A DNA stretch of 64,000 nucleotides from Nitrospinales bacterium (GTDB lineage: Bacteria; Nitrospinota; Nitrospinia; Nitrospinales; VA-1), in NCBI GenBank assembly GCA_965262115.1, contig OZ253496.1, positions 896,001 through 960,000 of the forward strand, read 5' to 3'. This document shows, piece after piece, positions 1-64,000 of the stretch. How positions within the stretch are numbered: position 1 is the first letter of the stretch; each line of letters opens with the position of its first letter. Both the position numbers and the translations under genes were made by a program. Under the pieces are notes generated by a model. That model did not search any database and was not told where the DNA came from. It saw only the letters and a program-made list of their open reading frames with translations.

Positions 1-289
1 CGGCATCCGCCAGAACTTTGGCCTCCTCATCACCGATGATATTGTGATTGAGGTAAAGAGAGGTGAGCCCGGTCAATCCTTTCACACGACTGAGGATTGC
101 TATGGACTCTCCACAAAGCTGGTTCTGGCTGAGAAAAAGCTGTTCAACCGAAGACAAGTCTTCGACATCACAAAGCAGGCGCAACTCATCCGGCCCGATA
201 TTTTTATCTTCCAAGTCCAACAGCTTCCCATCCGGGGTCAAGTTTGCCAGAATAATTTGTTCCAATTTAGATTTAATGGCCTCTTGCAA
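1..289 (-). CDS. Leucine-rich repeat protein (RI/GALA-like), truncated by the window edge
   Basis: Not in the ORF track. TTG at 289 follows AGGAGG. Hand translation gives ...LLDLEDKNIGPDELRLL...VEQLFLSQNQLCGESIAIL...LTGLTSLYLNHNIIGDEEAKVLADA, i.e. LxxLxLxxNxI repeats. Confidence 0.8.
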   Translation of the reverse strand, partial: MQEAIKSKLEQIILANLTPDGKLLDLEDKNIGPDELRLLCDVEDLSSVEQLFLSQNQLCGESIAILSRVKGLTGLTSLYLNHNIIGDEEAKVLADA

Positions 290-434
290 CGGGAAATTCC
301 TCCTGAAATTAGCTTAAGGATTATTTGTTGAGGTTTTGCGTACTTTAAAGGATTTCATTTAAAAGATCAAACACCGGTTCGGCTATAATATTTAATAGAT
401 CTAACGCAAGAGTGGAATCATCAGGAGAGTTGAC

Positions 435-1544
435 ATGATCGTTGGAATTCCGAAAGAAATCAAAACCGATGAGTATCGCGTATCGATGACCCCAGCCGGC
501 GTTCACGATCTGGTAACCCGGGGCCATCAAGTTTTACTGGGAAATCAGGCAGGAGTTGGTAGCGGCATCAGCAATCAGGATTATCTGGATCAGGGCGCCA
601 AAATCGTTTCCCATCAGGAAGTATTTTTCCGGTCGGAATTGATCATCAAAGTCAAGGAACCCCTGCCCGAAGAATATGGCCTGCTGCGTGAAGGGCAGAT
701 CCTTTACACCTATCTGCACCTGGCCCCGGCGCCCGAGCTCACCCAGGCACTGCTGGATCAAAAGATCGTGGGCATCGCTTACGAAACTGTGCAATTGCCC
801 GATCGCTCCCTGCCTCTTCTCATCCCTATGAGCGAGGTGGCAGGACGCATGGCCGTGCACGAAGGCGCAAAATATCTTGAACGGGAAAATGGTGGACGGG
901 GCATTCTTCTCGGCGGTGTGCCCGGTGTCGATCCCGGTCATGTGGTGATCATCGGGGGAGGTATTGTCGGTGCCAACGCCGCGAAAATGGCCATTGGCAC
1001 CGGAGCCCAGGTCACCCTGCTCGATATCAGCCTGCAACGTCTGCGTTATCTCGATGATATTCACGGAAGCCGACTCAAAACCCTGATGTCGAACCGGTTC
1101 AATTTACTGGAATCACTGCGCACCGCAGATCTCGTCATCGGAGCTGTGCTCATCCCGGGTGCTAAGGCTCCGCGCCTCATCACCCGTGAAATGCTGACTC
1201 CTATGCAGAAGGGATCGGTCGTGGTCGATGTCGGCATCGATCAGGGAGGCATCCTCGAGACTTCGCGCCCGACAACACATAGTGATCCCATTTTTGAGGT
1301 TGAGGGAGTGATCCATTATTGTGTCGCCAATATGCCGGGAGCCTTGGCCAGAACATCGACCTTCGCGCTCACCAATGCAACCTTCCCTTACGCTCTGGAA
1401 CTTGCCGAAAAAGGCTATCGGAAGGCCCTGAAAGAAGACCCGGCCTTGCAAGCCGGACTCAATGTCTGCCTGGGGACTGTGACCCACCCGGAAGTCGCCA
1501 ATGCACTGGGTAAAGAATTCACTCCACCGGAAAAGTTTTGCTGA
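435..1544 (+). CDS. ald: Alanine dehydrogenase
   Basis: [42 protein letters not shown] site and [18 protein letters not shown]. Confidence 0.96.
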
Positions 1545-1727
1545 CCCCGGCGAGCCGCCGGTGGCAGGTACGATGGCTTTCTCTGGCGAGCAAAGAGTCA
1601 TCTCGGAAAATAAAGCTATGGCCAGTTTCCAGCGGAGGTACTCCGCCCGATAAAATAAACATGAACTTGCAAAAGGTTTCTTATAAGATACGAATCAAAC
1701 GTGATCAAACAGTATGGAGAAACTACA

Positions 1728-2168
1728 ATGAGTGAAGGGGGCCGAGATTCTCATTTCAATGTGAACGTTCGCACTGGCATTGGTTCAAGAGCCACAATGG
1801 CAAATAATGAGGACTCGTTTCTCCGGGCCATGGAAATTCAAGAACGGAAGAGGGCAAAAAAAGAACTGGAAAAACCCAAGGAAATTGTTGAAACCGCGCC
1901 CGAAGAACTTGCTGAAACTGTTGCGGTCCTTGAAGAGGCACCAGTGGCTCAGGAAAAAGTTGTTGAGGTTCCTGCTGAACCTGTAGCAGTTGAAGAAGCC
2001 CCCGTGTCCGCTGAGGAAGAACCGCCTCCTGCTAAAGCTCCCCCTAAACCCTCAGGCGGTGGCGTACCCGGCCCGGCACCCAGAAGCGATTTCACCGCAG
2101 AGGAAAAAGCGGCCATGTTGAAACGGGCCAGGGCTCATGCTGTGGAAGCCCAGGCAAGAAAAAAGTAA
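1728..2168 (+). CDS. Hypothetical protein with Glu/Pro/Ala-rich, probably disordered central linker
   Basis: ATG at 1728 after GGAGA; low-complexity EEAPVA and PPPAKAPP segments. Confidence 0.75.
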   Translation: MSEGGRDSHFNVNVRTGIGSRATMANNEDSFLRAMEIQERKRAKKELEKPKEIVETAPEELAETVAVLEEAPVAQEKVVEVPAEPVAVEEAPVSAEEEPPPAKAPPKPSGGGVPGPAPRSDFTAEEKAAMLKRARAHAVEAQARKK

Positions 2169-2255
2169 ACAAGTGAAATTTGAGAAAATGAAATCAAACT
2201 TGATCGGGATTATTCGCGTTTCCATAGTATTATTTCGGCTTAACCCGGGGAAACC

Positions 2256-2384
2256 ATGAAAGAAAAAGGAGAGCCGGAAAAACGGAGAGAAAACCCCATT
2301 TTCACGATTTGGGTCCATACCGGCTATGCGGTCCTGGTCCTTTCCATGGTTGGCTGGATGGTCTATATGGAATTTTTTATGTAG
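2256..2384 (+). CDS. Small single-pass membrane protein, 42 aa
   Basis: MKEKGEPEKRRENPIFTIWVHTGYAVLVLSMVGWMVYMEFFM: charged N-terminus then one hydrophobic helix. Below the ORF-track cutoff. Confidence 0.6.
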   Translation: MKEKGEPEKRRENPIFTIWVHTGYAVLVLSMVGWMVYMEFFM

Positions 2385-2451
2385 TAGACGCCGCCAGGTT
2401 CCAAGTATTATACAATAACTTCCCCTCTGACAGGGAGAGCTTTGCATAACC

Positions 2452-2495
2452 CGAGATTACCCGTTCGGGGCACGAACGGGTAATCTCGCTTTCTG
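2452..2495 (+). terminator. Perfect 16-bp hairpin, probable intrinsic terminator
   Basis: CGAGATTACCCGTTCG-gggca-CGAACGGGTAATCTCG followed by a T-rich tail. Confidence 0.65.
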
Positions 2496-2645
2496 GTTTA
2501 TTTAGTAAGGGGCTTCGATATCCTTCGGCTCCTCAAGGATGACAACTTCGTGAGTTTTTCAGCACCCTGAACCATCGGCGTTGTTCAATTTCAATTGAAA
2601 ACGGGATTGGCCCCGAACAATAATTTCGTCGGCTGACCACTGCTT

Positions 2646-3245
2646 ATGAAAAAAACACTTATATTCTTACTCTCTTATCTTTCTGTTTTTGTTTTTTTGT
2701 TTTGCGGTTCTTCTCTTGTCTTTGGTGATGACTTACAGGATGGTTTGGATGCGCATAGAGGAAAAGACTATAAAACGGCATACAAGCTATGGTTTCCATT
2801 AGCCGAACAGGGAGATGCTCCCGCGCAATACAGATTGGGTGTGATGTATGAGTTCGGACTAGGAGTTCCGCAAGACTACAGGGAAGCGGTTAAATGGGTT
2901 CGGCTTTCAGTGGAATAGGGAGATGCTTCCGCGCAATACAACTTGGGTGAGATGTATCGCTTCGGACAAGAAGTTTTACAAGACGACAAAGAAGCGGTTA
3001 AATGGTATCGGCTGGCAGCCGAACAGGGATTAGCTCAAGCACAATACAACTTGGGTGTGATGTATAAGACAGGACGAGGAGTTCCGCAAGACTATGCGTC
3101 AGCGCATATGTGGTTCAATCTCGCGGGTTCTAATGGAGACAAAAACGCCATAAAACTTAGAGACCTGGTGGAAGAGCGCATGTCTCCATCTCAAATAGAA
3201 AAAGCGCAGGAAATGGCAAAAAACTGGAAACCATTAAACAAATAA
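2646..3245 (+). pseudogene. Secreted Sel1-like repeat protein interrupted by an in-frame TAG at 2916-2918
   Basis: Signal peptide and AEQGDA-AQY-LG-MY repeats. The two track ORFs are in one frame, separated only by TAG where sister repeats have CAG (Gln). Confidence 0.85.
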
Positions 3246-3326
3246 TCCGTGCGGACTGGTCCTGCCCGTTATCAGTGGAAGAGCCGTTGGCCGCAACCAA
3301 TGAGATCAGCCGGTTTTGGGGCGTTC

Positions 3327-4382
3327 TCAGGAAAATTCAAACCGGCGGATGGACTCCACCATGGCTGAGGCAGAACGGGCGCTGATAAATTTTTGCTGGT
3401 CATAGCCCTTGACCATGTCCCAAGCCTGTTCAGGATACATCTCAATCAGGGGAAGGGCCACGTCATCCAGCATCCATTGCCCGTGGCGGATATCTTCCTG
3501 AATGTGAAGGTCCCAATAGCGGGTGCCCTTGTCACCCATCCCCAGGCGTTCTCCTGCCATTTTGATATTCTGAAAAGCGGCGGGAACAGAAACTTCGGTA
3601 TACAACAAACCGCCGACATAACGTAAAAAGTTTTTCTTACGCTCGGAAAGGAAAAAGCTATGGTTGATGTTGGCCAGCACTTCCCACGGCACAAGATCAA
3701 AATAAGCTTCCGGCCTGGAGTCCATATCGCATTCTTCCAGCATGGTCGCAAAATGAGTGGAATGTTTTCTGGAAAACTTCCCACTGCCATACTCTTCCCA
3801 TAAAATCCGGGTCAGCATCGTCTGCACCTCGTTTCCGACACCTCCCAACATTCGAGAAAGCTGACTGGCTTCCACCAAACCATCCAGGGAAGTGATGGCA
3901 AGCAATCGCTGATATCCGGATTTTGAAATTTCATTGCGGATGATCAATCCATCCGGAGAAGGCTCGGGTTGCAGGTCTTCTCCCACGCGGTCACGGAGGG
4001 CGTCGATGAGATTACCAGAATAGCGCGGGACACTATTACGCTCCTCCCAACCCTGCCATGCATTTTCAATTTTCAAACGCAAAGAAAACAGAAAGCTGGA
4101 ATCTTCATTGGCATAATTTTCCAACTCGTCATACCAAAACAGCTTCAAACGGTTGATGCGATAAAGAATCCTTTGCAAAAACAGGTGGGCCTGGGGGCAT
4201 CCCTCGCCATCATTAAAAGCATCCGACAAGGACGTTTCCAGTTCCGAATTAAAACTTGCGGCCTTCTCAGGATTTTCTGAAATGACCCGATCCAGATCAT
4301 CTAAATGCAACAATCCGACAAACTCCTCCTCCAATTCATGATATGCAAAATCAGTTGAGTCCGTTTGCAAATTAAAATTCAT
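3327..4382 (-). CDS. Iron-containing redox enzyme, heme-oxygenase-like diiron oxidase (HDO) family
   Basis: Helical protein with candidate ligand motifs LVEAS, EEYGxG...H, YTEV, HIQEDIRH and YDQ. Confidence 0.8.
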   Translation of the reverse strand: MNFNLQTDSTDFAYHELEEEFVGLLHLDDLDRVISENPEKAASFNSELETSLSDAFNDGEGCPQAHLFLQRILYRINRLKLFWYDELENYANEDSSFLFSLRLKIENAWQGWEERNSVPRYSGNLIDALRDRVGEDLQPEPSPDGLIIRNEISKSGYQRLLAITSLDGLVEASQLSRMLGGVGNEVQTMLTRILWEEYGSGKFSRKHSTHFATMLEECDMDSRPEAYFDLVPWEVLANINHSFFLSERKKNFLRYVGGLLYTEVSVPAAFQNIKMAGERLGMGDKGTRYWDLHIQEDIRHGQWMLDDVALPLIEMYPEQAWDMVKGYDQQKFISARSASAMVESIRRFEFS

Positions 4383-4589
4383 AAGCTTTGGGAATATGAA
4401 GATTAGAATTAGGGTCTGTTTATTCCTCTAAAAACCAGAACCCGAAAAACATCTTTACTGTCGGAAGCTTTGCCTCGCAGTAATCGTCAGAGACGATAAA
4501 TAAAGATGTAAAAAGGAGTTAAGAGACGTACTATAACAAACACCATCAACAAGGTCAAATTCACCAGGCAGGAAGAGGAGCCACCGTTC

Positions 4590-5585
4590 TTGTTTGAAAC
4601 AAAAATACTGAAATCCGGACCGCAATCATTCTCCCCCGAAGAACAGTTTGCCGACACCGTCAACACTGGCCTTTCCCTTGAAAACAAGCGTTTGCCATCA
4701 TGGCTGATCTTTGACAGCGTGGGAAGTGAGATTTTCAAAAAGATAACGGAACTCGCAGGATATCTTCCCGCCGCATGTGAATTTGAAATTATTCGCAACC
4801 ATAAAAACAATATTGCAAAACTTATCACCGGTAACACCTTCAACCTTATAGAACTCGGTTCAGGCGATGGATGCAAGACCCGGATTCTCATTGAGCATTT
4901 GCTGAGTAAGAAATCCAGTTTTCACTATTTCCCCATTGACATTTCCCACGGAGCGGTTACAAATCTGGTTCGGTCATTGGAAGACAACCACTCCGGCGCA
5001 TCCCTGAAGGTCACAGGATTAACCGGAGATTATTTTGAGGGTCTCAAAGCCATTTTCCAGGATGGCCCAACGCAAAACCTGGTCCTCTTTCTCGGAGTCA
5101 CCTTGAATAATATGGATCCGGACACGGCCCAGTCTTTTCTGAAAAATTTATGCAATGCATTGGGGGCGAAGGATTATCTGCTAATCGGGTTTGACCTCAT
5201 GAAAAATCCCAAATTGCTTTATTCTGCCTACAATGATTCCGAAGGACTCTTTGAAAAATTCAACCTGCACCTGCTGGACCGCATTAATCAGGAACTGGGC
5301 GCCGATTTTAACAAAGAGCACTTTGTGCAACAGGGCCAGTTCAATCCCGATACCCGCGCTGTAGAAAGTTATCTTTTCAGCACGCGGGACCAGACCGTGT
5401 ATATCAAGGCTTTAAACAAGAACTTTCACTTCAAAGCCTGGGAAGCGATGCAGACCGAGCAGTCCTTTAAATACACCCTTGAAGAAATAGAACACCTGGC
5501 CGTTAAAAACGGATTTGAAGTCGTGGAGCATTTATTTGACTCCCGAAAATATTTTGTGGATTCAATTTGGAAGGTTGCCCACTAA
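4590..5585 (+). CDS. egtD: EgtD-family (methyltransferase_33) SAM-dependent amino-acid N-methyltransferase
   Basis: IELGSGDGCKT SAM motif, YFPIDIS, LLIGFDLMK, AYND..G, TExSxKY; TTG start after GAGGAG. Family is secure but substrate is uncertain. Confidence 0.82.
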   Translation: MFETKILKSGPQSFSPEEQFADTVNTGLSLENKRLPSWLIFDSVGSEIFKKITELAGYLPAACEFEIIRNHKNNIAKLITGNTFNLIELGSGDGCKTRILIEHLLSKKSSFHYFPIDISHGAVTNLVRSLEDNHSGASLKVTGLTGDYFEGLKAIFQDGPTQNLVLFLGVTLNNMDPDTAQSFLKNLCNALGAKDYLLIGFDLMKNPKLLYSAYNDSEGLFEKFNLHLLDRINQELGADFNKEHFVQQGQFNPDTRAVESYLFSTRDQTVYIKALNKNFHFKAWEAMQTEQSFKYTLEEIEHLAVKNGFEVVEHLFDSRKYFVDSIWKVAH

Positions 5586-5972
5586 AGCACACTCCGGCAT
5601 GGGCATTTAAAGCTGTTAGGCTTTTATTGAGAGGTGTTAAAAGGATGTCAACGTCAGGCAGCGATTCTTTGCAGGACATCCAGCGTCAGGCAGGTTCGAG
5701 CCACATTTTTTTCCATGGAAAAGTAAATCTCATAGGCTCCCATATTGGAAAAAGCAAGCTCAAAGGATTCTCCTGAAAGAAACTCTGCTACTAAAAGTAT
5801 CTCCCAGGAATAGGAAGATACTTGTAATTTATCAGGTGTTTGTCCTATATTTGGGGTGGCGAGCTGGTCTTGAATCGCAGGAAACGATCCTTTCAAAGGA
5901 AATAGCTGCACAAGCAACAAATTTTATGGGTTATCCGTTGACTTATATTCTCAGTTCCCGGTTTTTTTTCTT

Positions 5973-7742
5973 TTAGCGTTTTTGATGAAGATTATTCATA
6001 GGCAGGCTGAAGTGAAATGTAGCACCATGACCGAGCTGGCTATCGACCCCGATACTTCCCTGATGTTCTTCGACAATTCTCTGGGCAATGGCCAACCCCA
6101 ACCCGGAACTGCTTTCACCTGCAGTGGGGCGAGCGCTTAATTTTTGAAAATGCTGGAATAACTGTCCTTGCTCATCCGCGGAAATCCCCGGCCCTTCATC
6201 CTTTACGCTTAAAGTCATGGTTTCCCCATGCGACACCAGTTTGACAAAAACCTCTTTATCAGGCGGCGAATACTTCACTGCGTTGCTGAGAAGGTTATCC
6301 ACCACCTGCCCGATTCGGTTTGCATCAAAATAAAATTCAGGAACCTCTTCAAAATCCGCATGGAGCCTGATATTTTTTTTGTCCGCCAAAATCTGTTGCA
6401 GATGAATCTTCTCTTCTGCAAGTTTTTTTATGGATGACTTTTCGGGATTCAATTTCAACTGGCCGCTTTCGATCACCGAGATATCCAGAAGGTTGCTGAT
6501 CAGTTCCAGCATATTTCCGCTGACATTTTTAATGGTTGTTAAAAACTCCTGCCGGGTATCTTCTTTGACTTGCGTTCCTTTATCTAAAAGAAACTTGGAA
6601 TAGCCGCGAATGGAAGCAAGAGGATTCCTGAGGTCATGCGATGCGATCCCGAGAAATTTATTTTTCAAATCGTTCACCTCAACAAGCTTCTCGTTCGCCA
6701 GAGTCAGTTCTTCCGTGCGAACCTGAACCTCTCTCTCCACAACGCGGGTCCGCGATGCCATCATCTCAATGATGATGGAAAGGAACAGAGCCCCTGAAAA
6801 GATAGCAACGCCCACCCAGAACGCGTTTAATGTTTGAGGACCGTCGCGAAACTCCCTGGTCGCCTGCCAAACCAGGAACCATCGACGATTGGAAACATTG
6901 ACCACGTTGGTGATGCTCATGGCCGGGTTCTTCAACGGACTACCATAAAGCAGGTTTCCCTCAACCAGTTCGCCTTCTTCATAAACGGTCAAGTTCATCC
7001 CTTTGGGAATATAAGGACTGACCATTTGGTCAATCATGTCCTGCACCCGGTATATGCCCAGCACAAAACCTTTTAGATGCTCCCGCCGTTCTTCAGTGCG
7101 TTCCGCCCTTTTATTATAGAAGGGAGCCAGGATGATGAGATCCGATTGCGAGTGGGCATTGGGAACCGGGCCAAACCGCGAAGCCGCAACCGCCCTGCCC
7201 GAATCTCTGGCAGCATTGGCAAGCTGTAACAATTGTGGATCGGAGGCCAGGTCAAACCCCAGCGTCTGTTCATTGCCGGGAAGCGGCTCCGAATAATGCA
7301 CCGGAAAATATTCCTGCTTCGCCTCGGAAGGGCCGGAAGATCCAAAGATATGAAACTCGGCATATCCCACAGAACGGGTAATGCCTTCGAACCCTTCCCT
7401 TTCAGAGTGGTCAATGCGCGGAACCCACTCAAACGCCTGAATGAAAGGATGATTCCCTAAAAGGGGCTGAACATAAACTCCAAACTCTTCCCGGCTTACA
7501 AACTCCGAAGAACGGTAAAGAGAAACGATGCCGCCCAATTCCCTTTTCACCACTTCAAGTTCACCGGTCAAAATAAGGGTGTCTTCCAGCACCTCTTGTT
7601 CCAGTTCATCAAACCAGACTTTCTGAGCCCGGTCGCGGACAATGCCCCAACTCATCACAGCCAGAATCAATCCCGCTATCAGTACACCTCTGGTCTGGCT
7701 TGCCAATGATCTCATTCCATCTTTCTCTGAAATTGTAAACAT
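5973..7742 (-). CDS. CHASE-domain sensor histidine kinase
   Basis: TM-CHASE (EWVPRI, YFPVHYSEP, LGFDLAS)-TM, then H-box ASHDLRNPL, N-box NLLSNAVKY, DEGPG and GLGLAI. Confidence 0.92.
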   Translation of the reverse strand: MFTISEKDGMRSLASQTRGVLIAGLILAVMSWGIVRDRAQKVWFDELEQEVLEDTLILTGELEVVKRELGGIVSLYRSSEFVSREEFGVYVQPLLGNHPFIQAFEWVPRIDHSEREGFEGITRSVGYAEFHIFGSSGPSEAKQEYFPVHYSEPLPGNEQTLGFDLASDPQLLQLANAARDSGRAVAASRFGPVPNAHSQSDLIILAPFYNKRAERTEERREHLKGFVLGIYRVQDMIDQMVSPYIPKGMNLTVYEEGELVEGNLLYGSPLKNPAMSITNVVNVSNRRWFLVWQATREFRDGPQTLNAFWVGVAIFSGALFLSIIIEMMASRTRVVEREVQVRTEELTLANEKLVEVNDLKNKFLGIASHDLRNPLASIRGYSKFLLDKGTQVKEDTRQEFLTTIKNVSGNMLELISNLLDISVIESGQLKLNPEKSSIKKLAEEKIHLQQILADKKNIRLHADFEEVPEFYFDANRIGQVVDNLLSNAVKYSPPDKEVFVKLVSHGETMTLSVKDEGPGISADEQGQLFQHFQKLSARPTAGESSSGLGLAIAQRIVEEHQGSIGVDSQLGHGATFHFSLPMNNLHQKR

Positions 7743-7898
7743 GATCAGTTTATCATTTTTTTCTTAAAATTAACGCCACCCGGCCGCAGCGTGATGCTGG
7801 ACTCAAATTGTAATAACTCTTTCCGGTTAACAAAGAGCTGGCTCGGCTTAAAAAACTTTATTATATTCCTTCTCACGGGAGTGAGCTACAATCATAAA

Positions 7899-9269
7899 AT
7901 GACCAACGAATTAATATTTGTAGTCGATGACGATGCCCCGCTAAGAGGCTTGATGAAAGCACTTCTGGAAGACCAAGGCTACACAGTGCGGGATTTCGAA
8001 AGCGGTCACGCCTTGCTCGACTCGTTGGACGACAGCCCTTCTCTGATCCTGCTTGACGTGATGATGCCTGGGCTTGATGGGGTGGAAACCTTGAAGCGGA
8101 TCAAAGCCGCGCGTCCGGACCTGCCGGTCATTATGCTGACCAGTGTTGACAAGGTGGAAACTGCGGTGGAAGTCATTAAACAGGGCGCTTACGATTATTT
8201 ATTGAAGCCTGTTGACGAGCCTCGCCTGTTCACCTGCCTGGATAAAGCTTTTGAACAAAGAAATCTTGTTCGCAAGGTCAACCACCTGCAAGGCGAAGTG
8301 GACCGTCTATCCGGCAAATATGGCATCATCGGAAAAAGCAAGACGCTCAATGAAACACTGAAAAAAGTTCATCAGGTCTCTGCCAGCAAAGCTGGTGTCC
8401 TCATCCTTGGGGAAACCGGAACCGGCAAGGAACTCATTGCCCGCGCCGTCCACCGAAACAGTTCCTACGCCACCGGGCCTTTTGTCGACATCAATTGTGG
8501 AGCTATCCCTGAAACGCTTCAGGAAAGCGAATTATTCGGCCATAAAAAAGGCGCTTTCACTGGTGCCATCGAGTCCCGTGTGGGAAAACTGGAACTGGCG
8601 AATGGGGGTACTCTGTTTCTCGATGAAGTGGCGGAAATGAGCCCCGCCACTCAGGCAAAACTTCTGCGTTTTCTACAGAAAAAAAGTTTTGAACGCGTCG
8701 GTGACAACCAGAAAATCCAAGTCGATACCCGTGTGGTCTGTGCGACCAACAAGAATCTTAAGACTTTAATCGACAAAGGAAGCTTTCGCGAAGACCTTTA
8801 TTATCGGATCGCCGTTTTCCCCATCGAAGTTCCCGCGCTTCGTGACCGGGTGGAGGACATTCCCCTGCTCTGCACCCACTTCCTCAAAAAATATCAGGAA
8901 GAGGTTGGCAAGGACGTTCTGTCGGTCAGCGATGAAGCCATGCAGATTTTGCAGGATTATTCATGGCCAGGAAATATCCGCCAATTGGAAAACACAATTT
9001 ACCAGTCCATGATCGTCACTTCCTACGACACCATAGATGCCGACTGCCTGCCGGAAGGAGTCTGCGACTCTTCAGCTCCTGCTAATGAGAAGATAAACGA
9101 AAAAGCTTCTTCCGGTTCCACAATCTTCACCCCCTACCATGATGTGGTCAAACAAACCTTGAAGCAGGCCCTGGAACAAACCGGTGGAAACATTCCCGGC
9201 GCGGCCAAGGCTTTGGGTATCAGCCGCAGCACGTTTTACCGCATGCTGAAAAAATACCAACTGAACTGA
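7899..9269 (+). CDS. NtrC-family sigma-54-dependent response regulator
   Basis: Receiver VDDD/LLDVMMP, Walker [23 protein letters not shown] and Fis-type HTH. Start placed at ATG 7899. Confidence 0.93.
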
Positions 9270-9426
9270 CATCATCCCATTCTGACCCTGACAAAATCCC
9301 GCAATGGGACGATCCTGTCCCGAAATGGCATTTGCTGACCCGGCCTTCCTCTTCCCTTCCCAACAACTATTTCCAAACTCCTTGTGAAATCATAAGTTAA
9401 GGATTTTATTTTTTTCTCGGCTATTC

Positions 9427-9441
9427 CGGCACAGGCTTTGC
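9427..9441 (+). promoter_or_regulatory. Sigma-54 (-24/-12) promoter
   Basis: CGGCAC-AGGCT-TTGC matches YGGCAC-N5-TTGC. Imperfect palindromes TCCCGCAATGGGAC and GTCCCGAAATGGCA at about 9297-9330 are candidate activator sites. Confidence 0.8.
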
Positions 9442-9692
9442 TCTCTATAAAGTTGAAAGACCAGAAAGGAAGGCACCTATGAAAAACTCAAACGCAAAGA
9501 TATCTCAACCTGTTGGCGCCGAATTGCAACACCTCGACCCGCACTCAGTCCTCGCTGAACGCAAACAGAGGCGTGCATGCATCCCGCGGATGCCTTCCCC
9601 GCTGGATACAGTTGGGACCGGGAGTGACCTCCTTTTCCCGGTCCCTCCCCTCAACGGGAAAAATTTATCAAGAAACATAGAGGGAAAACATC

Positions 9693-10508
9693 ATGAAAAA
9701 TTTTAACTTTGTGGCAATCACTACCGTAATTGCGCTGGCTTTGGCCGGCAATGCTCAGGCAAAAAAATCAAGTTATGAAGAAATACAGGTTTCCAATGGC
9801 GGGTCTATTTCAGGAAGCGTGGTGTTCAATGGCAACGTTCTCGACCCCATCCTGGAAGATTTGAGCAAAGGCAAAAATGCCGAGTTCTGCGCCACCCATC
9901 CCGACACCCTGGAAGGTGGAATCCGACCCCGGCAAAAGGTCATCGTTCATGATGGAAAACTTGAAAACGCAGTGGTATTGATCGAAAACATCAGCAAGGG
10001 GAAAGCCTGGTCGCAAGAAACTGTGAATTTTGATTTCCGGCAATGCGATATTTTCCCCAAGGTAACGGTCATCCGCAAATCCCCGAAAGGAACCAAGAAG
10101 GGATTAGTAAAGATCACCAACCAGGACGAAAATATCCTGCACAACCCGCACGGTTATTCCATCAAAGGTGCCAACAGGAAAACGCTGTTCAACAAACCGC
10201 TTCCGTCAAAAGGTTCTGTGGCCGATGTCACAAAATCTCTCAAACGGTTCAAACCGAAAAAGGATTCCCATTTCTTCCTGCAATGCGATCAGCACAGCTA
10301 TATGGAAGCTGATGCGCGAATTGTCTGGAATCCCTACTACACCGTAAGCAGCAAAGATGGTTCCTTCACGCTGGACCATATCCCAGCCGGAAAATACAGA
10401 GTCACAGCATGGCACCCCTATGTTGGGCAGGTGACTCAAGAGATCACGGTGGCAGAAGGAGCCAAGGCCAGCACCAACTTTGAATTAGCAGGCAAAAAAT
10501 CATTCTAA
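9693..10508 (+). CDS. Periplasmic protein with cupredoxin-like core and carboxypeptidase-regulatory-like domain
   Basis: Signal peptide (AQA), HNPH plus CDQHSYM (CxxHxxM), and C-terminal DGSFTLDHIPAGKYRVTAWHP. Confidence 0.75.
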   Translation: MKNFNFVAITTVIALALAGNAQAKKSSYEEIQVSNGGSISGSVVFNGNVLDPILEDLSKGKNAEFCATHPDTLEGGIRPRQKVIVHDGKLENAVVLIENISKGKAWSQETVNFDFRQCDIFPKVTVIRKSPKGTKKGLVKITNQDENILHNPHGYSIKGANRKTLFNKPLPSKGSVADVTKSLKRFKPKKDSHFFLQCDQHSYMEADARIVWNPYYTVSSKDGSFTLDHIPAGKYRVTAWHPYVGQVTQEITVAEGAKASTNFELAGKKSF

Positions 10509-10556
10509 CCGTGAAATTCCATGAACCATCATTATTTAGTAAGAGGAGAAAAGAAA

Positions 10557-10985
10557 ATGAAACGAATTATTATATTAACCGCAGTCAGTATGCTGTTGTT
10601 CACAACAGCCACCTGGGCGGCCAGTAACTGCCCACAGCTCCGAAAAACCAAATCGGCCCCTTCCAACATCGCGTCGATGGACAAGACCGCCAAAGCCGAT
10701 GCGGGAAAAGGAAAAAAGATCTATGAAAAAGGGGCCAAACCTCTGGCCTGTAAAATGTGCCATGGAGAAAGCGGCGACGGCATGGGCAAACTGGGCAAAG
10801 CGCTGAAACCCAACCCGCGCAACTTCACCTGTAGCACTACCATGAAAGATGTTTCTGCCGGACAAATGTTCTGGGTCATCAAAAACGGGTCAACCGGAAC
10901 CGGAATGGTCGCTCACAAAAAAACATTGAAGGATAAAGAGATTTGGGATGTGGTGAAATACATCCGCCAAACCTGGGTCCGTTAG
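10557..10985 (+). CDS. Periplasmic monoheme cytochrome c
   Basis: Signal peptide, CKMCH, PRNFT, distal Met in GTGMVAH; RBS GAGGAG before ATG 10557. Confidence 0.92.
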   Translation: MKRIIILTAVSMLLFTTATWAASNCPQLRKTKSAPSNIASMDKTAKADAGKGKKIYEKGAKPLACKMCHGESGDGMGKLGKALKPNPRNFTCSTTMKDVSAGQMFWVIKNGSTGTGMVAHKKTLKDKEIWDVVKYIRQTWVR

Positions 10986-11108
10986 GCACGGGGCCAGCTT
11001 GCAATAGCATTATCAGCTAGCGAAGAGTTGTCTCGGCTTAAACAAACCATAGTAGTTTTTCAATAATTCCCCCTGACAAGGGGGATTAAGGGTGTTTGCT
11101 TTAAACAG

Positions 11109-11146
11109 AGGGTTCGTCCACTGTCAAGGGGACGAACCCTTTTTTT
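11109..11146 (+). terminator. Intrinsic terminator
   Basis: AGGGTTCGTCC/GGACGAACCCT 11-bp stem followed by a T run. Confidence 0.8.
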
Positions 11147-11409
11147 CGTGGAGCAGAACCATGAACCCCAAATCACCCCAGCCCTTGTGATATTTCTTCC
11201 TCAACTTTCATGCCCGGTACGGGTACTTTGAAAAAGAGTGGTCCATTGAAGCTCCCTCTTCTACGAAGAGGGTTGAGGAGATTTGCTTTTTGCCTCCTCT
11301 CCCTTCATAGGGAGGGACTGAGGGAGGGTTGGATTAAAAGTTGCGCGTTTAGGAAGGATCAAGCAGGTTCTTGACTATAACTTTGCCTCCCTCGCCAGAG
11401 GGCCGGTTT

Positions 11410-11940
11410 TTATTTTTGTTCGGCCTGAGGCGGGTTTAGTTTTTCCAGTTCATATTTTTCGATCAGGCCCTCCAGTTTCTTATTAAAAGCTTCCGACTGC
11501 GTGTGTTCCCTGCCCCATTCACTACCAATCACCCCCGCTTCGCGGCTGATGAGGGGCATCTTTTCCTTCCACTCATTCCAGAAAGGCGTCTCAAACATGG
11601 TGATGAGTTTTTTTACCGTCTCGTGCGACATATGCTTGTCATAAACCGGAATCACCCGGGTCACTAAATCATCCATTTCCTTCTTGCCGATCAGTTGATT
11701 GAACTCGCCCCAGAACGCTTCGGGAACATTGGGGAATGACCCCGTCACCATCATTGAGACATTGTTCAGGAGAGAGTCCTGCATATAATCCAACTGATCC
11801 AGAATGCCGGATACTTGCAACAACTTTTTAATATCCATTTCCTTTTCCGAAGATGTTTCGGGAAAAACCGGATTGGCGGCGGTGACCCACAGCAGAACAA
11901 GCAATATCACTGATGTTATTTTCTTTCGGTCAAACCCCAT
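11410..11940 (-). CDS. DUF2059-like exported protein
   Basis: Signal peptide; IPVYDKHMSHETVKKLITMFETP resembles the DUF2059 pattern. Confidence 0.7.
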   Translation of the reverse strand: MGFDRKKITSVILLVLLWVTAANPVFPETSSEKEMDIKKLLQVSGILDQLDYMQDSLLNNVSMMVTGSFPNVPEAFWGEFNQLIGKKEMDDLVTRVIPVYDKHMSHETVKKLITMFETPFWNEWKEKMPLISREAGVIGSEWGREHTQSEAFNKKLEGLIEKYELEKLNPPQAEQK

Positions 11941-11956
11941 TCATATCTCCAACTGC

Positions 11957-12076
11957 TCAGCCTTTCTTAAGCTCTTGTAATGCGGAAATTGCCGCAAGCG
12001 CACCGGCATTAGGCAGTTCATATTCCTTGCCTGAATTTTTTGGTACAGGCAGCTTGCTAAAATCGTTTTCGGACAT
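11957..12076 (-). CDS. Small hypothetical protein, 39 aa
   Basis: GGGGAGAAG upstream of ATG 12076; MSENDFSKLPVPKNSGKEYELPNAGALAAISALQELKKG; stops 16 nt before the DUF2059 gene. Confidence 0.55.
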   Translation of the reverse strand: MSENDFSKLPVPKNSGKEYELPNAGALAAISALQELKKG

Positions 12077-12219
12077 TGATCTTCTCCCCTGTTCGAAATT
12101 TGATGCCACAGACTACCACGGACACGAATTGCCGACACCAAATTTTTAGACCCTTGACGAAACGACAACCAGCAATTAGCCTAGTGTATTCAAATATCTT
12201 TCTCTATCAAAGCCTTGTT

Positions 12220-12885
12220 ATGAATGCGGAAAAATCCCGAGCTGAAAACTCTAAAAAAAGCCTGAAAAAAGCCGACTTCACCGGAGCCGATTTAAAAGAA
12301 GCAGATTTGAGTTCCGGGGTTCTGATTGAAGCGTGTTTAAAAGATGCCGATCTAAGCGAGGCCGACCTCTGTGATGCCGATATCAGTTCAGCCAACTTTG
12401 AGGGAGACCGACTCCACAGAACCCTGCTATATCGGTCCCGTTGCCGAGAGACCAATTTCACCCGGGCTGTTCTGACCCAGGCCAATCTGGTCGAGGCCAA
12501 TCTCATTGCCGCAAATTTCAGTCATGCAAACCTGAGCGAGTCAAATATCGAAGGGGCGGATTTGAAAAACGCTAAACTGATAGGCGCTAACCTCAGCAAC
12601 ACCAATATGACAGGAGTTTTTTTGTCTAACGCCGATCTTTCCGGTGCCGACTTCACCAACGCCGATCTCATTGCCGCTGACCTGACAAATACCGACCTCA
12701 CCAGCGCCAATTTTGAAAATACCTATTTGAATCACGCCGACCTTTCAGGAGCTAACCTCAAACAAACGAAAAATCTCACCCGCGACCAGATAGAGACCAC
12801 ATTTATCACCAGAGAAACCCTTTTGCCCGACACCCTGCCCATCGAATGGATTTCAGATACCGAATACGAGTTCGTAAATACCTGA
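12220..12885 (+). CDS. Pentapeptide-repeat protein
   Basis: Long run of A(D/N)LxX repeats. Start uncertain; the ORF is open from 12076. Confidence 0.9.
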   Translation: MNAEKSRAENSKKSLKKADFTGADLKEADLSSGVLIEACLKDADLSEADLCDADISSANFEGDRLHRTLLYRSRCRETNFTRAVLTQANLVEANLIAANFSHANLSESNIEGADLKNAKLIGANLSNTNMTGVFLSNADLSGADFTNADLIAADLTNTDLTSANFENTYLNHADLSGANLKQTKNLTRDQIETTFITRETLLPDTLPIEWISDTEYEFVNT

Positions 12886-12887
12886 AG

Positions 12888-13607
12888 TCACTTGGCTTTT
12901 ATTCTCTCCCAAACTTTCTGAGCCCTTTCCAGTTGCGAGAGGTCGTCAATTTCGGCCCAGTCCAACCCCTCCATCCTTAAAAAATAAACGGGGTATTCGC
13001 TTGCGACCCCAACCATGCAATCCATGTCATAACTGAGTTTGGGATTCGAGTCCGCAGTTTGTATCAGCCTGTCATAAAGTTGTTGGGAAATTTTTGCGAT
13101 GCCAATATACTCTCCGACAGAGCCTTTGATTTCATCCCGATTTTTTGATATCCCGGTCACGCGATTTTCAACCGCTTCCACATAAACCTCATCCCCCGCA
13201 TTCGTCGTTCCCGACAATAAAAGACAATCGCTGTGAGGTGCGTTTAAAATCCCGGTGATCGCCGCCGGATCGTAAATCAAGTCCGATTCCAGCAGAATAA
13301 AATCCGCATCGACAAAGTCCTTAGCGCACCCGAGTGAGCACATGGTCCCTGTCTCGGCAAATCTGGCATTTTCAACGGTGCTGATTTCGGGATAGGTTTC
13401 CCCAAGGTTCTCATAATACTCGCCCTTGTGCCCGGTAACGATCATGATTTCCCGGATTCCGCAGGCAATCAAGGCTTTCAAGGAATATTCAATGATGGGA
13501 CTGTCGCCAAGATGGATAAAGCCTTTAGGTATATCCTCACCCATTCCCTTTAGCCGCAATCCCATTCCAGCCGCAAGGATAACTGCCTTCGTGATCACTT
13601 GACTCAT
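12888..13607 (-). CDS. Phosphocholine-cytidylyltransferase-like nucleotidyltransferase
   Basis: AVILAAGMGLRL..PK, LLESDLIY, WAEIDD. Confidence 0.85.
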   Translation of the reverse strand: MSQVITKAVILAAGMGLRLKGMGEDIPKGFIHLGDSPIIEYSLKALIACGIREIMIVTGHKGEYYENLGETYPEISTVENARFAETGTMCSLGCAKDFVDADFILLESDLIYDPAAITGILNAPHSDCLLLSGTTNAGDEVYVEAVENRVTGISKNRDEIKGSVGEYIGIAKISQQLYDRLIQTADSNPKLSYDMDCMVGVASEYPVYFLRMEGLDWAEIDDLSQLERAQKVWERIKAK

Positions 13608-13626
13608 CTTATTCTATATACAGATA

Positions 13627-15615
13627 TCAAACCGGTTTTTGATCGGGTTCCTGACCAGACCCCAAATAGGTGATCGCCAAGTCCAATTGCAGGTGACTAC
13701 CAAAAAGAATAAGCATATCTCCGGGCAGAACGGAAAATTCAGAGCCCGGATTGGGGTGGGGTTTGTTTTTACGCACCACTGCAATAACTACCGCTCCGGT
13801 TCGCTCGGTAATATTTATATCTCCGAGCACCTTATCACGCACCCAGCTGCCTTGCAAAACCAGATAGGACTCGGTAAGAGTGGCCGTGAGGTAGGTGGAA
13901 AACTTTTTCAGGCTCTCAGTGTTTAAAGACAGTCCCCGGAACATGCTATAACCTTCCAGCCGAATCAATTCCACCTGTTGTTCAATAATATTATCAGGAA
14001 TACGGTAGTCGCGTAATACCCGCGAAAAAATTTCTATGGAAGTTTCAAATTCTTCCGGGATCACTTCATCGGCTCCGGCGGTTTTAAGTTCTTCAACTTG
14101 GGCAGTCAACCGGGTTCGAACCATAATCTTGACTTCGGGATTGATCTTTCTGGCAAGACGCACGGCTTTTTCTGTCACCGCGTAATCCGGGATCGAAAAC
14201 ACAATCATCCTTGCCTCTTTCAAACCCGCCCGGCTCAATGTTTCTTCCTGAGCACAATCGCCATAATGAGTGGTCATGCCTTCCGTCAAAGCGCGTTTAA
14301 CCTGCTCGCCATCCAGATCCAGAACCATGAAAGGAATCTGCGTTTCAAGAAGCACCTGGGCCAGGGTTCGGCCCCCAAGTCCATAGCCCACAATGATGAC
14401 ATGGCCTTTAAGCTCAGAATCCTGTTCGTGGTCCGAATCGGTTTCTGCAGATTTCCACTGGGAAAATATTCTCATGGAAAGTGCCGAGGAAGCCTGGATC
14501 AAAAAAGGCGCGAAAAGCATAGAAAGAATAGAAACAATGAGCAACAGTTGGTATTGATGAGAATCGAACAAACCCTGATCCAATGCCATCGCAGCAAGGA
14601 TAATGGAAAACTCCCCCACCTGTGCCAAACGCATCCCCACCACAAAAGAAATCCGCACAGGCACCCGCACCAGCAAACAAGCCAGACCTGCCAACCCCCC
14701 TTTAACCAGAACCACCAGAACAAAAAGTCCCAGGCAGCCCCAGACAGAATCCATCAGCACCTGCGTTTGCAGAAGCATGCCAACCGAAATGAAAAAAATA
14801 CTGCTGAAATAATCCCGTAGTGGAAGAATGTCGAGAATAATCTGGTGATTGTACTCGGACTCCGAAATAATCATTCCAGCAATCAAGGCACCCATCGCCA
14901 GGGTCAAACCCATTTTTTGCGATACCCAACCCGTAGCAAGAATGATAAACAGTACCGATAACGTGAGATGTTCTTTGTTGCCGACCCGGGCAATCCAGAT
15001 CAGAGTCTTCGGAACGATCAGCCTGGATAGAAAAAAAATCGCCACCACTGCTGTCAGCGACTTGACCATGGCAAGTGCAAAGTCCGCTCCGGAGTTGACT
15101 CCTGACTGGGCAAGAAGCGGCAGAAGAAGCATGATGGGGACCACACATAAATCCTGAAACAGGAGAGTGCCAATACAAAGCTTTCCGTGCAAGGTATCGA
15201 TCTCGGCACGGTCTGTAATCATTTTCAGGACAATGGCCGTACTACTCAAAGCAACGATCAACCCTAAAGCGATGCTCTGGTTTTGCTGAAACCCCATCTC
15301 CCTGAAAACAAACCAGATAAAAACCGTTGTCAGGCCCAGTTGCAGACCACCGACCCCCAAAACCGAAGCCAGGTTTTTCAGCAGGCGTCCGAGTGAAAAC
15401 TCCAGACCAATGACAAACAGAAGCAGGATCACCCCGATCTCCGCCAATTCCTTCACCGAAGCGACATCAGAGATCAGTTTTAATCCATACGGACCGATCA
15501 GAACCCCGGCAACGAGATAGCCCATGACCGAGGGCAGTTTAATTTTATGGAAAAGCAGGTTGATCGGAAGGGAAACCAGCAGGAGTACGGCTAAATCTTC
15601 AATCAAATGGACCAT
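13627..15615 (-). CDS. CPA2 cation:proton antiporter (Kef-like) with RCK N and C domains
   Basis: Many TM helices, LLLFVIGLEFS, ALSSTAIV, FQD, HVIIVGYGLGG and a TrkA_C-like tail. Confidence 0.92.
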   Translation of the reverse strand: MVHLIEDLAVLLLVSLPINLLFHKIKLPSVMGYLVAGVLIGPYGLKLISDVASVKELAEIGVILLLFVIGLEFSLGRLLKNLASVLGVGGLQLGLTTVFIWFVFREMGFQQNQSIALGLIVALSSTAIVLKMITDRAEIDTLHGKLCIGTLLFQDLCVVPIMLLLPLLAQSGVNSGADFALAMVKSLTAVVAIFFLSRLIVPKTLIWIARVGNKEHLTLSVLFIILATGWVSQKMGLTLAMGALIAGMIISESEYNHQIILDILPLRDYFSSIFFISVGMLLQTQVLMDSVWGCLGLFVLVVLVKGGLAGLACLLVRVPVRISFVVGMRLAQVGEFSIILAAMALDQGLFDSHQYQLLLIVSILSMLFAPFLIQASSALSMRIFSQWKSAETDSDHEQDSELKGHVIIVGYGLGGRTLAQVLLETQIPFMVLDLDGEQVKRALTEGMTTHYGDCAQEETLSRAGLKEARMIVFSIPDYAVTEKAVRLARKINPEVKIMVRTRLTAQVEELKTAGADEVIPEEFETSIEIFSRVLRDYRIPDNIIEQQVELIRLEGYSMFRGLSLNTESLKKFSTYLTATLTESYLVLQGSWVRDKVLGDINITERTGAVVIAVVRKNKPHPNPGSEFSVLPGDMLILFGSHLQLDLAITYLGSGQEPDQKPV

Positions 15616-15709
15616 GTATTCGCCAGAGTATGAAAAATAGTGAGGGCAACATCTCCTTTATATTATACGGGGATTCTTTTAAGGAAAGAAATGATATCAG
15701 GAAACGAGG

Positions 15710-15743
15710 AAGCCCCTGTTCCTCCTGACAGGAACAGGGGCTT
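15710..15743. terminator. 14-bp hairpin downstream of the 76-aa gene
   Basis: AAGCCCCTGTTCCT-cctgac-AGGAACAGGGGCTT. Confidence 0.6.
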
Positions 15744-15814
15744 TCAAGTCAAGCAGAGGTCAAACAAACGGGAGACCTGGACGTATCCCGAATTTGAACC
15801 TGAAAATTTAATCT

Positions 15815-16045
15815 TTAATCGTTAGCAAAACGCAGAGCGAGGGCAAGGTCCTCCAACCCGTCCCTTTGCGCTATGGCTGCAATATTCGAATACGAGTCAC
15901 GCCGGTCGATGGACCGGGCTGTCATGGACGAAGCATCCAATCCTTCTCGAACCTTATTCACCAGATCCTCGAGAATGTACTGAAATCCTCCCTGATCCAA
16001 CGCGCATTCAACATTTCCCAAAAAATTGGCTGCCGGGTCTTTCAT
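15815..16045 (-). CDS. Small hypothetical protein, 76 aa
   Basis: RBS AAGGGG; has its own candidate promoter and downstream hairpin. Confidence 0.75.
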   Translation of the reverse strand: MKDPAANFLGNVECALDQGGFQYILEDLVNKVREGLDASSMTARSIDRRDSYSNIAAIAQRDGLEDLALALRFAND

Positions 16046-16115
16046 GATCCGATCCCCCTTAAAAAATGGTTACGAAAATACCGTTTCCCCAGAAGAAAAA
16101 CTCTGCCCAACTAAC

Positions 16116-16142
16116 CTATCGGCAATAAGGAAGGAATCTTAA
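16116..16142 (-). promoter_or_regulatory. Putative sigma-28 (FliA) promoter
   Basis: Minus strand reads TTAAGATT-N11-GCCGATAG versus consensus TAAAGTTT-N11-GCCGATAA. Confidence 0.65.
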
Positions 16143-16398
16143 GCCCGATCTGACCCCATAGAGGATTCAGGATGGGTGGGGGGTCGGCCTCGGAATTCCA
16201 GGGAAAAAACCCCGCAAATGTAACCGAAAACTCCAACTAATTTTTTAAGAATTCAATAACTATAAATAAATCAAATACTTTTGTCAATGAATTTCTAAAA
16301 TAAAATTTTCTAATTTTGACTTAAAAGTCTATTACCCCTTATTTATAAATAAGTTATAGATATATTTTTTAACCCTAAAAACCAAGGCACTAAAACTA

Positions 16399-16411
16399 TA
16401 ACTATTTGATT
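16399..16411. promoter_or_regulatory. IHF consensus site in AT-rich intergenic DNA
   Basis: TAACTATTTGATT equals YAANNNNTTGATW. Confidence 0.45.
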
Positions 16412-16543
16412 TTTAATCTTTTATTTATTTTTATGGGTGGGACGGCCTAATAAAGGCCTATTTAGACTATTAAATTAGTGGAGGGGGGGATTATGAAAAT
16501 AGAGCTGGATGGCCGCCCACTCTAAGGCAGACACAAAACCGTT

Positions 16544-16915
16544 TCATAATTCAAAATAGCTGGCACCACAACCTTCCATCTCGCAGATTTCCACCCGTTT
16601 CACACGGATAGTGTTCGAACTGACCTGTTCCTTGAGCTTGAGGAACAACCAGCGGGCAATGTTTTCCGCAGAAGGGTTTTGCTCGTCAAAGGGGGGAATT
16701 TCGTTGATATTTTGATAATCCAGTTTGCCTAGAATCTCTTCCACCATCTGTTTTAATTTTACAAAATCGATACCAACTCCCATAGCGTCCAGTTCATCGG
16801 CCTCGACCGTGACCTGGGCTGACCAGTTATGGCCGTGGAGATTTTCGTATTTGCCGTCATACAGCCTGAGTTGATGGGCGGCTGAAAAGCCGGTCTTAAC
16901 GGTTACCTCATACAT
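16544..16915 (-). CDS. queD: 6-carboxytetrahydropterin synthase
   Basis: FSAAHQL, NLHGHNW, NPSAENIA. The usual catalytic Cys position reads Tyr (KYENLHGH). Confidence 0.85.
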   Translation of the reverse strand: MYEVTVKTGFSAAHQLRLYDGKYENLHGHNWSAQVTVEADELDAMGVGIDFVKLKQMVEEILGKLDYQNINEIPPFDEQNPSAENIARWLFLKLKEQVSSNTIRVKRVEICEMEGCGASYFEL

Positions 16916-16946
16916 ATTTGACCCCCACTAAATATTTAATAGACAC

Positions 16947-18290
16947 TTATTTTAACACCGCATCGATGCAATCTCGCGCCGTGTTCATCATGACTTCTAT
17001 CTCTTCTTCGGTGATGACCAGAGGTGGGATGAAGTACACCACATCCCCCAGGGGACGCATAAAAACTCCGCGCTTTAGTCCTTCGAGATAGATCTGATAG
17101 CCAACACGTTTTTCAAAATCTAACCGCTCCTTATTTTTTTCCGTCAGTTCCAATGCCGCAATCATCCCCGTCTGCCGAAACTCTCCTTCGATTCCATCGA
17201 AGGCCTGTTTTCCGCATTCTTTCATGGCGGCGATTTTGGGTTTCAGCGTTCCCAGAAAATGGTTTTCCGTCAGCATACTAAGTGTTTCGTTGGCCACAGC
17301 ACAGGCTAGAGGATTCGCCGAATAGCTATGACTGTGAATGAACAATTTCCGGTCACGGTGCTCGCCGTAAAAAGCTGAATAGATTTCATCGGTAGCCAGT
17401 GTGGCGGACAAGGGAAGATAACCCGAGGTGATCCCCTTGGACAGACACAAAAAAGTCGGATTCAGATCGTGTTCCCCGCACACGAAAAGCGAACCGGTGC
17501 GCCCGAAAGCCACAGCGATTTCATCAAAAATCATATGAATTCCCAACGACTCACAGAGTGATTGCAGTTTTTTTAAATAAATCGGCGGATACATCATCAT
17601 CCCCGCCGCCCCTTGAACCAAAGGCTCGATTATCACCCCGGCGATGGTATCAGGATTCTCACTCAATGCTTTTTCCATCGGCTCAAAGCATTCGGCATTA
17701 CAACTTTCGCGCTGCAACCCATAAGGACAGCGAAAACAATCCGGCCCTTCGACCGGCAAATTCTCAGCAAGAACCTTCTCAAACTTTGCCCTGAAAATTT
17801 CCAGTCCGCATACCGAAAGCGCGCCCAGGGTTTCGCCATGATATCCGCCTTTGAGATAAGCGAATCGCAGTTTTTGCGTTTGCCCTTTTTCCTGCCAGTA
17901 CTGCAGGCTCATTTTCAGGGCCACTTCCACAGCCGTGGAACCATTATCGGAAAAAAATACTTTATCAAGCCCGACCGGTGACAAGTCTACCAGGGTATCG
18001 GCCAGATCAATGGCGGGCTGATGTGTGATGTCGGCAAACATCACATGCGCCATTTTTTCCAGCTGCCGGGTTAAAGCCGTATTGAGGCGGGGGTGGTTAT
18101 GCCCGAACAGGTTGACCCACCACGAAGCGATCACATCCATATACCGGTTGCCTCCCCGGTCATAAAGATAGATGCCCTCTGCCCTCTCGACCAATATAGG
18201 AGGCGTTGTTTCGTAGTCCTTGTGCTGGGTGCAAGGGTGCCAAACACTATGAAAATCGCGGACAAGGTCGGATTTAATTTCAGGAATCAT
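16947..18290 (-). CDS. bioA: Adenosylmethionine-8-amino-7-oxononanoate transaminase
   Basis: VWHPCTQ, SWWVNLFGH, GYHGETLG, FDEIAVAFGRTG, LSKG (PLP Lys), RPLGD. Confidence 0.93.
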   Translation of the reverse strand: MIPEIKSDLVRDFHSVWHPCTQHKDYETTPPILVERAEGIYLYDRGGNRYMDVIASWWVNLFGHNHPRLNTALTRQLEKMAHVMFADITHQPAIDLADTLVDLSPVGLDKVFFSDNGSTAVEVALKMSLQYWQEKGQTQKLRFAYLKGGYHGETLGALSVCGLEIFRAKFEKVLAENLPVEGPDCFRCPYGLQRESCNAECFEPMEKALSENPDTIAGVIIEPLVQGAAGMMMYPPIYLKKLQSLCESLGIHMIFDEIAVAFGRTGSLFVCGEHDLNPTFLCLSKGITSGYLPLSATLATDEIYSAFYGEHRDRKLFIHSHSYSANPLACAVANETLSMLTENHFLGTLKPKIAAMKECGKQAFDGIEGEFRQTGMIAALELTEKNKERLDFEKRVGYQIYLEGLKRGVFMRPLGDVVYFIPPLVITEEEIEVMMNTARDCIDAVLK

Positions 18291-18302
18291 GAAAAGCCCT
18301 CA

Positions 18303-19415
18303 TCACAAGTTGTAGCGGGTGGGAGAGAACTCGTGAATCTCATCATCAAGAGTATCCCTGATCACCGCAGACATATAGTCTGCCTGATTTGGAGTCAGCA
18401 AAATTCCGTTACGGTAATGGCCGGAAGAATAAAACAGGTTATCATACCTCCCGCTTTTCCCCATGATGGGCATGAGGTCCTCAGCCGCAGGGCGCAAGCC
18501 CGTCCACGATTCAATCAAGGGCGCTGTTTTAAGATCAGGCAGGATCTCTGCCGCAGAGTCAATCAGTAGGTCGATCACTTCGTCTTCTATGGACGGATCA
18601 AAGCCCCGGTCTTCCATGGTCGAGCCGATGACGAATCCGTTGCCTTCCCGCCAGGGCGCAATATAAGTCATCCGGCCATGCAGGGTATAATCCATAAAAT
18701 AGTCGTCCAACTGCACCCGGCACATTTGTCCTTTGACCGGTTTCAAGGGGATCGAAACCTCCAGCACGTGGGCCAACTGCGTAGACCAACTCCCCGACGC
18801 CAGAACGAACTTCTGCCCAATAATATTTCCTGAATCCGTCACCGCCGATGAAATGGTCGAAGTCTTGCGGATAAAGCCCGAAACATTTGCTTCCAGAACA
18901 TGAATTCCCAGTTTTCTGGAAGCCTGCATGAGCGAGTCGTGCATTTGCCGGTTATTGACCTGCCCTTCCCCAACCCACATCACCTCGCCACAGTCTTCCG
19001 ACAAAAAAGGTGCTTTCTGGCGAACCTTTTCCCCATTCCATATTTCATGCGGGATATTTTCACGGGTGAAAAACGCCTTTCGCTCTTCCCAGGTTTCACG
19101 GTAACTGGACGAGGGCATCAAAGAACCTGCAGACGAAAAATGGACAGAAACTCCACTGACCGAAACCAGTTCTGCAAGGAATTTGGGGAACTTATCCAGC
19201 GAATCCCGGCAAAACATGAAAAACCGGTCGGCCCTGTCGCATTCGCAAAAAGGGGCCAACATCCCCGCCGCGGCCCGGGACGCCTGAAGAGAGTTGACCG
19301 GATCGCCCAAAACCGCGATTTTCAGGTGCGGCGCATCCTGTTTAAGGCGAAAGGCAATGCTATGGCCAATGACTCCCGAGCCAATGACCACAATATCAAA
19401 ATTCCCATTGTCCAT
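18303..19415 (-). CDS. thiO: Glycine oxidase ThiO-like FAD oxidoreductase
   Basis: GSGVIG, ASRAAAGMLAP, PVKGQ, WTGLRP, GHYRNGILL. Confidence 0.82.
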   Translation of the reverse strand: MDNGNFDIVVIGSGVIGHSIAFRLKQDAPHLKIAVLGDPVNSLQASRAAAGMLAPFCECDRADRFFMFCRDSLDKFPKFLAELVSVSGVSVHFSSAGSLMPSSSYRETWEERKAFFTRENIPHEIWNGEKVRQKAPFLSEDCGEVMWVGEGQVNNRQMHDSLMQASRKLGIHVLEANVSGFIRKTSTISSAVTDSGNIIGQKFVLASGSWSTQLAHVLEVSIPLKPVKGQMCRVQLDDYFMDYTLHGRMTYIAPWREGNGFVIGSTMEDRGFDPSIEDEVIDLLIDSAAEILPDLKTAPLIESWTGLRPAAEDLMPIMGKSGRYDNLFYSSGHYRNGILLTPNQADYMSAVIRDTLDDEIHEFSPTRYNL

Positions 19416-19577
19416 ATATCCAGTCCTTTCACCCCTGGTCAGGCATAAATCAACCCTGCCTTATAGCATCAAGCCCCTTGCCACCTCAAACCCGATTATG
19501 ATAGTTTAGAAAACAAATTAGCAATAAATTATTTATCTTAAATTCAAACCCGTACGGGTTTTTTCCTGAAAGCTATT

Positions 19578-20222
19578 ATGAACGAAAAAACAGAAGCAAG
19601 TCAGGCCAGTCCCGATACCGAGAGTACCGGACAACGCATTGATCCCATTCTCGAACACTTGGAGGTAGAAGGCATAGAAGTCGACAAAGCGCTCATTCGC
19701 AAAAAATTTATAGATATCTGGATATACGAAAACGGCGACACACTGGATGAGGAAGAACAATACCTCACCACCGTTGCGGCTTTCATCTACAATGCTCATA
19801 ATGTGCTGGATGATGCCAATATAAGAATAGATAAAGCCAGGGTGGCAATCATCGCCGCACTTGCGGCATGGAAACAACCTGAGCGCGACAAGCTGATCGA
19901 GAAAGAAAAAGCTTCCGAAAATCCATTTAAAGTTTTTGTCGAAAACCATCAGCCCCAAGTGGATGAAACCCATGTCTGGAAGCATTTTTTACTGGAACAT
20001 AAAAAAGTTGAAGAAAAAAACTGGGTCTATAAAATGAAAAAGTGCTGGTTTGCCAGTTTTTTCATTCGCTTTGGTCGCACCGACTATATTGAGACAGCCT
20101 GCTGTTTCGACAAGATTCCCGCTGACGCCCGGCAGGATTATGTCGATTTAAAACTAAGCAACCTGTTCGCTCAGTTGGGTTCCATTTGCCAATTCGATTA
20201 CAAACCTAAAAAAGACAAATAG
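19578..20222 (+). CDS. Hypothetical protein with ATC-hydrolase/V4R-like Cys-containing C-terminal domain
   Basis: KKCWFA...ACCFD...CQFDY pattern. Confidence 0.6.
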   Translation: MNEKTEASQASPDTESTGQRIDPILEHLEVEGIEVDKALIRKKFIDIWIYENGDTLDEEEQYLTTVAAFIYNAHNVLDDANIRIDKARVAIIAALAAWKQPERDKLIEKEKASENPFKVFVENHQPQVDETHVWKHFLLEHKKVEEKNWVYKMKKCWFASFFIRFGRTDYIETACCFDKIPADARQDYVDLKLSNLFAQLGSICQFDYKPKKDK

Positions 20223-20394
20223 CGGAGAACCTCCGCAGGCATGGTATTATTCCTTGGCTGTGATGTCCTCTTCCTTAAACTTCATGCCCGGAACGGGTAT
20301 TTCATGCTCTGCATGGGGTACAACCTGCAAAGTCTTTATTTTGTCAGCAAAGAGTTGTCTCGTCTCAACAAGCCATTGCTAGCCCCCTACGGGA

Positions 20395-20510
20395 GTGGCC
20401 CCCATTAAAACTCTCGCCTACTACATCAGCGGTCATGGGTACGGGCATTACGCTCGCCCCATACCGGTTCTAAAACAACTTATTGCCGATTATAACGTGC
20501 ATATAAAAAG
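20395..20510 (+). pseudogene. N-terminal fragment of a GT-B glycosyltransferase/arabinokinase-like gene
   Basis: LAYYISGHGYGHYAR motif, then the frame runs into palindromic repeat DNA. Confidence 0.6.
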
Positions 20511-20705
20511 GGTGGAGGAGAGGCTGCCGAGGCAATCATCGGCTGCCCCCTTTAATCAGCCAACCCTCCCTGTGAAGGGAGGGAAGTTTTTTTCAGGCAT
20601 CCATTCCTTTCCGGCAAGCAGACTGCAGTTGGAAACCGCTTGCCGGTAATACTCATAATTGGCGTTCTTGTCGGAATAAATGACCGCGCCCTTAAAGGAG
20701 GGAGT

Positions 20706-21290
20706 TCAGGGTTTCCCGGAAAGGTACAACACTTTATAAGCCGCAGCGGCCCTCGAAACCCCCTTCACCATCGCCCGAACCGAAAGAGTCGCGCCGGTGA
20801 TGGAATTGATGTCACGATAATCGGTATCTGCTGTCTTTCCGGTGAACTGGTCCATGAAGGAAGGATAGCGCACCTCCCAGCCGCGCGGTTCGCGGTAGAC
20901 CATGATCTCAACATCACGGACCGTGCCATCGACATTCAGAACCACCATAAACGTGATGGGAAACGATTTGCCGATCTCGTGATCAATGAGGGCGTAACCA
21001 ATAGGAACCCCGTCGCGCTTGCCGACATAAAAAGTTATGCGGTTGGTTTTGATGTTTTGCAGGCAAAGTTCACCAATGGCCTTTTTCTGTTCATCGGTCA
21101 GCCATTTTTTTTCGCGGTCGACTTTGTCCGCACCCGGGAAGGCAATTTCAAAAGCCTGCTTTTTCGTGAGGTAGACCTGAATGTCCAGAACCTTTTCTTC
21201 CTCTTCCGAAAAAGAGGAAGGAATAAAAAATCCCTGAACAGAGCCAATGACCCAAAAAACCAGCAAATACTTTAAATATCTGGAAGTCAT
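20706..21290 (-). CDS. Exported FMN-binding (flavinylation-substrate) protein
   Basis: Signal or TM segment, YREPRGWEV, and NSITGATLS matching the [ST]GA[ST] flavinylation motif. Start set at ATG 21290. Confidence 0.85.
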   Translation of the reverse strand: MTSRYLKYLLVFWVIGSVQGFFIPSSFSEEEEKVLDIQVYLTKKQAFEIAFPGADKVDREKKWLTDEQKKAIGELCLQNIKTNRITFYVGKRDGVPIGYALIDHEIGKSFPITFMVVLNVDGTVRDVEIMVYREPRGWEVRYPSFMDQFTGKTADTDYRDINSITGATLSVRAMVKGVSRAAAAYKVLYLSGKP

Positions 21291-21310
21291 AATAGAAAAA
21301 TTATTTTTGA

Positions 21311-21428
21311 TGTCATTCTGAGGAACGCGAGTGACGAAGAATCTCATCCATTTTGCGATACCTCATTACATAAGTAACCACATCGAAAAAAACCAGATCC
21401 TTCTTCGCCAAAGGCTCATTAGGATAAC
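21311..21428. repeat. Inverted pair of GTCAT-type REP-like palindromes
   Basis: GTCATTCTGAGG...GACGAAGAATCTC on plus and GATCCTTCTTCGCC...AGGATAAC on minus; a related copy lies at 2517-2543. Confidence 0.55.
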
Positions 21429-21616
21429 ATGCGGCCCCGACCCGTTTCCCAGCTTTTTACCGCAAAGCCCAAGGGAGGCAAAAATTTTTATGGCTCCATT
21501 TTCGCAGTATGCGCGAAAATACCCGAAAAAAATCCCGGCACCCTGAGAGAAAACTTGGAGGAGCCATCTTCTCAAGATGCCGGGAGTGGAAGTCCTAACG
21601 GACAATTCATCAACTT

Positions 21617-22867
21617 TTAATACATATAGGCAATGCCCAGATTCAATTTATCGTCGGATTGATTATTTCCCAACCTGGTGTGCGTGTGGTCGATCTTTAT
21701 AGCAACCGACGGGGTCGGCAGGTAGGATACCCCAAAGGTATAAACGGCATTTCTGTTTTTGGATTCATCGGCGCGGGTTCCGTCAGGCATCTCATCCTGG
21801 GTCCTCACCCTTTCAAACATGAAATGAGGCACGATGTCATGCGAGGTCTTCCACCCCATTAACTGAGGAAGATGCACCCCCGCCTGAATATTATAACCAA
21901 AATTGTTGGAGGCAATCCCGACGTCACAGTCGCCATCACCAGCACAATAATCATTCATGGCTTGCGCGTCATTAACATCAATATTAACGATGGAAGCGTT
22001 CATGTCGAACCATTTCCAGCGATATTTGATATCCGCTTCCAGAAGGGTAATGTTGCCGTCCTCTTCGATAAGGCCATGCGTAGTATCGCCGTTGACCAGG
22101 GAGAACCCAACCTGCAGACCGGGGAAAAGCTTGGTGAACTCCACCCTGGCGAAGATGCTAAAATCTTTGGCAATGGCTTTATTGACCTGATGCCGCCCAC
22201 CCCGAATACCATTACTACTGAAAGAACTTGCGGAGCCACCGTTTCCATTCCCGCTACCAGCTTTGCCACCATCATCGGTAATGGATTGCAGGGAGTTCAT
22301 GGCATAAAGACGGTAGTTCACCCCGTCCATGGGGGTGCCGAAAATTCCCACGCCGCCGCCGTTCCAGGTTGTCGGAATCAAACGATTTTGCAACAGGGGC
22401 CGTTCAACGGTCCAGAACAGGTTCGGCTCATGAAATTCGTTGAGAAACCCGACAGGAGCCAGCATAACCCCCGCACGGACATTGAAGCCGGGGCTCAACA
22501 GAAAATCCAGGTGACCAAATTCAAACTCAAGTTCCTGCGCTGCGTGTTCGAAGTCGATTTCGGCATTGAGATGAATCCAGTCGGTCAACAACGCATGCAC
22601 CCCGATGACGAAGCGGTGGTTGTCAATTTCAGAACCCCCGTCTTTTTGAGTGTCATTGTTGAAATGCATTTCTCCATAGCCGTGGACGCTGACCCGGTTG
22701 TGATCGGTGGTGCCTGTGCCAAACCCCCGGCTCTTCAAATCTTCCACTTCATCGGAAAGCAGATCGATCTTTCTTTCCAGTTCATCTGTGCTGGCGGAAA
22801 AAGCCGGACCTGCCGCGAAAAAAAGTGCCAGAACCGTCAATGCCAGTAAACCCAGTTTGTGTTTCAT
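21617..22867 (-). CDS. Outer-membrane beta-barrel porin, putative iron-related
   Basis: Signal peptide, short coiled coil, GYGEMHFN, EIDFEH, NEFHEP, and C-terminal aromatic LGIAYMY; RBS GAGGAG. Confidence 0.82.
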   Translation of the reverse strand: MKHKLGLLALTVLALFFAAGPAFSASTDELERKIDLLSDEVEDLKSRGFGTGTTDHNRVSVHGYGEMHFNNDTQKDGGSEIDNHRFVIGVHALLTDWIHLNAEIDFEHAAQELEFEFGHLDFLLSPGFNVRAGVMLAPVGFLNEFHEPNLFWTVERPLLQNRLIPTTWNGGGVGIFGTPMDGVNYRLYAMNSLQSITDDGGKAGSGNGNGGSASSFSSNGIRGGRHQVNKAIAKDFSIFARVEFTKLFPGLQVGFSLVNGDTTHGLIEEDGNITLLEADIKYRWKWFDMNASIVNIDVNDAQAMNDYCAGDGDCDVGIASNNFGYNIQAGVHLPQLMGWKTSHDIVPHFMFERVRTQDEMPDGTRADESKNRNAVYTFGVSYLPTPSVAIKIDHTHTRLGNNQSDDKLNLGIAYMY

Positions 22868-22954
22868 GCTCACTCTCCTCTCCTTTGAAAAATTCCGGGC
22901 CGTTAGCGACACCGGAAAGTAATACGCCTAAGCAAAAGTCATTAATTTATTATT

Positions 22955-22969
22955 TGATAATGGTTATCA
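22955..22969. promoter_or_regulatory. Fur box upstream of the porin
   Basis: TGATAAT-G-GTTATCA (7-1-7). Confidence 0.85.
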
Positions 22970-23036
22970 TTTTTATTAATTTTATATTTATATTTTATAT
23001 TTATAATAAAAACCTGTCTTTATGTCAAGTTTAAAT

Positions 23037-23097
23037 CCATAAAAATCAATGATTTTCTACGTGATAGCCCTCTATACCATTAAAAATCAATGATTTA
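23037..23097. promoter_or_regulatory. Direct repeat containing IHF-like sites
   Basis: CCAT(T)AAAAATCAATGATTT occurs twice about 40 bp apart; the second copy matches WATCAANNNNTTR. Confidence 0.5.
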
Positions 23098-23141
23098 AAT
23101 GCGGCCTTTTTTCTCAATACTTTACAGAGCCAGGCTAAATT

Positions 23142-23156
23142 TGAGAATAATTATCA
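23142..23156. promoter_or_regulatory. Fur box
   Basis: TGAGAAT-A-ATTATCA. Confidence 0.8.
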
Positions 23157-23166
23157 ATTTTATCGC

Positions 23167-23721
23167 TCACCTCGTCTGCATTAACATAGCGAACTCCTTT
23201 ACCCCGCTTTTCGGGATTTTTATCTTGAGAGGATGAAAACCAAGTAGGCAGGCGAGACGGGGCGCAACCCCAGCCACACCTGCCCAGGTTCCGGCTCGGG
23301 CTTTCCCGGAACAAAAATAAACTCCCTGGCAACTTAACGAAGCCGGGTCTTCTTCATTCACCAGATGTGAAACAAAAAAGTCGCAGGCCACAACCGCGAG
23401 ATCAATGGGTTTAACCGGTTTTTCCATGCATTCATAGGTGGAGTTCTGGCAAATTATTCTCGCCTCACGGCCTCTACGCGACAGGAAAATTGTTTTGGCC
23501 CGAATTTTTGAGGATAGATGTTGCAAGAAAATAAACCCGGCCCCTGAGGAAAGATATTCATCGACAATTATCAGGTCGTATATATCCGTGCTCAATTCCA
23601 TTCCTTCACTTCCATCCGCAAACGAAACACAATGCCCAAATCTGGCCAACATGATAGCCAGCTTCCCTCGTTCGGTCTTGTCAGCATGTACCATCAAAAT
23701 TTTTCCAGGAGAAACAATCAT
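23167..23721 (-). CDS. Atypical receiver (CheY-like) domain protein
   Basis: KILMV, YDLIIVDE, IFLS and EKP pattern; acidic pocket degenerate; start overlaps the DUF2325 stop. Confidence 0.6.
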   Translation of the reverse strand: MIVSPGKILMVHADKTERGKLAIMLARFGHCVSFADGSEGMELSTDIYDLIIVDEYLSSGAGFIFLQHLSSKIRAKTIFLSRRGREARIICQNSTYECMEKPVKPIDLAVVACDFFVSHLVNEEDPASLSCQGVYFCSGKARAGTWAGVAGVAPRLACLLGFHPLKIKIPKSGVKEFAMLMQTR

Positions 23722-24014
23722 GCATTCACCTCACTTCCTGTAAAACCTTCCAGGCAACGCTCTAATGCTGAAACGCTGCTGGAATGACTGCGCTCCAGGG
23801 GAATGCCCCGCATCCTCGCCACCCGGGTTGCCTCTTGCACCATAGTGTGAGCAACCGTACCGGTGAAAATGACAATTCCACTAACGCCCGTCATCCTGTT
23901 AGCCAGATTAGGGATTTGCCGACTGAACACTTTGCCCTGATACCCCATGTCCTTGCATTTCTTCTCGTAGGACCTTCTTAACCGATCCAGTCCGCCTACA
24001 ATCGCCACACTCAT
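23718..24014 (-). CDS. DUF2325-family protein
   Basis: MSVAIVGG.DRL...IVIFTGTVAH...HSSSVSAL; RBS AAAGGAG. Confidence 0.8.
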   Translation of the reverse strand: MSVAIVGGLDRLRRSYEKKCKDMGYQGKVFSRQIPNLANRMTGVSGIVIFTGTVAHTMVQEATRVARMRGIPLERSHSSSVSALERCLEGFTGSEVNA

Positions 24015-24065
24015 AAAACCCGCTCCTTTCGTTAAGAGCCCAATAAGAAAGAATAATCTTATTTT

Positions 24066-24080
24066 TGATAACCATTCTCA
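24066..24080. promoter_or_regulatory. Fur box upstream of DUF2325
   Basis: TGATAAC-C-ATTCTCA. Confidence 0.8.
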
Positions 24081-24127
24081 AAATATAAAAAATTAAATTT
24101 TTTTAGCTATGCCAGATGAGCAACAAC

Positions 24128-24373
24128 CTAAGCTTTACGAATACCCAAAGCATTCAGGACATCTCCCGCTTCCTTCAATTTCAAAATTTTTCTTGTCGAA
24201 TTTACACGAACAGAAGTTCCGCCACCACAGTCATTCATACAGGGAACACTACAAACCCTGACTTCGTACAGATTCAGAGCTTCCAGAATTTCCAGCAGTT
24301 CGCGGACGGTCCGGTCAGACGACCAAGCCTTGCACCCCGTCCCCTCACAAATCTCCACATTCTGTTCTCGCAT
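24128..24373 (-). CDS. Thioredoxin-like [2Fe-2S] ferredoxin domain protein
   Basis: ICEGTGC and PCMNDCGGG Cys pattern. Confidence 0.75.
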   Translation of the reverse strand: MREQNVEICEGTGCKAWSSDRTVRELLEILEALNLYEVRVCSVPCMNDCGGGTSVRVNSTRKILKLKEAGDVLNALGIRKA

Positions 24374-24391
24374 TAGCCTGCCCTTAAATAT

Positions 24392-24406
24392 TGATAATGG
24401 TTATCA
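24392..24406. promoter_or_regulatory. Fur box upstream of the ferredoxin-like gene
   Basis: TGATAAT-G-GTTATCA. Confidence 0.85.
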
Positions 24407-24556
24407 ATATAATGCATGCGCCCCACTCTGTCAAGACTTATTGAATATTTTTCCAAAAGTTTTAAATTGTTTATTTATAAAGATTTACATAAAATTTGCA
24501 TAATGAGGTTGAATATTCTTTGCTTTTATTATAGGTTTTTCATAATTTTATAATTT

Positions 24557-24571
24557 TGATAACCTTTATCA
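24557..24571. promoter_or_regulatory. Fur box immediately before the fur start (autoregulation)
   Basis: TGATAAC-C-TTTATCA, ending 3 nt before ATG 24575. Confidence 0.75.
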
Positions 24572-24574
24572 ATA

Positions 24575-25024
24575 ATGAAAATGTTGAACGAATTTGACAT
24601 CTTCAAAGATTTCCTGCATCAGCGGGAGCTTCGTTGGACTCCACAAAGAAAAATGATCCTGGATATTTTTTTATCCTTTGATGGACATATTCAAATCGAG
24701 CCACTGCTTGAAAAAATTCAAGCACAGGATCCCTCTCTCGGGATCGCGACCTTATACCGCACCTTAAAGCTATTGATCGACTGCGGACTGGTGGAAGCGC
24801 ATTCCTTTCAGAACGGAAAGAAGACTTACGAACGCATGTTTCATGTCCACCATCATGACCATTTAATCTGCACACGCTGCGAAGAAACCATCGAATTCGA
24901 GCACCCTCTTATCGAGAAGTATCAAATCGAAATTTGCGAAGCCTATGGCTTTACTTTGAAGAGCCACAAAATGGAATTGTTCGGTGTTTGCAGGAATTGC
25001 AAAAAAATTAAAAACTCCGCCTGA
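24575..25024 (+). CDS. fur: Ferric uptake regulator family protein
   Basis: TPQR, ATLYRTL, HHHDHLICTRC, GVCRNC. Confidence 0.92.
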   Translation: MKMLNEFDIFKDFLHQRELRWTPQRKMILDIFLSFDGHIQIEPLLEKIQAQDPSLGIATLYRTLKLLIDCGLVEAHSFQNGKKTYERMFHVHHHDHLICTRCEETIEFEHPLIEKYQIEICEAYGFTLKSHKMELFGVCRNCKKIKNSA

Positions 25025-25119
25025 TATCTCCAACAAAAAAAACCCTGCTCTAATTTACTTACAGATCAGAACAGGGTTCGCTTGCTTTACAACAATCAGT
25101 TATCTTTTAATTATCATAC

Positions 25120-25587
25120 TTAACTCATATTCTCAGACAAATAATTCTGGATACCAATATCCTTAATACGATTGAACTGGGTTTCCAGCCAGTCCACACT
25201 TTCTTCCGTATCTTCGAGAATACCATCCAGTATTTCTTTGGTGCCGTAATCGTTTTTATCCAGACATGTTTTGATATGCCCGCGAAGACGCGTCACATGG
25301 GCGAGTTCGATTGTATATTGGTTCTTTAATTGATCTTCAACCTTATCCCCCACAAGAACCGTATCGTATTTCTGCATATCCGGAACTCCATCGAGAAAAA
25401 GGATTCGCTCAATCATTTTATCCGCGTGTTTCATTTCTCCCATGGATTCTTCCCGGGCGTGGGACGCCAATTTGTCGTAACCCCAATTTTCCTGCATTTT
25501 GTAATGCACATAATAAATATTGATCGCTGTCAGTTCCGCCATTAACACATCGTTCAGACCATCGATTACCGCTCTATCACCGTCCAT
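25120..25587 (-). CDS. bfr: Bacterioferritin
   Basis: ELTAINIY, ESMGEMKHAD with the heme Met, ERILFLDG; ATG 25587 after GGAGG. Confidence 0.93.
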   Translation of the reverse strand: MDGDRAVIDGLNDVLMAELTAINIYYVHYKMQENWGYDKLASHAREESMGEMKHADKMIERILFLDGVPDMQKYDTVLVGDKVEDQLKNQYTIELAHVTRLRGHIKTCLDKNDYGTKEILDGILEDTEESVDWLETQFNRIKDIGIQNYLSENMS

Positions 25588-25704
25588 GAATACCTCCAGA
25601 ATATTTAAGTTTGTCAGCAAAACGCTCTTCTTGCACCTAAAATACACTCCCCCTAAAAAAAGTCAACCCTTTTGTTTATAATAAGTTATGGATAGTTTTA
25701 AGAA

Positions 25705-25719
25705 TGAGAATTCATATCA
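25705..25719. promoter_or_regulatory. Fur-like box upstream of bfr
   Basis: TGAGAAT-T-CATATCA. Confidence 0.6.
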
Positions 25720-25829
25720 ATAATTTAAAATTCATCAAGTTACACAATATTGCATCCCCATTATGGGCGCGTTAAACAAGGGAAAATGCGCATTAAATTT
25801 TTGCAGAAATTTTTAATTGATAAGGTCTA

Positions 25830-26054
25830 TCAACTATCAAAATTGAGGCTCTCCGTATGAAGCATCATCAAATTGGAAAGATCGGGAGATTGCCTTCCCG
25901 GATCCCAGGCTTTTTCCAAATGATGCGTCGCAGCAGAAAGGCGATTTTCTTTTTTCCAGTAAAGCATTCCCAACTGGTAATGAATATCCGCCTTGCTGCT
26001 ATCGGGAAACAACAAACGCTGATATAACATAATCACATGTCGAAACGCTGCCAA
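25830..26054 (-). pseudogene. Single-TPR fragment, possible remnant
   Basis: ADIHYQLGMLYW...A..HLEKA; no RBS seen. Confidence 0.45.
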
Positions 26055-26072
26055 TTTAAGGAAGAAAGCAAG

Positions 26073-26837
26073 TCAGAACCGGGTTCGGCCATCGAGACGG
26101 GTCATGACCTCCACACCGGAATTGGTGACACAAAGCGTATGCTCAAACTGCGCTGAGAGGTTGCCGTCTTGAGTCACAGCGGTCCATTTATCTGAAAGGA
26201 TTTTTAAATCAGGTTTGCCAAGGTTGATCATGGGTTCGATGGTGAACACCATGCCCTTTTTAATTTCCAGACCTTCACCAAAATTTCCGTAATGCAGAAT
26301 CTGCGGTTCCTCATGAAAATTATTTCCGATTCCATGTCCGCAAAACTCGCGCACTACCGAATAACCGTGACCCTCGGCAAATTGTTGGATCGTCGCGCCA
26401 ATATCACCCAGCCGGGCGCCGGGCTTTACGCATTCAATACCTTTCTGCAGAGCTTCCTTACAGACCCCCACCAGTTTTTCCGCTTTTTTACGAGGTGAGC
26501 CAACGAAAAACGTGCGACTGGTATCCCCATGAAAGCCTTTCATGTAAGTGGTGATATCCAGATTGACAATGTCCCCATTACGCAGTTTCCTGCCGGACGG
26601 AATGCCGTGACAAATCTCTTCATTGACCGAAGAGCAAATGCTTTTGGGAAACCCGCGGTAGTTCAGCGGTGAGGGAACCGCCCCGTGGGATACAATATAA
26701 TCGTGGCAAATCTGGTCCAGCCTATCGGTAGTCACTCCGGGTTTTACATAGGGTTCGATCATAATAAGGACTTCTGCCGCAAGCCGACAGCTTTCCTTCA
26801 TGGTGTTTATTTCTTCATCGGTTTTAAAGTGAATCAT
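26073..26837 (-). CDS. map: Methionine aminopeptidase type I
   Basis: CHGIP, GFHGDTS, GHGIG..FHEEP, FTIEPM, AQFEHT. Confidence 0.97.
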   Translation of the reverse strand: MIHFKTDEEINTMKESCRLAAEVLIMIEPYVKPGVTTDRLDQICHDYIVSHGAVPSPLNYRGFPKSICSSVNEEICHGIPSGRKLRNGDIVNLDITTYMKGFHGDTSRTFFVGSPRKKAEKLVGVCKEALQKGIECVKPGARLGDIGATIQQFAEGHGYSVVREFCGHGIGNNFHEEPQILHYGNFGEGLEIKKGMVFTIEPMINLGKPDLKILSDKWTAVTQDGNLSAQFEHTLCVTNSGVEVMTRLDGRTRF

Positions 26838-27727
26838 TGGGTATAACCGAACTCCTTTATGGTCCGCTTCTGGTCTCTCCAGTTGGCTTTGACTTTAACA
26901 AACAGCTTTAAAAATACTTTGGCACCCAGGCGTTTTTCCAGTTCCTGACGTGCCTGCCGTCCAATATTTTTTAACATGCTTCCCTTCTCACCGATCAATA
27001 TTTTTTTCTGGGAGTCTTTCTCAGCATAAATCGTGGCATCGATCTGCACCACACCGTTATTCTGCTCATACATGTCTTCCACCACGACCGCTACCGAATG
27101 CGGTACCTCGAACCGGGTGAACTTCAATATTTTTTCGCGAATGATCTCACCAAAAAGGAAAGTTTCCGGACAATCCGTCACCATCCCCTTGGGAAAATAT
27201 TCCGGCCCTTCGGGCAGGTAATTCAAAATCAGGCTTTTTAACTGGTCCAGCCCATCTTCCTTCAGTGCCGATATGGGAATGATCTCCTCAAACAACGACT
27301 TTTGATTCATCTCATCCATCAACGTGAGAAGAACGGACTTTTCAACCAGGTCAATCTTATTGATCACCAGAACTTTTTTTGTTTTAACCCCCCGCATGGA
27401 ATCCAAAACAAATTTATCTTCAGCACAAAATCCAGAATCCGCTGAAAGCATAACCAGAATCAGGTCCACATCAAAAAATGTGCTGACACTGGCCCGCACC
27501 ATCATTTCGTTCAGAGCCCGGTCAGACTGATGAATTCCCGGTGTGTCCACTAAGATGATCTGCGCGTTGGGAAGATGCAAAACCCCTGTGATTTTGTTCC
27601 GCGTGGTCTGGGGCCGGTTGGAAGTCACCGCTACCTTTTGAGTCAGTAAACGGTTTAAAAGCGTAGACTTGCCCACATTGGGCCGGCCAACGATGCTGGC
27701 ATAACCTGACTTGAAAGGATCTGCCAT
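26834..27727 (-). CDS. era: GTPase Era
   Basis: GRPNVGKS, PQTTR, DTPG, NKID and KH domain; start ATG 27727. Confidence 0.96.
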   Translation of the reverse strand: MADPFKSGYASIVGRPNVGKSTLLNRLLTQKVAVTSNRPQTTRNKITGVLHLPNAQIILVDTPGIHQSDRALNEMMVRASVSTFFDVDLILVMLSADSGFCAEDKFVLDSMRGVKTKKVLVINKIDLVEKSVLLTLMDEMNQKSLFEEIIPISALKEDGLDQLKSLILNYLPEGPEYFPKGMVTDCPETFLFGEIIREKILKFTRFEVPHSVAVVVEDMYEQNNGVVQIDATIYAEKDSQKKILIGEKGSMLKNIGRQARQELEKRLGAKVFLKLFVKVKANWRDQKRTIKEFGYTQ

Positions 27728-27841
27728 GGCTATCTGTCGGTTGATCTGAGATTGACCATCAATAAAGTTCGCAAAAAATCCGCGCTGTAAGCTAAAATCG
27801 ATTAAAGATAATTTTGAACCCTTTTCGGCTTTAATCATACC

Positions 27842-28978
27842 ATGCCCACTCTAGGAATCTACCTTCACATTCCTTACTGTCTGCACAAATGCGGCTACTG
27901 CGATTTCAACTCCCATCCCGAAAACCGGGAGGAATCGGAGGTCTATGTTCCGGCCCTGTTGTCAGAGATCGACCACTATGCTTCACGACTGGCTGGCAAA
28001 ATGGTCTCCACTGTTTTTTTCGGCGGCGGCACCCCCACCCTTCTACCACCCGCCAGCCTGGATAAAATTCTCGGCAGTGTAAAAAACCATTTCAATCTCA
28101 GCTCAGATTGCGAAATCACCATCGAGGCCAACCCGGCAACAGTGGAACGGGAGACACTGGAACAAATCCGTTCTTCAGGTTTCAACCGCATCAGCATAGG
28201 GGTGCAATCCTTTGATGCGGAAGAACTGAAACTTCTGGAGCGGGTACATAATGAGGAAGAAATCCACACCACTATCGATCGCGCACGTTTGGCCGGGTTC
28301 AGTAACCTCTCACTCGATTTAATGTTCGGCCTTCCCGGTCAGTCCCCGGAAAAATGGAAATCGCATTTACGGCAAGCGCTGGAAAAGAAACCCGACCATA
28401 TTTCTGCCTACAGCTTAACAATAGAACCCGCAACCTCCTTCTTTAAATTGCAAGAGCGCGGAATCCTTCGGCTATCCCCTGAAGAAATCCAACTGGAAAT
28501 GTTTCAGGACACTATTGAAATTCTGCAATCCGCAGGTTACCAGCAATATGAAATTTCCAATTATGCCCGACCGGGATTCGAAAGCCTACACAACCTCAAT
28601 TATTGGGACAACGGCGAATACCTCGGCCTCGGTGCCGGTGCCTCCTCCTATTTAAACGGAGAGCGTTTCAAGAATACCCTTCTGCCTTCCCGCTATATCC
28701 GCGAAGTGCAGACCCGGGGATCAGCGGTGAAATCCACCGAAAAGCTCGCCCCCCTTAACGCTATGGGCGAAACCATTATGCTCGGCCTTCGCCGTCTCAA
28801 AGGCATCGCCATTGAAGATTTTGAAAACCGCTTCCAGATTTCCTTTAAAAATGTTTACGGCAAAGTGATCGATCCCTTACTCAACGAAGGGTTGATCACC
28901 CTCAACCAAAACCATATGGCCCTGTCGCGTAAAGGACTCAACCTCGCCGACTCGGTCATTTTAAAATTTATGGCCTGA
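27842..28978 (+). CDS. hemW: Radical SAM heme chaperone HemW
   Basis: YLHIPYCxxxCxYC, FFGGGTP, YEISNY, HNLNYW. Confidence 0.92.
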   Translation: MPTLGIYLHIPYCLHKCGYCDFNSHPENREESEVYVPALLSEIDHYASRLAGKMVSTVFFGGGTPTLLPPASLDKILGSVKNHFNLSSDCEITIEANPATVERETLEQIRSSGFNRISIGVQSFDAEELKLLERVHNEEEIHTTIDRARLAGFSNLSLDLMFGLPGQSPEKWKSHLRQALEKKPDHISAYSLTIEPATSFFKLQERGILRLSPEEIQLEMFQDTIEILQSAGYQQYEISNYARPGFESLHNLNYWDNGEYLGLGAGASSYLNGERFKNTLLPSRYIREVQTRGSAVKSTEKLAPLNAMGETIMLGLRRLKGIAIEDFENRFQISFKNVYGKVIDPLLNEGLITLNQNHMALSRKGLNLADSVILKFMA

Positions 28979-28983
28979 TAAAA

Positions 28984-29775
28984 ATGAACGATCCTGCTTT
29001 CAAAAAACTAACTGAAATTGTCGATACCCTGATGAGTGAAAACGGCTGTCCCTGGGACAAAGTCCAAACCCGCGAAAGCCTGAAACCTTATCTCGTCGAA
29101 GAGGTCTACGAAACACTGGAAGCTTTGGACGGAAATGATCCAGATGAGATCAAGGACGAACTGGGAGACCTGCTCTACCAGATTCTGTTCCACGCAAAAA
29201 TCTCTGAAAACAGGGGCGAGTTCAATATAAAGGACGTGGTGCATGGCATCTGCGAAAAAATGGTGCGCCGTCACCCGCATGTCTTTAAAGACGGCAATCT
29301 GGAAACTCCCGAACAAGTGGTCACTCAATGGGAAGAAATCAAGAAGCAGGAAAAAAACAATGCTCACCGCGAATCGGTGCTGGATGGTGTCCCCAAACAC
29401 CTGCCCGGACTCCTGCGCGCACAAAAACTGCAAAAAAAAGCCGCCAAGCATGGATTTGACTGGGATGAAATCACCGCTGTCTTCGACAAACTTGATGGAG
29501 AAATTGCCGAGTTCAAAGAGGCCGTACTCTCAGGAAAGGAGACCGACATCTCTGGAGAACTGGGGGATATACTGTTCGTGCTGGTCAATATCGCCAAATT
29601 CAAAAAGATCGACGCCGAAGAGGCCCTGCGCACCACCAACAACAAATTCATCCAACGCTTCCAGTACATTGAGCAACAAGTCGCCAAACGCGGCAAAGAA
29701 CTGAAAGACACGCCTCTCGAAGAACTGGAACAATACTGGCAAGACGCCAAACGCGGAAGGCCACGTAGCCAATAG
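28984..29775 (+). CDS. mazG: Nucleoside triphosphate pyrophosphohydrolase MazG
   Basis: GCPWD, EEVYE, ELGDLL, RRHPHVF, and a second ELGD. Confidence 0.95.
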   Translation: MNDPAFKKLTEIVDTLMSENGCPWDKVQTRESLKPYLVEEVYETLEALDGNDPDEIKDELGDLLYQILFHAKISENRGEFNIKDVVHGICEKMVRRHPHVFKDGNLETPEQVVTQWEEIKKQEKNNAHRESVLDGVPKHLPGLLRAQKLQKKAAKHGFDWDEITAVFDKLDGEIAEFKEAVLSGKETDISGELGDILFVLVNIAKFKKIDAEEALRTTNNKFIQRFQYIEQQVAKRGKELKDTPLEELEQYWQDAKRGRPRSQ

Positions 29776-29868
29776 CCAGCCTGCCGCTGGCATTCTGATA
29801 ATCCACCTTTGCCTTCAGAGTACAAATAATCTATAGCCGTCAAGCCGACAATGCTATTGCCTCTTCAA

Positions 29869-30192
29869 CTATAGTCCGCCATCATTTCCTCCCGCGTTGC
29901 GGGCCCATTCGGCGAATTGCTCTTCATCTTCGAGGATTTCTTCCGGGACCTCATAATAGTTTTTTAAAGTCTGTTTGGCGGAGGGCTTGAACGGTTCCAT
30001 ACCTCTCTCCTTATAAGATTCGACGGTGGCGGCATTGGTTTTGAAATAAACACAGCCGTCGGCAATGATACCGAAAAATATTCCGTTGCAATACAACCCG
30101 AATCCGCCAAACATGTGTTTGCGCTCCACACCGTTCAGGCGGTGGAGTTGATCCAGAACATATTCTTTGAATTCGTTCTTTTTGGAGTTCAC
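29869..30192 (-). CDS. TfoX N-terminal domain protein
   Basis: MFGGFGLY, VYFK, YYEVP; probable GTG start at 30192. Confidence 0.85.
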   Translation of the reverse strand: MNSKKNEFKEYVLDQLHRLNGVERKHMFGGFGLYCNGIFFGIIADGCVYFKTNAATVESYKERGMEPFKPSAKQTLKNYYEVPEEILEDEEQFAEWARNAGGNDGGL

Positions 30193-30206
30193 TGCATAGC
30201 GTTGAA

Positions 30207-31343
30207 TTATTCCACCGAATATACCCTGCCCCGCCATTCAGTACGGGAAAAAACCAGAATCTGAATCATGGAGTTTATCATGATGGCCGCCATCACCACA
30301 GCCCCTATCGGGAACAGGCAGGCGTTTATGCGGTTCAATCCTAACTCATCACAAGTTTTTATCGTTGCGGCGGAAACCATGCTGACTCCGAACAGGGAGA
30401 GCCCTATCCAGATCCCTCCGGTCCCTGCCACCACATTCCACCCCAGCACCAAGTAGGGCGTCAGCAAAAATGCCTCGACCATGAAAACATAATAAAGCGC
30501 ACGAACGACCGAGCGTTTCATGGCCAGGAACATATTCTTTCGCCAGCCGGTCCAGATTTCTCGGAAGCCATAATACATGCGGATGGAAAACAAGCGCTTG
30601 GCATCGGCAACCATTAGATTGAATCCGGCCTTCTTCAACCGTTTGGCGATCAACACATCTTCCAGCACATCGGCCTTGCCGCCCTCGTGCCCGCCGATGG
30701 CTTCGTAGGCAGAGCGTTTGAACATCAGGAACACTCCTAATCCCATCGCACTTTTGTGATCCGGACTGTTCACTTTTCTAAAGCGTGTGAGGGATGCGAT
30801 GAAACCAAAGATGGTTGGTTGCACCGCTCTTTCCCAGAACGAACCGAACTCTGCCCGAGGCATCATAGTCAGAGCATCCAGATTGCGTTCCCGTAGGGTG
30901 AAAACAGCGGTGCGCAACGCACTGGGCTCAAAAACAGGGTCCGCATCCGTGAACAAAAGAATTTCTCCTTTGGCCTTTTGAAAAGCCTGATGCAGGGCAA
31001 AGGGTTTTCCCAGCCAGCCTTTGGGCAAATCTTCTCCGTCCAATGCGATCAAACGGGAATTGTTTCGCGCCAGTTCTTGAATCAACTCCCCGGTGCGATC
31101 TGTGGAATGGTCGTTGACCACGATCACTTCAAACCGGGGGTAGTGCTGTTTTAAGAGGGACTCCAGGCAAGCCCGGATTCCCCGCTCTTCATCTCTGGAG
31201 GGAACACAGACTGAAACCATAGGCGGGTCATCCATCTCGTGTAAAATCGGTTCAAGGCGAACCAGATGAATAATATTCACCGTCAGGTAAACGATCACCG
31301 CGACAATTAAAAACAGTTGAAAAGATGTCAGTATTTGTAGCAA
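30207..31343 (-). CDS. Membrane GT2 glycosyltransferase (CrtQ/HpnB-like)
   Basis: VNDHSTD, GWLGKP, FTDAD, LED; TTG 31343 after AAAGGA. Confidence 0.85.
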   Translation of the reverse strand: MLQILTSFQLFLIVAVIVYLTVNIIHLVRLEPILHEMDDPPMVSVCVPSRDEERGIRACLESLLKQHYPRFEVIVVNDHSTDRTGELIQELARNNSRLIALDGEDLPKGWLGKPFALHQAFQKAKGEILLFTDADPVFEPSALRTAVFTLRERNLDALTMMPRAEFGSFWERAVQPTIFGFIASLTRFRKVNSPDHKSAMGLGVFLMFKRSAYEAIGGHEGGKADVLEDVLIAKRLKKAGFNLMVADAKRLFSIRMYYGFREIWTGWRKNMFLAMKRSVVRALYYVFMVEAFLLTPYLVLGWNVVAGTGGIWIGLSLFGVSMVSAATIKTCDELGLNRINACLFPIGAVVMAAIMINSMIQILVFSRTEWRGRVYSVE

Positions 31344-31481
31344 GAGAATTTCCTTTCGAGAGAAAAGAAAAATCGGATCAAGTCCGAATAATTTGTTATG
31401 CTTAAGAAAGATGGCCGCATAGAAGACCAACAAAGCTTAACATATTGCTCCTTGCTCCGCTCACTAGTAACTCCGAACACC

Positions 31482-31934
31482 ATGATAAAAACTCTCATAT
31501 CTATTTTTCTATTTAGCTTGATCTTTTTTTTCGTTGGGGCAAGCTCCGCGATGGCTCTTTGCATCAAAAACGAGAAAGCCAATTTAAGAAAGGGGCCCGG
31601 CACCAAGCACGAAAAACTCTGGCAGGTGTACCAATACATGCCCTTCAAACTTTTATCGACCAAAGGTAACTGGAAACAGGTAGAAGATTTGGACGGAGAC
31701 ACCTACTGGGTCCATGCTCCGCTCACCACCCAGAAATATAAGTGCGCCGCCATCAAAAATAACCAGACCAACCTCAGAAAAGGACCCGGCACAGAACATC
31801 CCAAAGTGAAATGGGCACCTGTGGACAAATATTTTTCCATGAAAGTCCTCAAAATCGAGAACAACTGGGTGCACGTCAAAGACGCTTCAGGCGATAAGGC
31901 CTGGATTTATCGTCCTCTTGTGTGGATTCAGTAA
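31482..31934 (+). CDS. Exported tandem bacterial SH3 domain protein
   Basis: Signal peptide and two NLRKGPGT...W..V...G...W repeats. Confidence 0.85.
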   Translation: MIKTLISIFLFSLIFFFVGASSAMALCIKNEKANLRKGPGTKHEKLWQVYQYMPFKLLSTKGNWKQVEDLDGDTYWVHAPLTTQKYKCAAIKNNQTNLRKGPGTEHPKVKWAPVDKYFSMKVLKIENNWVHVKDASGDKAWIYRPLVWIQ

Positions 31935-32105
31935 CCCCCCCCATTTTCCCTTTCCACCCCCATTAAAATCAGACTTCCCACACCCTTCTATATTAACTGC
32001 AGAAAAAGCTTTATTTCATTGCCGATCAATATAATAATCAGACTTAAACTAAAATTTTAATTGGGATGCCTTTTTATTGCACCTCAAGCCTGATTGGAGT
32101 CAGCC

Positions 32106-33611
32106 ATGACCACTGCAACCGCACCGCTTTCAGCGGTACAAGAATTCCTCGCCTCACCACAAAAACTATTGATCGATGGCAAGCGCGTCGACGCCGCCAA
32201 CGGAGAAACTTTTGAAGTTCTGGACCCTTCTGACAACTCTGTCCTGACCCGCGTTCCCAAAGGTGAAAAGGAGGATATTGACCGGGCCGTTAAAGCGGCG
32301 CGAAACGCCTTTGATAACGGACCCTGGAGGAAAATAACCGTTTCGGAACGGGGCAAGCTAATCTGGAAACTGGCCGACCTGATCGAACAGCGGAGCGAAG
32401 AATTCGCGCAACTGGAAACTCTCGATAATGGAAAACCGCTTTCCATCGCCCGTGCCGCCGATGTGCCTCTTACTGTAGATCACTTCCGCTATTACGCCGG
32501 AATGACGACCAAAATACATGGCGAAACGATTGACATCTCCGTTCCCTATGCGCCGGGTGCCGAGTTTCTCGATTTCACTTTACGCGAACCTATGGGCGTG
32601 GTCGGACAGATCATCCCCTGGAACTTCCCCCTGCTCATGGCCACCTGGAAACTGGGCGTGGCTCTGGCAGCAGGCAATTGTGTGATCTTGAAACCGGCGG
32701 AACAGACACCCCTATCCGCCTTGTATCTCGCTGGCCTGTTTGCCGAAGCGGGTTTCCCCGATGGAGTGGTCAATATCATCACTGGATTCGGCGATGCGGG
32801 AGAAGCCCTCGCCAGCCATGAAAATGTCGACAAGGTCGCCTTCACCGGAAGCACCGAGGTAGGACATGAAATTGTCAAAGCCTCTGCCGGAAATTTAAAA
32901 CGGGTTTCGCTGGAGTTGGGCGGCAAGTCGCCCAGCATTGTGTTCCCCGATGCCGACCTGGAAATGGCCGTCCAGGGAGTAGCGGACGCCATCTTTTTCA
33001 ACCATGGACAATGTTGCGCCGCGGGTTCACGCCTCCTGGTGCATGAAAATATTTATGAGGATCTAATCGGACGCGTTGCCGAGCTGGCAAATAACATCAA
33101 AGTCGGGCCGGGCATGTGCTCCGACACCGATATGGGCCCGCTGGTTTCACGGGAGCAACAGGAACGGGTATTGGACTACATCCGCTCCGGAGAGCAGCAA
33201 GGCGCCAAAACCCGTGCCGGTGGCAACGCTCTAAAGGGAATGGAATCGGGATGCTATGTTCAACCCACAGTTTTTGAAAATGTGAAACCGGAAATGAAAA
33301 TCGTGGCGGAAGAAATCTTCGGACCTGTCGTGGTGGCGGCACCCTTTGAAGACCTCGATGCTGTCATCGCTCGCGGCAACGATACACCTTATGGCCTCGC
33401 CGCCAGTGTGTGGACTAAAGACATCAACAAGGCACACAAAGTCGCAAAGGGACTTAAGGCCGGCACTGTGTGGGTGAACTGCCACAATATTTTTGACGCG
33501 GCAGCACCTTTCGGAGGCTACAAACATAGTGGGTTCGGAAGAGAAATGGGTATACACGCTCTGGAAAACTACACCCAAGTCAAAAACGTCATCCTCCAAC
33601 TCCACCACTAA
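32106..33611 (+). CDS. NAD-dependent aldehyde dehydrogenase
   Basis: IPWNFP, FTGST, LELGGKS, GQCC, EEIFGP. Confidence 0.95.
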   Translation: MTTATAPLSAVQEFLASPQKLLIDGKRVDAANGETFEVLDPSDNSVLTRVPKGEKEDIDRAVKAARNAFDNGPWRKITVSERGKLIWKLADLIEQRSEEFAQLETLDNGKPLSIARAADVPLTVDHFRYYAGMTTKIHGETIDISVPYAPGAEFLDFTLREPMGVVGQIIPWNFPLLMATWKLGVALAAGNCVILKPAEQTPLSALYLAGLFAEAGFPDGVVNIITGFGDAGEALASHENVDKVAFTGSTEVGHEIVKASAGNLKRVSLELGGKSPSIVFPDADLEMAVQGVADAIFFNHGQCCAAGSRLLVHENIYEDLIGRVAELANNIKVGPGMCSDTDMGPLVSREQQERVLDYIRSGEQQGAKTRAGGNALKGMESGCYVQPTVFENVKPEMKIVAEEIFGPVVVAAPFEDLDAVIARGNDTPYGLAASVWTKDINKAHKVAKGLKAGTVWVNCHNIFDAAAPFGGYKHSGFGREMGIHALENYTQVKNVILQLHH

Positions 33612-33770
33612 GCCCGGCCAGCGGCCGGTAGGCGTAATATTCTTCCTCATCTGTGATGTTCTCTCTTCCTTGAACTTCATGCACGGCACGGGTACTTCGT
33701 GCCCTGAAAGGGTAAACTGGCAATACCCCGTTAAGCCGAGATAAGATTTGCTCGCCAAATAAAGTTATTG

Positions 33771-35192
33771 CTAGTTGGCCTCACGCCCAGTGGCGGGGAT
33801 GCGGATTTTGAAGCGGCTGCCCACACCCAGTTTGCTCTCGACTTCGATTGTTCCTTTATGAGCTTCGACAATATGCCTGCAGATGCTGAGCCCCAAGCCA
33901 CTGCCCCCTTCATCGCGTGACCGGGCTTTATCCACCCGGTAGAACCTATCAAAGATGGATGGCAGGTTTTTTTCTGGTATTCCGATGCCAGTATCTTGTA
34001 TCGACAACAAGGCAAACCCTGCTCCCTCCTGCAGAGAAACTTTCAACTCGCCGCCCGGTTGCGTGTATTTAATCCCATTGTGCAGAACATTCCAAACCAT
34101 TTGCCGGAGCCGCACCTCATCCCCATTGATTTTCACCGGCTCCAGAAACGCAATGACGATGGAGATATCTTTTTCACCGGCCAACACTTCGGCATGTTTG
34201 CATACTTCCTCTACCAGATCTCTCAAGTCCATCGCCTTGCAGTTGAGGAGAATATGGTTTTCGTCGGACTTGGAGAGGACAAACAAGTCTTCCAGCACTT
34301 TGGACATATAGTTGATCTCTTCTAGGTTACTGGCGATCACCTCCTGGTACTCTTTCGGTTCACGAGGTTTACTCAGCACCCATTCATTTTGCCCCTGTAA
34401 AACCGTCAACGGAGTCCTCAACTCATGCGAAGCATCACTGCTGAATTGCCGCATCTGAGCGAAAGAGTTTTCCAGCCGATCCATCATTTCATTAAAGGTC
34501 AGGGCCAGCTGGCCCAACTCATCCTTGACTTTTAGCACGGGAATGCGCTGGCTCAACTCCTGCCCCTGCCCGATATACCGGGCGGTCTGAATGATTTTGG
34601 ATATAGGTTTCAAAGCACGCCGGGCCAGAAATCGAGCGAACAGCGTAGCCAGAACAAGTACCGAGGGAACGGCGGTGAACAAGAATATTCTCAGGTTCTT
34701 CAGAGTCTCCCGCACCGCCTCCAATGAAGTCCCTACCTGAACCAGGTTGACCAGTTTTTTTTCCCGAATGATAGGCATGGTGATCACCCTAATGGGGTGA
34801 TTGCCATCCACAAGAAATGTTTCGTAGGAATTTTTACCCTCAAGGGCATCGGCATAGGCAGTTTGTGATAATGAGAACTTGGAGGCATCAATATTGTTAG
34901 ATCGCGACCCAACATTGCCGGAGCCATCATAGATTCTGTAAAACTTGTTGAGATTACTAGTTCCCATGAATCGCTCGAAAAGCTGGTCAAGTCCGGGCAA
35001 TGGTGAACGGTTGAATTTCATCACTGCCGAGGTAGCAACAACGGTGGCCGAAACCGTCAAGGAATTATCGACACTTTCATAAAGACGTTTAGAAAGAAAA
35101 TAATTTAGAAAAACACTGAATAGGATGAGGATGATGCCCAGTAACAGGATATACCAGGCCGTCAACCTGGACCGAATGGATTTGAAAGCCAT
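33771..35192 (-). CDS. Heavy-metal-sensor-type (CusS/CzcS-like) histidine kinase with HAMP
   Basis: Two TMs, DELGQLA HAMP, FSSDASHELRTP, FYRVDKARSR, GLGLSI. Confidence 0.92.
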   Translation of the reverse strand: MAFKSIRSRLTAWYILLLGIILILFSVFLNYFLSKRLYESVDNSLTVSATVVATSAVMKFNRSPLPGLDQLFERFMGTSNLNKFYRIYDGSGNVGSRSNNIDASKFSLSQTAYADALEGKNSYETFLVDGNHPIRVITMPIIREKKLVNLVQVGTSLEAVRETLKNLRIFLFTAVPSVLVLATLFARFLARRALKPISKIIQTARYIGQGQELSQRIPVLKVKDELGQLALTFNEMMDRLENSFAQMRQFSSDASHELRTPLTVLQGQNEWVLSKPREPKEYQEVIASNLEEINYMSKVLEDLFVLSKSDENHILLNCKAMDLRDLVEEVCKHAEVLAGEKDISIVIAFLEPVKINGDEVRLRQMVWNVLHNGIKYTQPGGELKVSLQEGAGFALLSIQDTGIGIPEKNLPSIFDRFYRVDKARSRDEGGSGLGLSICRHIVEAHKGTIEVESKLGVGSRFKIRIPATGREAN

Positions 35193-35194
35193 AG

Positions 35195-35863
35195 CTATTC
35201 TTTCATAATGTATCCAACGCCCCGGAGGGTATGCAAAAGCTTTTGGGAATAGTTTTTATCGATTTTCTTTCTTAAATGATTGACGTAAACATCGATCACG
35301 TTGGTGAAGGTATCAAAATTATAATCCCAGACATGCTCGGCGATCATTGTTCTCGTCAGCACCTTGCCCTGATTCCGCAAGCAATATTCAAGCAAGCTGT
35401 ATTCTTTCCCGGTAAGTTCAATTTCCTGCTTTTCACGTTTCACTTTGTGACTGACCATATCCAGTGTCAGGTCGGCGATCTCCAGTGTCGTCCGGGCTTC
35501 GGCTTTTCCTCTGCGGAGCAGGACGCGTATCCTGGCCAAAAGTTCCGAAAATGCGAAAGGCTTGGTCAGATAATCATCGGCCCCTTTATTAAGGCCGGTC
35601 ACTTTGTCTTCTACGGAATCTTTAGCGGTGAGAAGAAGAATGGGGGTTTCGATCTTTCGGTCTCTCAAGGTGGATAAAACTTCCAGCCCGTCAATTTTTG
35701 GGAGCATGAGGTCCAGAATAATCAGGTCATACTGATTCTGCTCTCCGAGAAGCAGGCCCTCTTCCCCATCGGGCGCGACATCTACAGCGTATGTTTCCTC
35801 TTCAAGGCCTTTTTTAATGAAACCGGAAACTTTTTTCTCGTCTTCTACAATCAATATACGCAT
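35195..35863 (-). CDS. OmpR-family response regulator (CusR/CzcR-like)
   Basis: MRILIVEDE, KPFAFSELLAR, VWDYNFDTFTNVIDVY, LRGVGY. Confidence 0.93.
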   Translation of the reverse strand: MRILIVEDEKKVSGFIKKGLEEETYAVDVAPDGEEGLLLGEQNQYDLIILDLMLPKIDGLEVLSTLRDRKIETPILLLTAKDSVEDKVTGLNKGADDYLTKPFAFSELLARIRVLLRRGKAEARTTLEIADLTLDMVSHKVKREKQEIELTGKEYSLLEYCLRNQGKVLTRTMIAEHVWDYNFDTFTNVIDVYVNHLRKKIDKNYSQKLLHTLRGVGYIMKE

Positions 35864-36070
35864 TTAGCCATCCCATTTTTTTTGCACTTTATGAAGCTCT
35901 ATCTCTCCTTTCAACATTTCAACATGTTTTTCACAATCTTTTTGGATCGCAGAATACATGGCCCGGCAACTTTCATCATTGGCATCAATCATGGCCTGCT
36001 TGCATATTTTCACCGCCTCATGGGAGGCTTCCAAGGCTTTTAAAATATTGTCGTTGAACTTTTTACTCAT
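35864..36070 (-). CDS. Small helical-hairpin protein, 68 aa, half-ferritin-like
   Basis: Stop abuts the regulator start; contains DCEKH (ExxH) and 3 Cys. Confidence 0.7.
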   Translation of the reverse strand: MSKKFNDNILKALEASHEAVKICKQAMIDANDESCRAMYSAIQKDCEKHVEMLKGEIELHKVQKKWDG

Positions 36071-36150
36071 TTTTGACCCTTAATTATTCCGATCCCCATT
36101 CTATCATTAATTCTCTGCTGTTAAAGGGCTAATCCCACTAGCCGTGGGCC

Positions 36151-36313
36151 TGTGAAACCCCTTCCACAAATTTCATGCCCCGGGGGGTACAATGTGCAAT
36201 GACATTTATGAACAAGCAAAAAGTTGTCTCGGCTTAATGGGGTCTTATCCCATCCCCATAAGCCGAGAAAAAATTTGTCGACAATAAACAGCTATTGCTC
36301 ATTACCACCGGGC
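36151..36313. repeat. MITE-like long imperfect palindrome, most complete copy of a dispersed repeat family
   Basis: GCAATGAC...TCTCGGCTT (36196-36235) faces AAGCCGAGA...CTATTGC (36260-36298). Confidence 0.7.
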
Positions 36314-36325
36314 GTTGCCCGGTTC

Positions 36326-36565
36326 CTAGCGGTCGGCCAGTTCCCGCTCGAAAAGAAGCTTTACTAAAATGATTCCCAACGCCGCCCCGATAACAGGTAG
36401 AGCGTTGATCAATTCAAGCAGGTATTTTCCCATAAATCCGAAGTTCTCGATCAGGTAATGGGCAAACTTCACACCGGACTGATCCAGCCAGTAAAAAATA
36501 AGGTTGATGCCCATCCCGCAGACAAACCCGATAAAAGCCCCAAAACCATAATATGCGTATTTCAT
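36326..36565 (-). CDS. Small two-TM membrane protein
   Basis: Two Gly-rich hydrophobic segments. Confidence 0.7.
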   Translation of the reverse strand: MKYAYYGFGAFIGFVCGMGINLIFYWLDQSGVKFAHYLIENFGFMGKYLLELINALPVIGAALGIILVKLLFERELADR

Positions 36566-36693
36566 GATTGATTTCCACCGATGGAACGCATTGATTCAAC
36601 TGGAAAAGTCTGCAAGACTTGGATTATGATGTTAAAAACACTATGCCATATTATACATACCTTGGTTCCATTTTATAATCATTAGGAAATGAA

Positions 36694-37434
36694 ATGCGGC
36701 TCGCAAACAAAACGGCCATCATCACCGGCGGTGGATCGGGAATAGGCCAAGCCTGTGCATGGGCTTTCTACCAGGAAGGCGCTAATGTGGTTTTATTTGG
36801 TCGAAGAGAAGACAAACTAAAAGAAACAGCCCAGGAACTAGGTTCCCGGGCCATGACGGTCCAGGGAGATATGACCCAAAGCAAAGACCTCGACCGGCTG
36901 GTCCAGGAAACCCAAAGCAAGTTCCATCGCATCGACATACTGGTCAACAATGCCGGTCTTTTCAAAGGTGCTCCTCTGCACGAAATTTCTGATGAACAGT
37001 ACGATGAAATGATGGACATCAATATGAGAGCGGTGTTCCAATTGACCCGCAAGGTGCTCCCAGTGATGATGGAACAAAAAGGTGGGAGCATCATCCATAT
37101 CAGTTCCATCCTCGGCATCATCGCCGTGCCTCAGGTGGCGGCTTATAATATTTCCAAAGGAGCCCTGATTCAACTGAGCCGGTCCATCGCTGTGGAATAC
37201 GGCAGTTATGGCATCCGCTCCAACGCCATTTGTCCCGGCCTGATAGAAACCGACATGACCGCCGACCTTATGAAGGACGAGGCGTTGATGCAGGAATGGA
37301 GTAAGGATTACCCGATAGGTCGGTTCGGAAAACCTGAGGATGTGGCCGATGCCTGCCTTTTTTTAGCCAGCGATGAATCCTCCTTTATAACCGGCACGGT
37401 TCTTCCGGTGGATGGCGGTTTCACAGCCCACTAG
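36694..37434 (+). CDS. Short-chain dehydrogenase/reductase
   Basis: TGGGSGIG, NNAG, YNISK, VDGG. Confidence 0.95.
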   Translation: MRLANKTAIITGGGSGIGQACAWAFYQEGANVVLFGRREDKLKETAQELGSRAMTVQGDMTQSKDLDRLVQETQSKFHRIDILVNNAGLFKGAPLHEISDEQYDEMMDINMRAVFQLTRKVLPVMMEQKGGSIIHISSILGIIAVPQVAAYNISKGALIQLSRSIAVEYGSYGIRSNAICPGLIETDMTADLMKDEALMQEWSKDYPIGRFGKPEDVADACLFLASDESSFITGTVLPVDGGFTAH

Positions 37435-37533
37435 CCCCTTCGCAGGGGAGGCGACTAGCAATAATGTATGAGCAAGCAAAAATCTTTCTCGGCCCAATAA
37501 AACCATTAGTCATGTCCTGTGGCGGTTCGCCAC

Positions 37534-37829
37534 CCACTCGCCGTGGGGGCAAATAGCAATGGCTCATAGAGCCGAGATATAATTGATACCAGAAAACAGC
37601 CATTGCAAGTCACCGGCGGAGGTTCTCCGTCCACTCGCCGTGGGGGCAAATAGCAATGGCTCATAGAGCCGGGAGCATAATTGATACCAGAAAACAGCCA
37701 TTGCAAGTCACCGACTGAGGTTCTCCGCCCACTCGCCGTGGGGGCAAATAGCAATGGCTCATAGAGCCGGGAGCATAATTGATACCAGAAAACAGCCATT
37801 GCAAGTCACCGACTGAGGTTCTCCGCCCA
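37534..37829. repeat. Tandem array of three 97-98 bp units
   Basis: Units start at 37534, 37631 and 37729; each has CCACTCGCCGTGGG and the inverted repeat GCAATGGCT...AGCCATTGC. Confidence 0.93.
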
Positions 37830-37942
37830 TTGAGGACAGTGCTTGACGGAACCCCTGCAGATGATTAAAATCAGAGCCACTTGAAAAATCTCAACATACA
37901 CCGACCTTGTCACGCGAAAGGCTTGAGGATACGGATTCATTT

Positions 37943-39379
37943 ATGAAGTACGAGACTGTTATTGGGCTGGAAGTTCACGTCCAAATTAAAACCAAAACGA
38001 AAATATTCTGTTCCTGCTCCACCGAATTCGGCAAACCCCCGAACGCGAATACCTGTCCGATTTGTCTGGGAATGCCCGGAGTTCTTCCCGTTTTGAATAA
38101 ACGTTTTCTAGATGCCGCCATGAAGGCCTGCCTGGCGACTCATTGCACAATTGAACCAATGAACCGTTTTGCAAGGAAAAACTATTTTTATCCCGACCTT
38201 CCCAAAGGCTACCAGATCTCCCAATTCGAACTCCCTTTGGGAACGAACGGATTCATCAACATCAATGTAAACGGCACTAAGAAAAGGATCGGATTGACCC
38301 GCATTCATATGGAAGAAGATGCGGGAAAACTGATCCATGGGGAAAATCTGGGAAGTCCGGGGAAAAGCTATGTCGACTTTAATCGAACCGGGGTCCCACT
38401 ATGTGAAGTGGTCAGCGAGCCCGACCTGCGCTCGCCGGAAGAAGCCCGGGCCTACCTCACCGAGTTGAAAGCCATTCTGGAATACACCGAAGTCAGCGAT
38501 TGTAATATGGAAGAAGGAAGCCTGCGCTGTGACGCCAACGTCTCCATTCGTCCCGTTGGGCAAAAAGAGTTAGGAACCCGTGCAGAGTTGAAAAACCTCA
38601 ACTCCTTCAAATTCGTTCAGAAGGCTATTGAGTATGAAGTGGAACGGCAAACGAAGATTTTGGATCAGGGAGAGAGTGTAAAACAGGAAACCCGGCTTTA
38701 TGATTCGGACCGGGGCGAGACCTTCTCCATGCGAAGCAAAGAAGAAGCGCACGATTATCGTTATTTTCCCGAGCCGGACCTGGTTCCCATAGTTATCGAT
38801 GACGCATGGGTGGAAAAAATTCGCAAAACAATTCCCGAACTCCCCGAACAGAAACGCAAGCGTTTTACCAGCAGTTATAAAATCCCCGAATACGACGCCG
38901 GGGTTTTGACCTCCTCGAAGCCTCTGGCAGATTATTTCGAGCAGTGTGCAGCCCAGTTTCCGCAACCTAAAATTATCAGCAACTGGGTAATGGGAGACTT
39001 GTTGCGGGAATTGAAAAAGGATGGCAGGAGCATTAAAGAGTGCCCAGTTTCGCCCTCCGCACTGGTGAACCTGCTCAAACTGATCGATTCTGGAACGATC
39101 AGCGGTAATATCGCCAAAGGGGTTTTTGAAGAAATGTATCAAACGCAAAAACCGGCCGACCGTATCGTTGAGGAAAAGGGACTGAAACAAATCACCGATA
39201 GTTCTGCCATAGAAAAAATTGTCGATGAAATAATTCAAGCCAACCCCAGCCAGGTGGAGGAGTTCAAGGGCGGCAAAGAAAAAGTACTCGGTTTTCTGGT
39301 CGGTCAAATCATGAAGGCGAGCAAAGGCAAAGCCAACCCGGGCATGGTCAACAAATTACTGAAAGAAAAAATAGGGTGA
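37943..39379 (+). CDS. gatB: Asp/Glu-tRNA amidotransferase subunit B
   Basis: [43 protein letters not shown]. Confidence 0.97.
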
Positions 39380-39927
39380 TGGCACAATCAATCTTCTACC
39401 CATCCAAAATTCTAAATTTGAAACCCGTTTCCTTTGTTGCGTTATTTCTTTTATTGGGAATTCTAAGTTCGAGCGCTCTTGTGGGCCCTGTAGAATCCGA
39501 TGACAAGCGTTATCTGGATCATGGCGACGGCACAATCACCGACACAAAAACCGGACTGATGTGGATGAAAAAAGATTCCTATCTTCATTCCGGCCACTGG
39601 CTCAACTGGCTTGAGGCTCACGAATATATCCGGAAACTCAATGATGAGGGATTTGCCCAATACATTGACTGGCAGTTGCCTTCCACTGAAGAACTGAAAA
39701 CCCTTTACGAACCGGAAAAGGTCAACAGTTCCCAGGCAGGAAAAGAAATGAAAATCCACGCGGACCCAATATTTGAAAAAAATGGGAGCGGCTCCCTGTG
39801 GTCGGCAGAGGAAAATGGGCGCTACAACGCATTTGGAGTGGTCTTCAATACCGGCGCGGTGTTTAACAGCAATAAAAGATCCCGATCTCGAAAGGCCACT
39901 CGGGCCGTTCGAATCAATACGGACTGA
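39376..39927 (+). CDS. DUF1566 (Lcl C-terminal) exported protein
   Basis: [30 protein letters not shown]. Confidence 0.85.
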
Positions 39928-39959
39928 CACAGCTACTTTCTTAAGGCAGAAATTAAAAA

Positions 39960-41576
39960 ATGACATCTCTTAAAAAGGCAATATTAGTAACCGTTCTGCT
40001 CCTTGCAACCGTTGCTCCCGCAAACGCGACCTACCCTTTGCCGGATGTTGCGCACTGGGATCTTTCGGTCTCCAATGAAAGAAATGATCCAGACTACCAG
40101 AAGGTCCGGGATCTGGTTGCGCAAAAACAATTTGACGAAGCACTTGCAATTCTTGGCAGGAAAATCACCGAACAACCTAAAGAAGCCACTCCTGATATTC
40201 TGAAAGCAGTGATTTTAAATGAAAAGGATGAGCCCAAGAAAGCTCTGGAAGTTCTGCTGACCGGATTTAAAAAGGAACGCCAGCACCCTGCCCTGCATTT
40301 TGCTTTCTGCCAGATCCACCGCAAACTGGGCAACGGCCTGATCTCGGAAAAGGCCTGTATCATCGCCGCCCAGCAACACCATCAAGATCCTCTAGCACAT
40401 TATGAGTTTGCTTTAACTTTGATGGCTCGAGGCAAGGCAAAAGAAGCTAATAAGGAGTTGGCGGAGAGCACCAGGCTGGACCCAAAAAATTCAACCTACC
40501 CTTACGAAAGGGGGATGATTTTTAATTATCTGAATCAGAATAATGAGGCCGAAAAATCTTTCAAGCGCGCGTTTTCACTCGACAAGAGCAATGTTGAAGC
40601 GGCTTACCAGCTCGCTTATCTTTATGCCACACGGAGCGACAAAGAACAGGCGGAATCCTATATCAACCACATTCTGGACAACCATCGGGATCAACCCAAG
40701 GCGGAGTCGGCTAAACTGCTCAAAGAATATATTTATAAAAATGAAACCGACAAATTGCCCTTGAAAGTTGTCCCGGGACAATATCATTTGAGCCGGTCAA
40801 AAACCCTTTACCAGTCCAAACAATTCGGTTTATGCATCATTGAGGCGGAAACCGCCGCACGACTGAGCCCCGATGACCTGGCAGTCCAGGAGATTCTTGT
40901 TGGACTCCACAGTATGTTTCTGCGGTTGGACATGGCGGAAAAATCTGTCGAGCAGTTTATTGAATACGCCAAAGACGACAACAAATTCAAGAGCCGAGGA
41001 CACCAGGAATTGGCAGACATAAAGGTTCTTCGAGGTCACTTGAGTAAAGCCAAAGAACACTATGAAAAGGCCAAGAGTCTGGGGGATCCTAACGGAATAG
41101 CCAAGGCCTCTCTGGATGAATTTCCAGAGAACATTAATTCAATAGAACGGCAACCTTTGAACCCAAATATTTTGTTAATTAATCCTACCGAAGCGTTGAA
41201 CAGAAAGGGGGAGATTTTTGCTCATTTTGGAATGTACCAACGAGCTCTGGGTATCTATTCCATGGTTTTAAGAATGGACCCCACCAATCTCACCACTTTG
41301 CTCAATACCGCCACCGCCAATTATAAAAACGAAAAATACACCCGAGCTATCTCTATTCTCGAAAGATTGTTTGTGATTCATCCCAACCACGAACATATCA
41401 TCGCCCACCGGTTACTACTGGCCCGGTCTTACGTCATGAACGGGGATCTTGGAGACGGAATCAAAAATCTTGAAATAGTTATGAAACTGCGCCCAAACAT
41501 GAAAAAAGTCATCGCCTCAGACCCGACTTTTGAGAAGTTAAGGGCTCTCGAATCTTTCAGAATTTTAGTTCAGTAA
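39960..41576 (+). CDS. Exported tetratricopeptide-repeat protein
   Basis: Signal peptide (ANA) and multiple TPR-like repeats. Confidence 0.85.
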   Translation: MTSLKKAILVTVLLLATVAPANATYPLPDVAHWDLSVSNERNDPDYQKVRDLVAQKQFDEALAILGRKITEQPKEATPDILKAVILNEKDEPKKALEVLLTGFKKERQHPALHFAFCQIHRKLGNGLISEKACIIAAQQHHQDPLAHYEFALTLMARGKAKEANKELAESTRLDPKNSTYPYERGMIFNYLNQNNEAEKSFKRAFSLDKSNVEAAYQLAYLYATRSDKEQAESYINHILDNHRDQPKAESAKLLKEYIYKNETDKLPLKVVPGQYHLSRSKTLYQSKQFGLCIIEAETAARLSPDDLAVQEILVGLHSMFLRLDMAEKSVEQFIEYAKDDNKFKSRGHQELADIKVLRGHLSKAKEHYEKAKSLGDPNGIAKASLDEFPENINSIERQPLNPNILLINPTEALNRKGEIFAHFGMYQRALGIYSMVLRMDPTNLTTLLNTATANYKNEKYTRAISILERLFVIHPNHEHIIAHRLLLARSYVMNGDLGDGIKNLEIVMKLRPNMKKVIASDPTFEKLRALESFRILVQ

Positions 41577-41701
41577 TCCCCATGTCTCAACAAAAAGTTA
41601 AGTTTGACTTTAAATTTACGTTCCTGTCTAATGCAGCACAATGTCACTGCTTTATTTTTTTCGTAAAGACCCCATGAACCCAAGGCACGGGGAGATAACA
41701 C

Positions 41702-42157
41702 ATGACTACACTCCAATATCCAACTAAGGGTTGGAAGTTTTTTCCAGTTTTCACATCTTTTCTCTCATTATTTTTTCTCCTGATTCAAACTCCAGCAACG
41801 TTTGCCCAAGGTATTTGTACGGATGGGTTGCAGGAATTACAAAAAAGCCAGGGAATTATTCAGACTAAGGGAGGGATTTGGGGGTATCTTGAACAATCTT
41901 CCGCTCTGAAAGACAAATCCATATTAGGACTGCAAATTGACGGCAAACTGCAACGCCTGATCGTTTCCTTTGAAAGCCTTTGTCAAGAAGGCAAAACCCC
42001 TACTCCAAAGCTTTATAATTTAATTTTAAACCTGATTGGGGATGCCAGAATGATTTTCAATAGACCTGCTGATCGGCAACCCAAAGAAAAGGTGTTGGAA
42101 AAATTGAACGGTCTAAACAAAAACATTGATGAACTGCTGGCCCAACTGCCCAGTTAA
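41702..42157 (+). CDS. Exported hypothetical protein
   Basis: RBS GGGGAG, signal peptide, two Cys. Confidence 0.75.
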   Translation: MTTLQYPTKGWKFFPVFTSFLSLFFLLIQTPATFAQGICTDGLQELQKSQGIIQTKGGIWGYLEQSSALKDKSILGLQIDGKLQRLIVSFESLCQEGKTPTPKLYNLILNLIGDARMIFNRPADRQPKEKVLEKLNGLNKNIDELLAQLPS

Positions 42158-42163
42158 GCAACC

Positions 42164-42636
42164 ATGGCTGAATTGAAAGAAGGAAAAAAGGCGCCGGACT
42201 TTACGGCGATTGATCAGAACGGAAAAAAATCAAACTCAGTTCTTTTAAAGGTAAGAAGCATGTCGTGCTTTATTTTTACCCTAAAGACATGACTCCCGGA
42301 TGCACCACGCAAGCCTGCGACTTCCGCGACCAGCACAAAAAATTTAAAAATACTGTCGTCCTCGGCGTTAGCATTGATTCAACCGAAAGGCACCAGAAGT
42401 TTATTGAAAAATACGACCTTCCTTTTACTCTCCTTGCTGACACCGATAAAAAAGTGGTGCAAAAATACGGAGTCTGGCAGGAAAAGAAACTCTATGGGAA
42501 AACCTTTATGGGAATTGTTCGAACAACCTTCATCATCGACAAGACAGGCACGATCCAAAAAATATTCCCCAAGGTCAAAGTAAAAACCCACATCGAAGAA
42601 GTCCTTTCCGTATTGAAGGAAATCTACAAGGCGTAG
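42164..42636 (+). pseudogene. bcp: Peroxiredoxin Bcp/PrxQ with a one-base frameshift in an A7 run
   Basis: MAELKEGKKAPDFTAIDQNGKK in one frame and IKLSSFKGKKHVVLYFYPKDMTPGCTTQAC in another; one extra A at 42223-42229 joins them. Confidence 0.88.
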
Positions 42637-42714
42637 CCTTGCCACTCGGCGTAGGGCCAATGAACAATAACTTTCGCTGGCAAACAATAGATTAAATCGG
42701 CTTGATGATCCGTA

Positions 42715-44133
42715 CTACCTGCCCCCGGCGGCTCGCCGGGCCATTAATTTCTCAATCTGTTTTACAGTTCTGGGAATCTTGCTGGAAAGATTCAAACAGC
42801 CGGTTGCTGTCATCACAAGATTGTCCTCAATGCGAATGCCTATCTTTTCATCATAGTTTTTTCCGTTCAGGCGCAGACGAAACTCCCCATACAACCCGGG
42901 TTCATTGCTGATCATCCAGCCCGGCTTCATGGGGTGCTTGGCGTAATTACGAAAAGGATCCCCATCATGCTCCTGTTCCCCCATCAAGTGGCTCACCCCG
43001 TGCGGTCTTCCTTTATATTGCAACTTAACCTTTCCCCCAATCGCCTTGAAATCGCGTTCCAGCCCCTCATTGACCTTATCCCAGCATACGGTGTTCAACT
43101 CTTCAATCGTTAGCCCAGCCCGCGCCTTTTTCTCTACCGCAATATGGGCTTTAAGAACGATTTCATAAAGTATTTTCTGCATGGGGTTGAACCGCCCCGA
43201 CACAGGAAAAGTCCTAGTGATATCGGCATGCATGGTCATCCAGCGTATTCCAAAATCGATCAGCATCATTTCGCTTTTTGAAAAATTATCATCATTCTTT
43301 GTATAGTGGAGAATGGTTGCGTTAGCTCCTGATGCCACGATGGAAGGATAGCTAAGGCCAAAAGGGGTATTCATCAGCATCTGGCCTTCGAGAAACCCCT
43401 GCACCTGACATTCATTTTTAAAGTTACTGAAGTTTTTCAGCATCACCTTATATCCGCCGTTAGTTATATCTTGAGCTTTCCGGGCATTGGCAATATCATA
43501 TTTATCCAGCGGCAGGCGCAGTTCAAAATGACTCTTCATAATATTTTTCAAAGCCGCTTTTGGAGCTTTCCAAGACCGCAACCACCCCTCAAGTTTCCTT
43601 TTGAAATCAAAATTATGATCCGTGGTGATGCTAGAGACTTTGCCCCCTCGGGTGCCTTCCAGCCAAAACATTCCCAGAGTTTTTTTCTTCTGCTTCATGA
43701 ACCGCTCTTTCAGGACATCCTTAAATTCACGGATATCGCGAACATCCTGGATTCCCGTAACCGACCGCACTTCCCTCAAGCTTTGCTCATCCCCGACCCC
43801 AAAACGGACCCCCTCCAAAAACTCAAGGATTCGATCCTTGTTATCCACAAATAAAATTTCATCCGATACTTTTGAACCCGGGTCCAGCAACAGGATGACG
43901 TTATTCTGGTTAATGCCGGTTAAATACATCATTGCCGGCTCCTGATAAGTGGGGCAATAGGCATAGGACCAGGTCGTCTTTCCACCCGGACCATAAGGGA
44001 CCCCGGCAACGGCCATGAGTCGGCCTTCCTTCCCCATCAACTTCTTTCTTCTTTCGCGAAACCTCCGTTTAGCAAAGACCCCCGCCCCGCCATCCCGGAA
44101 TATTCCTGTATAAATTTTTTTCGATATCTTCAT
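42715..44133 (-). CDS. Aminopeptidase P (M24B) family protein
   Basis: YLTG, SIVASG.NATILHY, ADITRTFP, HGVSH, SNEPGLY, IRIED. Confidence 0.88.
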   Translation of the reverse strand: MKISKKIYTGIFRDGGAGVFAKRRFRERRKKLMGKEGRLMAVAGVPYGPGGKTTWSYAYCPTYQEPAMMYLTGINQNNVILLLDPGSKVSDEILFVDNKDRILEFLEGVRFGVGDEQSLREVRSVTGIQDVRDIREFKDVLKERFMKQKKKTLGMFWLEGTRGGKVSSITTDHNFDFKRKLEGWLRSWKAPKAALKNIMKSHFELRLPLDKYDIANARKAQDITNGGYKVMLKNFSNFKNECQVQGFLEGQMLMNTPFGLSYPSIVASGANATILHYTKNDDNFSKSEMMLIDFGIRWMTMHADITRTFPVSGRFNPMQKILYEIVLKAHIAVEKKARAGLTIEELNTVCWDKVNEGLERDFKAIGGKVKLQYKGRPHGVSHLMGEQEHDGDPFRNYAKHPMKPGWMISNEPGLYGEFRLRLNGKNYDEKIGIRIEDNLVMTATGCLNLSSKIPRTVKQIEKLMARRAAGGR

Positions 44134-44239
44134 TTTTTTTTAAGCGTCCCTAAATCATATTTTTATTCACAGGGTTTAATAGTACACTAAACGGAAACGT
44201 GGCCCAACCCCGGTTTATTAAAGAACAAATTCTCTCTTT

Positions 44240-44890
44240 ATGTGCGGACGATATACCCTGGCTAAACCTTTAAAGACCATCGAGTCTCATTTTGGCCCCA
44301 TCCATATCGATCTGGAATATCGACTGAGCTACAACATCGCTCCCAGCCAATTGTCTCCGGTCGTCATCAACCGTTCCGGACAAAGAGAATTGACAGAAAT
44401 GAAATGGGGCCTGGTACCGTCCTGGGCAAAGGATGAAAAAATGAAATTCATCAACGCCCGGTCAGAAACCGTCCGCGAAAAACCCAGTTTTAAAAACTCA
44501 TTGAAAAGCCAGCGTTGCCTGATTCCTGCGGATGGTTTTTTGGAATGGCAAGGAACTGAAAAACAGCCTTACCATATATTTTTAAAGACCCAGGCTCTCT
44601 TCGCCTTTGCCGGACTTTGGTCCATTTGGAACAGCCCAGAGGGAAAGAGTTTGAGCACCTATACTATTCTAACGACTGAAGCCAACAAAAAGCTAACTCT
44701 GATCCACCCACGAATGCCGATCATATTACCTGCAGAACAATACGAAACCTGGCTATCGCCCGACTCCGGCTTGGATCCCCTACATGAACTTTTAACAGCC
44801 TTCTCCTCGGAGGAGTTCGACTTTCACCCGGTGTCCAAAGAGGTCAATTCACCGAAAAACAACCACCCGGAAATTCTACAAAATATTTAA
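44240..44890 (+). CDS. SOS response-associated peptidase (SRAP/YedK)
   Basis: MCGRY, YNIAPS, WGLVP, INARSE, HPRMP. Confidence 0.93.
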   Translation: MCGRYTLAKPLKTIESHFGPIHIDLEYRLSYNIAPSQLSPVVINRSGQRELTEMKWGLVPSWAKDEKMKFINARSETVREKPSFKNSLKSQRCLIPADGFLEWQGTEKQPYHIFLKTQALFAFAGLWSIWNSPEGKSLSTYTILTTEANKKLTLIHPRMPIILPAEQYETWLSPDSGLDPLHELLTAFSSEEFDFHPVSKEVNSPKNNHPEILQNI

Positions 44891-45495
44891 TCTTTCTTTT
44901 TAAAAATTCCCAGCCATTCCTTGTCTTTTCTCTGTTCAGCAGACAAGGATGTTTTATCGAGCTCCTGAATTTCAAAATTCTTTGAAAAATTTGTTTCAAT
45001 ATCTTCACGGGTGGTGTTGTAGGGAGGTCCACCCTCCTTATCCGTATGATAAAACAATCCCACCAGCATTCCCCCCGGCCGCAATATTCTTGCAACGTTC
45101 AGGACATAGTCCATTCTTTGCCAGGGAGAGATGGCGCAAAAAAATGTCTGCTCGAGCACCAGGTCATAAACGCCATCGTGGGAGTCATCAAGACTGAAAA
45201 AGTCCTGATGCAAAACCCGGCCTTTAAGGTTACGTTTGTTCAAAGCGTTTTCTAAATAAGTGACGGCTCCTTCAGAAAAATCAATGGCCGTAACCTCAAA
45301 CCCGTTTTCCGCCAGGAATACCACTTCGTGCCCTCTTCCGCATCCAGGAACCAGCACTTTGCCCACAGGCAATTTTTCCTCCTGCCACAACTTGACAAAG
45401 GGAGGAGCCACCTGGCCCAGGTCCCAACCCAGGTCATTGGATTCATAATGGCCTTGCCAGTCTTCCCGGCTGTATCCTTTTGATTCCTGATTCAT
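44887..45495 (-). CDS. TPMT/thiol-halide-type SAM methyltransferase
   Basis: GWDLG, VLVPGCGRG, DFF, EQTFFCAI, GGPP. Confidence 0.85.
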   Translation of the reverse strand: MNQESKGYSREDWQGHYESNDLGWDLGQVAPPFVKLWQEEKLPVGKVLVPGCGRGHEVVFLAENGFEVTAIDFSEGAVTYLENALNKRNLKGRVLHQDFFSLDDSHDGVYDLVLEQTFFCAISPWQRMDYVLNVARILRPGGMLVGLFYHTDKEGGPPYNTTREDIETNFSKNFEIQELDKTSLSAEQRKDKEWLGIFKKKD

Positions 45496-46418
45496 GACAA
45501 AGCAAAATACTCAACAAGGTTCTGAATAGCCACCTTACCCATTGCCTCAACTGCTTCGCGGGCATTGCCTCCAATATGCGGAGTCACCATCAAATTAGGA
45601 AGCTGAAGAAATTCGGTATCTGTTGGGGGTTCCTCCCAGAACACATCCAATCCCGCACCGGCAATTGCTCCCGACACCAAAGCCTGATGCAGGTCTCCCT
45701 GATGAACCACCTGACCTCTGCTGGTATTAACCAGAAACGCTGACGCTTTCATTTTCGCGAACACCGCTTTGTCGATAAGGTTTTCGGTATATTCGGTCAA
45801 GGGCACATGAAGGGTCACAATATCGGCCTCTTCGATGAGTGCATCGAATCCTGCTTTCATAGCGCTGAACTGGCGGCAAAATTCGCTACGGTCTGCAATA
45901 TCCCGCACCTGGATCCGGCATTGAAACGGTTGAAGCAGGCGCACCAGTTCCTGCCCGACATTACCGCAACCAATGATGCCTACGGTTTTTCCGCTGAGCT
46001 CCTGTCCCCCATCGCGTTTCCAACCCCCTCTTTTTAATTCTTCGGATAACATATTATGGCAGAGCCCAATCATGAACCCCAGTGTCAGTTCGGCCACAGA
46101 CCTTCTGTTAGTGCCAGAGGTCACTCGCAGTTCAATATTGGCATGGCTTAACGCTTCCTGATCCAGATTGTCCAGTCCCACTCCATATTTTGCAATCATC
46201 CTCAGTTTAGGCAAGGAACGAATCAGTTCGGCATTGACAGGATCCCTTCCTATCAAAGTGGCATCGGCATCCGCCAGAAAATCGACCAGTTCGGTGACTG
46301 AAAGGTACCTGTCTTTTTCGTTGAAGATCGCGTTAGGAAAGTGACGCAATAATTCTGTTCGCAGTGAGAATGATTTGCAGAAGGCCGGAGGGGTGACCGC
46401 CACTCGTGGAGCATCCAT
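45492..46418 (-). CDS. D-2-hydroxyacid/phosphoglycerate dehydrogenase family protein
   Basis: GVGLDN, GCGNVG, LHVP, NTSRG, DVF.EEP, TPHIGG. Confidence 0.9.
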   Translation of the reverse strand: MDAPRVAVTPPAFCKSFSLRTELLRHFPNAIFNEKDRYLSVTELVDFLADADATLIGRDPVNAELIRSLPKLRMIAKYGVGLDNLDQEALSHANIELRVTSGTNRRSVAELTLGFMIGLCHNMLSEELKRGGWKRDGGQELSGKTVGIIGCGNVGQELVRLLQPFQCRIQVRDIADRSEFCRQFSAMKAGFDALIEEADIVTLHVPLTEYTENLIDKAVFAKMKASAFLVNTSRGQVVHQGDLHQALVSGAIAGAGLDVFWEEPPTDTEFLQLPNLMVTPHIGGNAREAVEAMGKVAIQNLVEYFALS

Positions 46419-46421
46419 TGT

Positions 46422-47612
46422 TCAGTCCAAAATCTGGGTCACAATGGAAGCACCGGCGGTATAGGTACCGATCATGGAACCCATACTGGAAAAAAAGAAA
46501 ATTAGAAACAACCGGGCAACACGGTTTTTCCACCACATGGAATAGACGGCAATATCTTCGCGCAGGGTTTCAAAGTCACTCACTTTAGGTTTACGCATAT
46601 AAGATTCCACCAAACCCACAACCATTCCCGCCCCAATAGTGGGATTCAAAGATGTTAAAGGGGCGGCGAAAAAGCCGGTGATGATAGAGACAGGGTGCCC
46701 AAAGGCAATCAAAGTTCCCAGCGCGCAGAAACCCCCGTTGAACAAAATCCAGGTTATCACCAACTGTTCTCCCAGTTCGGGAGACTGGCGAAAACCAACC
46801 ACAAACATGGCCATAATAAATACGCAAATGCCCCAACCTATAAAGTAGCCGACCCGGCTTGGAGGCGGTTTTTGGTCCAGCATTTTCAGATGATCCGAAT
46901 CAGGAGGAGACTCCATGGCTGGGAGCATGCCGATTAAATGTCCGGCGCCGACCAGTGCCAAAATTCTTTTTGGAGCATCTGGTTCATGGGCAATCTGCGC
47001 CAAACGCCCCACCATATACTGATCCCTCTCATCGATCAGAACTCTTTTGATTTCCGGCAACTCCTCACCAAACTCACTGACCACTGAATGTAATAAGTCT
47101 CCTTGCTTAAGGTCTTCAATTTGCTCTTGGCTGATCTCTTCGCCAACAAACACTCCAGCAATCATGCCCCCGACAATTTTAAGTTTTTGCCAGAACGACA
47201 CTTCGGTGACCAGCCGGTGCAGGGTGGTCGATATATTCCGGTCAATGACTTCCAGCCTGATATTTTTTTCATGCGCCAGTTCAACGGCTCGAATCATTTC
47301 CTGTCCGGCCTCAACGCCAATTCGTTCAGCCAGGCGTTTTTGATAGGCGGTCAAAGCAAGGTTGATCAGCAGGAGCCCGGCTTTCTTTTTGCGGAAAACC
47401 TGATAGATGTCGAGATTCTTCCACCAGGTCTGGTTGGTGAGGTTTTCCAGGCGCGGAGGACATAATTCCACCGCAACACAGTCGTAGTTGCCGTTTTGAA
47501 TATGTTCCTCGACCATTTGCACGCTCAATTTGGAGACATGAGCCGTTCCCACCAAGGTCACTTCTGATTCACCGAGATGAACAGTTTTAACAACATCTTC
47601 TTGCTTTTCCAC
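46422..47612 (-). CDS. TraB/PrgY-family membrane protein
   Basis: LVGTAHVS, VEL, LIDERD, VGAGH, APLTSLNP; GTG 47612 after AAGGA. Confidence 0.88.
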   Translation of the reverse strand: MEKQEDVVKTVHLGESEVTLVGTAHVSKLSVQMVEEHIQNGNYDCVAVELCPPRLENLTNQTWWKNLDIYQVFRKKKAGLLLINLALTAYQKRLAERIGVEAGQEMIRAVELAHEKNIRLEVIDRNISTTLHRLVTEVSFWQKLKIVGGMIAGVFVGEEISQEQIEDLKQGDLLHSVVSEFGEELPEIKRVLIDERDQYMVGRLAQIAHEPDAPKRILALVGAGHLIGMLPAMESPPDSDHLKMLDQKPPPSRVGYFIGWGICVFIMAMFVVGFRQSPELGEQLVITWILFNGGFCALGTLIAFGHPVSIITGFFAAPLTSLNPTIGAGMVVGLVESYMRKPKVSDFETLREDIAVYSMWWKNRVARLFLIFFFSSMGSMIGTYTAGASIVTQILD

Positions 47613-47776
47613 AGTATCCTTTCCCGAATAGTAGAGAACGACCAAACCGCCAAACAAGCAACAAAAAATTAATTGGGTTAAAATGAGGGAGACTGCATCG
47701 GTGAACAGGATTACCCTTTAATTCATGAGACCCCTAATTTAACATAAACCCCTTTAGTATTGAATCGGTCTTTTCC

Positions 47777-49768
47777 ATGCAACCGTTTAAACTTCAAGCC
47801 GACTACAAACCTGCCGGGGACCAGCCCCAGGCCATAGAAAAACTGGTTCAGGGCCTGGATTCCAACCCAAGCTCACAGACCCTTCTCGGGGTGACAGGCT
47901 CTGGAAAAACCTATGCCATTGCCAATGTCATCGAGCGAGTGCAAAAACCGACCTTGGTGCTCGCCCATAATAAAACCCTCGCGGCTCAACTTTACAATGA
48001 GTTTAAAACGTTTTTCCCGGATAACGCGGTGGGATATTTTGTCAGCTATTACGATTACTACCAGCCTGAAGCTTACCTGGCCCAAACCGATACCTATATT
48101 GAAAAAGACGCCTCCATCAATGACGAGATCGATAAAATGCGCCATTCGGCCACCCATGCTTTATTTGAACGCCGGGATGTCATCATCGTCGCCAGCGTTT
48201 CCTGCATTTATGGCCTGGGTTCGCCGGAAGCTTACCACGGCATGCTGCTGTTTTTGGAAAGAGGCAAAACTCTTGAGAGGGATCAAGCCCTGCAGAAACT
48301 CGTGGAAATCCAATACAAAAGAAACGATGTGGATTTTCAACGCGGCACCTTCCGGGTGCGGGGAGACGTCTTGGAAATCCTACCGGTTTACGAAAGAAAC
48401 GAAGCCCTCAGGATCGAATTTTTCGGCGACCAGATAGACCGGATTTCCGCTTTTGATCCACTCACCCGCCAATCAATCCGAGAGTTGGACCGCATCGCCA
48501 TTTACCCGGCCAGTCATTATGCCACTCCGAAAGAACTCCTGGAAAAGGCCATGGAAGACATCCGAGAAGAACTGATTGAACGGGTGGCTTATTTTGAAAG
48601 CCAGAATCTTCTTATCGAAGCCCAGAGAATTGATCAGAGAACCCTGTTTGATCTGGAAATGATCAAGGAAGTCGGTTACTGCCAAGGCATCGAAAACTAT
48701 TCACGCCACCTCATGGCCAGACCTGCAGGCGAGCCGCCACCGACTTTGCTGGATTATTTTCCCAATGATTCGCTTTTTATTATTGATGAGAGCCATGTGA
48801 CCCTGCCGCAGCTGCAAGGCATGTACAAGGGCGACAGCTCCCGCAAAGAGACCTTGATCCGGTATGGTTTCCGGCTGCCCTCGGCCTTTGACAACCGGCC
48901 TCTGACCTTTGAGGAATTTGACCAGCATGTCCGGAATATTATTTATGTTTCCGCCACCCCCAGTTCCTATGAATTGGAAAAATCCGGAAATCCTCCGGTG
49001 GAACTGATCGCGAGACCCACGGGATTGGTGGATCCGAAAATTGAAATTAAACCCGTGTCCAGTCAGGTGGACGATTTATATAACCAAATCCGTTCACGGG
49101 CGGAAAAAAACCAGCGCTGTTTGATCACGACGCTAACCAAAAAATTTTCTGAGGACCTGGCAGAACATTATTCCGAACTCGGATTGAAGGTCAAATACCT
49201 GCATTCCGACATCGTGACTCTGGAACGAACCCAGATCATCCGGGAACTCCGGCTGGGCGAATTCGACGCGCTAATAGGTATCAATTTACTGCGAGAAGGA
49301 CTTGATATCCCTGAGGTTTCTTTAGTGGCAATTCTGGATGCGGATAAAGAAGGTTTTCTGCGATCCACCACGTCCCTTATTCAGACCTCGGGCAGGGCCG
49401 CAAGAAACATTTCAGGAAAAGTTATCTTTTATGCCGATCAGGTGACCCGATCCATGCAAGCCGCAATCGATGAAATGAGTCGCAGAAGGGAAATCCAGCT
49501 TGCTTATAACCGGGAACACCACATAACCCCGCGCTCCATTCAAAGAGCCATTGAATTCTCCATGGAATATTCTGAGAATACGGAACCTGCGTTCGGGGTC
49601 ATGGAGGAAGAGGAAACCTATGAATCAGGAAAACCAGTTCTGCAGTTGATCGCGGAACTGGAAAAGCAAATGCTCTCTGTGGCAAAAGATCTGGAGTTTG
49701 AAAAAGCCGCCGAGCTCCGGGACCGAATCAAACGCCTGCGGGAAAAGGATCTGGAAATTATTCTATAA
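47777..49768 (+). CDS. uvrB: Excinuclease ABC subunit B
   Basis: [35 protein letters not shown]. Confidence 0.98.
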
Positions 49769-49772
49769 AATA

Positions 49773-50318
49773 CTATCTTGGGGTTTCCCGGTTGTCCTTC
49801 GTTCTTTGAGCAATGAGTCTGGCAATCCCCGCTTCCGACTCCGGGAGAAGGTCTTGCCATTTAACTCCAGTTACATAAGGAGCAGAGTCACTTTTCAGGT
49901 TCTTTCTTAAGTTTTTCACATCCGCTTTTTGTAAGGTAATACTCCCGCCAGTAGGAATCTCTGCAGTTATATATAGCATTTTTTTTTGGTCACTTGGCTG
50001 CTATGACTGATCAATGCCCCTCCTGAACTGATATCTCTTATAATTCCAGAATCTTCATATTTTTTATCGCCTTCTTCATAGAAAAATGTAACGGGAATAT
50101 TGGCTTTGAAACATTCAAATTTCCTAAGGTTATGCATATCGAAGATGCGAGGATATTCAATGACCAGAAGTGAAATCGCCTGAGCCAGAGCATAGCTGGG
50201 TGATCACATATTGCCCCTTCATCCATCCCCTGATACAAACGGAAAAAACCTCACCGCGAAGGGTGGCGGTCACTTTCTGTCCCATCACAAAAGGGATTTC
50301 ATCACTTTTTATAGGCAT
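49773..50318 (-). pseudogene. Flagellar-brake (YcgR-like PilZN-PilZ) pseudogene
   Basis: Hand-stitched frames give IRGWMKGQYVIT / LLVIEYP..HNLRKFEC..RDISSGGALI / YVTGVKWQDL; two frame breaks. Confidence 0.75.
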
Positions 50319-50469
50319 AATAACCTCTAATAAATCACAACCCGCCAGAATCATAGCAACTGCACCTTATTTGTATCGGCAAGAAAACAAATTAAACAAC
50401 CTCATACAGATATACAAGAAAAAAAACATTTACATTGAATACAGGCTCAATGCGGCGTTTTCTCAAAGG

Positions 50470-52329
50470 TTATGAGGATTGGGCGGAAGGCCGGGGAGGA
50501 TAGAGCTTAAAGTACTTCTTGAAGATTTTCCTGGCAATCGGTGCGGCGGTGGCCCCGCCATGACCTCCATGTTCAATGATAATGGCCACAGCGATCTCGG
50601 GTTTTTCATAGGGCGCAAAAGCTACGAACCATGCATGATCCCGATACCTGACAGGTATGACTTCACCCTTCTCCAGCTCCTCATTGGATTTCATCCGGAC
50701 AACCTGGGCCGTTCCGGTTTTCCCAGAAACAATTATGTTTTTCAAGCGGGATCTTTTTCCTGTTCCTCGCGTACCGTTCACCACATCGCGCAGGGCCTTC
50801 CTGACCTGTTCTAAATGGTCTGGATCCACCCCTAATTGGCCGACTATATTCGGGAAAAATTCTTTCCGAGTTTTTCCATCGGGCCCTTCAATACGCTTTA
50901 CTAGATAAGGTTTGAGCAGAATGCCTCCATTAGCCACGGAGGCCATCATACTTGCCTGCTGTATGGGAGTCACCAGATTATAACCCTGACCAATGGACGC
51001 GGAAATGGTTTCGCCCAACAGCCAGGGCTCCTTCTTGTTTAACAATTTCCACTGGGTAGTAGGAACCAATCCCCTTTTTTCCTGGCTCAAGCCCAGATGG
51101 GTAGAACTGCCCAGCCCAAAACGTTTTGCGTATTTCGCAATCGTATTGATGCCCAAACGATGACCGATGGTATAAAAATAAACATCACAAGATTGCACCA
51201 TCGCGTCATGCAAATTCATCGGACCATGCCCGGATTTTTTCCAGCACCGATACCGACCTCTGCCCAACCTGAAATGCCCCGGACAAAAGATAGATGTATC
51301 CGGTTTAATCACGCCCTCTTCAAGGCCTGCAAGCGCTGTTATAATTTTGTAGGTAGAGCCAGGGGGATATTGGCCATGAATAGACCTGTTCTGTAACGGG
51401 TGCCACTCGTCAGTCACCAACGCATTCCAGTTCTGAGGACTGATTCCCGCCGCAAACTTATTGGGATCGAAGGAGGGACTGCTGGTCATTGCAATGATCT
51501 CACCCGTCTGCGCCTTCATCACCACCACGGAACCATTCATATTCTGATCCACAGTTCCAACCATTAATTTTTCCAATTCCTGTTGTATCCTTACATCCAA
51601 GGTAAGAATCAGATTGTTCCCACTTTCTGGAGGTAGTTTGCGTAATGATTTCAACTCCCTGCCAGAAACATCCACTTCAACTTCTTTGTAGCCCTTTTCG
51701 CCTCGCAAAATAGACTCATATATATTTTCCAGGCCGTTTTTTCCGACAAAATCCCCCTGCTTATACTTGGGGTCTTTAAGGCTTTCCAAGCTTGCTTTGG
51801 AAATCTCTCCAAGATAGCCCAGCGTGTGGGATGCCAGATTATTGAACACATAATTCCTTAAAGGTTCAGCCCTGATGTGTATTCCAGGAAGGCTCATATT
51901 GTTCTCTTCTATAAAAGCCACTTCCTCCCGAGAAATATCTCCCTTTATTAAAACTTCTTTGAAGGATTTGCTCCGCGCCATTGCCTTTTTCAATTTTTCC
52001 CGGTCAAAGGAAATTTTTGGGGACATTTTGTCCAGAGAGTGGTCCAGATCTCCGGCATCTTCAGGAGTTAAATACAGATTGAAAGCAGGGCGAATGCTGA
52101 CTAAAGTCTCACCGTTCCGATCTTTAATCATTCCCCGGTTTGCAGGCAGGGTTACCATTCGAACCCGGTTGTTCTCTGAAAGCCCCGTCAGGTATTGCCA
52201 TTTCAAAATCTGCAAATACCAGACACGCATCCACAAGCACAGAAATGAAACCACAACAAGGATGGCGAAGACACGTATCTTCTTTTTAATCACATCATTG
52301 GTTTCGGTGCCATGACGAAACAGGCTCAT
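50470..52329 (-). CDS. mrdA: Penicillin-binding protein 2
   Basis: RGMIKDRNG, PGSTYK, SCD, KTGT; ATG overlaps the mreD stop. Confidence 0.95.
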   Translation of the reverse strand: MSLFRHGTETNDVIKKKIRVFAILVVVSFLCLWMRVWYLQILKWQYLTGLSENNRVRMVTLPANRGMIKDRNGETLVSIRPAFNLYLTPEDAGDLDHSLDKMSPKISFDREKLKKAMARSKSFKEVLIKGDISREEVAFIEENNMSLPGIHIRAEPLRNYVFNNLASHTLGYLGEISKASLESLKDPKYKQGDFVGKNGLENIYESILRGEKGYKEVEVDVSGRELKSLRKLPPESGNNLILTLDVRIQQELEKLMVGTVDQNMNGSVVVMKAQTGEIIAMTSSPSFDPNKFAAGISPQNWNALVTDEWHPLQNRSIHGQYPPGSTYKIITALAGLEEGVIKPDTSIFCPGHFRLGRGRYRCWKKSGHGPMNLHDAMVQSCDVYFYTIGHRLGINTIAKYAKRFGLGSSTHLGLSQEKRGLVPTTQWKLLNKKEPWLLGETISASIGQGYNLVTPIQQASMMASVANGGILLKPYLVKRIEGPDGKTRKEFFPNIVGQLGVDPDHLEQVRKALRDVVNGTRGTGKRSRLKNIIVSGKTGTAQVVRMKSNEELEKGEVIPVRYRDHAWFVAFAPYEKPEIAVAIIIEHGGHGGATAAPIARKIFKKYFKLYPPRPSAQSS

Positions 52330-52844
52330 CTTCTCATTCCCATATAAGGATTGGACATTTTCGGTTGCAACCAACCATCAATTTTATCCAATACCACAAA
52401 CATAAAGGGCCCTATTAATGCATTATAAATACTGTAAATGGGTAACGACTGATACAAAAAGCTGGAAGCGACCTCTCCCTTCAGAATAGTTCCCATGGAG
52501 AAATAAAACACCAGACCGTCAAAAATCGAAGAAACAATAAGAAATATCCCTATCGGTATCATGCCTTCAACATAAAACTTATCCTTAAGCGTGGAAAAAA
52601 AATAAGCGATCAGACTTTTCGAGAGCGTGTTCACTCCCAACAGTCCCCCTGAAAGGCTGTCCTGAGCAAGCCCCAAAGCAATCCCGGCTCCAATCCCGTT
52701 CGACCGGGAATATCGAACTCCACAATAGGCCACCCACACCAGAATCAGGTCCGGGGTAACACCGCCAAAGGAAAAAATTTCCAACCAGGTCGTCTGGGCA
52801 GAAAACAAAAAAACGGCAATCAGTGCCTGCGAAAAATAATACAT
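52326..52844 (-). CDS. mreD: Rod shape-determining protein MreD
   Basis: Hydrophobic, PDL and GLAQD motifs, operon position. Confidence 0.88.
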   Translation of the reverse strand: MYYFSQALIAVFLFSAQTTWLEIFSFGGVTPDLILVWVAYCGVRYSRSNGIGAGIALGLAQDSLSGGLLGVNTLSKSLIAYFFSTLKDKFYVEGMIPIGIFLIVSSIFDGLVFYFSMGTILKGEVASSFLYQSLPIYSIYNALIGPFMFVVLDKIDGWLQPKMSNPYMGMRR

Positions 52845-52850
52845 AAAAAC

Positions 52851-53666
52851 CTAAGGCAAAAGGACAAGCACCTCTTCCAGGCGCGACAAATCTGAGCTGG
52901 GAGTTAAGGTAATCTCCTGAAACAACCCTTGTTTCTTCCTGGATACCTGGGAGACTTTTCCGATGACCAAGCCCTTCGGGAAAATTCCACCCAGCCCCGA
53001 GGAAAGCATCGTGTCTCCCACTTTGACATCTGCAGTGTTCGGAACAAATTTCAATTTACACTCATCTTCCCCCATGCCAACAACGACTCCCGATACTCGG
53101 TTATCCTGAAACAAGGCATCCACCGCGCTACGACCGTCAATAATCAAAAGCACCTTCGAGGTGTTGGCACCAGCATGAATCACCTGGCCGATCACTCCGG
53201 CCTCAGTAACCACGGCCAAGTGATTCCTAATCCCGTTTTGCGTTCCCTTATTAACAACCACCACCTTTGACCACTGGGTGGCATCCCTGCCAATGACCGA
53301 AGCCACCAAAATTTTCTTATCCCAATCGTCTTCATAAGCCATGAGTTTAGCAAGACGCTTTTGGCTGGCGAGACGTTCAATGAGTTGGTTTTTTTCGCTT
53401 ATGAGGCGCTGAATTTCCAGCTTTAGCTGGTCATTTTCCCTCGCCACATCGACAAGGAAAAAATAATGATTGATGCTATCGGAGACAGACTGAATGGTTT
53501 GGGTAAAAAAATTCTGGAACGGGGAAAGGATGAAGCCCGCTACGGAGTCGAGAAAACCGGCACCTTTTTCCTGCTTGACGTTCAAAGTCATCAACGCCAA
53601 AGAGAACAGGAGAATTGCAGAAACAAGCACAATATTTTTTTTGCTTTTATTTCCTTTTCTGAGCAC
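52851..53666 (-). CDS. mreC: Rod shape-determining protein MreC
   Basis: TM, coiled coil, NKG, SSGLGGIFPKG. Confidence 0.93.
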   Translation of the reverse strand: MLRKGNKSKKNIVLVSAILLFSLALMTLNVKQEKGAGFLDSVAGFILSPFQNFFTQTIQSVSDSINHYFFLVDVARENDQLKLEIQRLISEKNQLIERLASQKRLAKLMAYEDDWDKKILVASVIGRDATQWSKVVVVNKGTQNGIRNHLAVVTEAGVIGQVIHAGANTSKVLLIIDGRSAVDALFQDNRVSGVVVGMGEDECKLKFVPNTADVKVGDTMLSSGLGGIFPKGLVIGKVSQVSRKKQGLFQEITLTPSSDLSRLEEVLVLLP

Positions 53667-53668
53667 CG

Positions 53669-54691
<1,023 letters not shown>

Positions 54692-54953
54692 TCATATCCC
54701 TTATTGCGGGTTTCATAAATTTGCGTAACTTCTTGTTTTTCCTCAGGTTCATTTATAGCAAGGGGCCGTATAAAATGCAAGATAAATCCCGGCGCGCGCT
54801 CGCTATACCACTACCGTTTGGGCCAGATGCAGCCAAGGATAACCAGCACTCTCCATAAAACCCCGTTACTCACTCACTAATAATGGCTTGCGATTCTCTT
54901 GCGTGTTTTATAGTATAGGTTCCTTCTTTAACCGAGAACCGAGAGTAACATCT

Positions 54954-56885
54954 ATGCTGAGCACGATTCGAGAACATGCTGATTCCTGGCTGATTAAATC
55001 CATTCTATGGATGATCATCCTGGCTTTTGTAGGAACTATTTTCTATTCATGGGGAATGGGGGGTGCTTCCAACTCCGGGGGCGGAGTCATAGCAACCGTT
55101 GAAGGAGAAAATATTTACCAGGGCGAATATGATCGCACTTTTAATAACCTTGTGAATTTTTACCGACAACAATTCAGGAACCAGTTTTCTGACGAGATGA
55201 TCAAAAAGCTCGATCTGAAAACTCAGGCTTTGGAGGCTTTAATCCAAAAAAAATTATTATTGCAGAAAGCCGAAAAACAAAACTTGAGAGTCAGCAATGC
55301 AGAACTGATATCCCATATCCAGGGTTTGCAGGTATTCCAAAATGATAAAAATTTCAGCGAAAAATCTTATCGAAATTATCTTCAGTTTCAACGGGTCACT
55401 CCCGGCGAGTTTGAAGACAACCAGCGCGAGAACCTGGTTTTAAACAAGCTGGAGAAACTGTTCGGAACCAGCTCCAAAGTTTCACAAAGTGAAATCCGTG
55501 AAGCCTTCATAAACGAAGAAGAAAAAGCCAAGCTGGACTATGTGCGATTTAACGACGATCACTTTCAGGTCGAAAAAACTTTTACCGATCAGGAACTCAA
55601 TGATTTTTTTCAAGCCAACAAAAAACAGTTTGAGATACCGCCGCAAATCAAGGTTGTATATGTAAAAATTGAGCCCCAGACCTATCTTGCAGAAATCAAA
55701 CCTCGGGATGAAGACATTGAATACTATTACCAGACCAAGATTGCTGATTTTCGCGTTAAGAAAATGTACCGGGCCAGCCACATACTCGTCCATATAAAAT
55801 CATCGGAAATTGAGGGAGATGCTTCTCCTGAAGAAAAACAGAAACAAGCGGAAGATAAAGCGAAAGCCCGGGCCACTGAACTTCTGGAAAAAGTTAAAAC
55901 CGGTGCCGACTTCGGAGAAATTGCAAAAAAACATTCCGATGACCCCGGCTCAGGATCCCAGGGAGGAAGCCTGGGAGAGTTTCCCAAAGGAACCATGGTC
56001 TCCGTTTTTGAGTCGGCTTTGGAAAAGTTGAAGGTTGGAGAAATTAGTGAACCTGTTCTAACCCCTTTTGGCTACCATATTATCAAACTGGAAGGCTTTG
56101 AGGAGGAACGGTTCAAACCGCTGAAGGAGGTCCGCGAAGAAGTCATTCAGTCCCTGAAGAATATCAAGGCCCGGCAAAGGGTTAGAAGAACGGCAAAACA
56201 TATTCATCGGGAAGCGGAAAAAGATGGCAATCTGCAATCAGCCGCTGAAAAGAATCAGGCTCAGACAACCACCACGGAATTTTTCTCCAGAGAAAAGCAT
56301 AATCCCCTGGAAATAGGCAACAATCCCCAGTTCTACAACACAGCCTTCACCTTGGGGGAAAACAGGGTCAGCCAACCTGTGCACACTCAGGAAGCGTCTT
56401 TCGTTTTAAAACTCGCTGGCAGCAAAGAAGCCTATATCCCAAAGTTGAAGGAAGTCAGAAAACCTGTTGAACAAGCTTTAACCGAACGCGTCAATGAAGA
56501 GCAAACCTCCTCCAAGTTCAGGGAACTGGAACAAAAGCTGGCGCAGGAAAAGGATCTGGAAAAAGTCATCAAAGGGCTGGATTTGAGCGTCCGGCACACG
56601 CCGTTCTTCAGCATGGCAGACTCCATTCCCGGGATTGGTAATATCAAAGAAATCAAGGAAAAAACTTTAGCAATGAAGGTGGGAGATACTTCCTCCGCGA
56701 AAATAAGAAACCGTTTTTACCTGTTTAAACGGGTGGATAAAGAAGCCGCCGGAGAACCCGACAGAGAACAAACCAAAAAAATAATCCAACGCATCAATCA
56801 GGAAAAAAGTAGCCAAATGTTTCAGGAGTGGGTGGAAAACTTGAAAGCCCGGGCAGAAATTATGATCGACAAATCCTTGATGTGA
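54954..56885 (+). CDS. ppiD: PpiD-like membrane-anchored parvulin PPIase with SurA N-terminal domain
   Basis: MLSTIR plus TM, ASHIL, FGEIAKKHSDD, GGSLG, FGYHIIK. Confidence 0.85.
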   Translation: MLSTIREHADSWLIKSILWMIILAFVGTIFYSWGMGGASNSGGGVIATVEGENIYQGEYDRTFNNLVNFYRQQFRNQFSDEMIKKLDLKTQALEALIQKKLLLQKAEKQNLRVSNAELISHIQGLQVFQNDKNFSEKSYRNYLQFQRVTPGEFEDNQRENLVLNKLEKLFGTSSKVSQSEIREAFINEEEKAKLDYVRFNDDHFQVEKTFTDQELNDFFQANKKQFEIPPQIKVVYVKIEPQTYLAEIKPRDEDIEYYYQTKIADFRVKKMYRASHILVHIKSSEIEGDASPEEKQKQAEDKAKARATELLEKVKTGADFGEIAKKHSDDPGSGSQGGSLGEFPKGTMVSVFESALEKLKVGEISEPVLTPFGYHIIKLEGFEEERFKPLKEVREEVIQSLKNIKARQRVRRTAKHIHREAEKDGNLQSAAEKNQAQTTTTEFFSREKHNPLEIGNNPQFYNTAFTLGENRVSQPVHTQEASFVLKLAGSKEAYIPKLKEVRKPVEQALTERVNEEQTSSKFRELEQKLAQEKDLEKVIKGLDLSVRHTPFFSMADSIPGIGNIKEIKEKTLAMKVGDTSSAKIRNRFYLFKRVDKEAAGEPDREQTKKIIQRINQEKSSQMFQEWVENLKARAEIMIDKSLM

Positions 56886-56931
56886 TTTTCATAGCCCGGT
56901 GAATTGGCAAAGTCTTGATTTGATTTTGCGT

Positions 56932-58290
56932 TTAGACCGTTTTTTTATACAGCCGGTGAATTTTTAGAATTTTGTTTGTCAATGATTCGATGTCCTCAGC
57001 AATAACCCGAATCATCTCTTCCTTTCTTATCCCGCCCAGATCATAAATGATATCTGGCACCGAGCCGAAATCCATAAGCGCTTTTTGGGTGCCCCATTCC
57101 AGGGAAGACCCTTCCCGAACTCTTATATTTTTAGGTTCCTCCGCCCTGTCAAACGAAGCAATCTTAAACCGGAGGCGTTGACATATTTTTAACAGCGCGT
57201 CCGTATATTTAATATTCATGACAGCGCGTTTTTCTGGATCAAAACGCATGACCGTCAAAACAATATTGGCGACATGCCGGGAACCGCCAAACTCAGGTTC
57301 GGCACCCGTGAAAATATCTTCCCCATTTTTGATAAGGCGCCCTGGGATGGCGAGAACATCCTCATGATTTTTGGCATTTTTTAGCGCCAACCCGATATTG
57401 GTTTGAACCTCAGGAACCAATGACCCAATTCTTTCTTCCCGGAATACCCGGATGGCCCGATTCATTCCTTCTAAAGCCTGGGCTTTTTCATTTTCCCTGT
57501 ACAGTGCGGATAGCGGCTCCACACTGGCCTTGCCGTTTCCAGAAATCACTTCTCCAAGAATAGCCCGTCCAATAAAATCCTTGGCTTCTATTACCGTCGG
57601 CAAGATTTGTCTGCCCAAAGCCAGTCCAGCGGTAATTGCTGATGAAAAAACACAACCTGTTCCATGGGGATCCGATTCCGACAATCGCTCTGAGCTTAAA
57701 ATCTCTATACCATTGTTATCCAGAAACAGATCTTCCGGTTTTCCTTTCAAGTGGCCACCCGTGAGCACCACCGCCCGTACTCCCGATTTAAGAATTTTTC
57801 GTGCCGCACGCTTTCTGTCCGCAGTTCGGCGGATTTTTATTCCGGATAATATTTCAGCTTCCCTGATATTTGGGGTCACAAGACGCGCCAGAGGGAACAA
57901 GCGCTTCATCATCATCTCCACCCCGGATGGGGCGAGCAGTTTTTTCCCTGAAGAAGAAAAAATGACGGGATCGACAACCAGGTTTTTAACCCGATAACAT
58001 TTGAGCAGGGAGGCAACCCGATCGACAATCTGCTCATTGCCCAGCATTCCTGTTTTTACGGCCTGGCATTTATTATCCTCAAAAATGGATTTAAGCTGGC
58101 TTTCAACAACACCAACTGGCAAATCATTCACAGCCTGGACTCCCAAAGTATTCTGGGAAGTGATGGAGGTGATCACTGTTTTGCCAAATACCCCAAGAGC
58201 AGAAAATGTTTTAAGATCGGCTTGAATGCCAGCGCCGCCTCCGGAATCCGAACCGGCTATTGTCAAGGCTACTGCAATTTTGTCAGACAT
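56932..58290 (-). CDS. thiD: HMP/HMP-P kinase fused to ThiN-type thiamine-phosphate synthase
   Basis: TIAGSDSGGGAGIQADLK and HGTGC; C-terminal PEVQTN, PGRL, PEFGGSRHVA, PDIIYDLG. Confidence 0.9.
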   Translation of the reverse strand: MSDKIAVALTIAGSDSGGGAGIQADLKTFSALGVFGKTVITSITSQNTLGVQAVNDLPVGVVESQLKSIFEDNKCQAVKTGMLGNEQIVDRVASLLKCYRVKNLVVDPVIFSSSGKKLLAPSGVEMMMKRLFPLARLVTPNIREAEILSGIKIRRTADRKRAARKILKSGVRAVVLTGGHLKGKPEDLFLDNNGIEILSSERLSESDPHGTGCVFSSAITAGLALGRQILPTVIEAKDFIGRAILGEVISGNGKASVEPLSALYRENEKAQALEGMNRAIRVFREERIGSLVPEVQTNIGLALKNAKNHEDVLAIPGRLIKNGEDIFTGAEPEFGGSRHVANIVLTVMRFDPEKRAVMNIKYTDALLKICQRLRFKIASFDRAEEPKNIRVREGSSLEWGTQKALMDFGSVPDIIYDLGGIRKEEMIRVIAEDIESLTNKILKIHRLYKKTV

Positions 58291-58377
58291 AAATCAATCT
58301 CTTCAATATAGGAAAATAAGGAAGGTTTAATGTAACAGACCGTCTTGAAACCTGGTAATAAAATATTGGGGTTTTAT

Positions 58378-60198
58378 TCAGGCAACGGTAACGGATTTGG
58401 CAAGAGATCGGGGTTTGTCGATATTGCGCTTCAGAGAGGTGGCGGTAAAATATGCAAACAACTGGCCAATGACCAACTGAATAAGAGGCGCCGTCAAAGG
58501 AGGTACTTTGGGAAGGATCAATTCTTCACTGTATAAATCCTGGTTTTTCCCCTGCTCGCTGAAATGAATTCCCAGAACAAAACCTGACCGGGCGCGAATT
58601 TCCTCTATACAATGCATCGTGGATTCATAGAGTACTTTATCTTCAGGAGGCGGAACGAACACGATTGAAAACACATCGTCATCAATCATAGCCAGTGTTC
58701 CGTGCTTTAAAAATCCACCGGGCATTCCTTCTGCATGAACGTAGGCAACCTCTTTCATTTTTAAAGCTGCTTCCAAGGCAATAGGATAATAAACCCCCCG
58801 CCCTAAATAGAGCCAGTTGAGGCTCCCGGAATATTTATGGGCAAGGCGATGAATAAAACCGGATCGCTCGTTTAAAATTCCCTGGATAATTTCAGGGAGC
58901 TCCTGCAAAGCCTGCAGGTGCTGGTTATAGGTTTTTCGGGTGATCACTTTCTTTTTTAAGGCAAGCTTCATAGCCATCACCGTAAAAATTACCATTTGCG
59001 ATAACGCGGCCTTGGTACTGATCACACAGATTTCAGGTCCCGATCCTTGGAGAACTACTTTGTCAACCAGCCTGGCAATGGAGGAACCCATGACATTGAC
59101 AACTGCTGCTGTCCGGGCTCCACTGGATTTGGCATACTTCAACGCCGACAAGGTGTCAAAGGTTTCACCGGATTGCGAAGCGGCAAAAACCAGAGACTGC
59201 TTGTTCACATTGGCCAATGCCATGAACTCATCAGAACTGATGGAAGGAAAAAACTCCTGCACCAACTGCGAAAAAATATATTTGGCATATTTAGCAACGT
59301 AAAAAGTAGTTCCCACACCCAGCAAATAAGAGTTCTTAGATTTTGCAAATAAATCAACAACCTCATCCAGCCCTGAGGCCTCCAGATCCAACGCATTAGA
59401 AATGGTTTGAGGCTGTTCATAAATTTCCTTGAGCATATAATGAGGATAGCCCCCCTTTTTGGAAGTCTCACTGTCCCATTCAATTTTAGTGATGGCTTTC
59501 GTGACTTCGTCCTTGCTCAAAATGCTTTTCACGACATAGGTATCCCGGGAAAGAATGGCATATTCTCCATCATCCAGAATCACAGCATTTTTGGTATGGT
59601 CGATGAAAGCGTTGAAATCGGAACCAATAAATTTAATCTCATCACCGATACCGAGCATCAGTGGTGATTCCTTTTTCGCGCAAAAAATCTGATCGGGAAG
59701 ATAGGAGGAAATAAATGCTATCGCATAGGTTCCTTCAATGAGGCCCAGCATCTTCAAAAAAGCTTTTTCCACGTTACGACTGCGCTTGTAAAACTTCTCT
59801 AAAAGGTGGGCGAGAATTTCAGTATCGGTTTCCGAAGAAAACTTGAAGCCTTCTTTTTTTAGCTGGTCTCTCAAAGGACGGTAATTGGAAATGATTCCAT
59901 TGTGAACCACAGCAAAATTACCATCGCGGGAGGTGAGCGGGTGGGTGTTCTTCTGCGTCACTTTTCCGTGCGTGGCCCAGCGGGTATGGGCAATGCCTAT
60001 CTTGCTTTTCTGATCAAGGACATTGTGTTTGCGATAAAACTCTTCCACACCTCCAATGTCTTTTTTAATGATGAGGCGTGTTTTGTTCATCAAAGCAACG
60101 CCGCAAGAGTCATAGCCTCTGTACTCCAGGTTCCTGATCCCCTCAAAAAGAAGTTCGGATATATTTTTTAATCCGACAGCACCACTAATTCCACACAT
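58378..60198 (-). CDS. glmS: Glutamine-fructose-6-phosphate transaminase
   Basis: MCGI, LEYRGYDS, HTRWATHG, SQSGET, LAKSVTV. Confidence 0.97.
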   Translation of the reverse strand: MCGISGAVGLKNISELLFEGIRNLEYRGYDSCGVALMNKTRLIIKKDIGGVEEFYRKHNVLDQKSKIGIAHTRWATHGKVTQKNTHPLTSRDGNFAVVHNGIISNYRPLRDQLKKEGFKFSSETDTEILAHLLEKFYKRSRNVEKAFLKMLGLIEGTYAIAFISSYLPDQIFCAKKESPLMLGIGDEIKFIGSDFNAFIDHTKNAVILDDGEYAILSRDTYVVKSILSKDEVTKAITKIEWDSETSKKGGYPHYMLKEIYEQPQTISNALDLEASGLDEVVDLFAKSKNSYLLGVGTTFYVAKYAKYIFSQLVQEFFPSISSDEFMALANVNKQSLVFAASQSGETFDTLSALKYAKSSGARTAAVVNVMGSSIARLVDKVVLQGSGPEICVISTKAALSQMVIFTVMAMKLALKKKVITRKTYNQHLQALQELPEIIQGILNERSGFIHRLAHKYSGSLNWLYLGRGVYYPIALEAALKMKEVAYVHAEGMPGGFLKHGTLAMIDDDVFSIVFVPPPEDKVLYESTMHCIEEIRARSGFVLGIHFSEQGKNQDLYSEELILPKVPPLTAPLIQLVIGQLFAYFTATSLKRNIDKPRSLAKSVTVA

Positions 60199-60214
60199 AC
60201 TTATTTTCGACCTG

Positions 60215-61420
60215 TTATTTATGTTTTACGGAGTAGCATGCGGGAAGGGTAATCCCGGGGGCAACAATCGTTCCGGGCTGCAGGGTATTTCCGGCCCCAA
60301 CAACAACTCCATCACCGAGAAAAGCACCCAATTTTTTCATTCCCGTCGGCATAGGCCGCTTGCAGTTTTTCACAAAAATCGGTTTCCAGTCTATGTCTCG
60401 ATTCACAGTCATGCACCCTGCTCCCATATCCACATTTTCACCCAACACACTGTCTCCGACAAAAGAAAGACGGCCTATCTGGGAATTTTCCATCACCACG
60501 CAGTTTTTTAATTCCACACCGCTACCTACCGAACAATTTTTTCCAACAGAGGTGTAGCTTCTGACAAGAGAGTTATTACCGATATAGCTTCCTTTCCCAA
60601 TGCAACAAGGCCCTTCCAGTACGGCGCCAGATTTAATCACCGCTCCCGCCTCGACCCGGACGACTCCCTGCAGGGTCACATTAGCTTCCAGTGTTGCGTC
60701 TTTGGCGACAGAAGTCTCCTGCCACGAATCCATGATTATCTTGTTCGCCGTCAGAATTTCCCAGGGATAAACCACATCCAGCCATTCATCTTCCCACATG
60801 GAGGCACGTAGTCCTTCTCCCGCCACCACTTTCTTCAACGCCTTCTCCATGGAATTCCCTGAAGATTCCAGCAACTGAAAAAAATAGGCTGGCAATATAA
60901 ACACTCCGGCCAGAACATAATTGCCGAGCTTGTTGCCTTTGGGTTTCTCGATGATTTTTGTGATTTCCATACGCGCATTCAGGAAAACGTTTCCAAACAT
61001 CTGATTGGAAGGCGGCAGGCATATGGAGGCCACCGGACATTTGAATGAATGAAAGGATTGCTGAATTTTGCTGAAGATATTATTCGCCGTCAGGATATCT
61101 CCATACGCAAGCAGGAAATATTCACCCGGGAGTATTTTATTTTTGACCTGCATCACCGCATGACCGATTCCCAGCTTGCGTTTTTGCTCCACGTGATGCA
61201 GATTCAATCCATTGTGACCCTGCTGCTGAATCCGTTCGATTAACTTTTCTTTCTTATGTCCAGCCACCACAAAGATGTCGTTGATTCCTGCACTTTTAAG
61301 CAAACCGATGGTATTATCCAGCAGAGTGCGCCCCGCAACTCCAATCATGGAGATGGGCCGGGTTTCTGAAAATGGGCTGAGATGGGTGCCTTCACCCGCA
61401 ACTAGGATTATGGCTTTCAT
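60215..61420 (-). CDS. Archaeal-type GlmU-like nucleotidyltransferase/hexapeptide-repeat protein with degenerate motifs
   Basis: MKAIILVAGEGTHL, YGD, IEKP, WLDVVYPWEIL.AN, left-handed beta-helix repeats, TG.KKLGA. Confidence 0.82.
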   Translation of the reverse strand: MKAIILVAGEGTHLSPFSETRPISMIGVAGRTLLDNTIGLLKSAGINDIFVVAGHKKEKLIERIQQQGHNGLNLHHVEQKRKLGIGHAVMQVKNKILPGEYFLLAYGDILTANNIFSKIQQSFHSFKCPVASICLPPSNQMFGNVFLNARMEITKIIEKPKGNKLGNYVLAGVFILPAYFFQLLESSGNSMEKALKKVVAGEGLRASMWEDEWLDVVYPWEILTANKIIMDSWQETSVAKDATLEANVTLQGVVRVEAGAVIKSGAVLEGPCCIGKGSYIGNNSLVRSYTSVGKNCSVGSGVELKNCVVMENSQIGRLSFVGDSVLGENVDMGAGCMTVNRDIDWKPIFVKNCKRPMPTGMKKLGAFLGDGVVVGAGNTLQPGTIVAPGITLPACYSVKHK

Positions 61421-61454
61421 TTGAAAAAATCCTGATTGGGAAGGATAAAGTTAG

Positions 61455-62207
61455 TTACGAAGGCTGACGATGATCGACCAACAGTCGTTCCGCCCGGTTT
61501 AAATCATCTGGAGAATTAATTCCCAGTACCTCGTTCGCATCCTGGGTCTGAATCGCCTGAACGGGATACCCCTTTCGTACCAGATATTCTATTGTATCGG
61601 TCAAATAGTATTCTTTCTGAATATTTTTGGGGCTAACTTGCTCTAAGACCTTGAAAAACAACCTATTGTCAAAACAATATACTCCGGAATTGAATTCGTC
61701 AACTTTTTTCTCAATTTCCGAAGCGTCCTTGAGCTCCACGATCTTTAATATTGAACCATTTCCATCACGAATGATCCGGCCAAAATCATGGCACCCACTA
61801 CTTTTAAGGGTCAGCACCGTGCACTTGGCTTCGATCCTTTTATGCCCTTGAACCATTTGCAACAGGGTATTAGGCCGGATCAAAGGCATGTCCCCACATA
61901 ACACTAAAACCAACCCGTCAAAGTTCTCCAATTTCGCCTTGGCTTGTTGCGCGGCATGGCCCGTACCCAACTGTTCTTCTTGGACCACGAACTCAACCTC
62001 ACGGTCAGCAAAGGCTTCTCGCACCTGATCAGCCTGATGTCCCACCACTACTATTGTCCGAGTGGGATTCAATCGAGAAGAAAGATCAAGTACATAGTGA
62101 AGAAGAGGATGACCAGCAACGGGAAGAAGAACTTTGGCAAGAGAAGATCGCATGCGGGTGCCTTTACCCGCCGCTAAAATGATGACCGCTAGGTCCTGCT
62201 GCTGCAT
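61455..62207 (-). CDS. GlmU N-terminal (uridylyltransferase) domain only
   Basis: ILAAGKGTRM....KVL, QLGTGHA, GDMPL, IVE.KDA, EYYLTD, GIN; ends at 250 aa. Confidence 0.88.
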   Translation of the reverse strand: MQQQDLAVIILAAGKGTRMRSSLAKVLLPVAGHPLLHYVLDLSSRLNPTRTIVVVGHQADQVREAFADREVEFVVQEEQLGTGHAAQQAKAKLENFDGLVLVLCGDMPLIRPNTLLQMVQGHKRIEAKCTVLTLKSSGCHDFGRIIRDGNGSILKIVELKDASEIEKKVDEFNSGVYCFDNRLFFKVLEQVSPKNIQKEYYLTDTIEYLVRKGYPVQAIQTQDANEVLGINSPDDLNRAERLLVDHRQPS

Positions 62208-62479
62208 TTAATCTTATATTCGGCGATTTTTTTTCTTAACGTGTTGCGGTTGATTCCCAAAATATTCGCGGCCTTAGTCTGATTGCCGCTGGTTTCCTTC
62301 AGAACGATTTCAACCAGCGGTTTTTCAATGCCTCCCATGATCAACTCATGCAGATGCCCATTGTTTTTTTCATCCATCGAGCCGACATATTTCCGGATGG
62401 ATTTGTCCAGCCATTTTTCAAGAAAAATGGTAACTTCTTTATGGGGTTTTTTCATAGCAGGAGGATTCATTAAAGCCAC
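62189..62479 (-). CDS. fis: Fis-family DNA-binding protein
   Basis: IEKPL...GNQTKAA.ILGINRNTLRKK; start uncertain. Confidence 0.8.
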   Translation of the reverse strand: MALMNPPAMKKPHKEVTIFLEKWLDKSIRKYVGSMDEKNNGHLHELIMGGIEKPLVEIVLKETSGNQTKAANILGINRNTLRKKIAEYKIKCSSRT

Positions 62480-62675
62480 GGATCATAAAACATTGACGTC
62501 CTCCCCAGGGTCACAGATAGCTTGAATGCGGGGATAGTAGCAGACTCACCCCATGCGGTCAAGCATGGACTTGCAGACTTTTTAAAACCCTGCAATTACA
62601 AGTTGATTCCTCTCCAACGCATGGTCTAAGATGAAGTGAAAATTATCTGAAAACTTTTTAACACGCTTTAACTCC

Positions 62676-63995
62676 ATGAAAATCGCCTGCGTTACATTGG
62701 GATGCAGAACCAACCAGCACGACACTGCAGAAATGCAGACCCTGCTTGAGCAGGAAGGTTTCTCTATCGTCAATGGTAAAGAAAAGGCCGATGCCTATGT
62801 CATCAATACTTGTACAGTGACGCAACGGAGCGATTACAGTTCCCGTCTTGCGGTTAAAAAATCTCTGGCGATCAACCCTGAAGCTCTGGTCGTGTTCACC
62901 GGATGCTACGCACAGTTGAATTCGGAAGAAGCTTCCAAAATACACGGCCTCGACATCGTTCTGGGCAATGCCGACAAGCTGGAAATCGCTAACATTTTAA
63001 AAAAGAAACTTTTAAATCCCGGCCTGTCATGGAAAAAAAACTCTGACTCCGAGATCATCATGTCCGACATCCATAAAAAACGGATATTCAGAACCATCCC
63101 GGTGCGAAATTTTCAGGGCATGACCAAAGCCTTCATCAAAGTCCAAACCGGCTGTGATGAGAGGTGCTCATTCTGCACCGTTGTTAAAGCACGAGGCAAG
63201 TCAGTCAGCGATGCGCGGGAAAATATTATCTATAATGTGCAACAGGCCGTCGCATCCGGGTTTAAGGAAATCACTCTCACCGGCATTAACCTTGGCATTT
63301 GGGGCATGGATCGAAACGAAACCCTTTCTTCCCTGGTTCGCGATATCATTAAGCTTTCGGGAGATTTTCGAGTTCGGTTGAGTTCGATCAATCCCATGGA
63401 AATCGACAACGACCTCATACGACTCATTGCAGAAACCGAAAAGCTCTGTTCGCACCTGCATATTCCTTTACAAAGTGGTGATGAGATAATCTTGAAATCC
63501 ATGCGTAGAAATTATACCCGTCATCAATATCTCGAAGTCGTTCAACGCGCAGTCACCGCTATTCCCGGACTTGGACTGGGGGCGGATGTTATCGTCGGCT
63601 TTCCGGGAGAAACTGAAGAAGAGTTTGAAAACACCCGCAAACTGATAGAACAATTGCCTTTCTCCTATCTGCATGTGTTTTCCTACTCACCGCGCCGAGG
63701 CACCGAGGCCCACCAGTTCAAAGACGATGTTCCCGGAAATATAAAGAAACAAAGAAATAAGAACCTGACCCAATTGGCCAGTCAAAAGGCCTTGAAATAT
63801 CGCGAGAAATTTTTAGGGCAACAGGAAACTGTTCTGCTTGAAAACCAACGGGACACAAAATCAGGATGGCTCAAAGGCCATACCGGCAACTATATTCCAG
63901 TTATTCTGGAAGGCGCTGACGCATTGAAAAACAGCCTGGTTCCCGTCACCTTGCAGAAGGTTTCCGAACATCAGGTCACAGGATGCGTCCAGTAA
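62676..63995 (+). CDS. mtaB: tRNA t6A37 methylthiotransferase MtaB
   Basis: TLGCRTN, NTCTVT, GCDERCSFC, HVFSYSPR.GT, TRAM domain. Confidence 0.92.
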   Translation: MKIACVTLGCRTNQHDTAEMQTLLEQEGFSIVNGKEKADAYVINTCTVTQRSDYSSRLAVKKSLAINPEALVVFTGCYAQLNSEEASKIHGLDIVLGNADKLEIANILKKKLLNPGLSWKKNSDSEIIMSDIHKKRIFRTIPVRNFQGMTKAFIKVQTGCDERCSFCTVVKARGKSVSDARENIIYNVQQAVASGFKEITLTGINLGIWGMDRNETLSSLVRDIIKLSGDFRVRLSSINPMEIDNDLIRLIAETEKLCSHLHIPLQSGDEIILKSMRRNYTRHQYLEVVQRAVTAIPGLGLGADVIVGFPGETEEEFENTRKLIEQLPFSYLHVFSYSPRRGTEAHQFKDDVPGNIKKQRNKNLTQLASQKALKYREKFLGQQETVLLENQRDTKSGWLKGHTGNYIPVILEGADALKNSLVPVTLQKVSEHQVTGCVQ

Positions 63996-64000
63996 TCACC

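Follow-up and report, generated by a model that had tools for sequence, protein, structure and literature searches.

A divergent methyltransferase–diiron oxygenase gene pair of marine nitrite oxidisers likely leads to an undescribed methylated, N-oxidised amino acid

Results

Organization of the gene pair

The window, i.e., the whole stretch of 64,000 nucleotides analysed from a Nitrospinales bacterium, contains two divergent genes, one for a heme-oxygenase-like diiron enzyme (HDO) and the other for an EgtD-fold SAM methyltransferase. The open reading frame coordinates and the 207-bp divergent spacer given in a first-pass annotation were both reproduced from the sequence, and the features are as follows.

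3327–4382, minus strand: HDO gene, 351 aa, predicted N-oxygenase type; PF14518
4383–4589: divergent spacer of 207 bases, read from the sequence
4530–4558, minus strand: sigma-70-like promoter candidate for the HDO gene (TTGACC, 17 bases, TATAGT, with an upstream TG)
4575–4580, plus strand: Shine-Dalgarno-like GAGGAG, 9 bases upstream of the methyltransferase TTG
4590–5585, plus strand: methyltransferase gene, 331 aa, TTG start; PF10017

Both enzymes are small and predicted to be soluble. The promoter candidate scored 10/12 and was the top site of the region. Among 72 related spacers, sites scoring at least 9/12 were found on the HDO strand in 56 and on the opposite strand in 11, with a shuffle mean of 16.4, these spacers being kin and thus non-independent samples. 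Comparable purine runs precede the methyltransferase start in related spacers, and the orientation was divergent in all 72 related pairs scored. No conserved third gene, transporter or reductase was found beside the pair across 80 loci.

Conservation of the pair

The two genes form a conserved divergent cassette. The methyltransferase gene was found in 33 of 61 Nitrospinota genomes, and in all 33 the HDO gene was its divergent neighbour. The same pair is present in 14 genomes of marine Nitrospirales, so that the synteny check proposed with the first-pass annotation found the pairing conserved in other genomes; the pair was kept at 59/67 nitrite-oxidiser-type loci. The HDO gene adjoins 74/74 loci of the variant methyltransferase subfamily and 0/58 canonical-type loci, of which the 74/74 count is partly circular because many loci were fetched by the HDO query. 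This circularity does not touch the 33/33 count in Nitrospinota, nor the presence of a canonical egtD elsewhere in 12 of the 14 cassette-bearing Nitrospirales genomes. The methyltransferase was never seen without the HDO among the Nitrospinota genomes examined. The HDO was found without the variant methyltransferase in 8/41 Nitrospinota genomes (six clear cases, and two that are fragmentary or lie at a contig end or close to one), which indicates that it can persist alone. The Nitrospirales sequences nest within those of Nitrospinota in both quick trees, but the methyltransferase data did not reject a monophyletic Nitrospinota (p-AU 0.44), and the nesting does not fix a direction of transfer.

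The methyltransferase is an EgtD-fold variant with an altered imidazole sub-site

The methyltransferase matched PF10017 (Methyltransf_33) at 295 bits, above the cut-off of 23, and its structure model (pLDDT 87) matched EgtD with TM 0.86–0.89. The scores against the EgtD equivalog TIGR03438 (258.6 bits; cut-off 290.9) and the EasF-type model TIGR03439 (171 bits; cut-off 205.55) were both below the cut-offs. In one Nitrospirales genome, the variant scored 265.3 bits against TIGR03438, while the canonical copy scored 338.3 bits. In the alignment to EgtD, the SAM residues G90, K96 and D117 are kept, as are Y58, G169, N174, Y214, E290, S292 and K294, and the residues by which EgtD membership was judged (Tyr56, Gly161, Asn166, Tyr206 and Ser284, with Gly86 and Asp113 for SAM) are all represented. 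W38 stands at EgtD K36 and F221 at EgtD T213.

The motifs quoted in the first-pass annotation were all located at EgtD-equivalent positions, i.e., LPSWLIFD (35–42), GYLPAACE (57–64), the SAM motif ELGSGDG (88–94), LGVTLNN (168–174), GLFEKFN (219–225) and TEQSFK (289–294), the last being the TExSxK motif. Of the pocket differences that it listed, K36W and T213F are specific to the subfamily and fixed in all 74 variant members, but LGVTLNN is not diagnostic, being carried by 32/74 members while 29/74 retain LGSTIGN. Y39F occurs in 61/74. M252S was rejected as a specificity change, because Ser predominates at this position both in the 151 nearest representative rows and among relatives linked to egtB; Ser at Met252 and Cys at Thr61 are present too in related EgtDs adjoining bona fide egtB.

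The anchors equivalent to EgtD Gly161, Asn166, Tyr206 and Ser284 were found in 74/74 members, and Tyr56 in 73/74. The imidazole sub-site departs from that of EgtD in that Glu282 is kept (74/74) but Thr213 is replaced by Phe. In EgtD, Thr213 positions a water molecule that binds the imidazole, and Glu282 contacts the terminal amine of a ligand in an EgtD complex (PMC8593015). Position 213 is Thr or Ser in 58/58 canonical-type rows, and only about 6 of the 151 representative rows have Phe there.

The variant subfamily descends from ergothioneine-type, egtB-linked EgtDs. The nearest EgtD relatives are adjoined by egtB at 42/54 loci of at least 4.5 kb, and 8/8 neighbours tested exceed the EgtB cut-off. 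The variant itself never adjoins egtB in the loci seen. The earlier remark that the window contains no egtB holds for the whole genome (completeness 93.9%), in which the 38 matches to the EgtB model TIGR03440 were all partial and below the cut-off, none reaching its N-terminal 150 positions, DinB_2 gave no match, and tblastn with five EgtB/OvoA-like proteins matched only their C-terminal parts. Neither sulfur-inserting partner, EgtB or EanB, was identified in the genome; EanB is only weakly excluded, as rhodanese matches are present in open frames of 112–388 aa. A search of the relatives gave EgtB in 0/61 genomes at E 1e-40, but with at most 24 candidates scored per genome and a silent control, it is not counted as evidence. 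Public annotation names the variants 'L-histidine N-alpha-methyltransferase', a label that gives no warrant for ergothioneine synthesis.

The HDO carries the ligand set of N-oxygenases

The HDO matched PF14518 at 101 bits, and it has the profile, the helical-bundle fold and the three His and three carboxylate ligands of the HDO superfamily. Its ligands are E197, H207, E263, H293, D297 and H300, with E171 as the seventh, which lies on auxiliary helix 2 and aligns with SznF Glu189 and RohS Glu98. Seven iron ligands as in SznF were found in 127/127 HDO homologues. The seventh ligand is a criterion for N-oxygenase HDOs (PMC7848743), and this signature makes C–C cleavage less likely; of the two reactions offered in the first-pass annotation, N-oxygenation is retained and C–C cleavage becomes the weaker option. 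N-oxygenation by this enzyme is highly probable, as predicted from its sequence.

All PDB sequence matches of the HDO were N-oxygenases (SznF, RohS and HrmI), and the fold of its structure model (pLDDT 79) matches the same three proteins. The identities, 19–24%, are too low for transfer of a substrate from them. The substrate-pocket helix SLDGLVEAS is near-invariant among the homologues, and D167 is the equivalent of SznF Asp185. However, RohS shares the LDGLxEA motif and acts on 2-aminoimidazole, and therefore D167 is no proof of an alpha-amino-acid substrate. Only PF14518 was detected within the 351 aa, and the cupin domain is absent here as well as from two longer homologues (Pfam). A plasmid search returned only distant HDOs (20–36% identity), and matches in the ESM Atlas were confined to uncharacterised clusters of PF14518 proteins and of methyltransferases.

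The same HDO adjoins other genes in other lineages

The same HDO subfamily is present in cyanobacteria at 53–56% identity, where the gene adjoins a HemK-like NPPY methyltransferase gene at 29/30 loci; one protein (P0390) is an HDO–NPPY fusion. The fold of the NPPY enzyme is unrelated to EgtD, and its gene lies downstream of the HDO gene, not divergently upstream as in the window. No characterisation of this cyanobacterial pair was found in the literature searched. The NPPY enzyme may methylate another atom than the EgtD-fold partner does. In Pyrinomonadaceae, the gene directly upstream of the HDO gene is dimethylargininase-like at 4/5 loci. The dimethylargininase-like gene of the present genome is far from the cassette; such a gene is near-universal in the relatives (58/61 genomes) and does not track the cassette, so that its co-occurrence is uninformative. 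Two cassette-bearing Nitrospirales genomes gave only weak dimethylargininase-like matches (E ~1e-14). Genes of a stress type (PfpI, Ku and a YbdK-type ligase) surround the HDO gene at some loci of cyanobacteria and Acidobacteriota.

Discussion

Comparison with known systems

The closest precedent is SznE/SznF of the streptozotocin pathway, likewise a methyltransferase and a seven-ligand HDO, in which SznE produces N-omega-methylarginine that is then N-hydroxylated by SznF (PMC11705231). The central domain of SznF matches the window HDO (E 6e-13; about 22–24% identity), the two sharing Asp185, Glu189 and all six core ligands. SznF is, however, a protein of 471 aa with a C-terminal cupin, and the lack of this domain in the window HDO argues against an SznF-type nitrosation step. 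The partner has the EgtD fold with anchors for the alpha-amine, while SznE methylates the omega nitrogen of arginine, and no other szn genes lie near the pair. RohS (azomycin) and HrmI/BelK (lysine nitro-forming) are stand-alone HDOs of a size like that of the window HDO. HrmI is its best fold match (TM 0.76–0.77), but it acts on lysine and lacks the seventh ligand. RohS and HrmI are 19–22% identical to the window HDO and, unlike it, have no methyltransferase partner described in the literature consulted. In fluopsin C formation, FlcE, FlcD and FlcA combine HDO steps with SAM-dependent N-methylation of an amino-acid-derived small molecule, as proposed here (PMC11363339); FlcD is a weaker fold match (15–16% identity) with another ligand set in a larger cluster. 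An analogy with guanitoxin, with GntA taken as an HDO, was rejected, because GntA is a YqcI/YcgG heme enzyme (PMC10849742) and the window protein belongs to PF14518. The window methyltransferase shares with EgtD/EanA the fold, the SAM residues, the carboxylate and amine anchors and Glu282, but it differs in its sub-cut-off score, the fixed T213F and K36W, the linkage to an HDO and the coexistence with canonical egtD in Nitrospirales.

A possible two-step route and its alternatives

We consider that the pair of the marine nitrite oxidisers likely leads to an undescribed methylated, N-oxidised amino acid, not ergothioneine. It is quite likely that the two enzymes act in a shared pathway, as the HDO retains a methyltransferase neighbour despite the fold switch in cyanobacteria, and the methyltransferase probably has a predicted substrate other than histidine. 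The two-enzyme pathway to a methylated, oxidised product other than hercynine, put forward at first pass, gains support from the pairing, T213F and the coexisting egtD, from which we infer the product. At the level of sequence, we did not encounter the outcomes named in advance as speaking against it, i.e., histidine trimethylation, an egtB elsewhere or an unconserved pairing.

In this pathway, the methyltransferase would N-methylate a free, non-histidine L-amino acid at its alpha-amine, with the carboxylate held by Y58, Y214 and S292 and the amine by N174 and G169 beside SAM. F221 would abolish the water-mediated imidazole contact, and E290 would pair with a cationic side chain of the substrate. 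Methylation would come first, and a substrate-independent peroxo-diiron species of the HDO would then attack a side-chain nitrogen, as in SznF and RohS. Such a two-step route, N-methylation and N-oxygenation of a non-histidine amino acid, most probably arginine, has about an even chance of being correct. Arginine specifically would be a tentative assignment by analogy, rather unlikely when taken by itself; SznF and RohS oxidise guanidine-type nitrogens. The arginine lead also draws on the dimethylargininase-like neighbour in Pyrinomonadaceae and on the contact of EgtD Glu282 with an amine.

Since the methyltransferase retains Glu282 together with the backbone anchors, and its closest relatives are EgtDs linked to egtB, histidine keeps some probability as the substrate. 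The methyltransferase would then still produce hercynine or a lower methylated form, which the HDO would oxidise to a sulfur-free histidine derivative, and RohS does use an imidazole compound. This is nevertheless distinctly unlikely, given the invariant Phe at a position that is Thr or Ser in every canonical-type row, the canonical egtD already present in most cassette-bearing Nitrospirales genomes, and the unrelated fold of the cyanobacterial partner.

It is improbable that the methyltransferase adds no more than two methyl groups and that the resulting N,N-dimethyl tertiary amine is oxidised by the HDO to an amino-acid N-oxide, a protectant resembling TMAO. K36W and Y39F lie near the methyl-transfer site and could change the degree of methylation, stress-type genes neighbour some cyanobacterial and Acidobacteriota HDO loci, peroxo-diiron N-oxygenases favour nucleophilic substrates (PMC7848743), and an HDO of Acinetobacter helps the cells to survive desiccation (PMC13232832). 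However, no tertiary amine N-oxide is described as an HDO product in the literature compared, and the SznF equivalent of D167 anchors, rather than exposes, the alpha-ammonium.

A reversed order, in which the HDO makes an N-hydroxy amino acid that the methyltransferase caps or detoxifies, would fit the occurrence of the HDO alone in at least six genomes but never the converse, the conserved promoter candidate directed at the HDO gene, and the action of FlcE/FlcD before N-methylation by FlcA (PMC11363339). It is very improbable, since SznF requires the SznE-methylated substrate (PMC11705231) and the methyltransferase pocket retains ordinary alpha-amino-acid anchors. Least probable of all is common regulation with separate substrates, in which the HDO would act as a sink for iron or peroxide while the methyltransferase alone made an amino-acid betaine osmolyte. 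In its favour, the genes are divergent and do not form an operon, the functions considered for DtpC include sequestering iron and scavenging ROS (PMC13232832), and Nitrospina gracilis lacks catalase and SOD (PMC3578206). Against it, two unrelated methyltransferase folds are each kept beside the HDO, once fused, and the SLDGLVEAS helix hardly varies.

Implications for nitrite oxidisers

Returning to the methylated, N-oxidised amino acid, no product of the methyltransferase–HDO pair was found described in the literature searched. Nitrospinota are the marine nitrite oxidisers met most often (PMC3578206). That the two-gene route is kept in different genera and also in marine Nitrospirales suggests that its product is abundant yet has escaped detection. 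This product could, as a weak suggestion, protect the cells from stress or act as a reactive-nitrogen metabolite. It is also conceivable, if unlikely, that one and the same undescribed amino acid, methylated and N-oxygenated, is made by marine nitrite oxidisers and by many cyanobacteria with large genomes as a stress protectant or reactive-nitrogen store, an ergothioneine methyltransferase having been re-purposed in place of the HemK-like enzyme and the cassette having then moved between the two phyla of nitrite oxidisers. If the proposed route is true, the pair would offer a natural substrate new to bacterial enzymes of the EgtD fold, a member of an uncharacterised HDO subfamily that works as a stand-alone N-oxygenase, and a clean example of methyltransferase fold replacement, and the N-oxygenated product could touch the nitrogen-oxide chemistry of nitrite-oxidiser cells.

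The gene pair and its genomic setting

The first-pass annotation described a divergent pair of genes for a heme-oxygenase-like diiron enzyme (HDO) and an EgtD-like methyltransferase, separated by 207 bases, and this arrangement (hereafter the cassette) was borne out by the ORFs. The relevant features are as follows, in window coordinates except for the last.

2646-3245, plus strand: Sel1-repeat gene, present as a pair of small ORFs of 90 and 100 aa, immediately downstream of the HDO gene
3327-4382, minus strand: HDO gene, ORF of 351 aa, PF14518 match
4558-4530, directed at the HDO gene: sigma-70-like site TTGACC-17-TATAGT with TG, promoter candidate from sequence
4590-5585, plus strand: EgtD-like methyltransferase gene, ORF of 331 aa, PF10017 match
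5973-9269: CHASE-domain histidine kinase and divergent sigma-54 response regulator, directly after the methyltransferase gene
L238:4783-5550 (= G000:C1:2047782-2048549), minus strand: dimethylargininase-like gene elsewhere in the same genome

The methyltransferase scored 258.6 bits on the EgtD model and 171 bits on the EasF model, below the cut-offs of 290.9 and 205.55, respectively. Nitrospinota was the source label on the closest homologues. The genome (G000; 2.68 Mb, one contig, 93.9% complete) contains one PF10017 and one PF14518 protein. The lack of egtB noted for the window extends to the genome scale, with no recognisable EgtB in this 93.9% complete assembly. The EgtB model gave 38 partial matches, none reaching the first 150 model positions; tblastn with five EgtB/OvoA-like queries matched C-terminal parts only; and no DinB_2 domain was found in G000 by a profile search that gave a signal in 5 of 14 controls. 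The 38 partial matches correspond to the C-terminal FGE/sulfatase-modifying-like part, and relatives of G000 each gave tens of first-look candidates for the EgtB model. This set represents a large paralogue expansion.

Several relatives have a single ORF of ~380 aa at the Sel1-repeat position downstream of the HDO gene, and the gene in the window is likely split or shortened. Regulators comparable to the kinase and its partner flank the cassette in only some close relatives. The dimethylargininase-like gene was found in 58 of 61 related genomes and appears to belong to the core gene set of these nitrite oxidisers. Of 72 related spacers scored (two of the 74 were skipped, and kin are not independent), 56 carry a candidate site of at least 9/12 on the HDO strand, compared with 11 on the opposite strand and 16.4 for shuffled sequences; chance occurrences of the sigma-70-like pattern by itself are not rare in 64 kb.

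Conservation and history of the pair

The synteny of the pair was surveyed in 61 genomes of the same order as G000, with neighbours judged by coordinates. The methyltransferase was present in 33 and the HDO in 41, and the pairing held throughout, all 33 methyltransferases adjoining an HDO divergently. Eight genomes had the HDO without the methyltransferase; one of these HDOs is a 50-residue fragment, the contig of another ends 236 bases away, and no methyltransferase remnant was found near the HDO in the remaining six. From a GTDB scan, the best 80 of 567 HDO loci were taken, and the methyltransferase adjoined the HDO in 59: 59 of the 67 loci from Nitrospinota, Nitrospirota and probably mis-binned contigs, versus none of the 13 others. 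Five of the eight unpaired loci among the 67 start less than 700 bases from a contig end, and no conserved third gene was found beside the pair in these best 80. The record titles of four loci (L095, L103, L121 and L134) name other groups, while their HDOs nest among Nitrospinota or Nitrospirales sequences; these contigs are probably mis-binned.

A second set comprised 151 genomes of the order to which G061 belongs (the genome of locus L096, labelled Nitrospirales), 93 of them with PF10017; the 30 best and 37 further loci were inspected, and other high-scoring matches were classed by E-value alone. The cassette-type methyltransferase (the variant) was found in 14 of the 151, beside an HDO in all 14, and 12 of the 14 also hold a canonical-type EgtD. 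Therefore, the variant is a separate paralogue with its own job. The canonical-type copy lies within ~4 kb of an EgtB/OvoA-like gene in G061 and G168. In one Nitrospirales locus, L222 (G212:C15:3636500-3645800), an apparent insertion interrupts the cassette methyltransferase: two other ORFs lie in the ~2.3 kb that separates its two pieces. Non-cassette Nitrospirales loci (L187-L217) carry a second EgtD variant with EYGLTRA and TEAC, in which Ser284 is Cys in 24 of 24; it adjoins an EgtB/OvoA-like gene scoring under all three cut-offs, and ABC-transporter-like genes were seen nearby by eye.

In quick trees without bootstrap, the Nitrospirales HDOs and the Nitrospirales methyltransferases each formed one clade (99 in both) among Nitrospinota sequences. 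These nested clades and the patchy presence (14/151) suggest transfer of the cassette between the phyla, in either direction; for the methyltransferase, monophyly of the Nitrospinota sequences was not rejected (p-AU 0.44).

The methyltransferase and its pocket

The motifs quoted in the first-pass annotation, altered and retained alike, were all found at EgtD-equivalent positions by alignment. Columns were counted over 74 distinct variant sequences, after removal of duplicates and rows under 280 aa, using M. smegmatis EgtD numbering as aligned to the window methyltransferase; residue roles are from PMC8593015 and PMC9103826 (both in part). Gly161, Asn166, Tyr206, Phe216, Asn217, Glu282, Ser284 and Lys286 are kept in all 74, and Tyr56 in 73. 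Lys36 is replaced by Trp in all 74. Thr213, which in EgtD positions a water bound to the imidazole nitrogen (PMC8593015, in part), is Phe in all 74, versus Thr or Ser in all 58 canonical-type sequences. At the Met252 position, 70 of the 74 have Ser. This change seemed meaningful in view of PDB entry 4PIP, whose title describes M252V/E282A as a tryptophan-binding variant; it was rejected as a specificity mark, since Ser, with Thr213, likewise occupies the position in most of the 151 nearest representative rows.

In the proposed phylogeny, the variants form a single clade (SH-aLRT 99, 60-row quick tree); superposition of the structural model (pLDDT 87) onto EgtD gave TM 0.86-0.89. In the same tree, the clade arises from an egtB-linked sister group, apart from the canonical EgtD of Nitrospirales. 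Sister-group loci adjoin EgtB-like genes in 53 of 80 (42 of 54 among loci of at least 4.5 kb), all eight such neighbours tested scored above the EgtB cut-off, and none of the 80 has an HDO alongside. In three sister-clade loci (L305, L330 and L340), the EgtD-like gene directly follows a protein of ~1,125 aa resembling molybdopterin oxidoreductases by eye, possibly a metallopterin-dependent ergothioneine synthase (cf. PMC9516567, in part). By scores and pocket tests, the methyltransferase would not be an EgtD; it is predicted still to bind an alpha-amino acid and present it to SAM, with an altered side-chain site.

The HDO and its partners in other phyla

SznF, RohS and HrmI were the only PDB sequence matches of the HDO (19-24% identity) and the best fold matches of its model, followed by FlcD. 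HDO residues E197, H207, E263, H293, D297 and H300 align with the six core SznF ligands and E171 with Glu189, the seventh ligand. None of the seven varies across 127 homologues, 122 of which also retain D167, the counterpart of SznF Asp185. No cupin domain was found in the HDO. The seventh ligand has been proposed as an N-oxygenase marker, and SznF Asp185 is important for methylarginine binding (PMC7848743, in part); the equivalent Glu is essential in RohS (PMC13133933, in part). RohS has the same Asp as the HDO, yet its substrate is not an amino acid, and HrmI, which lacks the seventh ligand that the HDO has, also oxygenates nitrogen (PMC13108848, in part). The HDO cluster may already stand as a predicted N-oxygenase in the network tables that accompany PMC7848743 and PMC11363339.

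The same HDO subfamily occurs in 30 of 251 cyanobacterial genomes, and in 29 of the 30 loci (one of the 29 fragmentary) it adjoins a methyltransferase of 230-270 aa whose NPPY motif is invariant; this enzyme is weakly HemK-like and has no relation to EgtD. P0390 (681 aa; contig of 2,779 bases) appears to be an HDO-NPPY fusion, with 58% identity over 226 aa to the NPPY enzyme of locus L243; as a single record, it may reflect read-through or mis-assembly. Thus, the HDO usually accompanies a methyltransferase, which is EgtD-derived in nitrite oxidisers. Four of five Pyrinomonadaceae loci have a dimethylargininase-like gene immediately upstream of the HDO; the HDO is scarce in their phylum, where a survey of 251 genomes found it in the centre genome alone. 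P0391, a 626-aa eukaryote transcriptome record with a long N-terminal extension, shows 43% identity to the HDO over 80% of the query, and may be an algal, organelle-targeted copy or contamination.

Proposed pathway

In the most likely reading, the methyltransferase would methylate an amino acid other than histidine at its alpha-amine, and the HDO would then oxygenate a nitrogen of the methylated product; we consider this two-step pathway probable. Arginine is the best single substrate guess, a tentative one that is more apt to be wrong than right; it draws on the action of SznF and RohS on guanidine-type substrates, on the dimethylargininase-like gene beside the HDO in Pyrinomonadaceae and on the retained Glu under a more aromatic pocket. 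Rival readings would derive the product from histidine, make it a tertiary amine N-oxide, reverse the order of the two steps or have the genes share regulation only.

No paper on the pair was found in the literature searched, which excluded most subscription papers and supplements, and ergothioneine is not mentioned in the available parts of the nitrite-oxidiser genome papers PMC10579370 and PMC3578206. The pair is real, conserved and uncharacterised in that literature. It would work like SznE/SznF (PMC11705231, in part), yet is a different system. Neighbours in other phyla and DtpC (PMC13232832, in part), the only basis here, suggest stress protection as a possible cellular role, and the cassette belongs with the pairs of a methyltransferase and an HDO N-oxygenase.
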